The translations under genes and the position numbers were made by a program. From Candidatus Bathyarchaeota archaeon (GTDB lineage: Archaea; Thermoproteota; Bathyarchaeia; TCS64), in assembly GCA_017883585.1 (NCBI GenBank), contig JADGNG010000081.1, positions 1 through 57,750 of the forward strand: a stretch of DNA of 57,750 nt. Reading direction: 5' to 3'. The notes under the pieces are model-generated. The model was not told the DNA's origin, made no database searches, and saw only the letters and a list, made by a program, of their open reading frames with translations. Positions within the stretch are counted from its first letter, which is position 1, and every line of letters begins with the position of its first letter. Shown in pieces: positions 1-57,750 of this stretch.

Positions 1-802
1 CGAGGCGAAGCTTCCCAACGGTGCAGAGGGCGTTGCCCTTCTTAGCTACATATTCGAGAAGGCCGGAATATAGCTCGGCTGCCCCCGCCATGGCATCCTT
101 CCGAATGTCGAGGGGCGTCGTGCCGGCGTGATTCGCCTCCCCCCGGAACGCCATTCTCCACCACGCTATCCCTTGAACACCCTCAACGACACCTATCTCG
201 AATCCCCTCTTATGGAGCACCGGCCCCTGCTCGACGTGGAGCTCGAAGTAGGCCTCCGGCTTCACGTCTTCCCTGCCGAGGTAGCCGATACCCTTGAGAG
301 CCTCCTTGACGGTGACACCATCGTCGTCCTTCCTCGCGTACGCCTTCTCGAGGGGGTAGCCTCCAGACTTGACGAGGCTGCCCATCATATCGGGCTGGAA
401 TCGGACACCCTCCTCGTTTGTGAAGGCCGCGATGCCGACAGGGTGCTGGGTCTCTATCCCCTCCTCGTCGATGCGCCTGAGGACCTCTAGGGCACCGAGG
501 ACGCCGTAGGCGCCATCGTAGATGCCGGCGTCTATGACGGTGTCGATGTGGGAGCCCATTATGACGGGCTTAAAGTTGGGGTTCGAGCCCTTGCGGACGC
601 CGAAGATGTTGCCGATGGGGTCGACACGAACGTTGAGACTCTCCTCCTCCATCCACGACACGAGCAGGTCGCGCGCCTCGCGGTCTTCCTCGCTAAGGGC
701 GAGGCGCGTCACGCCCTTGAAACCTTCTCTCCTTCCGATCTTCCCCAGCTCGTTGAGGCTCCTGAGGAGCCTAACGGCGTCCACCCTCAACTCTTCGTTC
801 AA
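1..802 (-). CDS. Zn-dependent M20 amidohydrolase (allantoate amidohydrolase / N-carbamoyl-L-amino acid hydrolase family), runs off the window edge
   Basis: Absent from the ORF track; manual minus-strand translation from TTG at 802 gives LNEELRVDAVRLLRSLNELGKIG...GVTRLALSEEDREARDLL...DPIGNIFG...GSHIDTVIDAGIYDGAYGVLGALEV, the family signature. Confidence 0.9.
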   Translation of the reverse strand, partial: MNEELRVDAVRLLRSLNELGKIGRREGFKGVTRLALSEEDREARDLLVSWMEEESLNVRVDPIGNIFGVRKGSNPNFKPVIMGSHIDTVIDAGIYDGAYGVLGALEVLRRIDEEGIETQHPVGIAAFTNEEGVRFQPDMMGSLVKSGGYPLEKAYARKDDDGVTVKEALKGIGYLGREDVKPEAYFELHVEQGPVLHKRGFEIGVVEGVQGIAWWRMAFRGEANHAGTTPLDIRKDAMAGAAELYSGLLEYVAKKGNALCTVGKLRL

Positions 803-887
803 GGCCCTTCCCACAAATATCAGCGTATCTGAATAAAAAGCGGAGCTGCGCCAAAATATTACATACCTTGAGCGCCGAACATCCACC

Positions 888-2222
888 ATGAATAAGCGGG
901 AGACCGAGGTATTCCAAACGATAGAGGAGGGGAGGGACCGCATGGTCAGACTCCTCCAGCAGATACTGAGGATCGACACGCAGGTGCCACCGGGGGATGA
1001 CTACGACAAGGTCTGCGGGATACTCGAGGAGAGGTATCGCGGCCTCGGGTACGCGACTTCGCTCCACGAGGCACCGGAGAAATACATGAGGCTCAGCGGG
1101 GCGAAGCACATCTGCCTCGACGGGCCGAGGACGAACCTCGTCGCCCGCCTCAAGGGTACCGGCAAGGGGCCTACCCTCCACATCAGCGCCCACACGGACC
1201 TCGCCGCCATACAGAAGCAGGGCTGGACAGTTGACCCACTCGCGGGGGAGATAACCAAGACCAGCAGGTACGGGAAGAGTATCTTCGACAAGGGCGGTGG
1301 CTACATCTGGGGAAGGGGTGTCGGAGACGACAAGGGCGAGACCGCAGCTCTGCTCCTCGCCCTCGAAGCCATCAATGAGACCAGCGTCAAGCTCAAGGGG
1401 GACCTCATAGTCACCGCGAACTGCGACGAGGAGATTGGCGGTGTTGCTGGACTCGGCTATCTAATACGCGAGGGCATCGTGAAGGCGGACCTCGGCATAC
1501 AGCTCGACGGCTCGATGACGGGCATCGGCCTCAGCGCTATGGGCCGGACCCGCTTCCTCATACGCACGCTTGGCAAGAGCTACCACGGCCAGGTACCTAT
1601 CCTCGGCGTCAACGCCATTGAGAAGATGAGTAAACTAAACGTCGCCCTCAACGACTACTGGCGGAATGTACTCCTCAGGCGCAAGTACCCGACCCCCGGT
1701 ATTGACTTCGGAGAGGGATTGAGAGCTAGAGGAGTAGAGTGCCCCACGGGGATGCTGAACATAGGCACCATCAGGGGAGGTGTCCAGGGGGCTACCGTTC
1801 CCGACCTCTGCGAAGAGGAGGTACTACGCGGCATGATACCCGGCGAGACATACGAGGGGACGCAGGCAGAGTTCAAGGCTGTGCTCGATGGTGTCAAGTC
1901 GACTGATGCCGACCTCCAGTATCAACTTGAGACCATCAACTTCCGCGAGGGCTATGTCGTCTCCGCGACGGACCCCTACGCACTGGAGTGTCAAGCGCTC
2001 ATCCAGGAGGCCGTCGGAGTGAAACTCCCCTTCACCGGCACCCTAGCCAGTACAGACATGAATTATCAAGTCGTCGACGGGCACATGCCATGCGTTAACT
2101 TCGGAGTCGGGGGTCCTTATAGCAACGGCCACGGACAGGACGAGAACGCGAGCATCGATGAGATAATCGAGTGTGCTAAAGCCGTGGCCCTGATCACGAT
2201 GCGAAAACTCGGTGCACAGTAG
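888..2222 (+). CDS. M20 family metallopeptidase/deacylase (ArgE/DapE-like)
   Basis: HTD, GRGVGDDKG, DEEIGG, HG and C-terminal H-x3-E motifs. Confidence 0.88.
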   Translation: MNKRETEVFQTIEEGRDRMVRLLQQILRIDTQVPPGDDYDKVCGILEERYRGLGYATSLHEAPEKYMRLSGAKHICLDGPRTNLVARLKGTGKGPTLHISAHTDLAAIQKQGWTVDPLAGEITKTSRYGKSIFDKGGGYIWGRGVGDDKGETAALLLALEAINETSVKLKGDLIVTANCDEEIGGVAGLGYLIREGIVKADLGIQLDGSMTGIGLSAMGRTRFLIRTLGKSYHGQVPILGVNAIEKMSKLNVALNDYWRNVLLRRKYPTPGIDFGEGLRARGVECPTGMLNIGTIRGGVQGATVPDLCEEEVLRGMIPGETYEGTQAEFKAVLDGVKSTDADLQYQLETINFREGYVVSATDPYALECQALIQEAVGVKLPFTGTLASTDMNYQVVDGHMPCVNFGVGGPYSNGHGQDENASIDEIIECAKAVALITMRKLGAQ

Positions 2223-2226
2223 CCGA

Positions 2227-2829
2227 TTACTCCGCCAGCTTGTCCTCGTACCTGGTGTACATCCAATACCCGAGGAGTATCGCCCAGACACTGATATATA
2301 CAACTGATAGTGCTTCGGGGATTGCCACCGCTGCCCATGGTAGGAACCATATTCCCGCGGCCAGGACCGCGCTCCCTACTGAGAGCAGGGAGTAGAACCT
2401 CATCTTCTTCCTGAAGAAGAAGACCCCGATTATCGCGACGGAGAGGGGAAGGGCCACGAAGAAGCCGAGGCTCACATAGCCGTGCCAGGGCTCGATGGTG
2501 ATGTTGATGACGCCCACGGCGATCAAAAGGATTGATGCTATGAGGAACATCGTGGTCCCGACCTGCCCAATCATGTCCTCCTTCGTCATCTCGAACAAGC
2601 CTGTGCTGAACATCATTAGGAGCGCCCCGACCATGGCGAGGCCTGAGTTGAAGAGGATCGCCTCGAAACCTTCCGTTCCGCCGAGGTCACTTAAGGCGTT
2701 TCCAGTCCAGCTGAACCAAGGAGAGAACCATATGCTCGACGCGATAATGAGGAGCCCGAAGAGAGGCGCGATTAAACCGAAGAGCCCGGCCAGCCGCAGG
2801 ACCTTGAGATTCATCAACCGAAGAAACAC
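2227..2829 (-). CDS. DUF998-like membrane protein
   Basis: PWFSWTGNALSDLG motif, about 6 hydrophobic helices. Confidence 0.75.
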   Translation of the reverse strand: MFLRLMNLKVLRLAGLFGLIAPLFGLLIIASSIWFSPWFSWTGNALSDLGGTEGFEAILFNSGLAMVGALLMMFSTGLFEMTKEDMIGQVGTTMFLIASILLIAVGVINITIEPWHGYVSLGFFVALPLSVAIIGVFFFRKKMRFYSLLSVGSAVLAAGIWFLPWAAVAIPEALSVVYISVWAILLGYWMYTRYEDKLAE

Positions 2830-2857
2830 TCCAAGTATGTTAAGCCTATCGCAGGGA

Positions 2858-3373
2858 CTACGCTTTGATACCCCGCGACTCGAGGAGCTTCCTCAACCCG
2901 GAGGCATCAAGCCCCTTGACGAGCCCGTAGCCGATGACCGCGACTGAGATGAGGCTACTAAGTGAGATGCTCACGATCATGGCTAGCCACACTGGGAGGG
3001 TTAGGCCGAGAACGTCGGGTGGCGGAAAGAACGCCCAGAGGTAACCGCCAACGACCAACCCTATAACGAGGGAGGCCCCGACGCAGCCTACGAGCAGCCT
3101 CCCCCTGAGCTTCCAGATGAGCAGACCTGCAAGTAGGTTTGCCAAAGCCCCGAAGATGACATCGACGGGGCCTAAAAAGTAGTAGAAGTTACCAACGAGC
3201 GCACCTAGGGACACCCCCAAGGCAGCCGGCCAGCCCAGCAGGGCCGAGAGCGGGATAAGACAATCCGCGACCCTCAACTGAATAGGGCCGTAACTTATTG
3301 GTGCGAATACCACGACAAGTGTCGCGTATAATGCCGCTAGTACGGCGGCTAGACTGATCTCTTTGACATTCAT
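2858..3373 (-). CDS. queT: QueT family (preQ0/preQ1 precursor) ECF S-component
   Basis: AALYATL...PISYGPIQLRVAD signature; ATG at 3373 preceded by GGAGG. Confidence 0.85.
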   Translation of the reverse strand: MNVKEISLAAVLAALYATLVVVFAPISYGPIQLRVADCLIPLSALLGWPAALGVSLGALVGNFYYFLGPVDVIFGALANLLAGLLIWKLRGRLLVGCVGASLVIGLVVGGYLWAFFPPPDVLGLTLPVWLAMIVSISLSSLISVAVIGYGLVKGLDASGLRKLLESRGIKA

Positions 3374-3447
3374 GCCTCCCTTCACCGGGGTTTATCTGGC
3401 GGAATCGGGTGGGAGGCCCCACTCACCCGCCGAGGTGAAGGAAAAGC
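3374..3447 (-). promoter_or_regulatory. Candidate riboswitch-like leader sequestering the queT Shine-Dalgarno
   Basis: UUCCUUCACC pairs with GGUGAAGGGA (contains the SD); nested GGCGG/CCGCC and GUGGG/CCCAC stems. Confidence 0.5.
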
Positions 3448-3621
3448 GCGGACACATAAAGATTGCTAGTTGACCTGAGGCGTGCGCTGGCCAACTCGAA
3501 TAATACGCCAGAGGCCATAGCTCTGCCAAGGATTAGTCAAGGGGCCATCTGACCTCTGCACCACCTATGTGTCGCGCCTTTCTCCGACTTTATTATAATC
3601 ATCTACACTAACATCATTCTC

Positions 3622-4236
3622 ATGGAAAAGATTGACCTCAGGAAGGAGTTGAAAAGATTCTACACGCCAAAGGATAAGCCAGAAATTGTGGATGTACCGG
3701 AGTTTAGCTTTCTTACGTATACCGGTAGGGGTGTACCCGGCGGGGAGGCTTATCAGGAGTCTATTAACGCCCTTTATGGAGTCGTGTACACACTAAAATT
3801 CTCCTCGAAGAAAGTTGGCAGGGACTTTACTGTGATGCCACTCGAGGGTATCTGGTGGTGGGACGACCCAGGCGTCGTTAACCTCGACGACGCTCCGCCC
3901 AAGGAGACCTGGAATTGGACGAGCATGATCCTCGTCCCCGACTTCATCACGGCTGGTATGCTCGATGAAATCATGTCATGCCTCGTAGAGAAGAGGGGTA
4001 AAGAGGTGGAGAGGGTGAAGCTGGAGCGGCTCCACGAGGGGCTTAGCGTCCAGATGCTACATGTCGGCCATTATAGCGACGAGCCAAAGAGCCAGAAGCT
4101 AATCCAAGCCTTCATCGAGGAGAATTGCTACTGCCTCCGCGGGTGCCACCATGAGATATATATGAGCGACCCGAGGAGGGCGTCGCCGGAGAAGTGGAAG
4201 ACGATCATCCGTCACCCCCTCGAGAAAGTGGCTTAA
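3622..4236 (+). CDS. GyrI-like small-molecule binding domain protein
   Basis: KIDLRKELKRFY, VMPLEGIWW, HVGHYSDE, HHEIYMSDPRR motifs. Confidence 0.85.
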   Translation: MEKIDLRKELKRFYTPKDKPEIVDVPEFSFLTYTGRGVPGGEAYQESINALYGVVYTLKFSSKKVGRDFTVMPLEGIWWWDDPGVVNLDDAPPKETWNWTSMILVPDFITAGMLDEIMSCLVEKRGKEVERVKLERLHEGLSVQMLHVGHYSDEPKSQKLIQAFIEENCYCLRGCHHEIYMSDPRRASPEKWKTIIRHPLEKVA

Positions 4237-4398
4237 GTGCAGATTTTTGTTATGATTTAGGGGTAAACGGTTCAGTTTCTGGGCCTTTTTCGTCGGATGG
4301 TTCGTTTTTCGACCCGAGGATTTACCCTGCAGGTTTCTAATCTGGGGGGATTAGCCTCTAATAACACCGCTCCGAAGTATCAGGGGTAGGCGCCGAAG

Positions 4399-5229
4399 AT
4401 GATTGACTACCACGTCCACGAGAGACACTCTAGGGACGCAGCAACCGCACTAATACCGGATTACATAGCAGTTGCAGAGGCACAGGGGATCAAGGAGATC
4501 GCTTTCACCAACCACTTCATAACAATCGGCCCGGACGTCGACATCAGCATCAAGGAGGAGGAGATACCAGAGTACCTCGCGGATGTGAGGTCGGCGCAGG
4601 ACGAGACGAAGGTGAAGCTACTCGCGGGTCTCGAGGTCGACTACTTCCCCGGACAGGAGCGTCGCCTGGAATCCGTCCTCAGAAGCCACGACTTCGACTT
4701 CATCTTAGGTAGCACCCACTACATAAACGGCGTTGATATAGGATCGAGGACACAGGCGGAGGGATTTTTCCAAGGCCGCGCCATTAGGAAGGCGGCGGAT
4801 GAGTATTATATGATGTGGAAGAGGGCCATCGAGAGTGGCCTCTTTGATGTCATGGCTCACCCTGACTACTGGAGAAAGTACCTACATTTCTTTGGCAAGA
4901 ATGCGGGCTGGGGTGACTACGGCTCAGTAGTAATCGAGGCCCTAGAATCAGCGGCTAAGGAGGGGGTCGGGATAGAGGTGAACACTGCGGGGGTTAGGGC
5001 GGGAACCGGCCACTTCTACCCACTCCAGGAGTTCCTACTCGCAGCCCAGGAGGCTGGCATCGACACCGTCACCGTCGGCAGCGACAGTCACACCGCTGGG
5101 ACACTTGGAGACCACCTCGACGAGGCGGTGAAGCAACTCAAATCAGTAGGGTTTACGAATCTCACAACCTTCGAGGATAGGAAGAAAACCCTGGTCCCAA
5201 TTGACTCGATGTTCAGAAGGGCACGTTAA
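4399..5229 (+). CDS. PHP-family histidinol-phosphatase (HisJ/HisK-like)
   Basis: DYHVH, FTNH, GLEVDY, GSTH, AHPD, IEVNT, GSDSH motifs. Confidence 0.85.
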   Translation: MIDYHVHERHSRDAATALIPDYIAVAEAQGIKEIAFTNHFITIGPDVDISIKEEEIPEYLADVRSAQDETKVKLLAGLEVDYFPGQERRLESVLRSHDFDFILGSTHYINGVDIGSRTQAEGFFQGRAIRKAADEYYMMWKRAIESGLFDVMAHPDYWRKYLHFFGKNAGWGDYGSVVIEALESAAKEGVGIEVNTAGVRAGTGHFYPLQEFLLAAQEAGIDTVTVGSDSHTAGTLGDHLDEAVKQLKSVGFTNLTTFEDRKKTLVPIDSMFRRAR

Positions 5230-5273
5230 TTTTAGATAGGCACCTGTCGCATTGCCTTGGCAGGGTGACACAT

Positions 5274-6599
5274 ATGGGAGACAAAGAGCGACTCTTTGAA
5301 TACGTCGAGGAACACAGGGACGACCTAATATCGACTCTGAGGGACCTTGTCAGAATCGACACTCAAGTTCCACCGGGGAAGAACTACGAAAAGATATGCG
5401 GGCTGATCGCGGACAAGTTGACGGCGGTCGGCTGCGATGTAACCATCCACAATGCCACCGAGAGATACCTCACCCTATCAGGGGTGATGCAGCTCGGCCT
5501 GGAGGGGCCAAGAAGTAACGTCGTCGCACGCTTGAAGGGTAAGGGTGGTGGGCCCTCGATGCATATGAGCGCCCATATCGACACAGCCGCCATACAGAAG
5601 GATGGCTGGAGCGTAGATCCCCTCGGCGGGGAGGTCACGAAAACTTGCAAATATGGTAAGAGCATCTACGACGTCGGAGGCGGCTATATATGGGGTCGCG
5701 GCGTCTGCGACGACAAGGGCCCATTAGCCACAGCCATTACTGCCATCACGGGAATCCATGAACTCGGCATCAAGCTCAAGGGGGATCTGATCCTCACTGG
5801 CAACTGCGATGAGGAGATCGGTGGAGTCGCTGGCCTCGGTTACCTCATCAGGGAGGGAATAGTTAAAGCGGACTTTGGTCTGCAGCTCGACGGCTCCATG
5901 AATATGATAAACCTCGCCGCCCAAGGTAGGACCAGGTTCATGATCAGGACCATTGGCAAGGCTTACCATGGGCAGATGCCTATCCTCGGCGTCAACGCCA
6001 TCGAGAAGATGAGTAAGATCAACGTAGCTCTCGACAACTACTGGAGAAACGTTCTCATGAAGAGGCAGCTCGCCACCCCAGGGATCGAGCTTCCGTCTGA
6101 GATAAGGGAGGCGGGGGTCGATAAGCTCACAGCCATGCTAAACATCGGCACAATAAAAGGGGGAGTCCAGGGGGCAACCGTCCCTGACCTTTGTGAGGAG
6201 GAGGTGCTCAGGTGCATGACCCCCGCCGAGTCCTTCGAGGATGTGGAGAGAGAGTTAAGGGCCGTCATCGAGGGTGTCAAGGCTACGGATGCGGATCTCC
6301 GCTACGAGGTCGAGGTCGTTAACAGTCGCGGCGGCTACGTCGTCCCATCAGATGACCCCTTCGCCCTGGAGGCGAAGAAGATAATGAAGGAAGTAACCGG
6401 CAAGGATCTCCCATTTGTAGGTAACCTCGGGAGTACTGACATGAATTATCAGGTGGTTGATGGGAAAATGCCATCCGTAAACATAGGCGTTGGCGAGACC
6501 TACACAAACTACCACAAGAGAGATGAAAGCGTCTCTATAGACGAACTCGCCCTCTGCTCGAAGGCCGTCGCCCTCTTTGCGCTCAGAAAGCTCGCCTGA
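5274..6599 (+). CDS. M20 family metallopeptidase/deacylase, paralog of 888..2222
   Basis: HID, GRGVCDDKG, DEEIGG motifs; colinear similarity to 888..2222; ATG 5274 preferred over GTG 5265. Confidence 0.88.
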   Translation: MGDKERLFEYVEEHRDDLISTLRDLVRIDTQVPPGKNYEKICGLIADKLTAVGCDVTIHNATERYLTLSGVMQLGLEGPRSNVVARLKGKGGGPSMHMSAHIDTAAIQKDGWSVDPLGGEVTKTCKYGKSIYDVGGGYIWGRGVCDDKGPLATAITAITGIHELGIKLKGDLILTGNCDEEIGGVAGLGYLIREGIVKADFGLQLDGSMNMINLAAQGRTRFMIRTIGKAYHGQMPILGVNAIEKMSKINVALDNYWRNVLMKRQLATPGIELPSEIREAGVDKLTAMLNIGTIKGGVQGATVPDLCEEEVLRCMTPAESFEDVERELRAVIEGVKATDADLRYEVEVVNSRGGYVVPSDDPFALEAKKIMKEVTGKDLPFVGNLGSTDMNYQVVDGKMPSVNIGVGETYTNYHKRDESVSIDELALCSKAVALFALRKLA

Positions 6600-6741
6600 G
6601 ACCCCCTTCAATCGTTTTACGTGCGCGGTTCTGACTAAATCAAAGGACAACATTGAATTCGTTTTGTTCAATCCTATCCTATTTTATTGTTGAACCCACG
6701 AAAGCCGCTTAAGGGCGCGTAAAGAGATTAGATCGATAGAC

Positions 6742-7188
6742 TTGGAGGACCACTGGCTAAGCAAACACGTGAAGGGGTTCGACCTCGACTCCTACCACCT
6801 GGGGATGACCTACGCCTTCGCCGAGATAGTGGGGTCAGGGGTTAAGCCCCTTGCCCTGAGCCCTCCGATGACTAGGGAGGAGTACGACAGGCTCAAGGAA
6901 CCTATCAGACTCATGGCCGACGAGTACAACGTTCACCTCCTCGTAGACGAGGACTTCCTTACCACCAAGCTATTCAACCCGGCCTTCACCGAGGGAAAGG
7001 TCGTCGTCCACATGGCAAAGGATGCCAACACTCTCGACCGCTATAAGGACCTTAAGGAGATGAAAACAATGAAGAGGAGGGACGGCAAGCTTGGGGAGGC
7101 TGAGGAGGAAATCGCCGTCGGCCTCGGCCTGCTCCTCGGATACGATAAGGGAACTATTGCGGATCTTCTAAAGAATCCGAGGTTCTAG
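6742..7188 (+). CDS. Hypothetical protein
   Basis: 148 aa ORF filling the gap with typical codon style; no recognised motif. Confidence 0.7.
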   Translation: MEDHWLSKHVKGFDLDSYHLGMTYAFAEIVGSGVKPLALSPPMTREEYDRLKEPIRLMADEYNVHLLVDEDFLTTKLFNPAFTEGKVVVHMAKDANTLDRYKDLKEMKTMKRRDGKLGEAEEEIAVGLGLLLGYDKGTIADLLKNPRF

Positions 7189-8420
7189 GGCGCGGGGCGG
7201 ATTCCCATGGTGACGACTACGTCCATAGGCGACCCGTCCCTGATTATCCCGAGGGTGAGCTTACTATCCGGGCGCTTGTTTCGCTGAAGGTAGACTATGA
7301 GGTCGTAAAAGCTCTTCATTTGGGTACCGTCCGCCGAGACGATCACGTCGCCGCCGATCTTTATTGAGGCTCCGTCGATGGTCTGCGTCGTGGTTCCTCC
7401 CCTGAGGCCGACGTTGGCGGAGGGCCCAAGCGCGGTCACTTCTATAATGAGGGTGCCGTGAGTACCTTCGGGTAGATTCATGGCTTCCACGATCCCAGGG
7501 GTCACGTCCTGCCCTGTTATGCCGAGGTACGGGTGCTGGTAGGTCCCCGTCGCTAAGAGGCTGGGCAGCTCACGGGCTATCGTATCGCTGGGGACAGCGA
7601 AGCCAATACCCCTGGACGTATCCGTGGGTATCGCAGTGTTGATCCCAACCACCTCCCCATTCAAGTTGAGGAGTGGGCCACCGCTGTTACCGGGGTTTAT
7701 GGCGGCATCAGTCTGGATCACGTCGACTATCGGGTAGTTACCGGTGGAGTCCATCTGCCTACCAACCGCGCTGATTATGCCGGAGGTCAAAGTGTCCGCC
7801 AACCCGTACGGGTTACCTATGGCTATGACACCCTGCCCCACCTTGAGGGCAGCGGAGCTACCCAGCTTCAACGGCTTTAGAAGGGAAGCAGGCGCATCCA
7901 CCTTGATTACAGCAACGTCGGAGTAGGGGTCACGCCCCACGAGCGTCGCCTTGACGATAGTGCCGTCGATGAACGTCACCAGTATGCTGCTCGCGTCCTG
8001 GACAACGTGGTTGTTCGTGATTATCTTCCCGCTCGTGTCGTAAACGAAGCCGCTCCCCTGCGCTGCACCCGTCGGCAGGGTTACCTCGATGAGGACCACA
8101 CTGTCCCTCGTCCGGTTGTAGAGGCCAACAAGATCGAAGCCTGAACTAGGCGTTATGGTACCATTGAAACTCCCACTGCTGATAGCGCTTCTCAGTTTGG
8201 AGATGTCTGCATATGCGCTTGTGAGTTGAGTATTCAAGGACTCGACGGCGAGGGTCAGCGAGTCGACGCGGCCCCCTAGGCTCTTCACCTGAGCGTTCAT
8301 GTTTATGGTGTTGTAAGCGATTACGCCGACGTTCGCGACGATGAGGATGGCGACAAGGATCGCCACCCAGTTCCTCCCGGCTCTCTTAGGCCTGCTGCCG
8401 TAGAACCATTCGTCACTCAA
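7185..8420 (-). CDS. htrA: Membrane-anchored HtrA/DegP serine protease with PDZ domain
   Basis: N-terminal TM plus coiled coil; TNNHVV, D, GNSGGPL catalytic triad; GDVI PDZ motif. Confidence 0.92.
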   Translation of the reverse strand: MSDEWFYGSRPKRAGRNWVAILVAILIVANVGVIAYNTINMNAQVKSLGGRVDSLTLAVESLNTQLTSAYADISKLRSAISSGSFNGTITPSSGFDLVGLYNRTRDSVVLIEVTLPTGAAQGSGFVYDTSGKIITNNHVVQDASSILVTFIDGTIVKATLVGRDPYSDVAVIKVDAPASLLKPLKLGSSAALKVGQGVIAIGNPYGLADTLTSGIISAVGRQMDSTGNYPIVDVIQTDAAINPGNSGGPLLNLNGEVVGINTAIPTDTSRGIGFAVPSDTIARELPSLLATGTYQHPYLGITGQDVTPGIVEAMNLPEGTHGTLIIEVTALGPSANVGLRGGTTTQTIDGASIKIGGDVIVSADGTQMKSFYDLIVYLQRNKRPDSKLTLGIIRDGSPMDVVVTMGIRPAP

Positions 8421-8494
8421 GGTGATCCTCTAAAGCATGGCTAATCGGCGGGGATAAACTCTCGCCTTATGCATGCCCATAGAAAGTTGGGTCT

Positions 8495-8530
8495 GTCCAA
8501 AGTGTATCTACCTACGTCCAAAGTGTATCT
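8495..8530. repeat. Perfect 15-bp direct repeat GTCCAAAGTGTATCT x2 (8495-8509, 8516-8530)
   Basis: Read directly; 21-bp period, upstream of the htrA promoter. Confidence 0.85.
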
Positions 8531-8848
8531 CCTTTTGTCCAGGGTCCACGGAGTTCATTCCAGTCCACCGATTCCACTCAACTACACGGGGTGCGAGCTA
8601 GGCTAGTGGCAAGTGGAGCTAGTTGTTACACAGCGAAGTTGAGGTGGAGCCGGTGTACAAGATGAACTCGGTATGGTAGAGGTGGACCAATTGGATTCTG
8701 CGGACGAGATGGAGGTCCATGGACATTTGGAGGGTTCGTGGACGAAGTGAGGAAGAGAAAGAGATAACAGAGCCTACGCCTGGACGGGCGCCAACCCGAC
8801 TAGTAGCACTCGGTTACACTCATTTCACCCGGCCTATCGGGCAGTGTT
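8517..8848 (+). ncRNA. Candidate structured ncRNA or palindromic (MITE-like) element: ~215-nt rod hairpin plus three short hairpins
   Basis: Nested complementary blocks with G-U wobbles on the + strand; no credible ORF. Confidence 0.4.
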
Positions 8849-9019
8849 GACTAAGAGATTTTGGATCAAAACGAGACCAAGGAGAAGCTTACCTTTCGGC
8901 GGAGGATCAGGGGCTCATGGGAGAGGAATTGGTAATTTGTCTCCAGCTAAAACTTTGAGTCGCAGTTATGTTACTGGTCTGGCGGAGAATGATCAAGAGG
9001 AACGTCAGAGGTTAGGCGA

Positions 9020-9601
9020 TCACTGGGGCCTTTCCCAGACCCTCGGCTTACATACTATCTCCCTGATCCGCATATCGAAGAACCTGTGGGTGTTGCTGGG
9101 GAGAAGGACCACAGCGGTGTCCGCTCCCGTCCCGTTCCCGCCGAGGGAGATCACCTCCCTGTCGGTCCTGATCAGGCCCGCGTCGGCCGCCATGCAAGCG
9201 CACTCGCATGCCACCTTTACGCCGGCGCCGAAGAGGCGGAGGACATGCGCAATCACCTCGTCCACCTGTATGGCATTGAACTTCTTGTTGATCGCCCGGC
9301 CGAGGCCGCCGAAGCTGTGGCACGCGCGAATTATCTTACCGCCGTTGTCCTCGATGGCTTTCTTATACTCGGGCTTCATCCGGTCCTGATTAGGCTCAAC
9401 GTAACCGACCATCCCAGCGACTACCACTAGGTTGTAGCCCTTGAATACCTCGGCGGCGATCGCCCCCGTCTCACCTGTGTATGAGGCCACGATCACATCC
9501 CTGATGCCCAGCTGATCGGCACGCTTCTTCGCCTGGAGAATAGCCTCCCTGCTGTTCATCTTCCCCGGCTCGTTGAAGTAGACAGTCTCCACCTTAGACA
9601 T
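9020..9601 (-). CDS. Pyruvate kinase alpha/beta-like domain protein (DUF1867/MTH1675 type)
   Basis: YFNEPGKMNS, VASYTGETG, LRLFGAGVKVACEC, MAADAG, GADTA motifs. Confidence 0.85.
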   Translation of the reverse strand: MSKVETVYFNEPGKMNSREAILQAKKRADQLGIRDVIVASYTGETGAIAAEVFKGYNLVVVAGMVGYVEPNQDRMKPEYKKAIEDNGGKIIRACHSFGGLGRAINKKFNAIQVDEVIAHVLRLFGAGVKVACECACMAADAGLIRTDREVISLGGNGTGADTAVVLLPSNTHRFFDMRIREIVCKPRVWERPQ

Positions 9602-9662
9602 CGCATAAACCCAGAATCAACTGGGAGGTCACTGATTTATGGTTTGGGAAAAGAGTAGGGGT

Positions 9663-10691
9663 TTAGGAGACGTTGGGGACGACGAGGTATTTTAGGAACT
9701 CCTCACCCTGTAGCCCCTGCTCCTTCGCCCACGCTATGCCGACGAGGTCGTCCTTCTCAAGCTCACTGAAGACCAGGTAAGCCATGATCGTATTGAAGCC
9801 GAAGTCGTTCCCAGCTCGGGCCTCGTTCACAGTCTTGTGTACCTGGCGTCTCAGGTTGGTCCTGATGAGGGCGACGTCCCCCTCGTAGATAGGTGCGAGG
9901 ATGGTGCTGTATGGCTCCCCGAGGCTCTCCACGGAGTCGCGGAGGTCCGCCCCGTCCACGACTAGGTGAAGGACATCCTTTGATATCCCGTAGGTGGCGT
10001 CGAACATCTCCTCCGGTTTGAAGCCTTCCTCCTCCTTCGGGGCACGGCTCTGTTTAACCGCCACGAGGAAGTTCTCTATGTCCGCCTCGAGCTCCACGAT
10101 CTTGCTCACCATTCTCCTCTGGCTGCGTGGGAGCTTCCTGACGCTCCTGAGGATCGTGAGGCTGTAGAGGTGCTGCAGCTCGAGTTGGAGGGGCCAGATG
10201 GCGTCGTACTGCTTGTAGATGGGAAGCTTCTCGGCTATGGTGTTGTAGGCAGTGCCCTTTAGTAGCTCCAGGAGGGTGTCGATGTCGGCTGCCTCGGATA
10301 GAGCCTGGTAGCTCGGTGCCCTGTAGGGCATCATGGGGACGAGGTTCGCCTGAATCTCGACCGGAGTCGCCTCGCTGAACTTACCCCTCAGTATCCTATC
10401 GAGGTTCAAAGTCTCGAACCTCATGTAGTAGTAGGTCTGTAGGAGTTCCCCGATGTTGCTGGGGACGATGTCCACTACCTTCACGATGCGCTCGATAAAC
10501 TTGCGGTAGAAGACGCGCTCCAGGCTGACGCTCGGGTTCACGTCTGGCTCCAGTGTGACCTGCCCGTATGGCGTCTGAGCGATCTGCGACATGAACTCCT
10601 CGACGCTGTCCGTGGAGGCTAGGGTCCTCATCTGGTTGGAATCAAGTAGGTCGGCGATGAGAGCATGGCTCCTGACGACCGCGTAGGTCAT
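9663..10691 (-). CDS. atpC: A/V-type ATP synthase subunit C
   Basis: YAVVR N-terminus, size and operon position. Confidence 0.8.
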   Translation of the reverse strand: MTYAVVRSHALIADLLDSNQMRTLASTDSVEEFMSQIAQTPYGQVTLEPDVNPSVSLERVFYRKFIERIVKVVDIVPSNIGELLQTYYYMRFETLNLDRILRGKFSEATPVEIQANLVPMMPYRAPSYQALSEAADIDTLLELLKGTAYNTIAEKLPIYKQYDAIWPLQLELQHLYSLTILRSVRKLPRSQRRMVSKIVELEADIENFLVAVKQSRAPKEEEGFKPEEMFDATYGISKDVLHLVVDGADLRDSVESLGEPYSTILAPIYEGDVALIRTNLRRQVHKTVNEARAGNDFGFNTIMAYLVFSELEKDDLVGIAWAKEQGLQGEEFLKYLVVPNVS

Positions 10692-10702
10692 CGAACCCGT
10701 CT

Positions 10703-11320
10703 TTACCTTTCCGATGCCAACGCACCCCCAATCAGCTTGATTCGGACGAGGTCCTCCATCTGCTCCTCGTCTAACTTGTCCTGAATGAATTTGATGACCG
10801 CCTTCATGTCGGGTATGACAGTGTTCTCGAGGGCGTTCACCTTCCTATTGGTCCTACCGAGCTCGTCGGCGATGCGCTCAACCCTGCTCTCGAACTCGGC
10901 GAGCCTAATGATCTCCTCAAGTATCGAGAAGACCTTGTCAGAAGCGTAGCTGAGGGTGATGTCTAGCTCACCCTCAACCTTGGGCTTGTTCAGTATCTTG
11001 ATGTAGGGATACTGAACCCCCATCGTGCTCTTCGGCAGCAGGTCGATGTCGAGTGTGCTGCGTATGCTGTCGGCCTGGCTCTCCACCTCCGTGGGGCCGA
11101 GGCTCAGATAAGCTGCCTGGACAGCCTTATAGGCCTCCCCGAGGCTCTCGAGTAGCAACCTCCGCCTCCCCCTGAGTACCTCGATGGACTCGCTGAGCTC
11201 CTTGGCGAGGTGGTCCCTCTTGAGTTTGAGGAACTCGGTGCCCCGCTCAATGAAGATGATGCGGCTCTGCATCTCCATGAGGTAGCCCTTTGTGGGCCGG
11301 ACTCCGCTAGTGGAAGACAA
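10703..11320 (-). CDS. atpD: A/V-type ATP synthase subunit D
   Basis: PTKG, LKLKRD, TNRKVNALEN motifs. Confidence 0.93.
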   Translation of the reverse strand: MSSTSGVRPTKGYLMEMQSRIIFIERGTEFLKLKRDHLAKELSESIEVLRGRRRLLLESLGEAYKAVQAAYLSLGPTEVESQADSIRSTLDIDLLPKSTMGVQYPYIKILNKPKVEGELDITLSYASDKVFSILEEIIRLAEFESRVERIADELGRTNRKVNALENTVIPDMKAVIKFIQDKLDEEQMEDLVRIKLIGGALASER

Positions 11321-11322
11321 GG

Positions 11323-12720
11323 CTAGCTCTCTCTCTTACGGTACTTCGGGTGGTACTCCTTGATGTAGGACTCGCGGATCCTGATGAGGTTCTCCTCTGG
11401 CAGCATGGCGAGTAGGTCCCACGCCAGGTCGAGGGTCTGTTCGATGGTCCTATTCTCGTAGCGGCCCTGGTTTACGAACTTGGTCTCGAAGGCGTTGGCG
11501 AACTCGAGCCATTTGCGCTCGCGGTCGCTGAGTCCGACGGTTCCGACGATGCGGACGAGGCCGCGTGCGCGTGTGCCCTCGGCGTATGCCATGTAGAGTT
11601 GGTTTGAGACGTCCTGGTGGTCCTTGCGGGTCGTCTTTGCGCCGATTCCGTCCTTCATGAGCCTACTGAGGCTGGGGAGGACGTTCATGGCGGGGTAGAG
11701 TCCCTTTAGGGAGAGCTCGCGTTGGATGAGGAGCTGCCCCTCCGTGATGTAGCCCGTGAGGTCTGGCACTGGGTGGGTGATGTCACCGGCTGGCATGGAG
11801 AGAATGGGCATCAGCGTGACCGAGCCCTGTTTCCCAGTAATTATTCCTGCGCGCTCGTAGATGGTAGCGAGGTCGCTATATAGGTAGCCGGGGTAGCCCT
11901 TCCTCGTCGGGATCTCCTCCCTTGCGATGCTGATGCTGCGCAGCGCCTCTGCGTAGTTCGTCATGTCAGTGAGGATGGTTAGGACGTGCATACCCATGTC
12001 GAAGGCGAGGTACTCGGCGATCGTCTGGGCAATGCGTGGGGTAATCATGCGCTCGATTGGCGGGTCGTCAGCGAGGTTTAGGACCAGTACGCTCTTATTG
12101 AGTGCGCCCGTCTCCTCGAACTCCTTGCGGAAGAAGTCGGCCTCCTCGTTCTTGATGCCCATTGCACCGAAGACGATGGCGAAGTCGCTCTCCTTCCCAG
12201 GGATCGTCGCCTGACGAGCGATCTGGGCCGCCAGCATGTTGTGGTGGAGGCCTGACTCGCTGAAGATGGGTAGCTTCTGACCCCTGACTAGACTGTTCAT
12301 GCCGTCGATGGCGCTCATCCCGGTCTGGACGAAGTCGCTTGGGACGGCGCGTGCAGCGGGGTTGATGGTTCCGCCGTTTACGTCTCGTACGTCGTCGCTG
12401 AGGGGCGCAGGCATGCCGTCGCGTGGCACGAAGCTGCCGCTGAAGACTCTGCCGATTAGATCGTTGGTGACTGGGATCTTCTGCGTCTCGCCGGTGAACC
12501 TGACACCGACGTTGAGGTCCATGCCAGAGGTGTTTCCGAAGCACTGGACCATGGCCCAGTCCTTGGATACCTCGAGGACACTTCCTGAGACCTCGTAGCC
12601 GGAGTCGGTGCGTATGCGGACGATCTCGTTATAGCTTATGCCCTGAACGTTCTCGACGAAGAGGATTGGTCCGTGAATCTCCTTAACTGTCTTGTAGACT
12701 AGTCCTGCTTGTTCTGCCAT
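11323..12720 (-). CDS. atpB: A/V-type ATP synthase subunit B
   Basis: [41 protein letters not shown]. Confidence 0.97.
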
Positions 12721-12721
12721 C

Positions 12722-14482
12722 TTAGCTCACCCCGTAGGTCTTGGCGAGTTCGCCGACCTGCTTAACCATCTCCTGCTTTGCGAGGTCTATGGGTTCCGTG
12801 CCTTTGCGCTCCTTGAGCCTCATGATCTCGGTGACTATGGGTAGTTCGCGCACCTTCTCGATGGGGACGCTCTGCTTGACAAGCCCCTCGACCATCTGGT
12901 TGAAATCGACGATGATACGCAGGAGTTTTGTCTGCTTCTCGGCGTCGCAGTAGGTGTCGATCTCGTGGTACGCCGCCTGTACGAGGAAGCCTTCACGGAG
13001 TAGCTCTGCGATGAGCAGGACTAGGCGTTGGTCGTCTGGGAGGCTCTTCTCACCGATGATGCGGGCGGTCTCCTCGATCTCCGCCGCCTCCTCTAGTATG
13101 CTCATTGCCTTGGCGCGGTTGCTGAGCCAGTCCTTGTCGTACTGGCTCCACCACTCCGAGGAGATTTCGAGGTAGCGTGTGAAGCTCCTAAGCCAGTTGA
13201 TGGCTGGGAAGTGGCGACGCTGGGCGAGACTGCTGTCGAGCGCCCAGAACGTCCCGATGAAGCGGAGAGTGTACGTGGTGACTGGCTCGCTGAAGTCTCC
13301 GCCCGGAGGAGAGACTGCACCTAGCATCGTGACGCTACCTATGCGTTCCTGAGAGCCAAGGACTACTGCGCGTCCCGCGCGCTCGTAGAGCTCTGCGATC
13401 CTGTCCGGTAGGTAGGCTGGGAAGCCCGCCTCTGCGGGGATCTCCCCGAGGCGACCGGAGATGTCACGGAGCGCCTCGGCCCACCTCGATGTGGAGTCGG
13501 CCATTACGGCCACGTCGTAGCCCATGTCGCGGAAGTACTCGCCTAGTGTGGTGCCCATGTAGATTGAGGCTTCTCGGGCTGAGACTGGCATGTTGCTGAC
13601 GTTTGCAACGATGATGGTCCTCTCGATGAGGTTGCGCCCGCTCCTCGGGTCCTTGATATAGGGGAAGTGGGCGACCACGTCCGCCATCTCGTTTCCACGC
13701 TCACCGCAGCCGATGAGTATGATGATGTCCGCGTCGCTCCACTTACTGATCTGCTGGAGTGTGACGGTCTTCCCGGTTCCGAACCCGCCGGGGATGGCGG
13801 CCGCGCCGCCCTTGGCGCATGGGAAGAACGTGTCGATGACGCGCTGGCCCGTGATCAGGGGTACGCTGAGTGGGAGCCTCTGCTTGACTGGCCTGGGTCT
13901 GCGAACGGGCCATTTTTGCATGAGCTTGAGTTCCTTGACCCCCTCGGGGGTCTCCAGTTCGCCGACGGTTTCCTCGACGGTGAACCCACCCTTGTGAATG
14001 CTCTTGATGGTACCGCCCATGTTGGGGGGGACCATGATCTTGTGGACGAAGCTTTCCGTCTCCTGGACGGTGCCTATGAAGTCGCCGGGGCCGACCTTGT
14101 CGCCTTTCTTGACGGTTGGGACGAACTCCCATTTCTTCTTCCTGTCGAGTGGCGGGACGCTGGTTCCCCTGCTAACGAATGGGCCGGTCCTATTCCATAG
14201 CTCGGTCTCGCTGCGCTCGACGCCGTCCATGATGGCGCCCATGATGCCTGGGCCGAGTTCCGCCATGAGCGGCTCGCCGGTATCGTTTACAGGCTCGCCG
14301 GGTCGGATGCCGTCTGTGATCTCGTAGCATTGGCAGAAGGCGGTATGCCCGTCGAGGCGGACGATCTCTCCCATGAGCTTGAGGTTACCGACCTCGACTA
14401 GGTCACCGATCTTCGGCGCCTCTGTGAATGTCGCCCTTATGAGTGAGCCGTTGATGCGGTCGATTGTGCCTATTATTCCCAT
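12722..14482 (-). CDS. atpA: A/V-type ATP synthase subunit A
   Basis: Walker [42 protein letters not shown]; no intein. Confidence 0.97.
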
Positions 14483-14484
14483 TC

Positions 14485-15126
14485 TTACTCGGCCTCCATT
14501 AGCTTCGCGAGGGTGACGTTGAGCTTGGCGCGCGCTCTCATGATCCTGCCCTCGAACGTGTTGTGGTACACCTTCCTGCCCGCGATGTTCTTGAGGACGA
14601 CTCCCCCGATCGTCGCGATGGGGGTGTCGTCGAATGCGATGCTCACCTTAGAGCCGACGAGCTTTGAAACGTCGGCCTCGAGCTTCTTGTGTACCTTCTT
14701 TAAGTCAGCTAGGTCGGCGTCGTTGGCGGAGAGAATGAACTCCTCGCCACCGATGGCTTTCGCGGCCTCGGCGACCAGCTTAATGAGTGCCTCGTGGTAC
14801 ACCTTCTTGTCCGAGGAGTACTCCTTGAGCTTCTTCTCGGCCTCGCCGTAGATCTGCTGGAGCGTCTCGTCGCGGGCGATCATTAGTTGCTTCCTGCTAT
14901 CGAGCTCGACTCCGCCAACTATCCTATCGCGTACGCCACGTAGGACGCTGGCGACTATGTTGAGTATCTGGCGGTCGGTCTCGGATTTGATGCGCTGTGC
15001 CTCCTTCTCTGCGGCCTCGAGCATCGCCTTGGCGTCGATGTCTGCCTTGGCAATCATCTCGTCTCGCTGCGCCATGGTGCGCTCTATTAGCCTCGTCTCG
15101 AGGTCTAGGCTGCTCTGCTGACTCAT
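14485..15126 (-). CDS. atpE: A/V-type ATP synthase subunit E
   Basis: N-terminal coiled coil; IGGVVL...YHNTFEGR C-domain. Confidence 0.88.
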   Translation of the reverse strand: MSQQSSLDLETRLIERTMAQRDEMIAKADIDAKAMLEAAEKEAQRIKSETDRQILNIVASVLRGVRDRIVGGVELDSRKQLMIARDETLQQIYGEAEKKLKEYSSDKKVYHEALIKLVAEAAKAIGGEEFILSANDADLADLKKVHKKLEADVSKLVGSKVSIAFDDTPIATIGGVVLKNIAGRKVYHNTFEGRIMRARAKLNVTLAKLMEAE

Positions 15127-15452
15127 GGGAGAACCTCCTTTACGACGAGGTCGACGCTGCTGTCCCTCTTCTTCTTGGGGATCTTCTTGATCGCCTCGAT
15201 CTTCTGTAAATATTGGGCCTTGATCTTCTCAGACTCAACCTTGGCGCGGTTCTCCTCGGCCTTTACTAGGTCGTCTATTCCAGCGCCGCGCTGGGCCTTG
15301 GACTTCTTCTCCTCAGCATCCGAGCGGGCCTTGTTGACCATCTCGTCGGAGCGGCGCTTAGCGTCCCCGAGCTTCTGCTGGGACTCCCTCTCTGCCTCCT
15401 CGAGGATAGTTTGGAGCCGTTTGCCGACCGATAGGACCTTTTTGACTTCCAT
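15123..15452 (-). CDS. atpH: A-type ATP synthase peripheral stalk subunit H (G)
   Basis: 109 aa charged coiled coil located between F and E. Confidence 0.75.
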   Translation of the reverse strand: MEVKKVLSVGKRLQTILEEAERESQQKLGDAKRRSDEMVNKARSDAEEKKSKAQRGAGIDDLVKAEENRAKVESEKIKAQYLQKIEAIKKIPKKKRDSSVDLVVKEVLP

Positions 15453-15455
15453 TCA

Positions 15456-15773
15456 TCACAACTCCAGCTTTGTTCCGATAGCAAGCGATATGACTGCCTG
15501 TAGCTCCTGCATCCTGTCGCCTGTCTGCATGGTGAAGTCTGGCACCAGTGCGAAGACGGGCGATATAGCGCCCCTCTTTAGGACCTGCTCCCTTACGGGT
15601 AGGGTCTCCGCAGCGAACCTCTCGGGGAAGATTATAAGTTTGTACTTCTTCTCGTCCACGAGTCGGCTCAGCGTCTGGGCGACCTCCTCGCCAGTGACGC
15701 AGTTGTAACCCTCTGCCCCGATTAGCTGGAAGCAGGTGATGAAGGATGAGGGCCCGATGACAGCGACGCTCAT
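15456..15773 (-). CDS. atpF: A/V-type ATP synthase subunit F
   Basis: VAVIG...FQLIG, AIG C-terminus. Confidence 0.88.
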   Translation of the reverse strand: MSVAVIGPSSFITCFQLIGAEGYNCVTGEEVAQTLSRLVDEKKYKLIIFPERFAAETLPVREQVLKRGAISPVFALVPDFTMQTGDRMQELQAVISLAIGTKLEL

Positions 15774-15793
15774 TTCCTAATTGCAGACCCTGC

Positions 15794-15818
15794 TTACATT
15801 AAAAAAACTTATGTAATG
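15794..15818 (-). promoter_or_regulatory. Putative atp operon promoter with palindrome TTACAT-n11-ATGTAA around a T-rich TATA-like core
   Basis: cttacattaaaaaaacttatgtaatg about 20-45 bp upstream of atpF. Confidence 0.45.
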
Positions 15819-15944
15819 GGCGGGTTTGGCGGAGTGTTTTAGGGGTGTCTGGGGGTGCTTGTTTGCTCGCCCGTGTATGGGCGGGGGAGGAGGTGCCTTC
15901 GCCGCTGCGGTGATCCTGAATATTCTAACCGATTTACCGAGACG

Positions 15945-16082
15945 GGCCATTTTTCCATTTTGTTTAGCGTCGAATATCGAAAAACCGACCCACACCCCAT
16001 ACTCGCCTAAGGTCTTATTCATTGATTTTCGATGCGGTTGGTGGCAAGGTAATCTCTATTATGTGAAATGGAAAAAATGGCC
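15945..16082. repeat. Near-perfect 16-17 bp inverted repeat pair (GGCCATTTTTCCATTT / AAATGGAAAAAATGGCC)
   Basis: 15945-15960 and 16066-16082, plus inner ATCGAAAA/TTTTCGAT. Confidence 0.7.
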
Positions 16083-16090
16083 TAGTGGCC

Positions 16091-17596
16091 CTACGGCAAG
16101 AATGTGGCGAAGAATGGGGATAGGTAGTTGGTTATCAGCGTCGGCCAGATGCCGAGCACGATGACCAGCACCGCGAAAACGACGACCGGTAGCAGCATCG
16201 TCAGAGGCGCCTCCTTCACATGCTTCAGGTGCTCGGGGAGGGGCCCGTAGAAGACCCTGCGAACCGTCCACATGCCGTAGCCGATCGTGAGGACGGTCAT
16301 GACTATCCCGATCACCGCGGCCCACACCTGTCCGGCGGGGGCAAGCTGGTTGCCGAAGACTCCGGAGAAGATGAAGAACTTGCTCATGAAGCCCATCGTC
16401 GGGGGGACGCCGCCTATCGTGAGGAAGCCTATGATGGCCATCACGGCCGTCCAAGGCATCCTGTCTGCGAGTCCACCCATCTTCTTTATACTCCTCGTCC
16501 CCGTCTGGCTGATGAGTATGCCCGCAACGAGGAAGAGAATGGCCTTGCCAAAGCCGTGTGCCACGTACTGGTAGATTGCACCGACCTCACCGTTGGGAGT
16601 GACACTCGCTAGGCCGAGGAAGATGTAGCCCATCTGGCTTATGCTGCTGTAGGCGAGGAAGCGCTTGATATCGTCCTGCGTCAGGGCCATAAGGCCGCCG
16701 TATATCATCGTGACCAGCGCCCAGAGTGTGAAGACCCAGCTGAAGGTCTGGAAGACTGGCGTCATGGGTATGATGACGAGGCGTAGGGCCGCGTAGGCGC
16801 CTATACCGATCATGGCGGGGCTAAGCAAGGCGGAGATTGGGGTTGGTGCCTCGGCGTGAGCGAAGGGCAGCCATGTGTGCAGGCCAAAGACCGCCATCTT
16901 GGTGAAGAAGGCAAAGAGCATCGCGCCTGCTATCCACGCGGCGTTGCTGACGCCCACGAGCCTCGTGAGGCTGCTTATCTCGAAGCTGCCCGTGATGGTG
17001 TAGGCGGCGAGTATCCCCGCGAGGAGGATTACGGCGCTGACGTTCGTCCACATGAAGTAGATCATGCCGATCTTCTCCCTGTCGCCGTATCCGTAGTTGT
17101 TGATGAGCAGCCATGATGGGATGAGCATAAGCTCGTAGAAGAGGTAGAACTGGATGAGGTTGGTCGACATTATCGTGCCGAGCATTCCGACTGCATAGAG
17201 TAGGTAGAGTGCGAAGTAGCTGGCGTATGCCTCTGGACCCTTCTTCTCGTTGGTCTCGTGCTCCCACTCGTGGAACCTGTGCTCCATATAGGGCATGCTG
17301 TAGACCGTTATGGCGAGACATAGGATGTTTATCGTGAGCAGCACCCAGATGCTCAGCCCGTCGGCTAGCAGTGTGAAGCTGAGACCCGCCTGCGGAGCCC
17401 ATGTGTAGACCTCCTTGTAGGCGCTGCCGTCGCTGATCCCGAGCGCGACCCCGACTAGGAGCGCGAGCGAGACTAGGAGCGAGGCGGCGACGAACCAGCC
17501 AATGTTCTTGCCGGTCGACCTGCCCGCGAAGTACGCGATGGCGACTGCAGCAAGTGGCACCACGAGCGATAACAGTAGACTATATTGCATTACCAT
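16091..17596 (-). CDS. nuoM: NuoM-like antiporter-type subunit of hydrogenase/complex I-like complex
   Basis: ADGLS, FYLFYELMLIP, KMAVFGLHTWLP, AYSSISQMG. Confidence 0.88.
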   Translation of the reverse strand: MVMQYSLLLSLVVPLAAVAIAYFAGRSTGKNIGWFVAASLLVSLALLVGVALGISDGSAYKEVYTWAPQAGLSFTLLADGLSIWVLLTINILCLAITVYSMPYMEHRFHEWEHETNEKKGPEAYASYFALYLLYAVGMLGTIMSTNLIQFYLFYELMLIPSWLLINNYGYGDREKIGMIYFMWTNVSAVILLAGILAAYTITGSFEISSLTRLVGVSNAAWIAGAMLFAFFTKMAVFGLHTWLPFAHAEAPTPISALLSPAMIGIGAYAALRLVIIPMTPVFQTFSWVFTLWALVTMIYGGLMALTQDDIKRFLAYSSISQMGYIFLGLASVTPNGEVGAIYQYVAHGFGKAILFLVAGILISQTGTRSIKKMGGLADRMPWTAVMAIIGFLTIGGVPPTMGFMSKFFIFSGVFGNQLAPAGQVWAAVIGIVMTVLTIGYGMWTVRRVFYGPLPEHLKHVKEAPLTMLLPVVVFAVLVIVLGIWPTLITNYLSPFFATFLP

Positions 17597-17600
17597 GTCA

Positions 17601-19760
17601 TCACACCCCCCTCACGAGGACGAGGAAGAGCAGGAATAGTAGCAGCCCGGCTAGGTACAGCACGTTGATGCTGAGGTAACCGGTCTGGAGCTTCTTCACC
17701 TGGTTCCATAGGCCCGTGAAGCCTGCTGGGGCAGAGTCGTTGATTCCGAGGAGCTTCGCCTCGAATGTGCTGTTTATGCCCCTGCATAAAGCGAGTAGTC
17801 CGTCGACGCCGACGGCGTAGTAGAGTTCGTTGATGTACCACCTGTTCCAGAGGAAGCTATGTATGGGCCTCAGTATGCTGCTGCCGCTGACGATCTTCCA
17901 GGCGTTGTACTTGCGCACCATGTAGAGGAGGTAGGCGATTATGCCGCCGACGAGTATGATGACGCCGCTTGAGGCGACTGCCGTCAGCTTCGTGGCGCTA
18001 GCGACCGCTGGCTCCGTGAAGGTTGCTCCGGTGGAGGCAAATATCTCGGGGACGTGTAGTCCCTCGATGACCCTCGCCATCTGGCCCTCTATGTAGACCT
18101 CGGGGCTTAGGCTTGGGACGAAGTATCCGACCAAGCCGAGGGCGCTGATCCCCAGCATGACGGCCACCAGGACCGCGACGGGGCCCCACATTATCGGGGG
18201 GCTTTCGTGGACGTGGTGACCCTCCGCCTCGAGCTCGTTGATAAAGTGGCTCTTCTCGCCGTAGAAGACCATGTAGATATAGCGCGCGCTGTAAACGAGG
18301 GTCATGAGCGCCGTCACGACCGCGACGACGTAGAGCACGTTCGTCAGTGTCAAGCCGGCGTTGAGGCTCGCCACGAAGATGGCATCCTTGCTCCAGAAGC
18401 CACTGAACGGCGGGATGCCCGCCAGGCTCAGCGTCGCTAGGAGCATTAGTATCTTCGTGAAAGGCATCTGCTTCCCGAGCCCGCCCATCTTATCCATATA
18501 TATGGTCTCCACCGCGTGGATGACCGAGCCAGCGCCTAGGAAGAGCGCTGCCTTGAAGAGGGCGTGGCTTACGAGGTGGAAGATGCCTGATGTGAGCCCG
18601 GGCAGGAGGTTGCCCTCCCCGAGGCCCGCGACACCAAGTCCCAGCATCATGAAGCCGATCTGACTGACCGTCGAGTATGCTAGTACCTTCTTCAGCTCAA
18701 GAGCCACTATCGCCTGGCTCGCTGCCAGGAACGCCGTGAAGGCTCCGATGACTGCTATCGCCACGAAGTATGTTTGTGCTTCGGCTAGGTGCTGCGCGAA
18801 TGTGCCGATGTAGAAGGCGGGGGCCATCCTGGCTACCAGGTAGACTCCTGCCTTGACCATTGTCGCTGCGTGGATGAGGGCGCTGACGGCCGTGGGGCCC
18901 GCCATCGCCTCGGGGAGCCACTCGTGGAGCGGGAACTGCGCGCTCTTACCGATCGGTCCTCCGAGGAAGAGTATGGCAGTCAGGCTGAGGAGCCCGGGGA
19001 CGACGGATATCGCCGCCATCCACTGGGGTGCCGTGTTGATCAGCTCGACGAAGTTTAGGGTCCCTGCGTAGTTGTAGATTATGAAGATGGCTCCGAGGAG
19101 TAAGACGTCTCCGATGCCCGTGACTATGAAGGCCTTCATGCCTGCGTGGCTCGGTGGGAACATCTTGGTCGGCGGGGGTCCACCCAGCCACCTTTCCTTC
19201 GGGTCGCGGTAGTAGTAGCCTATCAGTCCGTAGCTGCAGAGTCCGACGCCTTCCCAGCCTATCATCATCTGGATGAGGTTGTCGGAGAGTACTAGGAGCA
19301 GCATGTTGCCGATGAAGAACAGGAAGAAGAACCAGTAGCGTGTCAGGTGCTCGTCGCCGTGCATGTAGCCGACGCTGTAGACGACGATGAGGAACGAGAT
19401 GAAGGCGACGACGTTTGCTATGAGTATGCTTAGTGGGTCGATTAGGACGCCCAGTGTGAGTGGTGCCCCGTTAGGGAACGTTATCCAGGTTGCGACCTGC
19501 ACGTCGTTCGTGGGGTTCGAGGCCCAGAGTCCGGGCAGGAGCGAGGCTGCTGCTATGACCGCCCCGAATGCTATGGCGACCGCCGCGTAGTCTCGGACCT
19601 TGTGGCCCCCCTTGGCGATTACAGGCATCAGAAGCGCTCCGGCTATGGGGATTAGCCAGCACAGCCAGGCCCCGGGGTTCGACATAAACTGCTCTAAACC
19701 GTTGATGGGCGCCGAGATTAGGGTCGGAGCCGCGTCCGCTGCTATGTTGAGTAGACTCAT
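17601..19760 (-). CDS. nuoL: NuoL-like antiporter-type subunit
   Basis: GWEGVGLCSY, GKSAQFPLHEWLPEAMAGPT, LIHAATMV, GFWSKD. Confidence 0.93.
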   Translation of the reverse strand: MSLLNIAADAAPTLISAPINGLEQFMSNPGAWLCWLIPIAGALLMPVIAKGGHKVRDYAAVAIAFGAVIAAASLLPGLWASNPTNDVQVATWITFPNGAPLTLGVLIDPLSILIANVVAFISFLIVVYSVGYMHGDEHLTRYWFFFLFFIGNMLLLVLSDNLIQMMIGWEGVGLCSYGLIGYYYRDPKERWLGGPPPTKMFPPSHAGMKAFIVTGIGDVLLLGAIFIIYNYAGTLNFVELINTAPQWMAAISVVPGLLSLTAILFLGGPIGKSAQFPLHEWLPEAMAGPTAVSALIHAATMVKAGVYLVARMAPAFYIGTFAQHLAEAQTYFVAIAVIGAFTAFLAASQAIVALELKKVLAYSTVSQIGFMMLGLGVAGLGEGNLLPGLTSGIFHLVSHALFKAALFLGAGSVIHAVETIYMDKMGGLGKQMPFTKILMLLATLSLAGIPPFSGFWSKDAIFVASLNAGLTLTNVLYVVAVVTALMTLVYSARYIYMVFYGEKSHFINELEAEGHHVHESPPIMWGPVAVLVAVMLGISALGLVGYFVPSLSPEVYIEGQMARVIEGLHVPEIFASTGATFTEPAVASATKLTAVASSGVIILVGGIIAYLLYMVRKYNAWKIVSGSSILRPIHSFLWNRWYINELYYAVGVDGLLALCRGINSTFEAKLLGINDSAPAGFTGLWNQVKKLQTGYLSINVLYLAGLLLFLLFLVLVRGV

Positions 19761-21241
19761 GGCAGTATCACCTTTACGTAGTTGGTGAGGTTGAGGAGAG
19801 CCTTAGCCGCCTCCGTTGCGTAGGCTATCATAGGCGCTGGCCAGATGCCGAAGAGTATTATCAGCGTGGCCATCGCGACCGTGACGCCTAGCATGAGCGG
19901 GGGTGCCTCCTTCGTGGCCTTCAGAGCCTCCTTAGGTTGCCCGACTAGGGCCTTCATCACCCTCAGGTAGTAGACCATGCTGAGGGCGCTGTTGAGGACC
20001 GCGATGATTGTTAGCCACCAGTATCCCGGGGCTAGGGCTGAACCGAAGAGGAGGTATTTGCTTATGAACCCGGCTGTCCCGGGTACGCCTCCGAGTCCGA
20101 GTAGGGCGATGAACATCGTGAGGCTCGTTATTGGCATCACCTTGGCGATGCCTCTCATCTTGTCGATGTCCCGTGTGCCCGACTCCTCGATCATCGAGCC
20201 CGCGGAGAAGAAGGCTAGGCCCTTCATGAGGCTGTGGTTGAAGATGTGAAGGAACACGCCAGTGAGCCCCATGATGCCTCCGCCAGCCACGCCGACGAGC
20301 ATGTAGCCCATTTGGCTTATGCTGCTGTAGGCGAGCATTCTCTTAATATCCGTTTGGAGCACCGCCACAATGTTGGCGAAGCTCATCGTGACAACGGCGA
20401 GGCCCGCGATCATCAGGCTGAAGTCAGCTGTCGGGAAGACTATGTAGAGTATCCTAGTTAGCCCGTAGAGGGCGGTCTCGATGAGTATGCCCGACAGCAT
20501 TGCGCTGATTGGGCTGGGTGCCTCGGGGTGCGCATCGGGGAGCCAGGTGTGGAGTGGCACTATTGCCGACTTCACGCCGAAGCCCACGACGAAGACGAGC
20601 ATGGCGACCATCATCCAGAGGCCCGCGCCACCTGTATGGAGGCTGTTACTGATCTGGGCGAAGTTCACCGTGCCAGCCATGCCGTAGATGAGGGCGATTC
20701 CCAGCAGGAGCATCGTCGAACCGACAGCTCCCATCACCATGTACTTGAAGCCCGCCTCGACGGGGCCCCAGTTCTCCTTCCGGAAGGCAACGAGCACATA
20801 GCTCGCGATGCCCATCAGCTCCCAGAAGACGAAGAACGTGAAGAAGTCGCCCGCGAAGCTGACACCGATAATGCCGGTCACAAGGGCCGACAGAAGCGTG
20901 TAGTACTCCGTGAGTCGAGTGTCGTGTTTCATATAGCTGTAGCTGTAGATGGTCGCAAAGAGACCGAGCAGCGCTGCGCTGAAGGCCATGTAGATACTGA
21001 GCATGTCAATCTCGAAGCATGCACCGAGCGGCGGAGCGCCACCTAGCGCAACCACGAGGATCTTCGTGGGACTTGCCTGCTGCAGGTTGTAGAGCATCCA
21101 GACGCTAACTAGTGTGAAGACGCTCAGGATGATCGCGACGACCTCCCTGAGCTTCGGCACCTTGAATTTCTCGCCGAGCAGCCCGAAGAGCACCACTGCA
21201 AAGGGGCTGAACATGAAGAGCAGTTCTAGACCCATCACCAT
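19757..21241 (-). CDS. nuoN: NuoN/MrpD(MbhH)-like antiporter-type subunit
   Basis: FWELMG, EAGFKY, KSAIVPLHTWLPDAH, GFISK. Confidence 0.82.
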   Translation of the reverse strand: MVMGLELLFMFSPFAVVLFGLLGEKFKVPKLREVVAIILSVFTLVSVWMLYNLQQASPTKILVVALGGAPPLGACFEIDMLSIYMAFSAALLGLFATIYSYSYMKHDTRLTEYYTLLSALVTGIIGVSFAGDFFTFFVFWELMGIASYVLVAFRKENWGPVEAGFKYMVMGAVGSTMLLLGIALIYGMAGTVNFAQISNSLHTGGAGLWMMVAMLVFVVGFGVKSAIVPLHTWLPDAHPEAPSPISAMLSGILIETALYGLTRILYIVFPTADFSLMIAGLAVVTMSFANIVAVLQTDIKRMLAYSSISQMGYMLVGVAGGGIMGLTGVFLHIFNHSLMKGLAFFSAGSMIEESGTRDIDKMRGIAKVMPITSLTMFIALLGLGGVPGTAGFISKYLLFGSALAPGYWWLTIIAVLNSALSMVYYLRVMKALVGQPKEALKATKEAPPLMLGVTVAMATLIILFGIWPAPMIAYATEAAKALLNLTNYVKVILP

Positions 21242-21549
21242 TTCAGCCTCCTCATCTTGTCGACCTCAGTGGTCTTGAACTGCTTGTATGCGTTGACTAT
21301 CAATGCCAGGCCGACCGCGATCACGCTTCCCCCTAGGATTATAGACATGAAGGCGAGGCTCTGGCCGAGCGGGTCGACGAAGCCCTCGGCGACCCTGTAG
21401 GATGCGAAGTAGACGAACGCGAAGTTGCCGGCGTTGAGTATTATCTCGACGCCTAGTAGGATGCGAATCATGCTCTTCTGCGAGACGCAGTAGAGGCCGA
21501 TGCTTACCATCGCGAAGATGGCGCCTAGGAAAATAACGTCGTTTGCCAT
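21235..21549 (-). CDS. nuoK: NuoK/MrpC-like subunit
   Basis: IGLY, LLGVEIILNA, three TM helices. Confidence 0.88.
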   Translation of the reverse strand: MANDVIFLGAIFAMVSIGLYCVSQKSMIRILLGVEIILNAGNFAFVYFASYRVAEGFVDPLGQSLAFMSIILGGSVIAVGLALIVNAYKQFKTTEVDKMRRLKW

Positions 21550-21821
21550 CAGTTTTTCTCCTCCCTGAGGAGCGCCAGGCAGCTGATCGCCGTGGCGAAT
21601 AGGATGAGTGTCTGCATTATGAGGTCGAGTCCCCTGAAGTTCCAGAGGAAGCTGCTCATCTCAGACCCGAGCGCGTCCGAGGGCTCGGTGGGCAGCAGCT
21701 CTGTGCTCCGGTACGACGCGTGGGGGAAGGGTGTGCTAGACACGACGTAAATGAAGGACAGGAAGAGGAGGGCCGCGATGGCGATTCCGGCTATCTTTAC
21801 AGCTCCACCGTTCTCACTCAT
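21549..21821 (-). CDS. NuoJ C-terminal half (FpoJ2/MnhB-like)
   Basis: LWNFRGLDL motif, two TM helices, lies between J and K. Confidence 0.7.
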   Translation of the reverse strand: MSENGGAVKIAGIAIAALLFLSFIYVVSSTPFPHASYRSTELLPTEPSDALGSEMSSFLWNFRGLDLIMQTLILFATAISCLALLREEKN

Positions 21822-22062
21822 TGCCCTCACCCTTTACGAACATTATCACGGATACGAACAGCACAACTACGGCGCCTCCGTAGATGAGCATCTGGAACAA
21901 GCCCACGTAGGGTGCATAGAGCACCCAGTATAGGGCTCCGAGGCTGATGCACATCGCGCCGAGACTGAGGGCTGCGTATAGTAGGTTCTTGAGACCCGCC
22001 GCGCCTAAGGCGAAGGCGATGGTCATCGCGAGTATCCCGAACTGGACCAGCTCGGACGCCAT
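21814..22062 (-). CDS. nuoJ: NuoJ N-terminal half (FpoJ1-like)
   Basis: MASELVQF...LYAALSL...APYVGLFQMLIYGGAVVVL; true start is ATG 22062, not 22419. Confidence 0.85.
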   Translation of the reverse strand: MASELVQFGILAMTIAFALGAAGLKNLLYAALSLGAMCISLGALYWVLYAPYVGLFQMLIYGGAVVVLFVSVIMFVKGEGNE

Positions 22063-22463
22063 CACTTCTTCACCTCCACGGGAGCCGCGGGCTTCGCCAC
22101 GGGAGCCGCCGGTGGGCGTGGAGTTCTCTTGAAGTCGAGGATCTCGTCCGCCTTGTTTATGACTGCGAGTTCGTATTCGGCGGTGAGGCGGATGGCGTTG
22201 GTGGGGCAGCTCTCCTCGCACTGTTGGCAGAAGAGGCAGGCCCCGAGGTTGATTTTCAAGCCTTCGCACTTCGGGCCGAGGCCCTTGAGCTCTATGGCGA
22301 AGCTGGGGCACACCCTGCTGCACATACCGCATCCGGTGCACTTTGCCTCGTCGTACTCGTGCTTGCCGCGGGTGCCCTTCGGCATCTCCCTCTTCTCGAA
22401 GGGGTAGATGAGGGTACACGGCTTGCTAAACGCGTTTTTCAGAAGCTCTCTTTCCATCGCCAT
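22062..22463 (-). CDS. nuoI: NuoI-like 2[4Fe-4S] ferredoxin subunit
   Basis: CTGCGMCSRVCP and CLFCQQCEESCP. Confidence 0.92.
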   Translation of the reverse strand: MAMERELLKNAFSKPCTLIYPFEKREMPKGTRGKHEYDEAKCTGCGMCSRVCPSFAIELKGLGPKCEGLKINLGACLFCQQCEESCPTNAIRLTAEYELAVINKADEILDFKRTPRPPAAPVAKPAAPVEVKK

Positions 22464-22464
22464 C

Positions 22465-23475
22465 TTATATCACTCCGCTCAACGCCACGATCGCCATCAC
22501 CTGAAGGACGGCAAGGGGCACAAGGTACTGCCAGGCCCACCTCAGCATCACATCGATCCTGAACCTAGCGAAAAGGGCGCTAAGATTGCTCATAATGAGG
22601 ACGCAGAAGGTGGTCTTGAGTATGAACCAGACAATCGGGGGTAGGATGGGACCTGCTGGTCCTCCTAGGAACAGTGAGGTCAGCAGCGCGGAGGCTAGTA
22701 CGATCTTGACGTCCCTGCCAAGGGTAAGGAGAGCCAGCTTCTTCCCGCTGAACTCGACCTGCCAGCCGTGAACGATCTCCGTCTCCGCCTCAGCCATGTC
22801 GAACGGGCGCATCTCCGTTTCCGCGAGGAGAGAGAGTATGCAGATGGCGAAGCCGATGAACATCACTACGCCGAGCATCAGACCCCAGATGGTAGGCGCG
22901 GCGAGGAAGCTCTGTACGCTTCCCACCTCCCAGGCGACGATGTTGTTGATGCCGAGGCTGCCGGCCATAATGGCCGGACCGAGAGTCAGTAGAACTAGGG
23001 GTATCTCGTAGGCGAGTGTCATCAACGCGACCCTCGTCGCGCCGACCGCGCCGAAGATGTTCGCGCTGCTCCAACCCGCGAGGAACACGCTTAGGACTAT
23101 GAGGCTGAAGATTAGGAGGACGATGACGAGGTCCCCCTCGAAGTTCGCGATGGGCGTGTAAGAGTAGAGGCTCGTTATAGACTGGATTGGGATGAGGAAG
23201 ACGGCTGCTAGTGCTAGCGCGAAGATCGCGACGGGGGCAGCTGAGAATAGTGTCTTGTTCGCTGCGCCGGGAGTGATGTCCTCCTTCGCAAGGAGCTTCA
23301 CGATGTCGGCAAAGGGCTGTAGCATGCCGGCATAGCCGGTGTGCATTGGGCCCCTCCTGTTCTGGAGACGCGCCACCGTTTTCCTGCTTAGCCAATTACA
23401 GTAAAGGGCGTAGAATACGATGAAGATCGCGCCAGGGAATACTACTATGCTAAATACGTCACTTATTGAGACCAT
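22465..23475 (-). CDS. nuoH: NuoH-like membrane subunit
   Basis: RKTVARLQNRRGP, QPFADIVKL, PFDMAEAETEI. Confidence 0.93.
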   Translation of the reverse strand: MVSISDVFSIVVFPGAIFIVFYALYCNWLSRKTVARLQNRRGPMHTGYAGMLQPFADIVKLLAKEDITPGAANKTLFSAAPVAIFALALAAVFLIPIQSITSLYSYTPIANFEGDLVIVLLIFSLIVLSVFLAGWSSANIFGAVGATRVALMTLAYEIPLVLLTLGPAIMAGSLGINNIVAWEVGSVQSFLAAPTIWGLMLGVVMFIGFAICILSLLAETEMRPFDMAEAETEIVHGWQVEFSGKKLALLTLGRDVKIVLASALLTSLFLGGPAGPILPPIVWFILKTTFCVLIMSNLSALFARFRIDVMLRWAWQYLVPLAVLQVMAIVALSGVI

Positions 23476-24652
23476 TAGAGTACCACCTGATTCCGTATTT
23501 CCTCAGTTCCTCGCTAGTCATGTCCCAGGGTTTATCCTTCGACTCGTCGACGAAGACCATGCGATCCGTGCAGCTGAAGCACGGGTCGATGCCAGCGAGT
23601 ACGATTGGGATGTCGGCTATGTACCCGCCCTTGAGCTTCAAAATGAGGGACGGGATGTTTGCGAGTGTCGGGGCCCTCATCTTGTACCGGTAGGGCTTGT
23701 TGTCGCCCTTGCTGCAGAGGTAGTGGATGTCCTCACCTCGCTGGGCCTCGACCATGTTCGTGGCCTCGCCCTCGGGGACCTTCTGCAGGGGGTTGAACTT
23801 CTCCCTGATCGGGCCGTCCGGGAGGTGGTCGAGGACGTACTTCGCGATCCCGACGCTCTCCACGAGCTCACCGACTCGGACGACGACGTTACCCAGGACA
23901 TCGCCGCTTTCTGCGGTGATTACATTGAAGGGTATCTCGTCGTATGCGAGGTAGGGGTTGTCGCGGCGTGTGTCCTTGTTTACGCCGCTCGCACGGGCGT
24001 GTGGGCCGCAGCCGCAGAGGCGGATCATGTCTGACTTGCTGCAATAGCCGACGCCGCTTGCCCTGTTGGCTATCGTGGCCTCGGTCGTAGCGACCTTAGT
24101 ATAGTACTTGGTTCGCTCCGCGAGTATGTCGAGTGCCTTCTGGAACTTTGGTATCTTGTCGCTTGGAATGTCCCTGCGGACTCCGCCGATGGCATTCCAG
24201 GCGTAGTTGACCCTATTCCCACTGATCTCCTCTAGGATATCTAGCACGATCTCGCGGTCGCGCCAGACGTAATAGAAGAGAGTATCAAAGCCGATCTCGT
24301 GGGCGGCTACTCCGACCCAGAGGAGGTGGCTGTGTATCCTCTCCAACTCATGTACGAAGGTGCGCAGGTACTTCGCCCTCGGCGGGATGGTAATGCCCGC
24401 GACTTCCTCCACGTTCATCGCGTAGAGCGTCTGGTGGGCGTTACTGCAAATGCCGCAGACCCTCTCCGTGAGGTAGAGGTTCTGTATGTAGGTGCGGGCC
24501 TCCATCGCCTTCTCGATGCCCCTGTGATTATATCCGACACGGGGCTCGACGTCAACGACGACCTCGCCGTCGACCTTGAAGAGGAAACTCGCCGGCTCCT
24601 TGAGAGCCGGATGCTGCGGGCCAATCGGTATGCTGAACTCTGTTCCGCTCAT
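23459..24652 (-). CDS. Group 4 [NiFe]-hydrogenase large subunit (NuoD homolog)
   Basis: L1 ERVCGICSNAH, L2 DPCFSCTDR followed by a cleavable C-terminal extension; start ATG 24652 overlaps the nuoC stop. Confidence 0.93.
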   Translation of the reverse strand: MSGTEFSIPIGPQHPALKEPASFLFKVDGEVVVDVEPRVGYNHRGIEKAMEARTYIQNLYLTERVCGICSNAHQTLYAMNVEEVAGITIPPRAKYLRTFVHELERIHSHLLWVGVAAHEIGFDTLFYYVWRDREIVLDILEEISGNRVNYAWNAIGGVRRDIPSDKIPKFQKALDILAERTKYYTKVATTEATIANRASGVGYCSKSDMIRLCGCGPHARASGVNKDTRRDNPYLAYDEIPFNVITAESGDVLGNVVVRVGELVESVGIAKYVLDHLPDGPIREKFNPLQKVPEGEATNMVEAQRGEDIHYLCSKGDNKPYRYKMRAPTLANIPSLILKLKGGYIADIPIVLAGIDPCFSCTDRMVFVDESKDKPWDMTSEELRKYGIRWYSNGLNK

Positions 24653-25149
24653 GTCCATTCCTCCCCGTCGACCGCCTTCCTCAGGGACTTTACGTCCCAC
24701 TTCTTGAGGAGGGGATAGACTCCCTCGGGCCACTCCTCGGTCATGAGGAGCCTCTTTGGGTTCGGGTGACCTTCGGGGAAGACCCCGAGCAGGTCGTTTA
24801 TCTCCCTCTCGTAGAGGACGGCCCCACCGATTATGTCGGTGATTGATGGGACCACGGGCTTATTGCCCGGGATCCGCACTTTGATTGTGAAGATAAGATT
24901 GGGACGGTTGAGGTGGTAGTTTAGCTCTCTTTCCTCGCCGAGGTCTATCCCGGTGATCGTGGCGAGGTGGAAGAGCCCTTCCTTCTCCTTGAGGAATGTG
25001 ATGGCGTCCCTCAGCTTATCGGTCTTTATGGTGACGTAGACTCTCCTGTCCTTCGGGATTTTGGAGTCTATTACGTTCTCCTTCCCGATGGCCTCGACGA
25101 GCCTCTCGAGGGTCTTTTTATTCTCTTCAACGTAACTCAATTCATTCAC
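24649..25149 (-). CDS. nuoC: NuoC-like subunit
   Basis: HLATITGID, YEREINDLLGVFPEGHPNPKRL, YPLLK. Confidence 0.9.
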   Translation of the reverse strand: MNELSYVEENKKTLERLVEAIGKENVIDSKIPKDRRVYVTIKTDKLRDAITFLKEKEGLFHLATITGIDLGEERELNYHLNRPNLIFTIKVRIPGNKPVVPSITDIIGGAVLYEREINDLLGVFPEGHPNPKRLLMTEEWPEGVYPLLKKWDVKSLRKAVDGEEWT

Positions 25150-25150
25150 C

Positions 25151-25570
25151 TCAGTACCCCGCGCTCTTCAGGAGCTTGACGACGCCGTCGAGGATAGCCT
25201 CCGGCTTCGGCGGACAGCCCACCACGTATGCGTTGACGGGGATGACCTTGTCGACGCCCTCCATGACGTTGTAGCAGTCTTGGAAGGTGCCCCCGGTGTT
25301 GGCGCAGCTGCCGACTGCCACGACGAACTTCGGCTCGGGCATCTGCTCGTATATTCTCTTGAGTCTGCTCTTCAGTTTCCTCGAGATGGAGCCCGAGACG
25401 ACTATGACGTCGGCGTGTCTTGGAGACCCCTTGAGTAATGCGCCGAAGCGCTCTATGTCGTAACGCGGCGTGAGTGCGGCCACGATCTCGATGTCGCAGG
25501 CGTTGCATGCGGCGCCGTTGAAGTGTATCAGCCAAGGGGAGCGAGTTCTGGCCCATGTTACTAGACCCAT
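25151..25570 (-). CDS. nuoB: Hydrogenase small subunit (NuoB homolog)
   Basis: CNACDIE, SPRHAD, AVGSCA, GCPPKP. Confidence 0.93.
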   Translation of the reverse strand: MGLVTWARTRSPWLIHFNGAACNACDIEIVAALTPRYDIERFGALLKGSPRHADVIVVSGSISRKLKSRLKRIYEQMPEPKFVVAVGSCANTGGTFQDCYNVMEGVDKVIPVNAYVVGCPPKPEAILDGVVKLLKSAGY

Positions 25571-25571
25571 T

Positions 25572-25907
25572 CTACTTCCTCCACTTCGCGGTCAGTATCA
25601 CGATGGACACAAGCGATGCGGCCGCGTATGCTAGCGGGAGCATCACGTTCGCCGGTCTGGCGAGCGTCGTCGCGAGGACGAAGCCCAACACGTCGAATAT
25701 CATGAAGTAGACTGCGTAGATGAAGAAGTTCTCGACGTTCACCCTAACCCGGGTGGGAGGAATATCCTCACCGCAGGCGTAGGGCGCCAGCTTGCCGGGT
25801 GTGTCCGGACTCTTGGGAGCCAGGTCGTTGCCGATCGCCATGATGATGAGGGCGACGACCAGGGCTACAACCAAAATTAATACGAATCCGGTTAGACCTT
25901 CAAGCAA
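25572..25907 (-). CDS. nuoA: NuoA-like subunit
   Basis: KLAPYACGE, YFMIFDV, three TM helices. Confidence 0.88.
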   Translation of the reverse strand: MLEGLTGFVLILVVALVVALIIMAIGNDLAPKSPDTPGKLAPYACGEDIPPTRVRVNVENFFIYAVYFMIFDVLGFVLATTLARPANVMLPLAYAAASLVSIVILTAKWRK

Positions 25908-26031
25908 TACGGTCCCTCAAACCATCGTTTGGTTCGAAGATATAAACATTCACGCCTCGCAGGTTTTAATGTTAAATATATGGAGGATCGAGAAACATGG
26001 AAAAAAGGTGCGTAAAGGTTCCAAATGGGAC

Positions 26032-26517
26032 TCAACCATTTAGTAAATTAATGATAATTTTGGCGATGATGTCGGTGCCCTTCTCAACCTCTGGGGTGAT
26101 ACCCTCCCCTAGTTCTATATTCACGCCCTGGATTCCGAGTAGGGCAACCTTCGGGCAGATCGACTTCTCGATGTAGTTGATGAAGATGTGGAGTGGGAGG
26201 CTGTGCGTCGATATAGAGATGTTGGCTATCATCCTAGAAGGGATGATCCGCCCCTCCCCGGGGGCCCCCTTGAAATTGGCGGCATCGATGAGGAGGACGT
26301 GTGTGGGCGCGAAGTCCCGGATCACACCGGTGTAGCTCTCGGGCACAGTCTCCGTTGGGAGAAGCTGCACACTCGGCAGGAGCTTACCTTCAAGAAGCTC
26401 GAGCACCTTGAGGCCGACGACGTCATCGTGCCTAATCTGGCTCCCGATGCCGACGAGGACGACCCTCCGCCCCTCTGGCCCGCCGAAGAAAACCCTAAGC
26501 TCCTCCCTGAGAGACAC
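26032..26517 (-). CDS. hycI: Hydrogenase maturation protease (HycI-type)
   Basis: GIGSQIRHDDVVG, TVPESY, IDAA, STHSLPL. Confidence 0.9.
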   Translation of the reverse strand: MSLREELRVFFGGPEGRRVVLVGIGSQIRHDDVVGLKVLELLEGKLLPSVQLLPTETVPESYTGVIRDFAPTHVLLIDAANFKGAPGEGRIIPSRMIANISISTHSLPLHIFINYIEKSICPKVALLGIQGVNIELGEGITPEVEKGTDIIAKIIINLLNG

Positions 26518-26547
26518 GCGTTAGGGCTTGAATCACGGGGTTAAAAT

Positions 26548-27606
26548 CTATTCTATTGCGACCCCGGTCAGCTTTCGGTATAGATCGGTGGCGTTTACCC
26601 TAGACTCCACACCCTCGATGACTGCCACACCGGTCCTGAAGACGCTCCCGGTCATCCCAAACCCGTCGAGGAAGGTCAAACCGAGGCGTGTTGTAAGACT
26701 CTTTTTGAGTTTGAGGCGGGCGAGCCTTCCCCCGATTTCGTCTAGGTTCAGGTCGAGCAGTTCCTTTGGGGTTAGAGTGAAGACGCGCTTCCCGCTTCGT
26801 CCACATATCTCCTCAACGGGGTTATCTACGCTGGCCAATGCAGAGTGGGTGCCGCACACCTTGCACGCCTCCGCCTTCGCGAGGTTGATCTTCTCGAGGC
26901 TCAGTTCTTCGATGTCGAAGTAGAGGAGTTTCCCGGCTAGGTTTGGTTTCTTCCTGAGGATGATTCTTACCGCCTCTGATACCTGTATACTGGCGATTAC
27001 ACTGATGACGGAGGGTGTGACTCCGACGGTGGCGCACGTTGGTACGTTCGCCTCGTCGATGTTCCCCTGCCAGCACTCAAGGCACGGAGTCTCACCTGGT
27101 ATGATTGTAGACACATTCCCCACATGGGTTATCACAGCACCGTAGATGTAGGGAATTCCCCTCTCCACGCATGCCCGGTTGAGGGCGAGGCGAGGGGTAA
27201 GACGGTCAAGACCGTCGACGACGAGGTCAACACCCTCCACCAGCATCGAGGCGGTACGGTTATTCATCGAGGCGGGTATCGCCTCGATCTCGATAAAGGG
27301 GTTAACTTTGCGGAGCCTCATCTCCGCCGCCTCTACTTTCGGGTAGCCGACGACGTCGACTCCGTAGAGGTGCTGCCTCTGAAGGTTGCTCATCTCCACC
27401 ACGTCCCTGTCGACGAGCCTGATGTATCCTACACCCATGGTAGCTAGCTGGACGGATAGCTGGCACCCAAGCCCACCGACTCCAGCTACAAGCACGCGTG
27501 CCCCCTTGAGTCTCTTCTGCCCGATTGACCCTATCTCGGCTAGAACGAGCTGACGTGAGTAGTAGGCAAGTTCATCGGGGGTGAGATCGCTATTGGGGAT
27601 AGCCAT
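26548..27606 (-). CDS. ThiF/MoeB/UbaA family adenylyltransferase
   Basis: YSRQL, GVGGLG, DRDVVEMSNLQRQ, CLEC, TCATVG, CKVC. Confidence 0.9.
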   Translation of the reverse strand: MAIPNSDLTPDELAYYSRQLVLAEIGSIGQKRLKGARVLVAGVGGLGCQLSVQLATMGVGYIRLVDRDVVEMSNLQRQHLYGVDVVGYPKVEAAEMRLRKVNPFIEIEAIPASMNNRTASMLVEGVDLVVDGLDRLTPRLALNRACVERGIPYIYGAVITHVGNVSTIIPGETPCLECWQGNIDEANVPTCATVGVTPSVISVIASIQVSEAVRIILRKKPNLAGKLLYFDIEELSLEKINLAKAEACKVCGTHSALASVDNPVEEICGRSGKRVFTLTPKELLDLNLDEIGGRLARLKLKKSLTTRLGLTFLDGFGMTGSVFRTGVAVIEGVESRVNATDLYRKLTGVAIE

Positions 27607-27652
27607 GGATCAGAGAGCACTTCGGTGATTGAAAAGAATACACCCGTTTCCC

Positions 27653-28339
27653 CTACTTGTTGAAGAGATTCTGGATGTTCCCCCACTCGATGGCAAGTAT
27701 GAAGGCTAATACAAATGATGATCCGTGTATGAGGACGTTGACATCCCGCCCATAGCTTAGAAACGAGTTCGTGTAGAACACCATCCACCCACAGATGGCT
27801 AGGAAAACAAGCAGATTAACGAGTATAACCCCCCTTTTCCCCGTCGATGTGCCTCTAGCATCACTAAATAGGTCCCAGAAGTTGACTAAGCAAAACCCCG
27901 TGACAGCCCCCTCCGAGGCGTACACGAGCCCGGAGGCACCAATCGAACCTATGTTCGCGACTATTATCCAGAGAACATTCGAAAGGACTGTTGCAGCTAA
28001 GATTGCGATGATGAAGAAGTGGACCCGACTAACCACCTCTTCGGATGGCATGTAGTAATTGGTGAAGGAGAAGACTAATACGAAGGAGAAGATTCCGATC
28101 AGGTTCATGACCAGATGACTCAGGTCGCTGTGAACGAAAAGGGATGTGACAACACCCCACGGCGTTGACCTAGATGCAACTAGAAAGCCATTGAGCCAAG
28201 GATATGCCAGATTGAGGGCAAATACGATGGCGCAGAGGCTGAGAACCGCTAGGTAAAAGTTAAATAGCACCTTGAAATCTAAAAATAAGGCCCTAAGCCT
28301 CGACGCAACGTCATCACGCTTTTCCCCAAGGCTATACAA
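27653..28339 (-). CDS. Rhomboid family intramembrane serine protease
   Basis: TSLFVH...HLVMN, GASG (Ser), C-terminal His. Confidence 0.8.
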   Translation of the reverse strand: MYSLGEKRDDVASRLRALFLDFKVLFNFYLAVLSLCAIVFALNLAYPWLNGFLVASRSTPWGVVTSLFVHSDLSHLVMNLIGIFSFVLVFSFTNYYMPSEEVVSRVHFFIIAILAATVLSNVLWIIVANIGSIGASGLVYASEGAVTGFCLVNFWDLFSDARGTSTGKRGVILVNLLVFLAICGWMVFYTNSFLSYGRDVNVLIHGSSFVLAFILAIEWGNIQNLFNK

Positions 28340-28420
28340 GTCTCTTACCTGATCGGCATCCTATCGATTCTACTCACGTTGGAAGTCCTGATAAAACCTA
28401 GGAGTGGAAAACTCAACGGA

Positions 28421-29353
28421 TTAGATGGAACGTAATTCCCCGAGGAGGTTAGCCTTGTCGTACTTTGCTGTGACAAGTATGTAGTTGTCGATGATCTGAA
28501 AATCAGTCGCATTCAGATTTGCCTGCTTTATCTTGTCTATGTCTCGCTGGGCAGCAGAGGTCGTGTTAAAGACGTAGACACTGCTTGTGATTAAAGTGTT
28601 GGAGTCGTACCTCACTATCGTAGCTGTAGCCACAACATCGGTGACTGCGTAGGGGAACTTGGAGTATGAGTAGGCGAGTTCGACGCCTTTCCCCTGCGAG
28701 AGTAGATACAGGGACGCCTTCACTTCCGACTCATCGATAAGTCTAGTCGTTCCAGCCTCGTTATCCAGGGCGGTCTTAATGAGGTCCATCCCACTTATGC
28801 CATCCGAATAGAGGAGGTAGCCGTCCCTTAAGCAGGCGTAGCCGTTTACATAGGCGGGTGAGTCGGAAGTGAACCGGGTGACCTGATAAATGATGTTCTG
28901 TCCGTATGAATATGCAGCTGAGCTCATAATCGGTAACTCACCCTGTAATTCTGCATAGGTTGCTGAGTTAGTCTTAATGACATTCAGTGTGAGCTCATCC
29001 GAGTTTGGGTTGGGGTTCGCATATGACGCAGTGACCAAATACTGGGAATTGGTAACATTGACCTTCGAGAAGCCTGACAAGACAAGTAGCTCCTCGGAAG
29101 TGAAGACGCTGAAGTCCCCGTTTACGGTGTGGATGTTTGTGAAGTTCATCACCGTAATTTTATCGGGGCCTTTCGCTACGAACCTCATCCAGTTGGGGGT
29201 CACTACACTGTAGGTTGAGGGAATATGCTGGAGGGTCTGGAGACGGGGGAGGTAGATTATGGCGAGGGCAGCAGCCGACAGGACTATGAAAGTCGCTACA
29301 AAAGAGACTATCAATATTCTATTCCCTTTACTAATGCTCTTTATTCCCATCAA
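28421..29353 (-). CDS. Hypothetical membrane-anchored extracellular protein
   Basis: Single N-terminal TM; S/T/N-rich with several NxS/T sequons. Confidence 0.7.
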   Translation of the reverse strand: MMGIKSISKGNRILIVSFVATFIVLSAAALAIIYLPRLQTLQHIPSTYSVVTPNWMRFVAKGPDKITVMNFTNIHTVNGDFSVFTSEELLVLSGFSKVNVTNSQYLVTASYANPNPNSDELTLNVIKTNSATYAELQGELPIMSSAAYSYGQNIIYQVTRFTSDSPAYVNGYACLRDGYLLYSDGISGMDLIKTALDNEAGTTRLIDESEVKASLYLLSQGKGVELAYSYSKFPYAVTDVVATATIVRYDSNTLITSSVYVFNTTSAAQRDIDKIKQANLNATDFQIIDNYILVTAKYDKANLLGELRSI

Positions 29354-29407
29354 AATCCCCCCATTGCTAAATTCTTAAATAAGAAGTTACAATTAAAGTA
29401 ACAACAC

Positions 29408-29839
29408 TTGTCGAATAATAAGCAGATATTAATAAAATCTACACGATTAGCAGTAATACTAACCATAGTGAATGTAGTTCTCAGCCTTGCCCTATCTAAA
29501 GTTTTTTCCGGAGGTCTAGAGCCAGGTCAAATCACGGGATGGTTTGGCAATGTGACACTCCTTGAGGCGATGGTCCTGTTACTATACGGGGGAGCCGTGG
29601 ACTTCACGAGCTCCATTAAGTGGGTATCGGTCTTTAGACTTTTGAGGATACCCACCAGGGTGAAGGAAGAGGAGGAGACATCTGACGCCAACCTAGTGAA
29701 TAAGGCCAAGAGTTCCAAGCAGAAGGAGGAAGTGGATATCGAGAGGTCCCGGAGTGGTGAGAGAAGGGCAATCAGCTACGTGCTTAGTGGTGTTATCCTC
29801 ATTTCAGAAATCGTGGTAATGGCTCTGCTGAGTGGCTAG
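29408..29839 (+). CDS. Hypothetical membrane protein
   Basis: Three hydrophobic segments; divergent from 28421..29353. Confidence 0.65.
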   Translation: MSNNKQILIKSTRLAVILTIVNVVLSLALSKVFSGGLEPGQITGWFGNVTLLEAMVLLLYGGAVDFTSSIKWVSVFRLLRIPTRVKEEEETSDANLVNKAKSSKQKEEVDIERSRSGERRAISYVLSGVILISEIVVMALLSG

Positions 29840-29875
29840 AAAAAAATTAAGAAAAAAAGATAGGAGTTTCTGTGG

Positions 29876-32410
29876 TTACTTCTTTCTCATCACGGCGAAT
29901 ATCGCTATGATAGCCGCTACAACTGCGATTGCTATCGCGGCATAGAGATAGGTAGTAAGCGAGTTGACACTTCCCGTGAGAGTTGTGACCTGTGTTGTCA
30001 GTGCTGTGACGTCGTCCTTCGTCGCCACCTTGTCAGAGAGTGCGGTTACTGAGCTTGCTGTTGCGTATGGCTGGAGAGCGCTGGTCAGAATATCCTTGAC
30101 AGTTCGAGTCACGAACTTCTGAGAAGGACCTGTGGTCGGTGGGAGTATCTGCTGCACCGTACCTGCGGCTACTAACTGGTCGTAGTAGCTACCTGCAACG
30201 ATCGGCCATGTGCCTGATACAGATGTTGGGACCGTATAGCCTGTGAAGTAGGCTCGTATGTAAGTTGTCGACCAGTCTGGGATGACCATCGCATGGTAGT
30301 TACCTTGGCTATCAGTGAGTGGTGCATATCCCGTATCAACCCACGTAGAGTTGTCCTTGCTCTCCTGTATCCTGACAACGAAGTTCGCGAAGGGTGCACC
30401 CGTTACGGGGTTCTTGAAGACACCTTCAACTGGAACCGCCTGTCCAAAGATGAAGTCTGCAGCTACCTCTGGTGGGGGCGTAACAGGTACTATCGGGCTA
30501 ACACCCGTGTTGTACCCAGCAGCAGCTAACTCGGCCCTTGCGAGGTTAGGATCATATGGATCAGATTTGATCGATGGGTCCTGGAAGCCTGCGCCGAACG
30601 CCTTCAAGATTGTGGTACCTGACTCGCCTGCGCCGTTGAGCAGCTGAGACACTACGAGGTCCCTGGGGACCAGGTAACTTATGGCTTGCCTCACATGGCG
30701 CGCGGCAACCGCTGCGTTAGCGGGGTTGGCCTTACCAGCGGGAGTGCCTAGGCCGGTGCCCACGATGGGGTTCTGCATGTTGAAACCCATCTCCTGCCAG
30801 CCGACCTGCGGCTTGGAGAAGACGTTTGCACCGAGCCCCTTTAGCACGTCCTGGTCGGCGGCTAGCTGGTAGTTAGTGTCAAGCCCGTCGACGTCACCCG
30901 TCCTGTATGCCGCGATCGCAGCATCCTTCTCGACGATTGTGACGACGTAGTAGTTCGCAACAGTGAAGTAACCTAGGGCCTCGAGCCTTGCCTTGTCGAA
31001 GTATCCGTCGAACTTCGTCAGAGTCGAGAGCCTCTTGACGGGGTCGTATCCCTTATAGACGTACGGGCCGGTTCCGAATGGCCCATATGCTGTATAGGAG
31101 CCGGTTCCGCCATATTTCGCTGTGTCCCATGTGAATGTGTAGGGAGCGGCTAGTCCGGTAGCGAACGCGTTCGTGTTCCACTGGCTGTATGGCACCTTCT
31201 CGAGGTAGTGCTTCGGTAGAGGTGAGATTGCACACTCCGTCTGGTTTAGGAAGGCGTAGGGCTGGAGTGTCGAGCCAATTGTAAATTGGTAAGAATACTT
31301 GTCGACGACTTTGAAGGTAGAGGTTGGTGTTGTTATTGCTCCAGCTGAGTTGTCGATCATCGTCGTAGTCCCGTTGAGCCATGTGAATGATACCAGGTTA
31401 CCGAATCGGCTGAGCTTGTCGGATAGACCTACCGAAGCCACTGCAGGCGTCATGAGGGCCTTCTCTGTGAAGAGGTAGTCGTCGGCTGTAACTTCAACGC
31501 CGTCGTGGAATTGCACTCCGGGCTTGATCTTTATTGTCCAGGTTCGTCCATCGGTGGATACCTTGACGCTCGATGCCTCGTTGAGGTACATTGTGTTTGT
31601 GCGTGGGTCAACAAGCTGGAGTCCACCCTGTGTTGCGCCGTAGACGAAGAGGGAGTAGAAAGAGTTGGAGTCGGCGTTGGTCCAAGGGGCTAAACTCGTC
31701 CAGTCGCCGGCCTCAGCGAATGTGTAGGAGGTGACGCCGCTGAAGTACTGTAGGTCGTTGAAGGGGGTCGCCATGCCGCTGAACACCTGTGAGTCTCCGA
31801 AGATCTTTATCTCGGGCTTGCGGGCGATGATGTCACTCGGTAGGTAGACGGGCAAGTATGGTTTGTCTCTGTTGATAACCAAAGACAGCTGCTTGAAGTA
31901 AGTGAGTTGTTGGGTTGAGTCTAGTGATGTGTAGATCTTGTTGAGGAGTGCATTGGCCTCACTGCTGTTGTATAAGGCGTAGTTGTTACCGGTTGGTGGA
32001 AACGCCTCCTTTGTGCCTATATATTGAGACTTGATGTCAGGCACTGGCGAGGTGAATCCCCAGCCTATGAAACCGATGTCGAATCCGCCATCCGTGAAGC
32101 TCTTCCCCATCTTAGATGAGTCCTCTGGGAACAGACGGGCTGTCAGATCGGAGAATGTAACATATACAACCCTCGCGTCAACGCCTACGCTTTGTAGGGC
32201 GTTGGCGATAAGGGCTGCATGCTGCCTTCTGACAGGGTTAGTCGTCGGGGCCAGGAGGGTAATCGAGAATAGGGAAGTCTGGGCTTTCGCTACGGGGGGT
32301 GTTGCTACACTAATTGAGCTGAATAGGAGAATGAACACTAAGAATCCTAGGAGAACACCCTGGAAAGCCTTCGTTGACGTTCTATTACTACTTTCCATTT
32401 TTCTATACAC
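29876..32410 (-). CDS. oppA: Family 5 (Opp/Dpp) ABC substrate-binding protein, circularly permuted, C-terminally anchored
   Basis: STDGRTWTIKIKPGVQFHDG, GTGPY, VRQAIS, YDPNLARAEL motifs; signal peptide and C-terminal TM. Confidence 0.88.
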   Translation of the reverse strand: MYRKMESSNRTSTKAFQGVLLGFLVFILLFSSISVATPPVAKAQTSLFSITLLAPTTNPVRRQHAALIANALQSVGVDARVVYVTFSDLTARLFPEDSSKMGKSFTDGGFDIGFIGWGFTSPVPDIKSQYIGTKEAFPPTGNNYALYNSSEANALLNKIYTSLDSTQQLTYFKQLSLVINRDKPYLPVYLPSDIIARKPEIKIFGDSQVFSGMATPFNDLQYFSGVTSYTFAEAGDWTSLAPWTNADSNSFYSLFVYGATQGGLQLVDPRTNTMYLNEASSVKVSTDGRTWTIKIKPGVQFHDGVEVTADDYLFTEKALMTPAVASVGLSDKLSRFGNLVSFTWLNGTTTMIDNSAGAITTPTSTFKVVDKYSYQFTIGSTLQPYAFLNQTECAISPLPKHYLEKVPYSQWNTNAFATGLAAPYTFTWDTAKYGGTGSYTAYGPFGTGPYVYKGYDPVKRLSTLTKFDGYFDKARLEALGYFTVANYYVVTIVEKDAAIAAYRTGDVDGLDTNYQLAADQDVLKGLGANVFSKPQVGWQEMGFNMQNPIVGTGLGTPAGKANPANAAVAARHVRQAISYLVPRDLVVSQLLNGAGESGTTILKAFGAGFQDPSIKSDPYDPNLARAELAAAGYNTGVSPIVPVTPPPEVAADFIFGQAVPVEGVFKNPVTGAPFANFVVRIQESKDNSTWVDTGYAPLTDSQGNYHAMVIPDWSTTYIRAYFTGYTVPTSVSGTWPIVAGSYYDQLVAAGTVQQILPPTTGPSQKFVTRTVKDILTSALQPYATASSVTALSDKVATKDDVTALTTQVTTLTGSVNSLTTYLYAAIAIAVVAAIIAIFAVMRKK

Positions 32411-32490
32411 TTCTCCTAGTCTTCCTTTCGGTTCCCGGCTATTTTAAATGTTTGGCGTCAATTGGAATAAGAGTAGGAAGGGGTAGATGT

Positions 32491-33459
32491 ATGGCTGGAA
32501 TAACGAAGTACATTATACGTAGGCTTCTCTTCATGATCCCCGTTTTTCTAGGGGTCTCGATCCTCACCTTCGCCATAGTTAATTCGGCTGGTGACCCTAT
32601 TGCGCTTATCAGGCAAGGCCTCAGACAGGCATCGCCGGAGGTCCTAGCGGCATTAAGGGCATATTATCACATTGATCAGCCCCTTTACATCAGGTACCTC
32701 TACTGGCTCTGGGATATCCTACACCTCAACCTCGGCGTGAGCATCTCTGGCACACCCGTGATCGACAGGATGGGTCCCTGGGTTCTCACAACCCTTGAGT
32801 TGCAGATACCGGCACTGATACTCGCGGCGTTGATTGGGATCCCTCTTGGCGTATACTCGGCGAGGCATCAGTACTCGAAAAGGGACATAACTGTGACTAG
32901 CTTTGCCCTATTCGGTTACTCTATGCCCACATTCTGGCTTGGGCTAATGATGATTATTATCTTCTCCCTCTACTTGGGGTGGCTCCCATCAGCGGGGGCT
33001 GTCGGTATAACACACCTATGGTGGGGGAGCGAGTTAGGGGATAGACTGGCTCATCTTATAATGCCACTTTTAGTCTTAACATACGTTGAGTTGGCGACCT
33101 TTGTTCGCCTAATGAGGGGCAACATGCTGCAGACCCTAAGAGACGACTATGTTTTAGCCGCTCGCAGCTCCGGGTTAAGTGAAAGAACTGTCGTCTATAA
33201 GCACGCTCTGAGAAACGCGATTACCCCAATAATTACAATACTCGGGTTAAGCTTCGGCTCAGCGTTATCCGGCGCTCCTGGGCTTGAGACGACCTTCAGC
33301 TGGCCCGGTTTAGGGTACCAATTCGTTCAAGCAACATTTGCACTCGACATTCCAATGATCATCGGGATCACTGTCGTCATTACGATTATGCTAATGGTGG
33401 CGAACCTTATCACAGATCTCGTCTACGGGATGGTTGATCCCCGTATCAGGCTTAGTTAG
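32491..33459 (+). CDS. oppB: Oligopeptide ABC permease OppB/DppB
   Basis: YIIRRLL, SMPTFWLG, DYVLAAR..GLS, HALRNA; ATG 32491. Confidence 0.93.
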   Translation: MAGITKYIIRRLLFMIPVFLGVSILTFAIVNSAGDPIALIRQGLRQASPEVLAALRAYYHIDQPLYIRYLYWLWDILHLNLGVSISGTPVIDRMGPWVLTTLELQIPALILAALIGIPLGVYSARHQYSKRDITVTSFALFGYSMPTFWLGLMMIIIFSLYLGWLPSAGAVGITHLWWGSELGDRLAHLIMPLLVLTYVELATFVRLMRGNMLQTLRDDYVLAARSSGLSERTVVYKHALRNAITPIITILGLSFGSALSGAPGLETTFSWPGLGYQFVQATFALDIPMIIGITVVITIMLMVANLITDLVYGMVDPRIRLS

Positions 33460-33470
33460 GGGGTTGTTGC

Positions 33471-34400
33471 ATGGAAAATAAGGATTCTAAGACTATACTG
33501 AACGTCGATCAGGAGAGAATCGAGAAGAGGAGGGAGGCGAGCCAGTGGGCGGTTGCATGGAGGAGGTTCAGGAGGAACAAGGCTGGTCTCGCAGGTCTAT
33601 TCATTGTACTCTTCTTCGCCTTCATCGCTCTGACGAGCCCATGGCTCGCACCGTATCCAGCGAGGAGTTTTCAGGCTCTTTATGAGGGGGAGGCAGGGCA
33701 ATCGCCATCGCTTAAGCATCCATTTGGGACAAGCAAGACGGGGCTCGATGTATATAGTGAGGTTCTTCACGGGTCACTTGGGGACCTCTACGTAGGAGTG
33801 GGGGCGACAGCTATCGCAGTGCTGATCGGTATCACCGTTGGCTCAATAGCGGGGTACTCGCGAGGAGGCCTGGGAGATGTATTGTTGATGCTTTCACAGA
33901 TATTCTACACCATTCCCCTGCTGCCGCTAATCCTTCTAGCAGCGCGTGTTTTTCTAATACTCGTAGCTCAGGGATTTGGGCTAACACTAATAATGCTTCT
34001 GTTGGGGGTTTTTGGCTGGTCAACCATCGCCTTTATCGTGAGGGGTGAGATACTCAAGGTCAGGGAGCTCGAGTATATACAAGCCTCTCGGGCACTGGGA
34101 GCCAGTAAGAGTAGGATAATACTCCGACACGTCATCCCTAACATCCTCACCCCCGTCATAGTCACGGCGACTCTCCTTATCGCAGGCAACATCCTGACCG
34201 AGGTAGTGATAAGCTTCTTAGGATTTGGTGATGTGAACACGTCGACTTGGGGGCTTACAATTCAAGAAGGTTATGCATATATCAGGACGGAGTGGTGGAC
34301 CACGGTATTCCCTGGCCTCGCCACGTTGTTCGCCGTTCTCGGGTTTAACCTCGTTGGCGATGGCCTATCGGACGCAATGAATCCGAGGCTGAGGGACTAG
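33471..34400 (+). CDS. oppC: Oligopeptide ABC permease OppC/DppC
   Basis: WRRFRRNK, HPFGT, EYIQASRALGAS, NLVGDGL. Confidence 0.93.
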   Translation: MENKDSKTILNVDQERIEKRREASQWAVAWRRFRRNKAGLAGLFIVLFFAFIALTSPWLAPYPARSFQALYEGEAGQSPSLKHPFGTSKTGLDVYSEVLHGSLGDLYVGVGATAIAVLIGITVGSIAGYSRGGLGDVLLMLSQIFYTIPLLPLILLAARVFLILVAQGFGLTLIMLLLGVFGWSTIAFIVRGEILKVRELEYIQASRALGASKSRIILRHVIPNILTPVIVTATLLIAGNILTEVVISFLGFGDVNTSTWGLTIQEGYAYIRTEWWTTVFPGLATLFAVLGFNLVGDGLSDAMNPRLRD

Positions 34401-34411
34401 GTGGTTTAAAT

Positions 34412-35395
34412 ATGGAGACTCAACTTGACGTGAAGGGCCTAAAAACCTACTTCTTCACAGAGGCTGGCGTGGTCAAGGCCATTGATGGTTTAGACTTCCA
34501 AGTCGGTAAGGACGAGTCCGTCGGTCTTGTTGGTGAATCAGGCTCAGGGAAGACCGTGATGGGACTTTCTGTGTTCCGAATTGTTCCGCAGCCGGGGAAG
34601 ATTGTCGCGGGTTCGATCACATTTGAGGGAGAGGACCTACTCAAGAAGTCAGATGAGGAAATGAGGAAAATACGCGGTAAAAAGATCGCAATGACCTTCC
34701 AGGACCCGACAACCTCACTCGACCCACTGTACACGGTCGGTGACCAGCTCGTGGAAGTAATCAGGCAGCATGACAAGGAATTGTCGAAGAAGGAGGCGTG
34801 GGAGAAAGCTGAAAAACTCCTAGAGATGGTTCGCATCTCAGAGCCTAGCATTCGAGTTAAGGAGTACCCACATGAACTAAGCGGCGGGATGAAGCAACGC
34901 ATAGCTATCGCCCGCGCTCTTGCCTCTGGGCCATCCTTGCTCTTCGCAGACGAGCCCACAACCAACCTCGATGTCACAGTTCAGGCGCAGGTACTTGAGC
35001 TGATCAAGGACCTCAGGGAGAAGCAGAAGATGTCGCTCGTTATGATCACCCACGATATGGGTATAGTTGCCGAGATCACTCAGAGGGTTCAGGTGCTGTA
35101 TGCGGGCATGGTGGCAGAGGTCGGGGAGACGCACTCCCTATTCAGGAAACCTCAGCATCCCTACACGGAGGCTCTTCTGCAGGCCGTCCCAAGGATCGAC
35201 CAGCGTAAAGAACTTAGGGTGATCCCTGGGAACATCCCCAATCTCATCAACCCACCGACTGGGTGCAGATTCCACCCACGGTGCCCATATGCTAAGGACA
35301 TCTGCGCTGAGAAGGTCCCACCGCTTGAACTGACAGATAGGGGGCACCTCTCTGCGTGTCACTTCTGGCGCACCCTCTCGCTTAGTGGAGCGTGA
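34412..35395 (+). CDS. oppD: Oligopeptide ABC ATPase OppD/DppD
   Basis: GESGSGKT, LSGGMKQR, DEPT, GCRFHPRC. Confidence 0.95.
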   Translation: METQLDVKGLKTYFFTEAGVVKAIDGLDFQVGKDESVGLVGESGSGKTVMGLSVFRIVPQPGKIVAGSITFEGEDLLKKSDEEMRKIRGKKIAMTFQDPTTSLDPLYTVGDQLVEVIRQHDKELSKKEAWEKAEKLLEMVRISEPSIRVKEYPHELSGGMKQRIAIARALASGPSLLFADEPTTNLDVTVQAQVLELIKDLREKQKMSLVMITHDMGIVAEITQRVQVLYAGMVAEVGETHSLFRKPQHPYTEALLQAVPRIDQRKELRVIPGNIPNLINPPTGCRFHPRCPYAKDICAEKVPPLELTDRGHLSACHFWRTLSLSGA

Positions 35396-35400
35396 TAAAG

Positions 35401-36405
35401 ATGGAAAACAACAGTGCGAACCTTCTTGAGATCAGGAACCTCGTCAAATACTTCCCGGTTTACACGAGGGGCATACTCCTGAAGAACCAGACAGGGGCAG
35501 TTCACGCGGTAGACGACGTCTCCATTTACATCGGAAAGGGCGAGAACCTCGGTTTAGTGGGTGAGAGCGGGTGCGGTAAGACCACATTGGGTAAGACCCT
35601 TATGTATCTTGAGGAACCCGACAAGGGTCAGATAATCTATGATGGCATAGATCTGGTGAAGGCGTTCCGCTCAAAGAACAGTGCGGAGATGCGCACGGTC
35701 CGCTACGGTATTCAGATGGTCTTCCAGAACCCTTACACCTCCCTCGATCCTAGGATGACGGTATACGACATACTCAGCGAGCCCTTTATCATACACAAGA
35801 ATATTGAGAAGAAGGAATGGAAGAACAGGGTCTACGATCTTCTCAAGATGGTCAACCTAGAGGAATACCACGCCGAGAGGTACCCACACGAGTTCAGTGG
35901 AGGTCAGAGGCAACGAATAGCGATCGCCCGAGCCCTAGCCGTGGATCCGAAGCTCATCGTCGCCGACGAGCCCGTCTCATCCCTCGACGTCTCCATCAGG
36001 GCGCAGATTCTAAACCTCCTCACCGACCTCCAGGAGAAGAAGGGACTCTCCTATCTCTACATCTCACATGATCTCAGCTCGGTCAGGCAGATCACCAACC
36101 GCGTCGCCGTCATGTACCTCGGGAAGATATTTGAGACGGCGAAGACGGACGAAGTATTCACCAAGCCTCTGAACCCTTACACTATTGCGCTTCTCGCTGC
36201 GATACCAATCCCGGACCCGGAGAAGCAGAGGACGAAGATAATCCTCCCAGGCGAGGTACCAAGTGCTATGAACCCACCCCCAGGTTGCCGCTTCAATCCA
36301 AGGTGCCCCTACGCGACGGATCTATGCAAGCAAAAGGAGCCTACCCTCAGGGAGATAGTTCCGGGCCACTTCTCCGCCTGCCACTACAGTGAAAAGTTCC
36401 TTTAA
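35401..36405 (+). CDS. oppF: Oligopeptide ABC ATPase OppF/DppF
   Basis: GESGCGKT, FSGGQRQR, DEPVS, GCRFNPRC. Confidence 0.95.
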   Translation: MENNSANLLEIRNLVKYFPVYTRGILLKNQTGAVHAVDDVSIYIGKGENLGLVGESGCGKTTLGKTLMYLEEPDKGQIIYDGIDLVKAFRSKNSAEMRTVRYGIQMVFQNPYTSLDPRMTVYDILSEPFIIHKNIEKKEWKNRVYDLLKMVNLEEYHAERYPHEFSGGQRQRIAIARALAVDPKLIVADEPVSSLDVSIRAQILNLLTDLQEKKGLSYLYISHDLSSVRQITNRVAVMYLGKIFETAKTDEVFTKPLNPYTIALLAAIPIPDPEKQRTKIILPGEVPSAMNPPPGCRFNPRCPYATDLCKQKEPTLREIVPGHFSACHYSEKFL

Positions 36406-36470
36406 CATACAAAGAACTGAGGTGAGCAACGATCCGCCGACTGAGACTCCTAGGGAACTTACTCACAATT

Positions 36471-36980
36471 ATGGGCATACTAGTTGTCTTCTCCTCGACG
36501 ATCCTCCCGATAGTGAAACTGCCGCAGACCCTCACAAAGACGGGTCCAAGCGTGAATCTATCACAATATACAAGCTACTGGATAGACACCTTCGTCTTGC
36601 CGACGATCGACAACGACACGGAGGTCACCGTAATGCTCAGGGGTGACCATCAGGGGGGTCTCGGGATCACGATCATATCATTCAGGGATGGTGCGGCGGT
36701 CATCGGCGCGTTACCCATAATCAACTACATTGAGGAGCCCTCCCAGCAAACGTTCACAATCTCCGCGAAGACCAACATGAAATCTGATTACTTCGTCTCG
36801 GTTGTGAGCATCAGGAACAACTACACGCTGACGATCAACTCGGTCTGGTCGCCGTTCGACAGCCTCAGACCATACTTGTACCTCGGGATTAGTGCCATCC
36901 CGGCGGGACTGCTCCTGATCTACTACGACAGGATCGTGGAGAAACGCGACCGCATGTACAAGAACGCCGAAAACGCTTGA
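36471..36980 (+). CDS. Hypothetical membrane protein (start possibly 36429)
   Basis: N- and C-terminal hydrophobic segments around a beta-rich domain; follows oppF. Confidence 0.65.
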   Translation: MGILVVFSSTILPIVKLPQTLTKTGPSVNLSQYTSYWIDTFVLPTIDNDTEVTVMLRGDHQGGLGITIISFRDGAAVIGALPIINYIEEPSQQTFTISAKTNMKSDYFVSVVSIRNNYTLTINSVWSPFDSLRPYLYLGISAIPAGLLLIYYDRIVEKRDRMYKNAENA

Positions 36981-36987
36981 GTTTAGA

Positions 36988-37018
36988 CTCTACCATAGAC
37001 CACTTTTCTATGGGAGAG
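36988..37018 (+). terminator. Hairpin downstream of the opp operon, possible terminator
   Basis: CTCT-CCATAGA...TCTATGG-GAGAG stem. Confidence 0.35.
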
Positions 37019-37214
37019 ATTTACATGGAGCAGTTAAGCTATCTCGCTAATCTAATGTGGTTTTAGGTCAAAACTCTGATAGCGGTAGGAAAATAGTTCG
37101 AGTAGTAGGCGTTCAGCCTATAATTAACCCTTTTTAAGCAATAACGGTCTGCTTCTTAGCCGAAAATGATTAAATCTGTGAAAGGTGAGATTTTATTATT
37201 ATCTAGAGGATGAT

Positions 37215-38300
37215 ATGAAAATGGCGAGCGGATCTTCCGGCGAGGTCGTTCACTGTCCCAACTGCAAGGAGGACGTGCCTAAAACACTGTATTGCCTGAA
37301 CTGCGGCTTCCCACTCTACAAGGAGGAGCAGCCAAAGCAGGAGAAGGTGGAGCAGACCGAGACTAAACAAAAGCCCGTTGTCCCTGACGAGGACGCAGTC
37401 ATAATCGTGGATGAGCCCGAGGTGGCGAAGCCCGAGCCGATGCCTGAGCCAACCCCAGAGCTACCTCAGGAAGCAAAGCCGGTCGAGCCAATTCTAACAC
37501 CTCCTCCGGCTACAGTTGAGACGACGCCTGAGCCACCGGTAGTCGAGGTGAAGGTGGAGATGACACCAGAACCAACCCCAGTGGTGGTTGAGGAACCCAA
37601 GACGGTTGATATCGCCCCGCCAGTAGTTGAAACTCTATCGCCAATGCCCCAACCCGAGCCGGTTGAAGCCCCGAGCGATCCCTTATCTACGGGCACCGAG
37701 GCATCAGAGATCAAGGCGGTTGAGATGGTGGAAGAGTACCAGGATGAGACACAAGGCAAGGTATACGTCCCCGACTCCCTCTCCAAGGATCTAATAGAAA
37801 ACCTCGCGAAGAACATTGCCCTCAAGCTCAAACTGGTGAAGCTCTACAGGGACGGCGTAGTCAAGGAGGAAACATTCACAAAGATATTCGACGAGTACTC
37901 GAGGGAGGGTAAGATCTGGTCGAGTCGCCGCGAGGAGCTTCTCAAGAAGCACTCAGACGATGTCGAGGAGATCGAGGACGAATACGCGAATGCCTCCGAG
38001 GCACTGGAGCTCCTAGAGATCAAGAAGTCAATAGGCGATGTCTCAGAGCTGGAGTATGAGGCGAAGGCCCCCGGCTACAGATGGGACATAGACCACTTCG
38101 ACTTCCTCGTCGCGGATAAGAAGAACAGAATCGCCTACCTCGAGAACGTGGGCGGCTCCATGTCCAATGAGGAGCTGAAGGAGCTACAGGAGCTCGCCAG
38201 CTTAGAGTACAATACTCTCGACGCCCTGCAGATATCTAGGGACGAGACCCTCTCAAGCATCAAGGAGAGCCTCTACGAGGTCATTAAAGTTCTCGGTTAA
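37215..38300 (+). CDS. Zinc-ribbon + Pro/Glu-rich linker + CdvA-like coiled-coil protein
   Basis: CPNC...CLNCG; long P/E/V-rich tract; C-terminal LYRDGVVKEETF...LEIKKSIGDVSELEYE pattern resembling the CdvA coiled coil. Confidence 0.65.
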   Translation: MKMASGSSGEVVHCPNCKEDVPKTLYCLNCGFPLYKEEQPKQEKVEQTETKQKPVVPDEDAVIIVDEPEVAKPEPMPEPTPELPQEAKPVEPILTPPPATVETTPEPPVVEVKVEMTPEPTPVVVEEPKTVDIAPPVVETLSPMPQPEPVEAPSDPLSTGTEASEIKAVEMVEEYQDETQGKVYVPDSLSKDLIENLAKNIALKLKLVKLYRDGVVKEETFTKIFDEYSREGKIWSSRREELLKKHSDDVEEIEDEYANASEALELLEIKKSIGDVSELEYEAKAPGYRWDIDHFDFLVADKKNRIAYLENVGGSMSNEELKELQELASLEYNTLDALQISRDETLSSIKESLYEVIKVLG

Positions 38301-38607
38301 GTTCATTTATTTACCGGTAATAGATTGTTTTATACAAAATACTACGGTTGTTAATAGCGCCTATTCTTATTCTTAAATTAAAACGCGCGCGCGGTTCAGT
38401 GTCTTATGTCGACCATAGTAGGATAATAGATATCGAGCCACAGTCAGTAAAGCTGGTCGACTCGCCGAAGGCCAAAGCCTGAAACCAGACTCTGGAATGG
38501 TTGCGATCTGATAAGTGACTCTATTTAAAAAAAACTTACACTCTTCGTAGATGCTTGGCTGGAATCGTTATTACCCAGATTGGAAGCCTATATGTGTTAG
38601 AGAAGCG

Positions 38608-39093
38608 ATGGCAGACGTCATTCAACACATAGGTAAGAACGTCAAGCTTGGTAGAAACGTGCGGATGTGGCACTTCACCTACGTCGGGGACAATACGGAG
38701 ATCGGGGACGACACGAAGATCGGGTCACTCGTGCACATCGATTACGGCGTGAAGATAGGGAACCGTTGTAAGATAGAGGGCTCCGCCTACATCCCCCCGC
38801 TCACGGTGATCGGAGACGACGTCTTCGTCGGCCCCGGTGTCATATTCACAAACGACCCCTACCCGTTGTCGCCGAAGATGGTAGGCGTTAAGGTAATGAA
38901 CGGCGCCATCATCTGTGCTGGTTCGATGCTGAAGGCAGGGGTCACGATAGGAAAGAGTGCCGTTGTGGGTTTCGGCTCCGTCGTGACAAAAGACGTGCCC
39001 CCTGAGACAGTGGTCTTCGGCAACCCTGCGAAACCGAGGATGACCCTCGCTGAGTACCTAGAGAAAAAAAGAGCGTGGGAAGAAGCAAAATAA
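38608..39093 (+). CDS. Hexapeptide-repeat sugar N-acetyltransferase (WbpD/WlbB-like)
   Basis: Left-handed beta-helix repeats, FVGPGVIFTND, VVTKDVP..VVFGNPA. Confidence 0.88.
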   Translation: MADVIQHIGKNVKLGRNVRMWHFTYVGDNTEIGDDTKIGSLVHIDYGVKIGNRCKIEGSAYIPPLTVIGDDVFVGPGVIFTNDPYPLSPKMVGVKVMNGAIICAGSMLKAGVTIGKSAVVGFGSVVTKDVPPETVVFGNPAKPRMTLAEYLEKKRAWEEAK

Positions 39094-39220
39094 TAAAATT
39101 TTCTGAGGATTAACTAAGAACAATAGGAATTATTAATTCTCATTTTAATATTTTTTTTAAACATACTAGTATCTGTATATTTAGAAAATAAGCTCTTGTG
39201 AGTAAGTAGTGTGCAGCATT

Positions 39221-40024
39221 TTAATCTAGGTTGAATCCATACTTGTACCAAACAAAATTTTCTCCTTCTAAACCTAAATCAATACTGTTTTTATCTATAA
39301 CTGACTCTCTTGAGTACTTACTTATATCAATAATATTTCTCTCTGAGAGAGATAATATCTTAGCTAATAGATAAATTGGTATTTTTTTACTAAAACCCTT
39401 TTTTCTAATTAATCCTCGTAAGGTAATTCGATGTAATGCAAATAAGTCTTCAAGAATACGAATTCTTCTTTTTAATCTGTGAGGTATCTTACTTGTTTTA
39501 TCCTTTTTTGTAACCAAATGGATGTTACGGTTCGTTTCATAACCATACCATTTTGCACTTCCAGCTAAGGTGAGGCGAATCCAAAGGTCTAGATCTTCGC
39601 TCCAATTAAGATCATTCCAGCCTCCCACAGCCTCCAATACATTTCTCGGAAAAATAGAGTTGCCCGCTATTACAGCATATTCAGGTTTATTTCTCTCATG
39701 CCAAACAAACAGTTTTCTGAGCCCTTCATTATACAAGGCATCTAAATCAAACTGAATTAGATATTTTCCTGAACTGTTCAAGAAAGCTATTTGTCTTCCC
39801 TTTCCTCGGGTTGATTTTTTTGAAATAACTTTTAGATTCATAAAGAATGGTGCGAATTGTTCAATAGCCTCTCTTGTTCCATCTTTAGATTCGTTGTCGC
39901 AGATGATCAACTCCATATTTTTAGTGTCGAGCATGTGAATAATGCTCTCTAAGCATGGTTTAATTGTTTCAACGGTATTGTAAGAAGTTCCAATCAGCGA
40001 ATATTCAACAGACGTGGGAACCAA
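39221..40024 (-). CDS. Glycosyltransferase family 2 (AT-rich)
   Basis: SYN, DNESKDGT, DLD, GGW..SEDLDL motifs. Confidence 0.88.
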   Translation of the reverse strand: MVPTSVEYSLIGTSYNTVETIKPCLESIIHMLDTKNMELIICDNESKDGTREAIEQFAPFFMNLKVISKKSTRGKGRQIAFLNSSGKYLIQFDLDALYNEGLRKLFVWHERNKPEYAVIAGNSIFPRNVLEAVGGWNDLNWSEDLDLWIRLTLAGSAKWYGYETNRNIHLVTKKDKTSKIPHRLKRRIRILEDLFALHRITLRGLIRKKGFSKKIPIYLLAKILSLSERNIIDISKYSRESVIDKNSIDLGLEGENFVWYKYGFNLD

Positions 40025-40179
40025 CCATTATAACTCTATGCACTTTTTAAAATATTTTTGCGTTCATTATTTACTCATATAATATTTAGAAGATTCTTTA
40101 ATCATTTGGAATAATTTGATAAATCCTTTTGGAGACAAAATTTATTTAACTTTAGGAATGAAGGGGTATATGAAATAAT

Positions 40180-41214
40180 TTGAAAATATTACATGTGGGG
40201 AATACAGCGAACATCGCATATTATTTAAGTTATTATCTTACTAAAAACTTTAATGTCAAATCGGATATTCTTCAAACTAAGAATCCCAGAAATGAATTTG
40301 CATACAAAATGATTTATGGATATGAATCAGGTAATCCACTCAATCAAGAAATAAAATGGTATCATTCGGATTATTTTAAACGAATTAAAGATTTCAAGAT
40401 AATTAAAGATGAAAAATATGATATTCTTCATATACACACTGGTGGAAGTTTAATTAATACTATGTTATGTAAATTTTCAGGAAAAAAGACTATTATACAT
40501 TATCATGGCTCTGACTTAAGAGAAAACAACTATAAAAATAATATTGTCAAGTCATTAAATAAAATAATTAAATATGACTATACATTTATAAGTACACCTG
40601 ATTTAGCAAAATATATAAATGATGTAAATTTTATGTATCTTCCTAATCCATTAGATCCTAATTTATTAATTAATAACACAATTAATGAAGAAAAATATAT
40701 TTTTTTCCCAACAAGACATGACGAAAAAACAAAAAAAACCTCCATTGCATTTGAAGCATGGAATATTTTAAAAAAATATGACAAAGATATTACATTAAGA
40801 ACGATTAAATGGGGATCAAACTGGGAATATTTAAAAGAAATTAATAAAAATGAACCTAGAGTAATATGGATGGATCCCTTGAATAGAAGTGATTATATAA
40901 AAACTTTAATGAATGCCTCAATCATTTGGGGACAATTTGAACTAGGTATTATGTCATTAATTGAACTCGAAACTCTATATATAAATAAACCTCTAATAAC
41001 ATATATAAATAATGAATTATATAACGACTTAAGTGATTATAGTAACCTAAAAGCGAAAAGTACTAAGGAGATATTTGAAGAAACATTAAATATCATTAAG
41101 AATATTGATAGATATGATGGAAGATATTTAAATTATTGGGTTAATAAACATCATAATAGTAGAGAGATTTCAAAAAATATTTATGACGTTTATAAGAAAA
41201 TTGTTGAAAAATAG
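40180..41214 (+). CDS. Glycosyltransferase family 4-like (very AT-rich)
   Basis: MKILHVGN, YDILHIH, HYHGSDLR, G..SLIELE..KPLI. Confidence 0.85.
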   Translation: MKILHVGNTANIAYYLSYYLTKNFNVKSDILQTKNPRNEFAYKMIYGYESGNPLNQEIKWYHSDYFKRIKDFKIIKDEKYDILHIHTGGSLINTMLCKFSGKKTIIHYHGSDLRENNYKNNIVKSLNKIIKYDYTFISTPDLAKYINDVNFMYLPNPLDPNLLINNTINEEKYIFFPTRHDEKTKKTSIAFEAWNILKKYDKDITLRTIKWGSNWEYLKEINKNEPRVIWMDPLNRSDYIKTLMNASIIWGQFELGIMSLIELETLYINKPLITYINNELYNDLSDYSNLKAKSTKEIFEETLNIIKNIDRYDGRYLNYWVNKHHNSREISKNIYDVYKKIVEK

Positions 41215-41341
41215 GCATGTGTCATCTATAACTCCGAATGTAATTGTTCTAAAAGCGTAGATCCAGATAATTGATCTCCTAGCCATGTCCTTTCTTAAGT
41301 TCGATAGAATAAGGGGTAGCAGCGTTAAATGGTTTTACGAT

Positions 41342-42586
41342 TTAACCTAATATCGTCGATGGTTGTGCCCCTCTTGCTGCGAGGATGAGGCAGATGAGAG
41401 CACCAAAGCCAGCACCAACCATCGTATACCATACGAGATTGAATGAATAGGCATCGATCACCGCTCCGAGCAACGTTGACCATAATGAGCTTACACCGAA
41501 GCCGAAAGTGAAGAAGAGTCCGAGTAGTATGTCACGCTCGGCAGCGGATGCTGATCTGGCGAGGTGTGCTTGTAGGAGGCTGCTCATGCTGAAGGTGGTC
41601 ATTGAGAGGATGAAGAGGTGGGGAATGAGTAGCAGGTTGAAGTTGGTGTAGAAGGTGAGGAAAAAGATCATGGTGGTGGTAGTCACGAGGGAGAGCATTG
41701 CGATTCTCAGGTATCCTCTCTGATCTGCTATTTTCCCGAGGTAGATGGTCCCAAGCACACCGCCCACCGTAGCGAGGCTGCTGACGATGCCGGTAAATCC
41801 AACAGTGAGACCCAGCCCTTTAGTGGCGTCTCGCATGTAGACGGGAATCCATGTGGTCATCACTCCCATGCCGGTTCCGCCGGAGATGAATGCCTGAGCC
41901 ACGAGGATCGGGATCGCCCCCTTCACCTTAAGGGCCGACTTGATGTCATCGAGGAGCCTTCTATCCGACTGTTTTGCAACAGCCCTGTCTGCCGAGGCTT
42001 CGCCGCGTAGTCCCCAGAAGGCTATGATCCCAGCGACGACGAAGAGAAATGCGAGCAGATAGAATGCGGATCTCCACCCTGCGAGGACTGCTATTCCCGA
42101 GAGAAGAATAGGGCTTATGATATTTCCAACGTAGCCTAGGCCGTAGAACATTGAGAGGGCGCCGCCAACTCCCTTCCGCTCAAACTTGCTCCCGATTATC
42201 GAGCTACTCACCGGGTGAGTGCCGGCCTGACCTACTCCAGCCACGGCGTTGCCTGTTATCAATGCCTCGAAGCGCCCAGCTACCCCCGTCATGGCGCACC
42301 CAATCGATAGGAATAGGTTGGAGCCACTCAGGAGCATCCGCCGGGAGACCCAACGCCCTGCGACACTGTAGACCATCTGAAGGAATCCACCCAGAATGTT
42401 GGCTACGCCTACCATCAAGCCAATCTGCGTGTAGCTCAGACCGAGGTCCAGCTTGATGCTCTCGTAGAGGATCGGTGCACCCGAGAAGAGGTGTTGCGCG
42501 ACGTGGGAGATTGTGAGGGTTCCGAGGACGTGACGCTCAGACTTGCCAGTTGGTTGCTGTTCGCTGCTCAATTGGATCAACTGCAC
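41342..42586 (-). CDS. MFS transporter
   Basis: About 12 TM helices, GKIADQRG motif. Confidence 0.85.
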   Translation of the reverse strand: MQLIQLSSEQQPTGKSERHVLGTLTISHVAQHLFSGAPILYESIKLDLGLSYTQIGLMVGVANILGGFLQMVYSVAGRWVSRRMLLSGSNLFLSIGCAMTGVAGRFEALITGNAVAGVGQAGTHPVSSSIIGSKFERKGVGGALSMFYGLGYVGNIISPILLSGIAVLAGWRSAFYLLAFLFVVAGIIAFWGLRGEASADRAVAKQSDRRLLDDIKSALKVKGAIPILVAQAFISGGTGMGVMTTWIPVYMRDATKGLGLTVGFTGIVSSLATVGGVLGTIYLGKIADQRGYLRIAMLSLVTTTTMIFFLTFYTNFNLLLIPHLFILSMTTFSMSSLLQAHLARSASAAERDILLGLFFTFGFGVSSLWSTLLGAVIDAYSFNLVWYTMVGAGFGALICLILAARGAQPSTILG

Positions 42587-42712
42587 GGGTTGACTACCTC
42601 GCAGTCGAAGATGCGTTTAAGTTTACCCCGATCCTAAGCCGTATTCCCGCGACGACCATTAATTAGAAGGTGTTAAAGAGGGATTCGAACACTAATATTG
42701 TAGGGGAGAATA

Positions 42713-42937
42713 ATGAACACAGCATTTGTATTGATCAACGCGGAGATGGGGTCGGATCTCACCAAGGATTTGAAGGATATTCGTGAGGTCAAGGAGTTTT
42801 ATGGAGTCTATGGCGTGTATGACTACGTCGTGAGGCTAGAGGCCGAGACCATGGAGCAGCTAAAGGACGCCATCACGAACAAGATCAGGCGCATGAAGAA
42901 CGTCAGATCGACCCTGACGATGATGGTCATAGACTAA
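42713..42937 (+). CDS. Stand-alone Lrp/AsnC ligand-binding (RAM) domain protein
   Basis: AFVLINAE...VYGVYD...IRRMKNVRSTLTM. Confidence 0.88.
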   Translation: MNTAFVLINAEMGSDLTKDLKDIREVKEFYGVYGVYDYVVRLEAETMEQLKDAITNKIRRMKNVRSTLTMMVID

Positions 42938-43040
42938 GGCAGAGTTGATGAGGGATTCATTTCCCTCCTGTGTTCTTAAAAGTCCGCATCTTTAAAACGG
43001 GCTTTGCAGGATTATTGTTAGAAGTTGGCGGTTATCACCG

Positions 43041-44195
43041 ATGAAAGTCATGATCATGGGCATGGACGGCTACCTTGGGTGGCCTCTCGCCATGCACCTC
43101 AGCGCCAGGGGTCACAACGTCACAGGCATCGATAACTTCAGCAGGAGGAGAAACGTCGAGGAGCTCAAGTCTCATTCAGCGACGCCGATCAAGTCGATGT
43201 CAGATAGACTCAAGGCATACCAGAGGAAAACAGGGAAGAAGCTCGACTTCTATGAGGGGGACCTTACAAAGACAGACTTCACCGACAAAATCATCGCAGA
43301 GGAGAAACCTGACTGCATAGTCCACCTAGGCGAGATACCCAGCGCACCCTTCAGCATGATAGACGTCGAGCACTGCAACTACACCCAGACTAACAACATC
43401 GTGGGGACCAATAACATCCTATTCGCAATTAAGAAGCATGCCCCGAAGTGCCACCTTCTCAAGCTTGGCACAATGGGGGAGTACGGGACCCCGAACATCG
43501 ACATCCCAGAGGGCTTCTTCGAGATCGAGTACAGGGGAAGAAAGGACACACTACCCTTCCCCAGGCAGCCGGGGAGCTGGTACCACCTGAGCAAGGTCCA
43601 CGACAGCCACAACATCATGTTCGCCTGCAAGATCTGGGGACTCGCAAGCACCGACATCATGCAGGGCGTCGTCCACGGCATAGTCACCGATGAGATGACG
43701 AGCGACGACCTCCTCACCCGATTCGACTTCGACGAGGCATGGGGCACCGCTCTGAATAGGTTCTGCGCACAGGCGGTCATCGGCAACGAGCTCACCCCTT
43801 ACGGAAAGGGCGGACAGACACGCGGTTACATCGCCCTACGCGACAGCGTCCAGTGCATGACCCTCGCAGCGGAGAACCCGCCGAAGGACGGAGAGTACCG
43901 CGTCCTGAACCAGTTCGACGAGACATACTCCGTTAACGATCTCGCAAAGCACGTTGTGAAGGTCTCGGGGGAGTTTGGAATCGATGCGAAGATCTGGAGC
44001 ATTGAGAACCCTAGACTAGAGAAGGAGGAGCATTACTATCATCCCGACCGCGAGAAACTCCCTGCCCTCGGCTTCAAGCCGACGAACGACCTCGATGCCG
44101 AACTGAGGCTGACGATTCCAAAGCTGATGAAGTACAGGAGCAGGATTGAGGAGAAGAAAGAGGCGATCATGCCCAAGATTAAGTGGAGGGGCTAG
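43041..44195 (+). CDS. agl3: UDP-sulfoquinovose synthase
   Basis: GMDGYLGW, DNFSRR, KLGTMGEYGTP, YHLSKVHD, TALNRFCAQA, ENPRLEKEEHYY. Confidence 0.92.
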   Translation: MKVMIMGMDGYLGWPLAMHLSARGHNVTGIDNFSRRRNVEELKSHSATPIKSMSDRLKAYQRKTGKKLDFYEGDLTKTDFTDKIIAEEKPDCIVHLGEIPSAPFSMIDVEHCNYTQTNNIVGTNNILFAIKKHAPKCHLLKLGTMGEYGTPNIDIPEGFFEIEYRGRKDTLPFPRQPGSWYHLSKVHDSHNIMFACKIWGLASTDIMQGVVHGIVTDEMTSDDLLTRFDFDEAWGTALNRFCAQAVIGNELTPYGKGGQTRGYIALRDSVQCMTLAAENPPKDGEYRVLNQFDETYSVNDLAKHVVKVSGEFGIDAKIWSIENPRLEKEEHYYHPDREKLPALGFKPTNDLDAELRLTIPKLMKYRSRIEEKKEAIMPKIKWRG

Positions 44196-44286
44196 CCCCA
44201 TCTTTCACAACGCGTTACCCTTTGGCTAGCTGTTGAGCCTTCAGTGGATCGCCTTTTTACTTTAACTATATATCTAGTCCATCTAT

Positions 44287-44951
44287 ATGGACAGAGCCAT
44301 GGAGGGTGGAGTCGCAAGAGTCAGGCGTCTCCGCCTGGCTGGCATGGCCCTGATAGCCCTGTTAGTGTCCCTAAATGTTGCAGTTAACGTTGGGCTCACA
44401 TATGGATTCGATGTGGGATTGTTCAGGGCGGTGAACTCCTGGTCCACGTCATATCTAGTGGACGATGTGATGATCGTTTTCACTCTCTATGGGAGAGAAG
44501 TTATCTGGGGTGGAGTTATGATTGCTCTCTTCTTCCTCGGGGGAAGGCGGGGGAAAGAAGCCGCTATAACCATGGGCTTCGTGTTCCTTATCCTCATTAG
44601 CGTGGTGTCCGGGTGGAAAGCGCTTGAAATGAGACCCGTCCCTACAACGTCCTCGACGGGGTTCGCTTACTGATCGGGAAGAAATCAGACTACGCCTTTC
44701 TCTCTGGCCACACAACGATAGTGTCCGGAGGAGTCGTGATCGCATGGTTATACTTTAGGAAGCGTTATGCAATTATACTGACAGTCGAGGCCTCTCTCGT
44801 CGCGTTCTCCCGAATCTACACCGGGGTACATTTCCCAACTTATGTCGCCGGCGGAGCCCTGCTTGGCGCTGGATACGCAATCATAATCGGTTCGTACCCG
44901 AAACTCACCGAATGGATCTACAAGAAGCTCCCGGCTCGGCTAAAGGCTTGA
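44287..44951 (+). pseudogene. PAP2 family phosphatase, frameshifted
   Basis: Adding one C at 44635-44637 restores K-x6-RP and joins LSGH and SRIYTGVH; motifs are also degenerate. Confidence 0.8.
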
Positions 44952-44955
44952 CGCT

Positions 44956-45429
44956 TCACTGCCTGCTTAGGTAGATCAATATAGCGGAAGCAAGCGTCGT
45001 GAATATGTCGGGGAGGAAGTTGAACACGCTGAGTATGTTCACCTCCTGGAACCCATTCAACCATATGAGTATAGGGTTGCTCGTCACGGAGTAGAGCAGC
45101 AGCGTTGTTGAGAAAAGAAGGAGACAGAGGCTGAAGTTAGACTTCGTCTCCCGGTAGATGCCGACGTATATCGCGATTAGGTAGAGGAGGAGGCCCGTGT
45201 TAATGAGGGCGAGCACGGTGCGCCCCTTAATGTAGAAGACGAGTAGGTTACTGATCTCCTCGAGCTGTTGTGGGGTGAGGCGCTCGAGGAAGGGGCGGCC
45301 GGGGTTGCTGAAGACGGAGTTGAGCGTGTTCAATGGGCCGATTAATACAATTATGATCACGACTAGCAGACCCACTATCGTTATTGATGCCCACGGCGTC
45401 TTCTGCATCTTCTTCTCATTTTCTTCCAT
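44956..45429 (-). CDS. Membrane protein coupled to ArsR-like regulator
   Basis: Four TM helices; overlaps the regulator stop. Confidence 0.75.
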   Translation of the reverse strand: MEENEKKMQKTPWASITIVGLLVVIIIVLIGPLNTLNSVFSNPGRPFLERLTPQQLEEISNLLVFYIKGRTVLALINTGLLLYLIAIYVGIYRETKSNFSLCLLLFSTTLLLYSVTSNPILIWLNGFQEVNILSVFNFLPDIFTTLASAILIYLSRQ

Positions 45430-45739
45430 CGTTTTTCAACCTTTTCGCAATTTTATCCCAAATCTCTTCAAAATCTTCGAAGTTCATCTCGAGGTCCTGA
45501 CTGATGAAGTAGACCTTGCCGTAGTGCTCCCCCACGGCGACGATGAGATGGTTCTTCTCGAGCACGTCGAGGTGGTGGCGGACGGTCCGGTAATCTACGC
45601 CTAGAAGGTTGCAGAGCTGGTTGGCGTTGAGCGGTTCATCCTTTATGGCCTCGATTATCTTCCCCCTGTTGACTCCCCCGCGGGACCCCCCGATCAGCCA
45701 TAGTAGGAGCTGTTTAAAGGAGCGTCTTGAGAGGGCCAT
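45416..45739 (-). CDS. ArsR-like winged helix-turn-helix transcriptional regulator
   Basis: WLIGGSRGGVNR...PLNANQL...DYRTVRHHLDVL. Confidence 0.88.
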   Translation of the reverse strand: MALSRRSFKQLLLWLIGGSRGGVNRGKIIEAIKDEPLNANQLCNLLGVDYRTVRHHLDVLEKNHLIVAVGEHYGKVYFISQDLEMNFEDFEEIWDKIAKRLKNDGRK

Positions 45740-45801
45740 CGGCTGATCCCCGTCGGGTTAGAGTACAGTTTGCCGAACCCCCCTTTAAATGATGCATGCC
45801 C

Positions 45802-45839
45802 GGAAATCTGAGGAAATTATGGTATAATCCTGAAAAATC
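45802..45839. promoter_or_regulatory. Four 10-bp-phased degenerate G(G/A)AAAT repeats between divergent TATA boxes
   Basis: ggaaatc, ggaaatt, gtataatc, gaaaaatc at 45802, 45812, 45822, 45832. Confidence 0.4.
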
Positions 45840-45894
45840 GTTTATGAATAGCTACGCTATTTGAACAGTTGTAATAGTCTGAACACGGTGAAGT

Positions 45895-47238
45895 TTGATG
45901 ACTGAGGATAATCGTGAGGAGTCTCAGACGGGGACTTCTCCTGAGCAGCCAACCGAAACTACGGCACCCGATGCGACGCAGCCCGAGCCCAAGCCGGAGC
46001 CAGTTCCCGCACAAGAGACGAAGGTCGAACAACAGCCACACCGAAGGGGCAGCAATAACGCCCAACTCGGTGGAGTTGTGATCCTCCTCGTCCTGAGTGT
46101 TGGATTCTCTGGGTACATCTACTTCGACAGCAGCCGCAGAATAGGAGACCTCATCAACCAAGTATCTTCGTTGACATCGTCGGTTCAGGGTCTTAGCACG
46201 AGCCTCTCCAGCTCAAACTCGCAGATCACCCAGCTTAGCCAAGCTGTTAACTCACTCTCCCAGGGTGGTGGCGGTTCGACCAATGGAGGCACTAGCGATG
46301 TCTCGGCACTGTATAACGGCATGAAGGACAGCGTAGTTCTGATAAAATCAACCATTCCCCTTGGGACAGCGACTGGTAGCGGCTTCGTCTACGACACCGA
46401 GGGGAGGATCGTCACAAACAACCACGTGATTGACGGGGCGAACAGTATCACTGTCACCTTCATAAACGGGACCATCGTTCCCGCGTCGGTGGTTGGTGCT
46501 GACCCTTACTCCGACATAGCGGTGATCCAGGTCTCGGCTCCCGCAGCTCTCCTCAAGCCGCTGAGGCTGGGTGACTCTTCCGCACTGAAGGTTGGGCAGG
46601 AGGTGCTCGCCATAGGGAACCCGTATGGACTGGCGGATACGCTGACAACAGGGATCATCAGCGCTACTGGGCGTGAGATGGACTCCGCTAGCGGCTACCC
46701 AATCGTAGACGTGATCCAGACCGACGCGGCCATCAACCCCGGTAACAGCGGTGGCCCACTCCTCAACTTGAACGGGGAGGTGGTTGGGATCAACACCGCC
46801 ATTCCCTCACAGACATCTTCCGGAATAGGGTTTGCGGTCCCCAGCAACACGATTGCTAGGGAGATTGAGAGCCTCATCTCCACCGGGAAGTACGACCAGG
46901 TCTACATAGGCATTCAAGGTACAGATGTGACTCCCGGAATTATTATCGCGATGAATCTTCCAGCGGGGATCCATGGCACACTCCTGACGACGGTCTCAGG
47001 CCCAGCAGCGGCCGCCGGCCTTAGGGGAGGGACGAGTTACCAGATAGTCGACGGAGTCTACACGACGATCGGCGGAGACGTGATAACGAAGGCAGACGGT
47101 CAGGTAATGAAGGGCCTTTATGACCTCATCCTCTATATGCAGAGAAACAAGAGGCCAGGCGACGAGGTCGCCCTGACGATAATCAGGGGCAGCACCCAAA
47201 TGTTTGTGACCGTGACGCTCGGTGTAAGGACTGGCTAA
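45895..47238 (+). CDS. htrA: Membrane-anchored HtrA/DegP serine protease with PDZ domain (paralog 2)
   Basis: TNNHVI, GNSGGPL, GDVI; TM plus coiled coil. Confidence 0.92.
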   Translation: MMTEDNREESQTGTSPEQPTETTAPDATQPEPKPEPVPAQETKVEQQPHRRGSNNAQLGGVVILLVLSVGFSGYIYFDSSRRIGDLINQVSSLTSSVQGLSTSLSSSNSQITQLSQAVNSLSQGGGGSTNGGTSDVSALYNGMKDSVVLIKSTIPLGTATGSGFVYDTEGRIVTNNHVIDGANSITVTFINGTIVPASVVGADPYSDIAVIQVSAPAALLKPLRLGDSSALKVGQEVLAIGNPYGLADTLTTGIISATGREMDSASGYPIVDVIQTDAAINPGNSGGPLLNLNGEVVGINTAIPSQTSSGIGFAVPSNTIAREIESLISTGKYDQVYIGIQGTDVTPGIIIAMNLPAGIHGTLLTTVSGPAAAAGLRGGTSYQIVDGVYTTIGGDVITKADGQVMKGLYDLILYMQRNKRPGDEVALTIIRGSTQMFVTVTLGVRTG

Positions 47239-48599
47239 CCGCTTTTCTTCACGGGTAGACCGATACCCCTGAAACTGAACCCTTTCGATAGGCACTCTTC
47301 CGGATTGAAGACGTTTCTCCCGTCGACGATGATGGGTGTCCTCATCTTGGCCTTGAGTACGCCGGGCTTCAGCGCATGGTACTCCTTGTGACGGGTGACG
47401 ATTATTAGGCAGTCGCTGCCTTCGATGGCCCTATCGAGGTCGTTTGTGATGTGCATGTCCTCGAACTCCTTTACGTAGGGATCGTGGACTATGATCTCAG
47501 CGCAGTTGCCCAAGAGTGCCTTGTAGAGGGGTTCTGCGGGTGTGTTTCGAGTATCGTCGCTGTTCTCGAGGAAAGCGACTCCGAGGATGGTGATCCGGGC
47601 GTCGCTCAGCTTCATGCCCTTCTCCGCGAGTGCCTCCGCGGTTAACTGCTTCATATGTTGAGGCATCGAGTCGTTGAGGTATCTGCTCCCCGTGATTATC
47701 TCGGGGTCGAAACTGAAGGAGCCATACGTGTCTAGGCCGTACTTGAGTAGCCAACTGTCCTTGGGGAGGCAGTGACCTCCTACGCCAGCGCCGGGTACGT
47801 GCATATTACGATAGGGGTTCGCGGAGGGGTTGGAGAGGTCGTTGGGTAGGCTGTTTACGAATCCACGGACGTCGTGGACGTTGACCCCAAGGCTCTCGCA
47901 GATTAGCGCAATCTCGTTTGCGAAGGCTATATTCACATCGCGATAAGCGTTCTCTGTAACCTTCGCGACCTCAGCGGTGAGTGCGTCGGTGGGGTGGATC
48001 TTAGCCTTTACGATGTGTTTGTAGAGCTCGATGCCGCGGTGCGTGGACTCGGCATCGACTCCACCGACTATCCGGTCATACATAGTGAGGTTGTGAATCA
48101 GTCTACCAACCATGACACGCTCGTAGCTGAAGAGTAGGCTGAAGTCCTTGCCCGCTTTCATGCCGCTATGCTTCTCCAATATGGGCTTAGCGATGTAGTT
48201 CGTCGTCCCGGGGGCGACGGTGGACTCTAGGCAGATGAGCACCCCCTTTCGCATATTGTCGCCTATGTCGGCTAAGACTTGCTTTAGGGACTCGTACTGG
48301 GGGATGTGGTTCTCATCAACGGGGGTTTGAACGGCAATGATGATAGCGTCGGCGTCACGGTATTCGGCTACTTCATCCGTAACGTGGAAGGTGCCCTTGT
48401 CGTGAACACGCTTGATTAGCTCGGATAGCCCCGGCTCCTCGGCCTCTATCACGGTCTTACCCTGGTTGAGGGCGTCTATCTTCCACGCCGATCTAGCGGA
48501 TCGACGCTGCATACCGGTAACCTTGAAGCTGGGTACATCGGCGAAGAGCGCGGCCACGGGGGTCCCGACGTAGCCCATCCCGACTACGACGAGTTTCAT
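47235..48599 (-). CDS. Nucleotide-sugar dehydrogenase (UDP-ManNAc/GlcNAc 6-dehydrogenase, WecC/WbpA type)
   Basis: GMGYVG, ESTVAPGTT, ENAYRDVNIAFANE, GVGGHCLPKD; start ATG 48599. Confidence 0.92.
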   Translation of the reverse strand: MKLVVVGMGYVGTPVAALFADVPSFKVTGMQRRSARSAWKIDALNQGKTVIEAEEPGLSELIKRVHDKGTFHVTDEVAEYRDADAIIIAVQTPVDENHIPQYESLKQVLADIGDNMRKGVLICLESTVAPGTTNYIAKPILEKHSGMKAGKDFSLLFSYERVMVGRLIHNLTMYDRIVGGVDAESTHRGIELYKHIVKAKIHPTDALTAEVAKVTENAYRDVNIAFANEIALICESLGVNVHDVRGFVNSLPNDLSNPSANPYRNMHVPGAGVGGHCLPKDSWLLKYGLDTYGSFSFDPEIITGSRYLNDSMPQHMKQLTAEALAEKGMKLSDARITILGVAFLENSDDTRNTPAEPLYKALLGNCAEIIVHDPYVKEFEDMHITNDLDRAIEGSDCLIIVTRHKEYHALKPGVLKAKMRTPIIVDGRNVFNPEECLSKGFSFRGIGLPVKKSG

Positions 48600-48869
48600 A
48601 TGTTGGCTTACATTGGCTGGTGGATAAATCGTTTTGTACTCTTGTCGATGGTTTCTGAAGGATTCTATTTCTTGGCGAGGATTGCAAGGACGGCCGCGCG
48701 CGCTGCGTGACCAGACGGGACTGTTCTCACATTTGATAATTAGGGGTTTACTAGCCATCTTACCCAACTAGTCCTTGAACGGGGGCAACTTCGTTGCGCA
48801 CATGATGGTTAGCATACTTGAAAAATGGCGATTTTCAGTATATACAGATCCAGTATTTTTGGCTAGAAG

Positions 48870-49353
48870 TTATTGGAATGATTCATTTATCTCCTCGGCA
48901 ATCCTTTTTGCCGCCTTTCCCAAGCGTCGTGATGGTTCACTCATCTCCGTCCAAGGTTCAACGACTAGCAGTCTGGTCTGGACGTTCAGAAATGTTGAAA
49001 GTCAGTGGTCGAAGGTGGTTAACGGGGACTCGTGTAGGTTAGTTGTTTTGTGCTCCTCTAAAGTGAGCAGGTGTGTCTCACCTGGTACATACCCAGAAAG
49101 GGTCGCATGTATGTAAAGTAAGTGAGTCGGGTTGAAGTGGCGTATCTGCTCCGTGTAGTTCTCGGGTCGATCCTCAGCCCTAATCACTAACATTTCGGTG
49201 GCTCTTTTTCGCTAACTCCTCAGTGATGAGGAGCCCAGTGGATTCGTCCCCTCGGACAGTCCTCCCGACACCAACTATGATTAGCCTTGACTCGGAGTTG
49301 GCTCCCCAGAACTCCCAAAGCTCCTCACTAAGATTACTATTCAGATCGGTCAT
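48870..49353 (-). pseudogene. Degenerate hydrogenase maturation protease (HycI-like)
   Basis: MTDLNSNLSEELWEF...IIVGVGRTVRGDE / PENYTEQIRHFNPTHLL; frameshift near 49195 and in-frame TGA at 49002-49004. Confidence 0.75.
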
Positions 49354-49368
49354 GATGATGGATTCATC

Positions 49369-50439
49369 CTACCCAATTTTCTCGATTTCCCAATAATCGG
49401 CGAGCAGATTACTCAATTGGTTTATTACTTCATCCGTCCTCGGGAGGACCGAGGGATCGTGACTTGGAGGAGGTACGTCCTCCTTCTGAGTTTGTGGTAG
49501 CCCGTACTCGCCCGAGAATAGAGCATAGAGTCCCTTCTCCTCGCGTCCCTGGCTGTACCCCCCGCACAGAAGGTCCACGAAGCCACAGTTCGCTTCCTCG
49601 GCGGCTTTAGCGACCGCCCTACCTATCGACCAGAGGCCCCCGTAGCTCAGTCCGAGTTCAGCTAACTCGTCTTGGTAGTGGGGATCAGCGCCACCGTTTC
49701 TGATGATGACCTGGGGCTTGAATTGCTGAACGATGGGTTTGAAAACGCGTTCGATTACCATTGCCATGCATGCGTCGTCTGCCCTCCTAGGTAGGGGGAC
49801 GTTTATTGTGTAGCCTCTCCCATCCCCCTCCCCGATCTGCTCGGGGAACCCTGTGTTTGGATAGAGGGTCATAGGATCCTGGTGAACAGTTAGATAGAGA
49901 ACTCGAGGGTCAGAGTAGAAGATGTCCATCGTGCCGTTCCCAGCGTGGGCATCGGTGTCGAAAATCATGACCCGCTTCAAACTGTGTCGCTCAGTCATCG
50001 CACGGGCGCATATGGCGACATCGTTAAAGACGCACCACGCCTCCCCGTAGTCTCTCCCAGCATGGTGGAGCCCCCCGCCCACACCCTGAGCGATCGTGTA
50101 TCCTTTCCTCGCGACGGCGTCCCCAGCAGTGAGGGCAGCCCCGACTATCAGCCTAACCGCTTTCACAATAGAGGGGTTAATCGGCGTATCATCTGAGAGA
50201 TAGCCGTGTGCCTCTGCGACCTCATCGACCTTTTTTATGTAATCTAGGGTATGTACGAGGCAAAGGTCATCATTATCCGCGGGCTCGGGGACTATGAGCT
50301 CGATTCCAAGCCTATCAAGCACCCCCTCGGATTCGAGGAGGTGTATATAGCGTGGGAAACGGTCCCCCCTTAGTGAGTACTCCTCACCGAAGTCGTACTC
50401 CGCTATCCCCTCGTGGTAAACGATCGCGTGCTTGTCCAC
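49369..50439 (-). CDS. Histone deacetylase/AcuC family Zn-dependent deacetylase
   Basis: GGGLHHAG, FND, DTDAHAGNGT, INVPLP, GADPH, GGY. Confidence 0.9.
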   Translation of the reverse strand: MDKHAIVYHEGIAEYDFGEEYSLRGDRFPRYIHLLESEGVLDRLGIELIVPEPADNDDLCLVHTLDYIKKVDEVAEAHGYLSDDTPINPSIVKAVRLIVGAALTAGDAVARKGYTIAQGVGGGLHHAGRDYGEAWCVFNDVAICARAMTERHSLKRVMIFDTDAHAGNGTMDIFYSDPRVLYLTVHQDPMTLYPNTGFPEQIGEGDGRGYTINVPLPRRADDACMAMVIERVFKPIVQQFKPQVIIRNGGADPHYQDELAELGLSYGGLWSIGRAVAKAAEEANCGFVDLLCGGYSQGREEKGLYALFSGEYGLPQTQKEDVPPPSHDPSVLPRTDEVINQLSNLLADYWEIEKIG

Positions 50440-50531
50440 AACCGACTAAGAATAGCCTTTTTATTATTCCTTTAGCCTTGCCGGTCCTGAGCTGATCCTA
50501 GGTCGCCCGTTTTAATGCTAGACTAATCGTG

Positions 50532-50822
50532 TTATGTAGACGCTCCTGGTGCCTCACAATCAACTCGTAGCGTTTCAGGTCCGTTCGTTTCAGTTGGATG
50601 AGCCAGTCCTTTAACCTGAGGTTCCTTCGAAGCCCTACAGTCACTACAAGTCGGCACCGTCGTATTGCAAGCATCGAGAAGCGAGTTGATGGAGGTATTC
50701 ATCCACCCGGGCTTTGAGCTATTTTCTTCGATGGATTCTCCACAATAGGCACACACCCTGCACTCTTTGCACCCAACCTCGTTCTGGAATAGGCACAGCC
50801 CATTATGGCAGCTTACGACCAT
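50532..50822 (-). CDS. Small cysteine-rich putative metal-binding protein
   Basis: Three CxxC pairs; TATA-like TTATATATAA about 35 bp upstream. Confidence 0.45.
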   Translation of the reverse strand: MVVSCHNGLCLFQNEVGCKECRVCAYCGESIEENSSKPGWMNTSINSLLDACNTTVPTCSDCRASKEPQVKGLAHPTETNGPETLRVDCEAPGAST

Positions 50823-51184
50823 CAAATCCCAGTGCAGAACGTTTCGTAATTAATATTATATATAATTGTGTTGAAGCTACAAATTGATAAACCATCTTTA
50901 TCTTGATAGTAATCAATTTGGAATAGGAAAACACTGATAATTAACTACTATTTTTTTATTTAGTTAGTAAGAATATGAATTTATATACAGTATAAGTTCA
51001 GGCAGATGATGAGTCGCAATTGGTGATTTTCCCAACTAATTGAATGATTGATCAGCGACGTTTTAATCGTCGCGACATTTTCTCAGATACATCAGTTTTT
51101 AGGCGAATCTATAGCGTGAACATTATATTCCAAGCGATACGCACTTCCCACTATCGCACCCCGAAGAGGGCTAGGTCCAGAAAA

Positions 51185-52429
51185 ATGAGCAGCTCAAAAG
51201 GAATAGTCTCCAAGGCGGTCGGCTTTCTGAAGCGGCAGGAAAGCGCTTACAGCGTGAACATGGTGAGGCGGAGCGTCGAGAACTTCGCCCTTATGCTCGT
51301 CCAGCAGTACCAATCAATCTACCTAATCGCACTCGGTGCCAACTCCGTTCAGGTGGGTCTCGTAAACAGCCTTGCGGGTGTCGGTACGACACTCACCTCC
51401 CTTCCCGCGGGGTGGGCCATCGACAGGTATGGACTTAAGAAGACTTTCAGCTTCGGCGTCATCTTCATGGCCGTTGGCGCCCTCATTTACGGATTCGCGA
51501 ATAACTGGCTCCTCACTATCCCCGCGATGTTCATCTTCACGCTCGCAGCCAGAGTCAACCAGACGAGCTGCCCGGTCGTCTGTGGGAGCGCTCTCGTAAA
51601 CGAGGACAGGGCTGTCGGGATGCAACTCTGTGATAGTCTTGCAGCCATATCGGGGATAATTGCGCCGATAGTCGGCGCGGCAGTCATAGCCGTCTCCGGT
51701 GGGATGAACGCGGAGGGGATACGCCCACTCTTCTTCATACAGCTCGTCGTCCTCGCCGTAGAGCTGGTCATAGTCCTGCGATGGTTCTCGAACCCGAAGA
51801 GCAGGCTCGGTGTGCAGCCTCGCAGGAGCTTAATTGGAGGCATCCGGGAGGTCATGGCGAAGGGAGTCGCTGTCAAGAGGTTCCTCCTCTATCAGAGTGT
51901 GATGACGGTACCATTCTACCTTAATGCTATCTACATCCCACTCTATGCGTCGCAGGTGAAGGGGGCGGACGCGTTCACCCTCGGTGGGATGGCGACTGCC
52001 TCACTCCTTGTGCCCTTGATACTGTCGGTGCCTTCGGGGAGGCTCGCAGACATCTTTGGTCGGAAGAGGGTTGTCTACCTCTGTATGCCCCTTTATTGCG
52101 CCTCGCTTGTGATACTGGCCCTTGCTCCCGTCGGCAACTCGGTTATGATCATTCTCGCCGGTATCTTCCAAGGTTTCTACATGCTGGGAATGGTAACTGG
52201 AAATGCTATGAGGGCTGAGCTCGTCCCCATTTCCCTGCTAGGTAGCTGGAGTGGACTCCTTGGTCTATTCGGCGGTGTAGTGGGCATCATTGTCCCCATA
52301 TCCGCGGGGGTACTCTGGAACTCGATACAGCCCACCTCCGTGCTCCTCTTCCTAATCGCCTCCACCATCATAGGCGGCGTGGTCCTCACTTCAATCCCCG
52401 AGACACTGAAGCTGAAGAAAGAGGAATAG
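51185..52429 (+). CDS. MFS transporter
   Basis: GWAIDRYGLK and GRLADIFGRK motifs; ATG 51185 preferred. Confidence 0.88.
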   Translation: MSSSKGIVSKAVGFLKRQESAYSVNMVRRSVENFALMLVQQYQSIYLIALGANSVQVGLVNSLAGVGTTLTSLPAGWAIDRYGLKKTFSFGVIFMAVGALIYGFANNWLLTIPAMFIFTLAARVNQTSCPVVCGSALVNEDRAVGMQLCDSLAAISGIIAPIVGAAVIAVSGGMNAEGIRPLFFIQLVVLAVELVIVLRWFSNPKSRLGVQPRRSLIGGIREVMAKGVAVKRFLLYQSVMTVPFYLNAIYIPLYASQVKGADAFTLGGMATASLLVPLILSVPSGRLADIFGRKRVVYLCMPLYCASLVILALAPVGNSVMIILAGIFQGFYMLGMVTGNAMRAELVPISLLGSWSGLLGLFGGVVGIIVPISAGVLWNSIQPTSVLLFLIASTIIGGVVLTSIPETLKLKKEE

Positions 52430-52493
52430 TCGATTTTAGCTAAAATGAAACATATATCCACAAGGGATCACCACGCCTCACCAGCGTGAAAAC

Positions 52494-52922
52494 ATGGAGA
52501 AAAATATGGATATGGTGAAGGTCGGCGGCAAGATTCTCGTCGGCTGGGACGGCTCGATGTCTTCGAACGCGGCCCTCGACAGGGCGACAGAGATAGCGAA
52601 GGCGTCGAAGGCTGCTATGACTGTCCTCTACGTCTACTATGATCCGTCAATCGCGAAATCTGATAAAATGATTGAGATGACGGAAAACTCTGAGGCAGAC
52701 GTGGGCAATAGGGTGTTCCGGGACATCGAGATGAAGCTCTCGAAGGCGGGCGTCGACTACGACTTCCGCACCGACGAGGGAAACGACGAGGCTAAGGCCA
52801 TAACCAGGATGGCGGAGGCTGAGGACTACGACCTCATAGTCGTCGGCGCTGGCGTGAAGCGGGCTGGCTCCGTCGCGGACAGAATCTCCGCGGGGAAGAA
52901 GGTCAAGACGCTCGTCGTCTAG
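52494..52922 (+). CDS. Universal stress protein (UspA family)
   Basis: KILVGWDGS..S..AL, DLIVVG, GSVA, TLVV. Confidence 0.85.
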   Translation: MEKNMDMVKVGGKILVGWDGSMSSNAALDRATEIAKASKAAMTVLYVYYDPSIAKSDKMIEMTENSEADVGNRVFRDIEMKLSKAGVDYDFRTDEGNDEAKAITRMAEAEDYDLIVVGAGVKRAGSVADRISAGKKVKTLVV

Positions 52923-52974
52923 ACCCGGCGTTCAGGTTTTTATTCGAACGTTTCCAAAAAGTAGTTGATCCACT

Positions 52975-53454
52975 TTGGTGAACATTAAGGACGCTGAGGC
53001 CCCATTTGAGGAGATTGTGGGGCTCGCCGAGGCCTTCCGAAAGTCGAAGATTCTCTTCATGGTAACCTTCGCGAAGGGAGGGGAAGAACATTGCAGGGCG
53101 ATGACAAACCTGAACGAGAACCCCTATGAGGTCATTTGGTTTCCGACCGCTACGAAGACGAGGAAAGTGGAGGACATCAGTTGGAATAAGAGGGTGCTTC
53201 TCCTCTTCCAGGCGGAGGAACCCGAGATGTACTATGAGCTCGAGGGAGAGGGCTACCTCGCCGGTAAGGAGGAAGTGACCGAGAAGTGGGTCTGGTGGTG
53301 GCTCTACTGGCACCCGCATCAGGCGGAGAGATACTGGGAACCTCGTGGCAGTGACCACCCTGAGAGGACAATAATAAAGGTCCGTCCTATCTCCGCGCGT
53401 CTTCTTCATGGTTCAATGGCGGAGGATATGAAGAAGAGTATGCCGAAATACTGA
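52975..53454 (+). CDS. Pyridoxamine 5'-phosphate oxidase-like (general stress protein 26) flavin-binding protein
   Basis: HCRAM, IWFPT...RKVEDI...V.LLF motifs. Confidence 0.75.
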   Translation: MVNIKDAEAPFEEIVGLAEAFRKSKILFMVTFAKGGEEHCRAMTNLNENPYEVIWFPTATKTRKVEDISWNKRVLLLFQAEEPEMYYELEGEGYLAGKEEVTEKWVWWWLYWHPHQAERYWEPRGSDHPERTIIKVRPISARLLHGSMAEDMKKSMPKY

Positions 53455-53499
53455 GGCTGAGGAGCAAGCTCAATAAGGAATCGTAGTAGTCTAGGGCTT

Positions 53500-54417
53500 G
53501 TGGTTACGCGCAAGCCGATCTCGCTTTCAAGTCTGGTGCCATTCATAGCTATGGGGAGTCTGTTCCTAATCATTGACCTCTTAGCATTGTTACTAGTGAC
53601 ACCATTTAGCGACGCGGGGCTCTTCGCCTTCTCAGACTCGGGGAACCCGCTTGATATCGTCTACTTCGTGGCTATGATGCTTGTCGCTACTGGGGTGATC
53701 CTCGTCCTCGCGAGGTTTAGGGGAGGCAAGCTAGTGCGGTGGGTGCTCACGGGAACGATCTGGTTCTCAATATTCTCGACGTTTTATTCTCTTGTGTTGT
53801 TCGTCTTCGACGACCCACTTGCCACGGGGTTATCATTAGTCGGGTCACTGGTACTAATAGCGGCGCTCGTCAGGTATCAAAGGTGGTACCTCATCGATGC
53901 CTCAGCGCTTCTGCTTGGTGCGGTCTCGACGGCCGTGCTCGGGATAAGCGTGAGTCCGCCTCTAGTTTCTGTGCTCCTTCTCGGGTTGGCTGTCTACGAC
54001 GCGATCGCGGTCTACAAGACGGGACACATGCTGACACTCGCTCAGTCGATATTGAACTCGGGGTTGCCCCTCATGGTGGTTGTTCCCAAGAGTCTCGACT
54101 ACAGAGAGCCGCAGGGGATCAAGATTCAAAAAGATGCACCGCCACCGGGCAGCGAGCGTAACGCATTCTACATGGGCCTCGGCGACCTCGTCATACCCGG
54201 TTGCCTCGTCGTCTCCATCTACGGGGCCATAGGCGCCGCTGGTCTGCCGATAGTCGCCTCAGTTATAATTGGGACCCTGATCGGCTTCGTCGTACTCTCA
54301 GCCTTCGTCGTAAGCGGTAAGCCGCAAGCAGGTCTACCATTCCTTTGCAGTGGAGCGATCCTCGGTTACGTTGTCTCGAGTTTTATACTACTCGGGCATC
54401 TAGCGGGGATGGGTTAA
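53500..54417 (+). CDS. Presenilin-like intramembrane aspartyl protease (PSH, A22)
   Basis: VYDAIAVYKTGHM, MGLGD, PQAGLP motifs. Confidence 0.92.
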   Translation: MVTRKPISLSSLVPFIAMGSLFLIIDLLALLLVTPFSDAGLFAFSDSGNPLDIVYFVAMMLVATGVILVLARFRGGKLVRWVLTGTIWFSIFSTFYSLVLFVFDDPLATGLSLVGSLVLIAALVRYQRWYLIDASALLLGAVSTAVLGISVSPPLVSVLLLGLAVYDAIAVYKTGHMLTLAQSILNSGLPLMVVVPKSLDYREPQGIKIQKDAPPPGSERNAFYMGLGDLVIPGCLVVSIYGAIGAAGLPIVASVIIGTLIGFVVLSAFVVSGKPQAGLPFLCSGAILGYVVSSFILLGHLAGMG

Positions 54418-54477
54418 ACTCCGATAGGATCTGGCCTAGTTCACATCGTGCGGGTCTGTAAGTTATTTTGGATTAAA

Positions 54478-55470
54478 CTACTGCTTCTGCCACTTTGCAC
54501 TCGTGTAGTAGACCTTCGGTGTCTGGACGTTCATCGGCGGCTGCCCTTTTGCCACTCTGATGACGTTCCACACGGCGGTCTCGCGCATTTCACCCATAAT
54601 ACCAGGCGTGCTGCCGATGTGCGGGACCATGCTGATGTTGTCGAGGGTCCTTAGTGGACTGTCCTTCGGCAGGGGCTCCGCCTCGTAGACGTCGAGGCAA
54701 GCGCCGCTTATACGCTTCTCTTGCAGGACCTTAATGAGCGCCTTCTCGTCGACAACTGGCCCCCTCGCGGAGGATACGAATATGGCCGTGGGCTTGAGAA
54801 GGCTCAGCTCCTTCTCCCCGATCATGTGGCGCGTCTCGTCGTTTAGCGGAACGTGGACGGTGACTATGTCGGATTGCTTGAGTAGAGTTTCTAAGTCTAC
54901 TAGCTTGGCGTTGAACTGCTGAGCCCTGGCCTCCGTGATGTATGGGTCGTATGTCAGTACGTCCATGTTAAAGGCGTGCTTGGCGAAGTGTGCCATCCTG
55001 CTGCCGATGGCTCCTAAACCGATGATTCCGATAATGCTATTCCTGATCTCTACCTGCCTCTCAACTTCGACGCGTGACCATCCACCCTCGCGCATCAGGC
55101 GGTTGTGTGCACCGATCCTCCTAGCGATGTCGAGTATCATGCCGAAGTCTAGCTCGACAACACTGTTAGCGTTGACACCAGCGACGTTGCAGATGATTAC
55201 GCCCTTCGCTGCCGCCGCGACTTCATCTATGTACTCGTAGCCAACGCTTGTGGTCTGTATAAGCTTCAGTTTGTCAGCCGCGTTGATCACGGGAGCCGTG
55301 ATTGGGCCGCCGGTGATGATTACGTCGACCCCATTCACCTTTCCGAGGAGAGTCTTCTCGTCCCCGTTCTCGGAGATTTCAACGTCGGCGAGCTTCCTCA
55401 GCTCCTTTAGCCTCTCGGATTTCTGGATATCCTGGGCCCATCGGCCCGCGACGAATAATATCTTCATCAA
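54478..55470 (-). CDS. D-isomer-specific 2-hydroxyacid dehydrogenase
   Basis: GIIGLGAIG, HVPLNDET, ARGPVVDE, LDVYEAEP, PHIG. Confidence 0.9.
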   Translation of the reverse strand: MMKILFVAGRWAQDIQKSERLKELRKLADVEISENGDEKTLLGKVNGVDVIITGGPITAPVINAADKLKLIQTTSVGYEYIDEVAAAAKGVIICNVAGVNANSVVELDFGMILDIARRIGAHNRLMREGGWSRVEVERQVEIRNSIIGIIGLGAIGSRMAHFAKHAFNMDVLTYDPYITEARAQQFNAKLVDLETLLKQSDIVTVHVPLNDETRHMIGEKELSLLKPTAIFVSSARGPVVDEKALIKVLQEKRISGACLDVYEAEPLPKDSPLRTLDNISMVPHIGSTPGIMGEMRETAVWNVIRVAKGQPPMNVQTPKVYYTSAKWQKQ

Positions 55471-55477
55471 TTACACC

Positions 55478-56197
55478 TCAGTATGTCTTGTTTCCCTCTA
55501 CAGTCTGCTTCCACTTCTTAAGGCTGAACTCGGGGTCCTTGTAAATCTTCATCGTGGCTCCCTCGGATTCCAGGAGCTTCTCCGCCCTCTCTAGGACTTC
55601 CGCCAGCTTCTCAGCTGGGAACTTCACTGCCCCGTGCATGTCCATGTGTACCATGTCCCCCGGCATAACGGTCATGCCACCGATCTTGACTGGCACACCG
55701 ACGGCCTTAACCATGAAGTCGCCGTGTCCAGGAGTTACACCGGTCGAGTAGTACTGGAAGTTCAGGGGCTTTATAGCGTCGATGTCCCTCATAGGGCCGT
55801 TAGTTATAACCCCGATGACCCCCTGAGCCTTGTACTGGGTAGTCATGATCTCCCCGAATAGGCCGACTCTATTGTCGAGTTCAGGTGGGAACTGCTGTTC
55901 GGCGACGAGGACCACTGGCTTCCTTGTCTTGTCGATGTGCTCTGGTAGGGCCCACCTGCTCATGCCGGTGAACTTCTCGGAGCGTTCACAGAATACGACG
56001 GTGGAGACGTAGCCGACCTTCGGCCCCATCTCCGGGTAGACGCAATGGATTGTCGCGTCCGTGTACCACTCCCCGTACCACGCGTCGTAGAGTTTCATGC
56101 AGTTGTCGGAGCGTGGGTATGTAGCCACGACGTTGCTGATGGTCGGTGTATCGATCTTCTCGAGCTTCGTGATGATCTCTTTCTCTGTTAGGATCAT
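55478..56197 (-). CDS. RraA/HMG aldolase family protein
   Basis: DTPTISN, FGEIM, TNGPMRDID, VMPGDMVHMDMHG. Confidence 0.85.
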   Translation of the reverse strand: MILTEKEIITKLEKIDTPTISNVVATYPRSDNCMKLYDAWYGEWYTDATIHCVYPEMGPKVGYVSTVVFCERSEKFTGMSRWALPEHIDKTRKPVVLVAEQQFPPELDNRVGLFGEIMTTQYKAQGVIGVITNGPMRDIDAIKPLNFQYYSTGVTPGHGDFMVKAVGVPVKIGGMTVMPGDMVHMDMHGAVKFPAEKLAEVLERAEKLLESEGATMKIYKDPEFSLKKWKQTVEGNKTY

Positions 56198-56282
56198 GTT
56201 GGTTTCTCGTTGTAGTTAAGCGATATAATCGTATCTGATTTGTTGAGAGGATGTGAGTGTTTTAGAGGGGCAGATATTATTC

Positions 56283-56915
56283 TTACTTGAGGTATTTTTT
56301 ATACCATTCAATGGAGAGTTTGGCGACCTCCTCCAGCTTCCCCCGTTCCTCGAAGAGGTGGGTAGCGCCATTCACGATCTTGAGCTCGGTGGTGGCACTC
56401 ATGTGCCTCTGAGCCGATCTGTTCATCTCAAGCACTTCGTAATCTAGCCCGCCGACTATGAGTAGGGTCGGGGCTTTCACGTTAGGTAGACTCGGTCCCG
56501 CCAGGTCAGGTCTGCCCCCTCTTGAGACGATAGCGGTTACTAGCTCCGGTTTTTCAGCTGCTGCGATGAGTGCTGCTGAGGCCCCGGTGCTCGCACCGTA
56601 GTAACCAAATGGCAGTGTAGACCTTCCCCTGAGCCACTCTGCAGCCAATATGAGCCTCGATCCTAGGAGCTGCACATCGAATCGATATTCCATGGTGAAT
56701 TCGTCCTTCGCGGATTCATCCTCCGTTAGTAGATCGACGAGTAGTGTTGAGAACCCAGCTTGGTTGAAGCGGTTTGCGACCTGGTTGTTCCTCGGGCTGA
56801 GTCTTCCGCTTCCACTACCGTGGGCGAATAGGATAACCCCGTTTGCCCCCGGAGGGGTGTTGAGCTCTCCGAGGAGCCTGATCTGACCAGTGCCAACTAT
56901 TACGGATTCGAGCGT
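56283..56915 (-). CDS. Dienelactone hydrolase-like alpha/beta hydrolase lacking a canonical start codon
   Basis: FAHGSGSGRLSPRN lies in frame upstream of the track start (56693); GASTG nucleophile, GATHLFEE; frame opens at ACG 56915 right after TAA. Confidence 0.8.
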   Translation of the reverse strand, partial: TLESVIVGTGQIRLLGELNTPPGANGVILFAHGSGSGRLSPRNNQVANRFNQAGFSTLLVDLLTEDESAKDEFTMEYRFDVQLLGSRLILAAEWLRGRSTLPFGYYGASTGASAALIAAAEKPELVTAIVSRGGRPDLAGPSLPNVKAPTLLIVGGLDYEVLEMNRSAQRHMSATTELKIVNGATHLFEERGKLEEVAKLSIEWYKKYLK

Positions 56916-57544
56916 TTAGCACCGTCTCCATCTTCGAGTATCTTCTTCGTCTCCTCATCAGAGACCTGTGTAAAGTTAGAGTAGAACTGGCCGATGGCTA
57001 AGAAGTCCCTTGGCTGCAGGACTACGACGACCTCGTCTGCCACTAGTTTCAGCTCGCTGATGCTTTCTGGTGGCGCCACGGGGACGGCTACGACTATGGA
57101 GGAGGGCTTCATGCTCCTGAGAACTTTGATCGCCATCATCATGGAGGCCCCAGTCGCGACGCCATCATCGACTATGATCGCGACCTTCCCGGCTATTTCT
57201 ACCGGTCTGTGGCTGCCTCTAAGCATTGTAACACGTTCGCGTGCCTCACGTTGCTTTGACCTGACCTCCTCGTCAATGTAGCTCTTGGGGACCGAGCTTG
57301 CCATGTCCTCATTGAGGAAGAAAGCGTCGGGGCTCGCAGCGCCGAGCGCGAGCTCCGGGTTGCCGGGGTACCCGAGCTTTTTTATTATGACAACCTCGAG
57401 GGGGGCATGCAAGCTCTTCGCAACCTCCCAAGCAACGACAATTCCGCCTCTAGGGATGCCGAGTACCACCACGTCGGGCTTCCCACGGTAACCGGATAGA
57501 GCCGAGGCGAGTTGAATCCCAGCGTCGCGCCTGTCTGTGAACAT
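56900..57544 (-). CDS. Phosphoribosyltransferase (type I PRT, Rv0571c-like)
   Basis: FTDRRDAG, GIPRGG, VDDGVATG, AIGQFY..F.QVSD. Confidence 0.9.
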   Translation of the reverse strand: MFTDRRDAGIQLASALSGYRGKPDVVVLGIPRGGIVVAWEVAKSLHAPLEVVIIKKLGYPGNPELALGAASPDAFFLNEDMASSVPKSYIDEEVRSKQREARERVTMLRGSHRPVEIAGKVAIIVDDGVATGASMMMAIKVLRSMKPSSIVVAVPVAPPESISELKLVADEVVVVLQPRDFLAIGQFYSNFTQVSDEETKKILEDGDGAKRSNP

Positions 57545-57750
57545 AAAGCCACACCGTATGCTCTTGTCGAGTCTCCGATTACCGGATGGGAATCGGCGAA
57601 CATCAATCCTTCCCCCATTTGACCCTACCGAAAAGGCGTAGGTTTTTCCATAACGCTTATCCAGATTTCACCTAGAATTCGATACACAGGAGTTGTTTGA
57701 ATGAGCGTCCTAAAGAAAGAGTATGATATTGGCGTGAAGCGTCTTTGGAG

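Follow-up and report, generated by a model that had tools for sequence, protein, structure and literature searches.

A conserved pseudoknotted leader of archaeal queT genes, a candidate translational riboswitch for 7-deazaguanines

The window, i.e. the whole stretch of 57,750 nucleotides that has been analysed here (contig JADGNG010000081.1 of the Candidatus Bathyarchaeota archaeon assembly GCA_017883585.1), carries on its minus strand a gene that is identified as queT by the Pfam model PF06177 (E 4.8e-25, 89 bits, with the cut-off at 33.7); the encoded protein of 171 residues has an N-terminus that aligns with the starts in related genomes. A frame for a DUF998 membrane protein is located 3' of queT, and a GyrI-like gene is located upstream, divergent from it. 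The start codon AUG (3373-3371) directly adjoins a GGGAGGC tract, so that only one base separates it from GGGAGG; this distance is unusually short, and the GGUGA in the linker may therefore be the effective ribosome-binding site in the window. An earlier note on this DNA, made from its letters alone, had drawn attention to the leader of this gene: the leader sequence that it quoted is present, on the minus strand at 3446-3371, while the span that it gave, 3374-3447, is a few bases off. The core of the leader, about 58 nt in length, occupies 3431-3374 of the minus strand and is situated directly 5' of queT. Positions of the core are numbered from the first G of GGCGG (position 1), the window coordinate being 3432 minus the position. 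The features that are discussed in the text, all on the minus strand, are the following:

3453..3460, minus strand: TATA-like box UUUAUGUG, a putative promoter element, preceded by an A-rich, BRE-like tract
3434..3445, minus strand: 5' arm of the outer stem, UUUUCCUUCACC, able to pair with 3386-3375 in the window over a 12-bp run
3427..3431, minus strand: 5' strand of helix P1, GGCGG (positions 1-5), pairing with 3402-3398
3418..3426, minus strand: loop L1, GUGAGUGGG (positions 6-14), near-invariant in alignments A1, A2 and A3 and unpaired in the pseudoknot state
3411..3417, minus strand: 5' strand of the pseudoknot, GCCUCCC (positions 15-21), the anti-Shine-Dalgarno, pairing with 3380-3374
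3409..3413, minus strand: 3' arm of the alternative hairpin, CCCAC, pairing with GUGGG at 3422-3418
3406..3408, minus strand: CCG (positions 24-26), proposed extension of the pseudoknot with CGG at 3387-3385
3403..3405, minus strand: junction AUU, or L2 (positions 27-29), with UU nearly invariant and A an insertion of the window's lineage
3398..3402, minus strand: 3' strand of P1, CCGCC (positions 30-34), partner of GGCGG
3388..3397, minus strand: loop L3, AGAUAAACCC (positions 35-44), an A-rich tract followed by conserved C's
3385..3387, minus strand: CGG (positions 45-47), partner of CCG at 3408-3406
3381..3384, minus strand: linker UGAA (positions 48-51), of variable sequence, its length covarying with the 5' spacer
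3374..3380, minus strand: 3' strand of the pseudoknot, GGGAGGC (positions 52-58), the Shine-Dalgarno tract and the next base, which covaries with its partner strand
2858..3373, minus strand: queT coding sequence, stop codon included

QueT was detected in 48 of 61 related genomes, and a near-identical core of about 58 nt, with diverging flanks, is located 5' of the gene in 22 of the 30 best QueT loci; the core is absent upstream of the remaining 8 of these 30. In four of the eight core-less loci, all from one genus, the DNA upstream of queT looks like a tRNA gene by eye. A covariance model, R1, was built from the 22 sequences, with helix P1 and the inner hairpin as the structure given, and it matches 89 of 151 genomes sampled from Bathyarchaeia, the class of the window, across 51 of 79 genera and nearly always as a single copy; the window's own genome holds one copy, plus one stretch that scores 15.5 bits and is not a hit. 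In a sample of 151 genomes from the phylum, 27 match R1, 15 of them from other classes. One family outside Bathyarchaeia carries the motif in 9 of its 15 genomes, and we read this family as Methanomethylicaceae, since its motif sequences are identical to those of Methanomethylicus loci. In the order that contains a MAG labelled Nitrosopumilales, 51 of 121 genomes match (E<=0.01), a count that includes one unpublished genome (G411), which enters into no other statement made here.

A scan of the genomes of named species with a DNA pattern returned at least 120 stretches; R1 confirms 71 of the 80 loci among the matches listed (L122-L201), while the nine that have no R1 match, all with bacterial labels, were rejected as chance matches. 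The confirmed loci among the matches listed are mostly labelled Candidatus Bathyarchaeia or Bathyarchaeota, with three from Methanomethylicota and four labelled Nitrososphaeria, Nitrososphaerota or Nitrosopumilales; they also include one contig labelled 'Promethearchaeati' and one 'Methylomirabilota bacterium' MAG (labels as given). One of the loci (L134/L072) belongs to the genome labelled Candidatus Bathyarchaeum tardum, which is available as an enrichment culture. Among the genomes scanned here, the motif has been seen in archaeal-labelled genomes only, bar this one bacterial-labelled MAG contig. Three of the 103 intended source loci (L003, L004 and L029) were left out, two weak model matches (14.4 and 10.4 bits) were excluded before counting, and 159 of the 160 distinct sequences were used for the counts that follow, with L121 excluded. 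The earlier note had asked whether archaeal queT leaders share any sequence or structure: the aligned upstream regions do share a core with covarying helices and, by this comparison of sequences, the queT leader is a real element of wide conservation, far beyond chance.

Our search for the fold of the core is focused on the pairs that are kept while their bases change. Helix P1, which the earlier note had drawn as a GGCGG/CCGCC stem, is borne out by covariation across the 159 distinct sequences: pair 5 is G-C in 134 sequences and C-G in 25, pair 1 is G-C in 118, A-U in 19, G-U in 9, U-A in 5 and C-G in 2, and pair 3 is U-A in a single locus (L292); in alignment A3, the pairing of P1 is kept in 99% of the cells. 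The second helix connects GCCUCCC, which is composed of the loop and the 3' arm of the inner hairpin, with GGGAGGC, a pairing that the first reading of the sequence had missed. Position 15 covaries with position 58 as G-C, G-U, A-U, U-A and U-G, and compensatory variants occur along the helix, i.e. CCUCCU/AGGAGG, CCUUCCA/UGGAAGG, CACCUCC/GGAGGUG, CCCUCU/AGAGGG, ACAUCUC/GAGAUGU and GUCUCUU/GAGAGAC. A CCUCC tract is always able to pair with a Shine-Dalgarno tract, and part of the complementarity is to be expected on this ground. Some of the variants are not Shine-Dalgarno sequences (UCCGAC/GUCGGA and CCGAC/GUCGG); the 3' strand is not a Shine-Dalgarno sequence in L114, L118 and L262-L265, and in L264 and L265 the QueT domain starts about 64 residues into the open frame, so that occlusion of the ribosome-binding site cannot be the full explanation in those lineages.

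Alignment A3 contains 100 sequences and was made with a model that lacks the pseudoknot; its counts cover P1, the pseudoknot and the pairing of CCG with CGG. Pairing is seen in 95.0% of the cells of this alignment and drops to 49-57% once the partner columns are shifted by 1-3, and double changes occur at 7 of the 15 pairs. Both sides are changed in 82 cells, where shuffled alignments give 23.1 +/- 3.8 and none of 500 attains 82, a figure that is to be read as strong support and not as a probability, because the motif sequences are very similar and related, the double changes represent a limited number of lineages, and shuffle controls overstate the significance. With this reservation, the covariation strongly supports two helices, P1 and the pseudoknot. 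The CCG/CGG pairing is kept in 99% of the cells of A3, where the changes are one-sided (C-G to U-G, in 6 sequences) and double changes number zero among the 100 sequences. The longer the linker, the more bases separate CCG from the pseudoknot strand, and in L114 and L118 the pseudoknot helices are near-continuous; CCG/CGG probably extends the pseudoknot helix across a small internal loop, a placement that is compatible with the alignment but unproven. Taken together, the sequence comparison indicates that the leader is an H-type pseudoknot with three conserved loops, L1, L2 and L3.

L1 may line a ligand pocket or make major-groove contacts; its positions 10-14 double as the 5' arm of the alternative hairpin. 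The consensus of L3, NNANAAA followed by (C/U/A)CC, is kept in all alignments, and its A-rich tract may dock in the minor groove of P1, by analogy with the class I preQ1 riboswitches (PMC11625349, in part). For the GA/AG swap in L1, and for positions 28 and 44, inspection of the alignments by eye gave no pairing partners. The earlier note had also suggested that the CCCC of the linker between the stems could pair with GGGG; this pairing has been given up, as the last G (position 15) instead covaries with position 58, the base 3' of the Shine-Dalgarno tract, while G14 and position 42 vary without compensation and the pairing clashes with the 15-58 helix. The shorter candidate GGG(12-14)/CCC(42-44) was rejected as well, its geometry being incompatible with that helix.

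The inner hairpin, GUGGG/CCCAC, can be drawn as the earlier note had described it. In an alignment that was fitted to the hairpin, it is paired in 94% of the cells and shows double changes at three pairs (A-U at 10:23 and at 14:19, C-G at 11:22; three sequences each), a covariation that lends it modest support because of that fitting. Three to four bases of the hairpin also belong to the pseudoknot strand, and the two folds are therefore mutually exclusive. By nearest-neighbour energies, P1 with the hairpin reaches -17.0 kcal/mol, and the pseudoknot with its extension reaches -16.1 kcal/mol, to which P1 adds a further -8.0, before any pseudoknot penalty; the near-equal energies of the hairpin and pseudoknot folds would fit a two-state switch. 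The minimum free energy fold of a 101-nt stretch contains GGCGG/CCGCC, GUGGG/CCCAC and the outer stem that is considered below, and its stability is not above chance for a stretch so rich in GC (z -1.65; 13 of 200 shuffles do equally well), nor is that of the 65-nt core (z -0.46, 61 of 200). RNAalifold, run on the 22-sequence alignment, returns P1 and the inner hairpin only, because pseudoknots are beyond its reach.

In order to place the leader among the known riboswitches, 2800-3700 of the window and 20 further motif loci were compared with Rfam 15 by cmscan (E<=10), where no family matches, preQ1-I, preQ1-II and preQ1-III included; the one hit listed for the leader of the window, Fibro-purF, scores 13.3 bits and stays below its gathering score of 60. 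The leader is thus not a member of the three preQ1 classes, and the impression of the earlier note that it does not match the preQ1-I consensus holds. In preQ1-I, a specificity cytidine sits beside the 3' strand of P1; the leader, which is GC-rich, has UU adjoining this strand instead. The conserved loops of preQ1-I are replaced by GUGAGUGGG, CCG(A)UU and NNANAAACCC, L1 is long (9 nt) and conserved, and the pseudoknot helix has 7 bp, to which about 3 bp are added across an internal loop. The cores also differ in length, about 58 nt in the leader against about 34 nt in class I (PMC11625349).

What the leader has in common with preQ1-I (RF00522, types I-III) is the H-type pseudoknot, the P1 of 5 bp, the A-rich loop that follows P1 and the overlap of the 3' pseudoknot strand with the ribosome-binding site, together with a link to 7-deazaguanine genes, queT among them (PMC11625349). 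With preQ1-II (RF01054, the COG4708/queT motif), it shares the queT context and a pseudoknot helix that fully occludes the Shine-Dalgarno, which in class II gives translational control; by the same source, preQ1-II is an HLout pseudoknot with four pairing regions, P1-P4, and U-A-U triples in its pocket, and is limited to Bacillota, whereas the leader consists of P1, a local hairpin and one pseudoknot helix, and lacks an inserted hairpin like P4. In preQ1-III (RF02680), too, an anti-Shine-Dalgarno in a hairpin loop pairs with the Shine-Dalgarno of the 3' tail (helix P5 of that class), but class III is about 100 nt long, has five pairing regions and keeps its expression platform far from the pocket (PMC11625349, in part); the pseudoknot of the leader belongs to its conserved core, and size and helix count differ. 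The leader is set apart from all three classes by its size, all of its loop sequences, its GC-rich helices and its distribution. The three classes that the 2024 review of the preQ1 family recognises are all from bacteria, and the word archaea does not occur in it (PMC11625349); a 2017 survey names TPP and fluoride as the main riboswitch classes in archaea, with few examples of others (PMC5473149). Full-text searching, whose coverage stops short of subscription journals, brought up no account of a queT or preQ leader in archaea.

The genes behind the motif were identified by translating the open frame directly behind each match and scanning it against Pfam, the set of 156 distinct frames leaving out those under 90 residues at contig ends. 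QueT accounts for 147 of the 156 (two broken copies below the cut-off included), and four short frames that were checked apart, two of them at or near contig ends, all match the QueT model. Eight rows, from six loci, represent one family of multi-pass membrane proteins of 230 residues that matches neither Pfam nor NCBIfam; its profile comparison with QueT gives a probability of 10.8% over 50 N-terminal columns only. The one frame left is a QueE-like radical-SAM protein. All 15 motif loci outside Bathyarchaeia in the phylum sample precede QueT, and 18 further loci in the order of the Nitrosopumilales-labelled MAG precede QueT (13), QueE-like proteins (4) and an unassigned frame of 222 residues (1). 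The four QueE-like proteins are radical-SAM proteins whose top five NCBIfam matches consist of QueE models throughout (E 1e-29 to 3e-31), with scores that do not reach the equivalog cut-offs. In G301, the motif is followed by the QueE-like gene, a GATase-QueC fusion and DUF2848, in this order, and in two other motif loci queC follows queT.

A leader that occurs before both transport genes and synthesis genes of a single metabolite fits the classic pattern of a riboswitch, and the queT leader has the corresponding trait, being a structured, covarying 5' element that is limited to genes of one metabolic theme. The window's genome, which is 84.65% complete, encodes an archaeal-type tRNA-guanine transglycosylase (TGT; E 3.7e-86); within this incomplete assembly, no true QueC was found, the matches being to the N-terminal PP-loop in larger frames, and no QueF was found either.

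We propose that the leader represents a new class of translational OFF riboswitch, folded as an H-type pseudoknot, with a 7-deazaguanine as its ligand, most likely preQ0; the probability that we give to this reading is about 0.62. The queT mRNA would begin with an aptamer-like RNA of about 58 nt, in which GUGAGUGGG, (A)UU and the A-rich tract ending in CCC would form the binding pocket, at the junction of P1 with the pseudoknot. When free preQ0 is high, it would bind at this junction and stabilise the pseudoknot, which in turn would bury the ribosome-binding site and lower the translation of the QueT importer; in other genomes, the same OFF logic would apply to the QueE and QueC biosynthesis genes. 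When preQ0 is low, the GUGGG/CCCAC hairpin would take up the anti-Shine-Dalgarno bases and leave the ribosome-binding site free. Within this scheme, the binding and identity of the ligand, the OFF direction, the part played by the hairpin and the site where transcription starts are inferred; what the comparison shows is the conservation, the covariation of P1 and the pseudoknot, the link to particular genes and the lack of an Rfam match. A new translational switch for 7-deazaguanines, distinct from preQ1-I, is also what the earlier note had proposed, and the comparison speaks strongly for this part of its proposal: the RNA is highly conserved, covaries, contains the ribosome-binding site and belongs to a 7-deazaguanine gene context. 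The mechanism of the note, based on the outer stem, is not retained for the family.

The same fold could serve another ligand, i.e. preQ1, guanine or another purine, 7-carboxy-7-deazaguanine, archaeosine base or queuine. The association with genes points to the 7-deazaguanine pathway as a whole and not to one compound, and class I preQ1 aptamers are described as binding preQ1 most tightly, followed by preQ0 and then guanine (PMC11625349). We nevertheless consider a ligand other than preQ0 unlikely: archaea insert preQ0, not preQ1, into tRNA (PMC4770233 and PMC5372724, both in part), QueF is missing from the matches in the window's genome, incomplete as it is, and the control of QueE/QueC together with QueT fits feedback by the free end product of the pathway, which is preQ0.

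A structured leader that acts with no ligand at all, either as the site of a regulatory protein or as a constitutive or temperature-dependent attenuator of translation, would account for some of the same observations, as a bound protein could equally well explain the conserved single-stranded segments and the two near-isoenergetic folds could respond to temperature. This explanation appears improbable, given that the element is confined, in several classes and varied operons, to genes for the uptake or biosynthesis of a single metabolite, as is typical of riboswitches; its size, and a pseudoknot with an embedded ribosome-binding site, resemble the known preQ1 classes (PMC11625349, in part), and an incidental look at the neighbouring genes revealed no conserved regulator.

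The outer stem, which in the earlier note is a helix of about 10 bp that buries the Shine-Dalgarno, does exist in the window, where UUCCUUCACC/GGUGAAGGGA extends to a run of 12 bp (3445-3434 with 3386-3375), the longest among 157 loci. Its conservation is a different matter: the longest run that the 5' flank can form with the Shine-Dalgarno region averages 5.82 bp over 159 sequences, and 5.64 bp when the flanks are shuffled, and the 5' arm differs even inside the genus. Watson-Crick runs of at least 7 bp that join the 24-nt 5' flank to the Shine-Dalgarno/start region are in weak excess: they occur in 17 loci, as compared with 7.5 +/- 2.2 after swapping of the partners (0 of 100 swaps reach 17), and an accessory closing helix may be present in some lineages.

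The putative promoter also speaks against the outer stem. In the upstream flanks of the 159 distinct sequences, an A-rich stretch is followed by a T-rich and then by another A-rich one, TATA-like 5-mers are most frequent at -32 to -29 from P1, and the TATA-like box of the window is located at -29 to -22 relative to the first base of P1. The archaeal TATA box is centred about 26-27 bp upstream of the transcription start, and the start is accordingly predicted at about 3431 +/- 3, i.e. at about -4 to +1 of P1, a spacing that would leave the arm of the outer stem untranscribed. The earlier note had held that a start past about 3434 would speak against its proposal; the predicted start does lie past this point, and it speaks against the stem, not against the switch. 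Metatranscriptome contigs from four sets, compared over 2700-3700, span 3429-3593 and portions of the queT coding sequence but leave out 3278-3428, and such contigs carry no information on start or strand; six RNA runs were found, with small shares each. That the outer helix of 10-12 bp, formed by the 5' flank with the Shine-Dalgarno region, is the regulatory helix of the leader is thus highly unlikely, in view of runs that are on average no better than those of shuffled flanks, a variable 5' arm and a fixed distance to the TATA-like signal that would leave the arm untranscribed, and despite the long run in the window and the weak excess in the family.

Returning to the proposed preQ0-responsive pseudoknot, we tentatively extend the proposal further, at odds that we put somewhat short of even: the leader would be the first riboswitch class that is native to archaea and widespread in them (Bathyarchaeia, Methanomethylicia and the order of ammonia oxidisers) and the fourth structurally distinct fold among the prequeuosine riboswitches, it would prefer the nitrile preQ0 to preQ1, it would be bistable between hairpin and pseudoknot, and it would mark the family of 230 residues as a new 7-deazaguanine transporter.

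Few riboswitches are known from archaea (PMC5473149), and a conserved, archaeon-specific aptamer for the precursor of archaeosine would carry several consequences. If the proposal is true, archaea have evolved RNA sensors of their own, and a well-studied family of ligands gains a new fold, in which the different ways that RNA recognises one scaffold can be compared. The leader would then also offer a regulatory handle on, and a functional marker for, the salvage and synthesis of preQ0 in lineages that are largely uncultured, and it would point to the membrane proteins of 230 residues as a new family of transporters.

In one wetland metatranscriptome run, a contig of 165 nt is identical to the intergenic DNA that adjoins the conserved leader of queT on its upstream side (window 3429-3593); it may reflect either RNA or DNA carry-over. 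One end of this contig lies three bases inside P1, the 5-bp stem of the leader, and a related contig from a second run is located at window 3462-3613. The stretch 3429-3593 was also searched for a tRNA and for an Rfam family, and neither was found in it. On the other side of queT, a membrane-protein frame of the DUF998 type follows on the same strand, about 28 bases 3' of the gene, and may be co-transcribed with it. Two 444-aa paralogous frames, very similar in sequence, are located on either side of the region; their N-terminal pattern resembles, as judged by eye, that of peptidase or deacylase enzymes.

Frames in the neighbourhood of queT
window 2227-2829, minus strand, DUF998 membrane protein
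window 888-2222, plus strand, 444-aa paralogue
window 5265-6599, plus strand, 444-aa paralogue

Among the queT loci of other genomes, several frames (L070, L168, L169, L150, L151, L042 and L173) have an in-frame ACG, CUG, AUA or AUU at the expected start site, and no ATG, GTG or TTG occurs in them from the leader up to the conserved N-terminus; TTG and GTG starts are likewise very common. One explanation is that translation begins at weak or unusual codons; the other is that the starts have been mis-set. The leader itself is absent from queT at four loci of one genus that belongs to the same taxonomic order (L021, L023, L024 and L025), where the DNA upstream of queT resembles, by eye, a tRNA gene in its 3' part. 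The leader also precedes QueT, with high scores, in MAGs titled Methylomirabilota bacterium (L193, 74.2 bits) and Promethearchaeati archaeon (L184, 72.9 bits); either the element is really present outside the phylum, or these contigs have been wrongly binned.

Genes other than queT also occur behind the leader. In a MAG titled Nitrososphaerota archaeon (genome G301, locus L271), the leader is followed by a QueE-like gene that forms an operon with a 483-aa GATase-QueC fusion and DUF2848, the last of which may be a member of the 7-deazaguanine pathway. In six Bathyarchaeia loci, a multi-pass membrane protein of about 230 aa replaces QueT downstream of the same leader, L131 and L166 being two of them.

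Features at loci where the leader precedes other genes
G301, contig C159, 4489-4548, leader motif
G301, contig C159, 4505-8137, locus L271
L055, 1565-2260, plus strand, ~230-aa membrane-protein gene
L060, 811-1497, minus strand, ~230-aa membrane-protein gene
L079, 168-866, plus strand, ~230-aa membrane-protein gene

This membrane protein has no family match in Pfam or NCBIfam, and each of its 191 homologues (E<=0.001) is unnamed or annotated as "hypothetical"; the profile comparison of the family with QueT gave a probability of 10.8%, limited to the N-terminal 50 columns. We regard the ~230-aa family as a candidate new 7-deazaguanine transporter.
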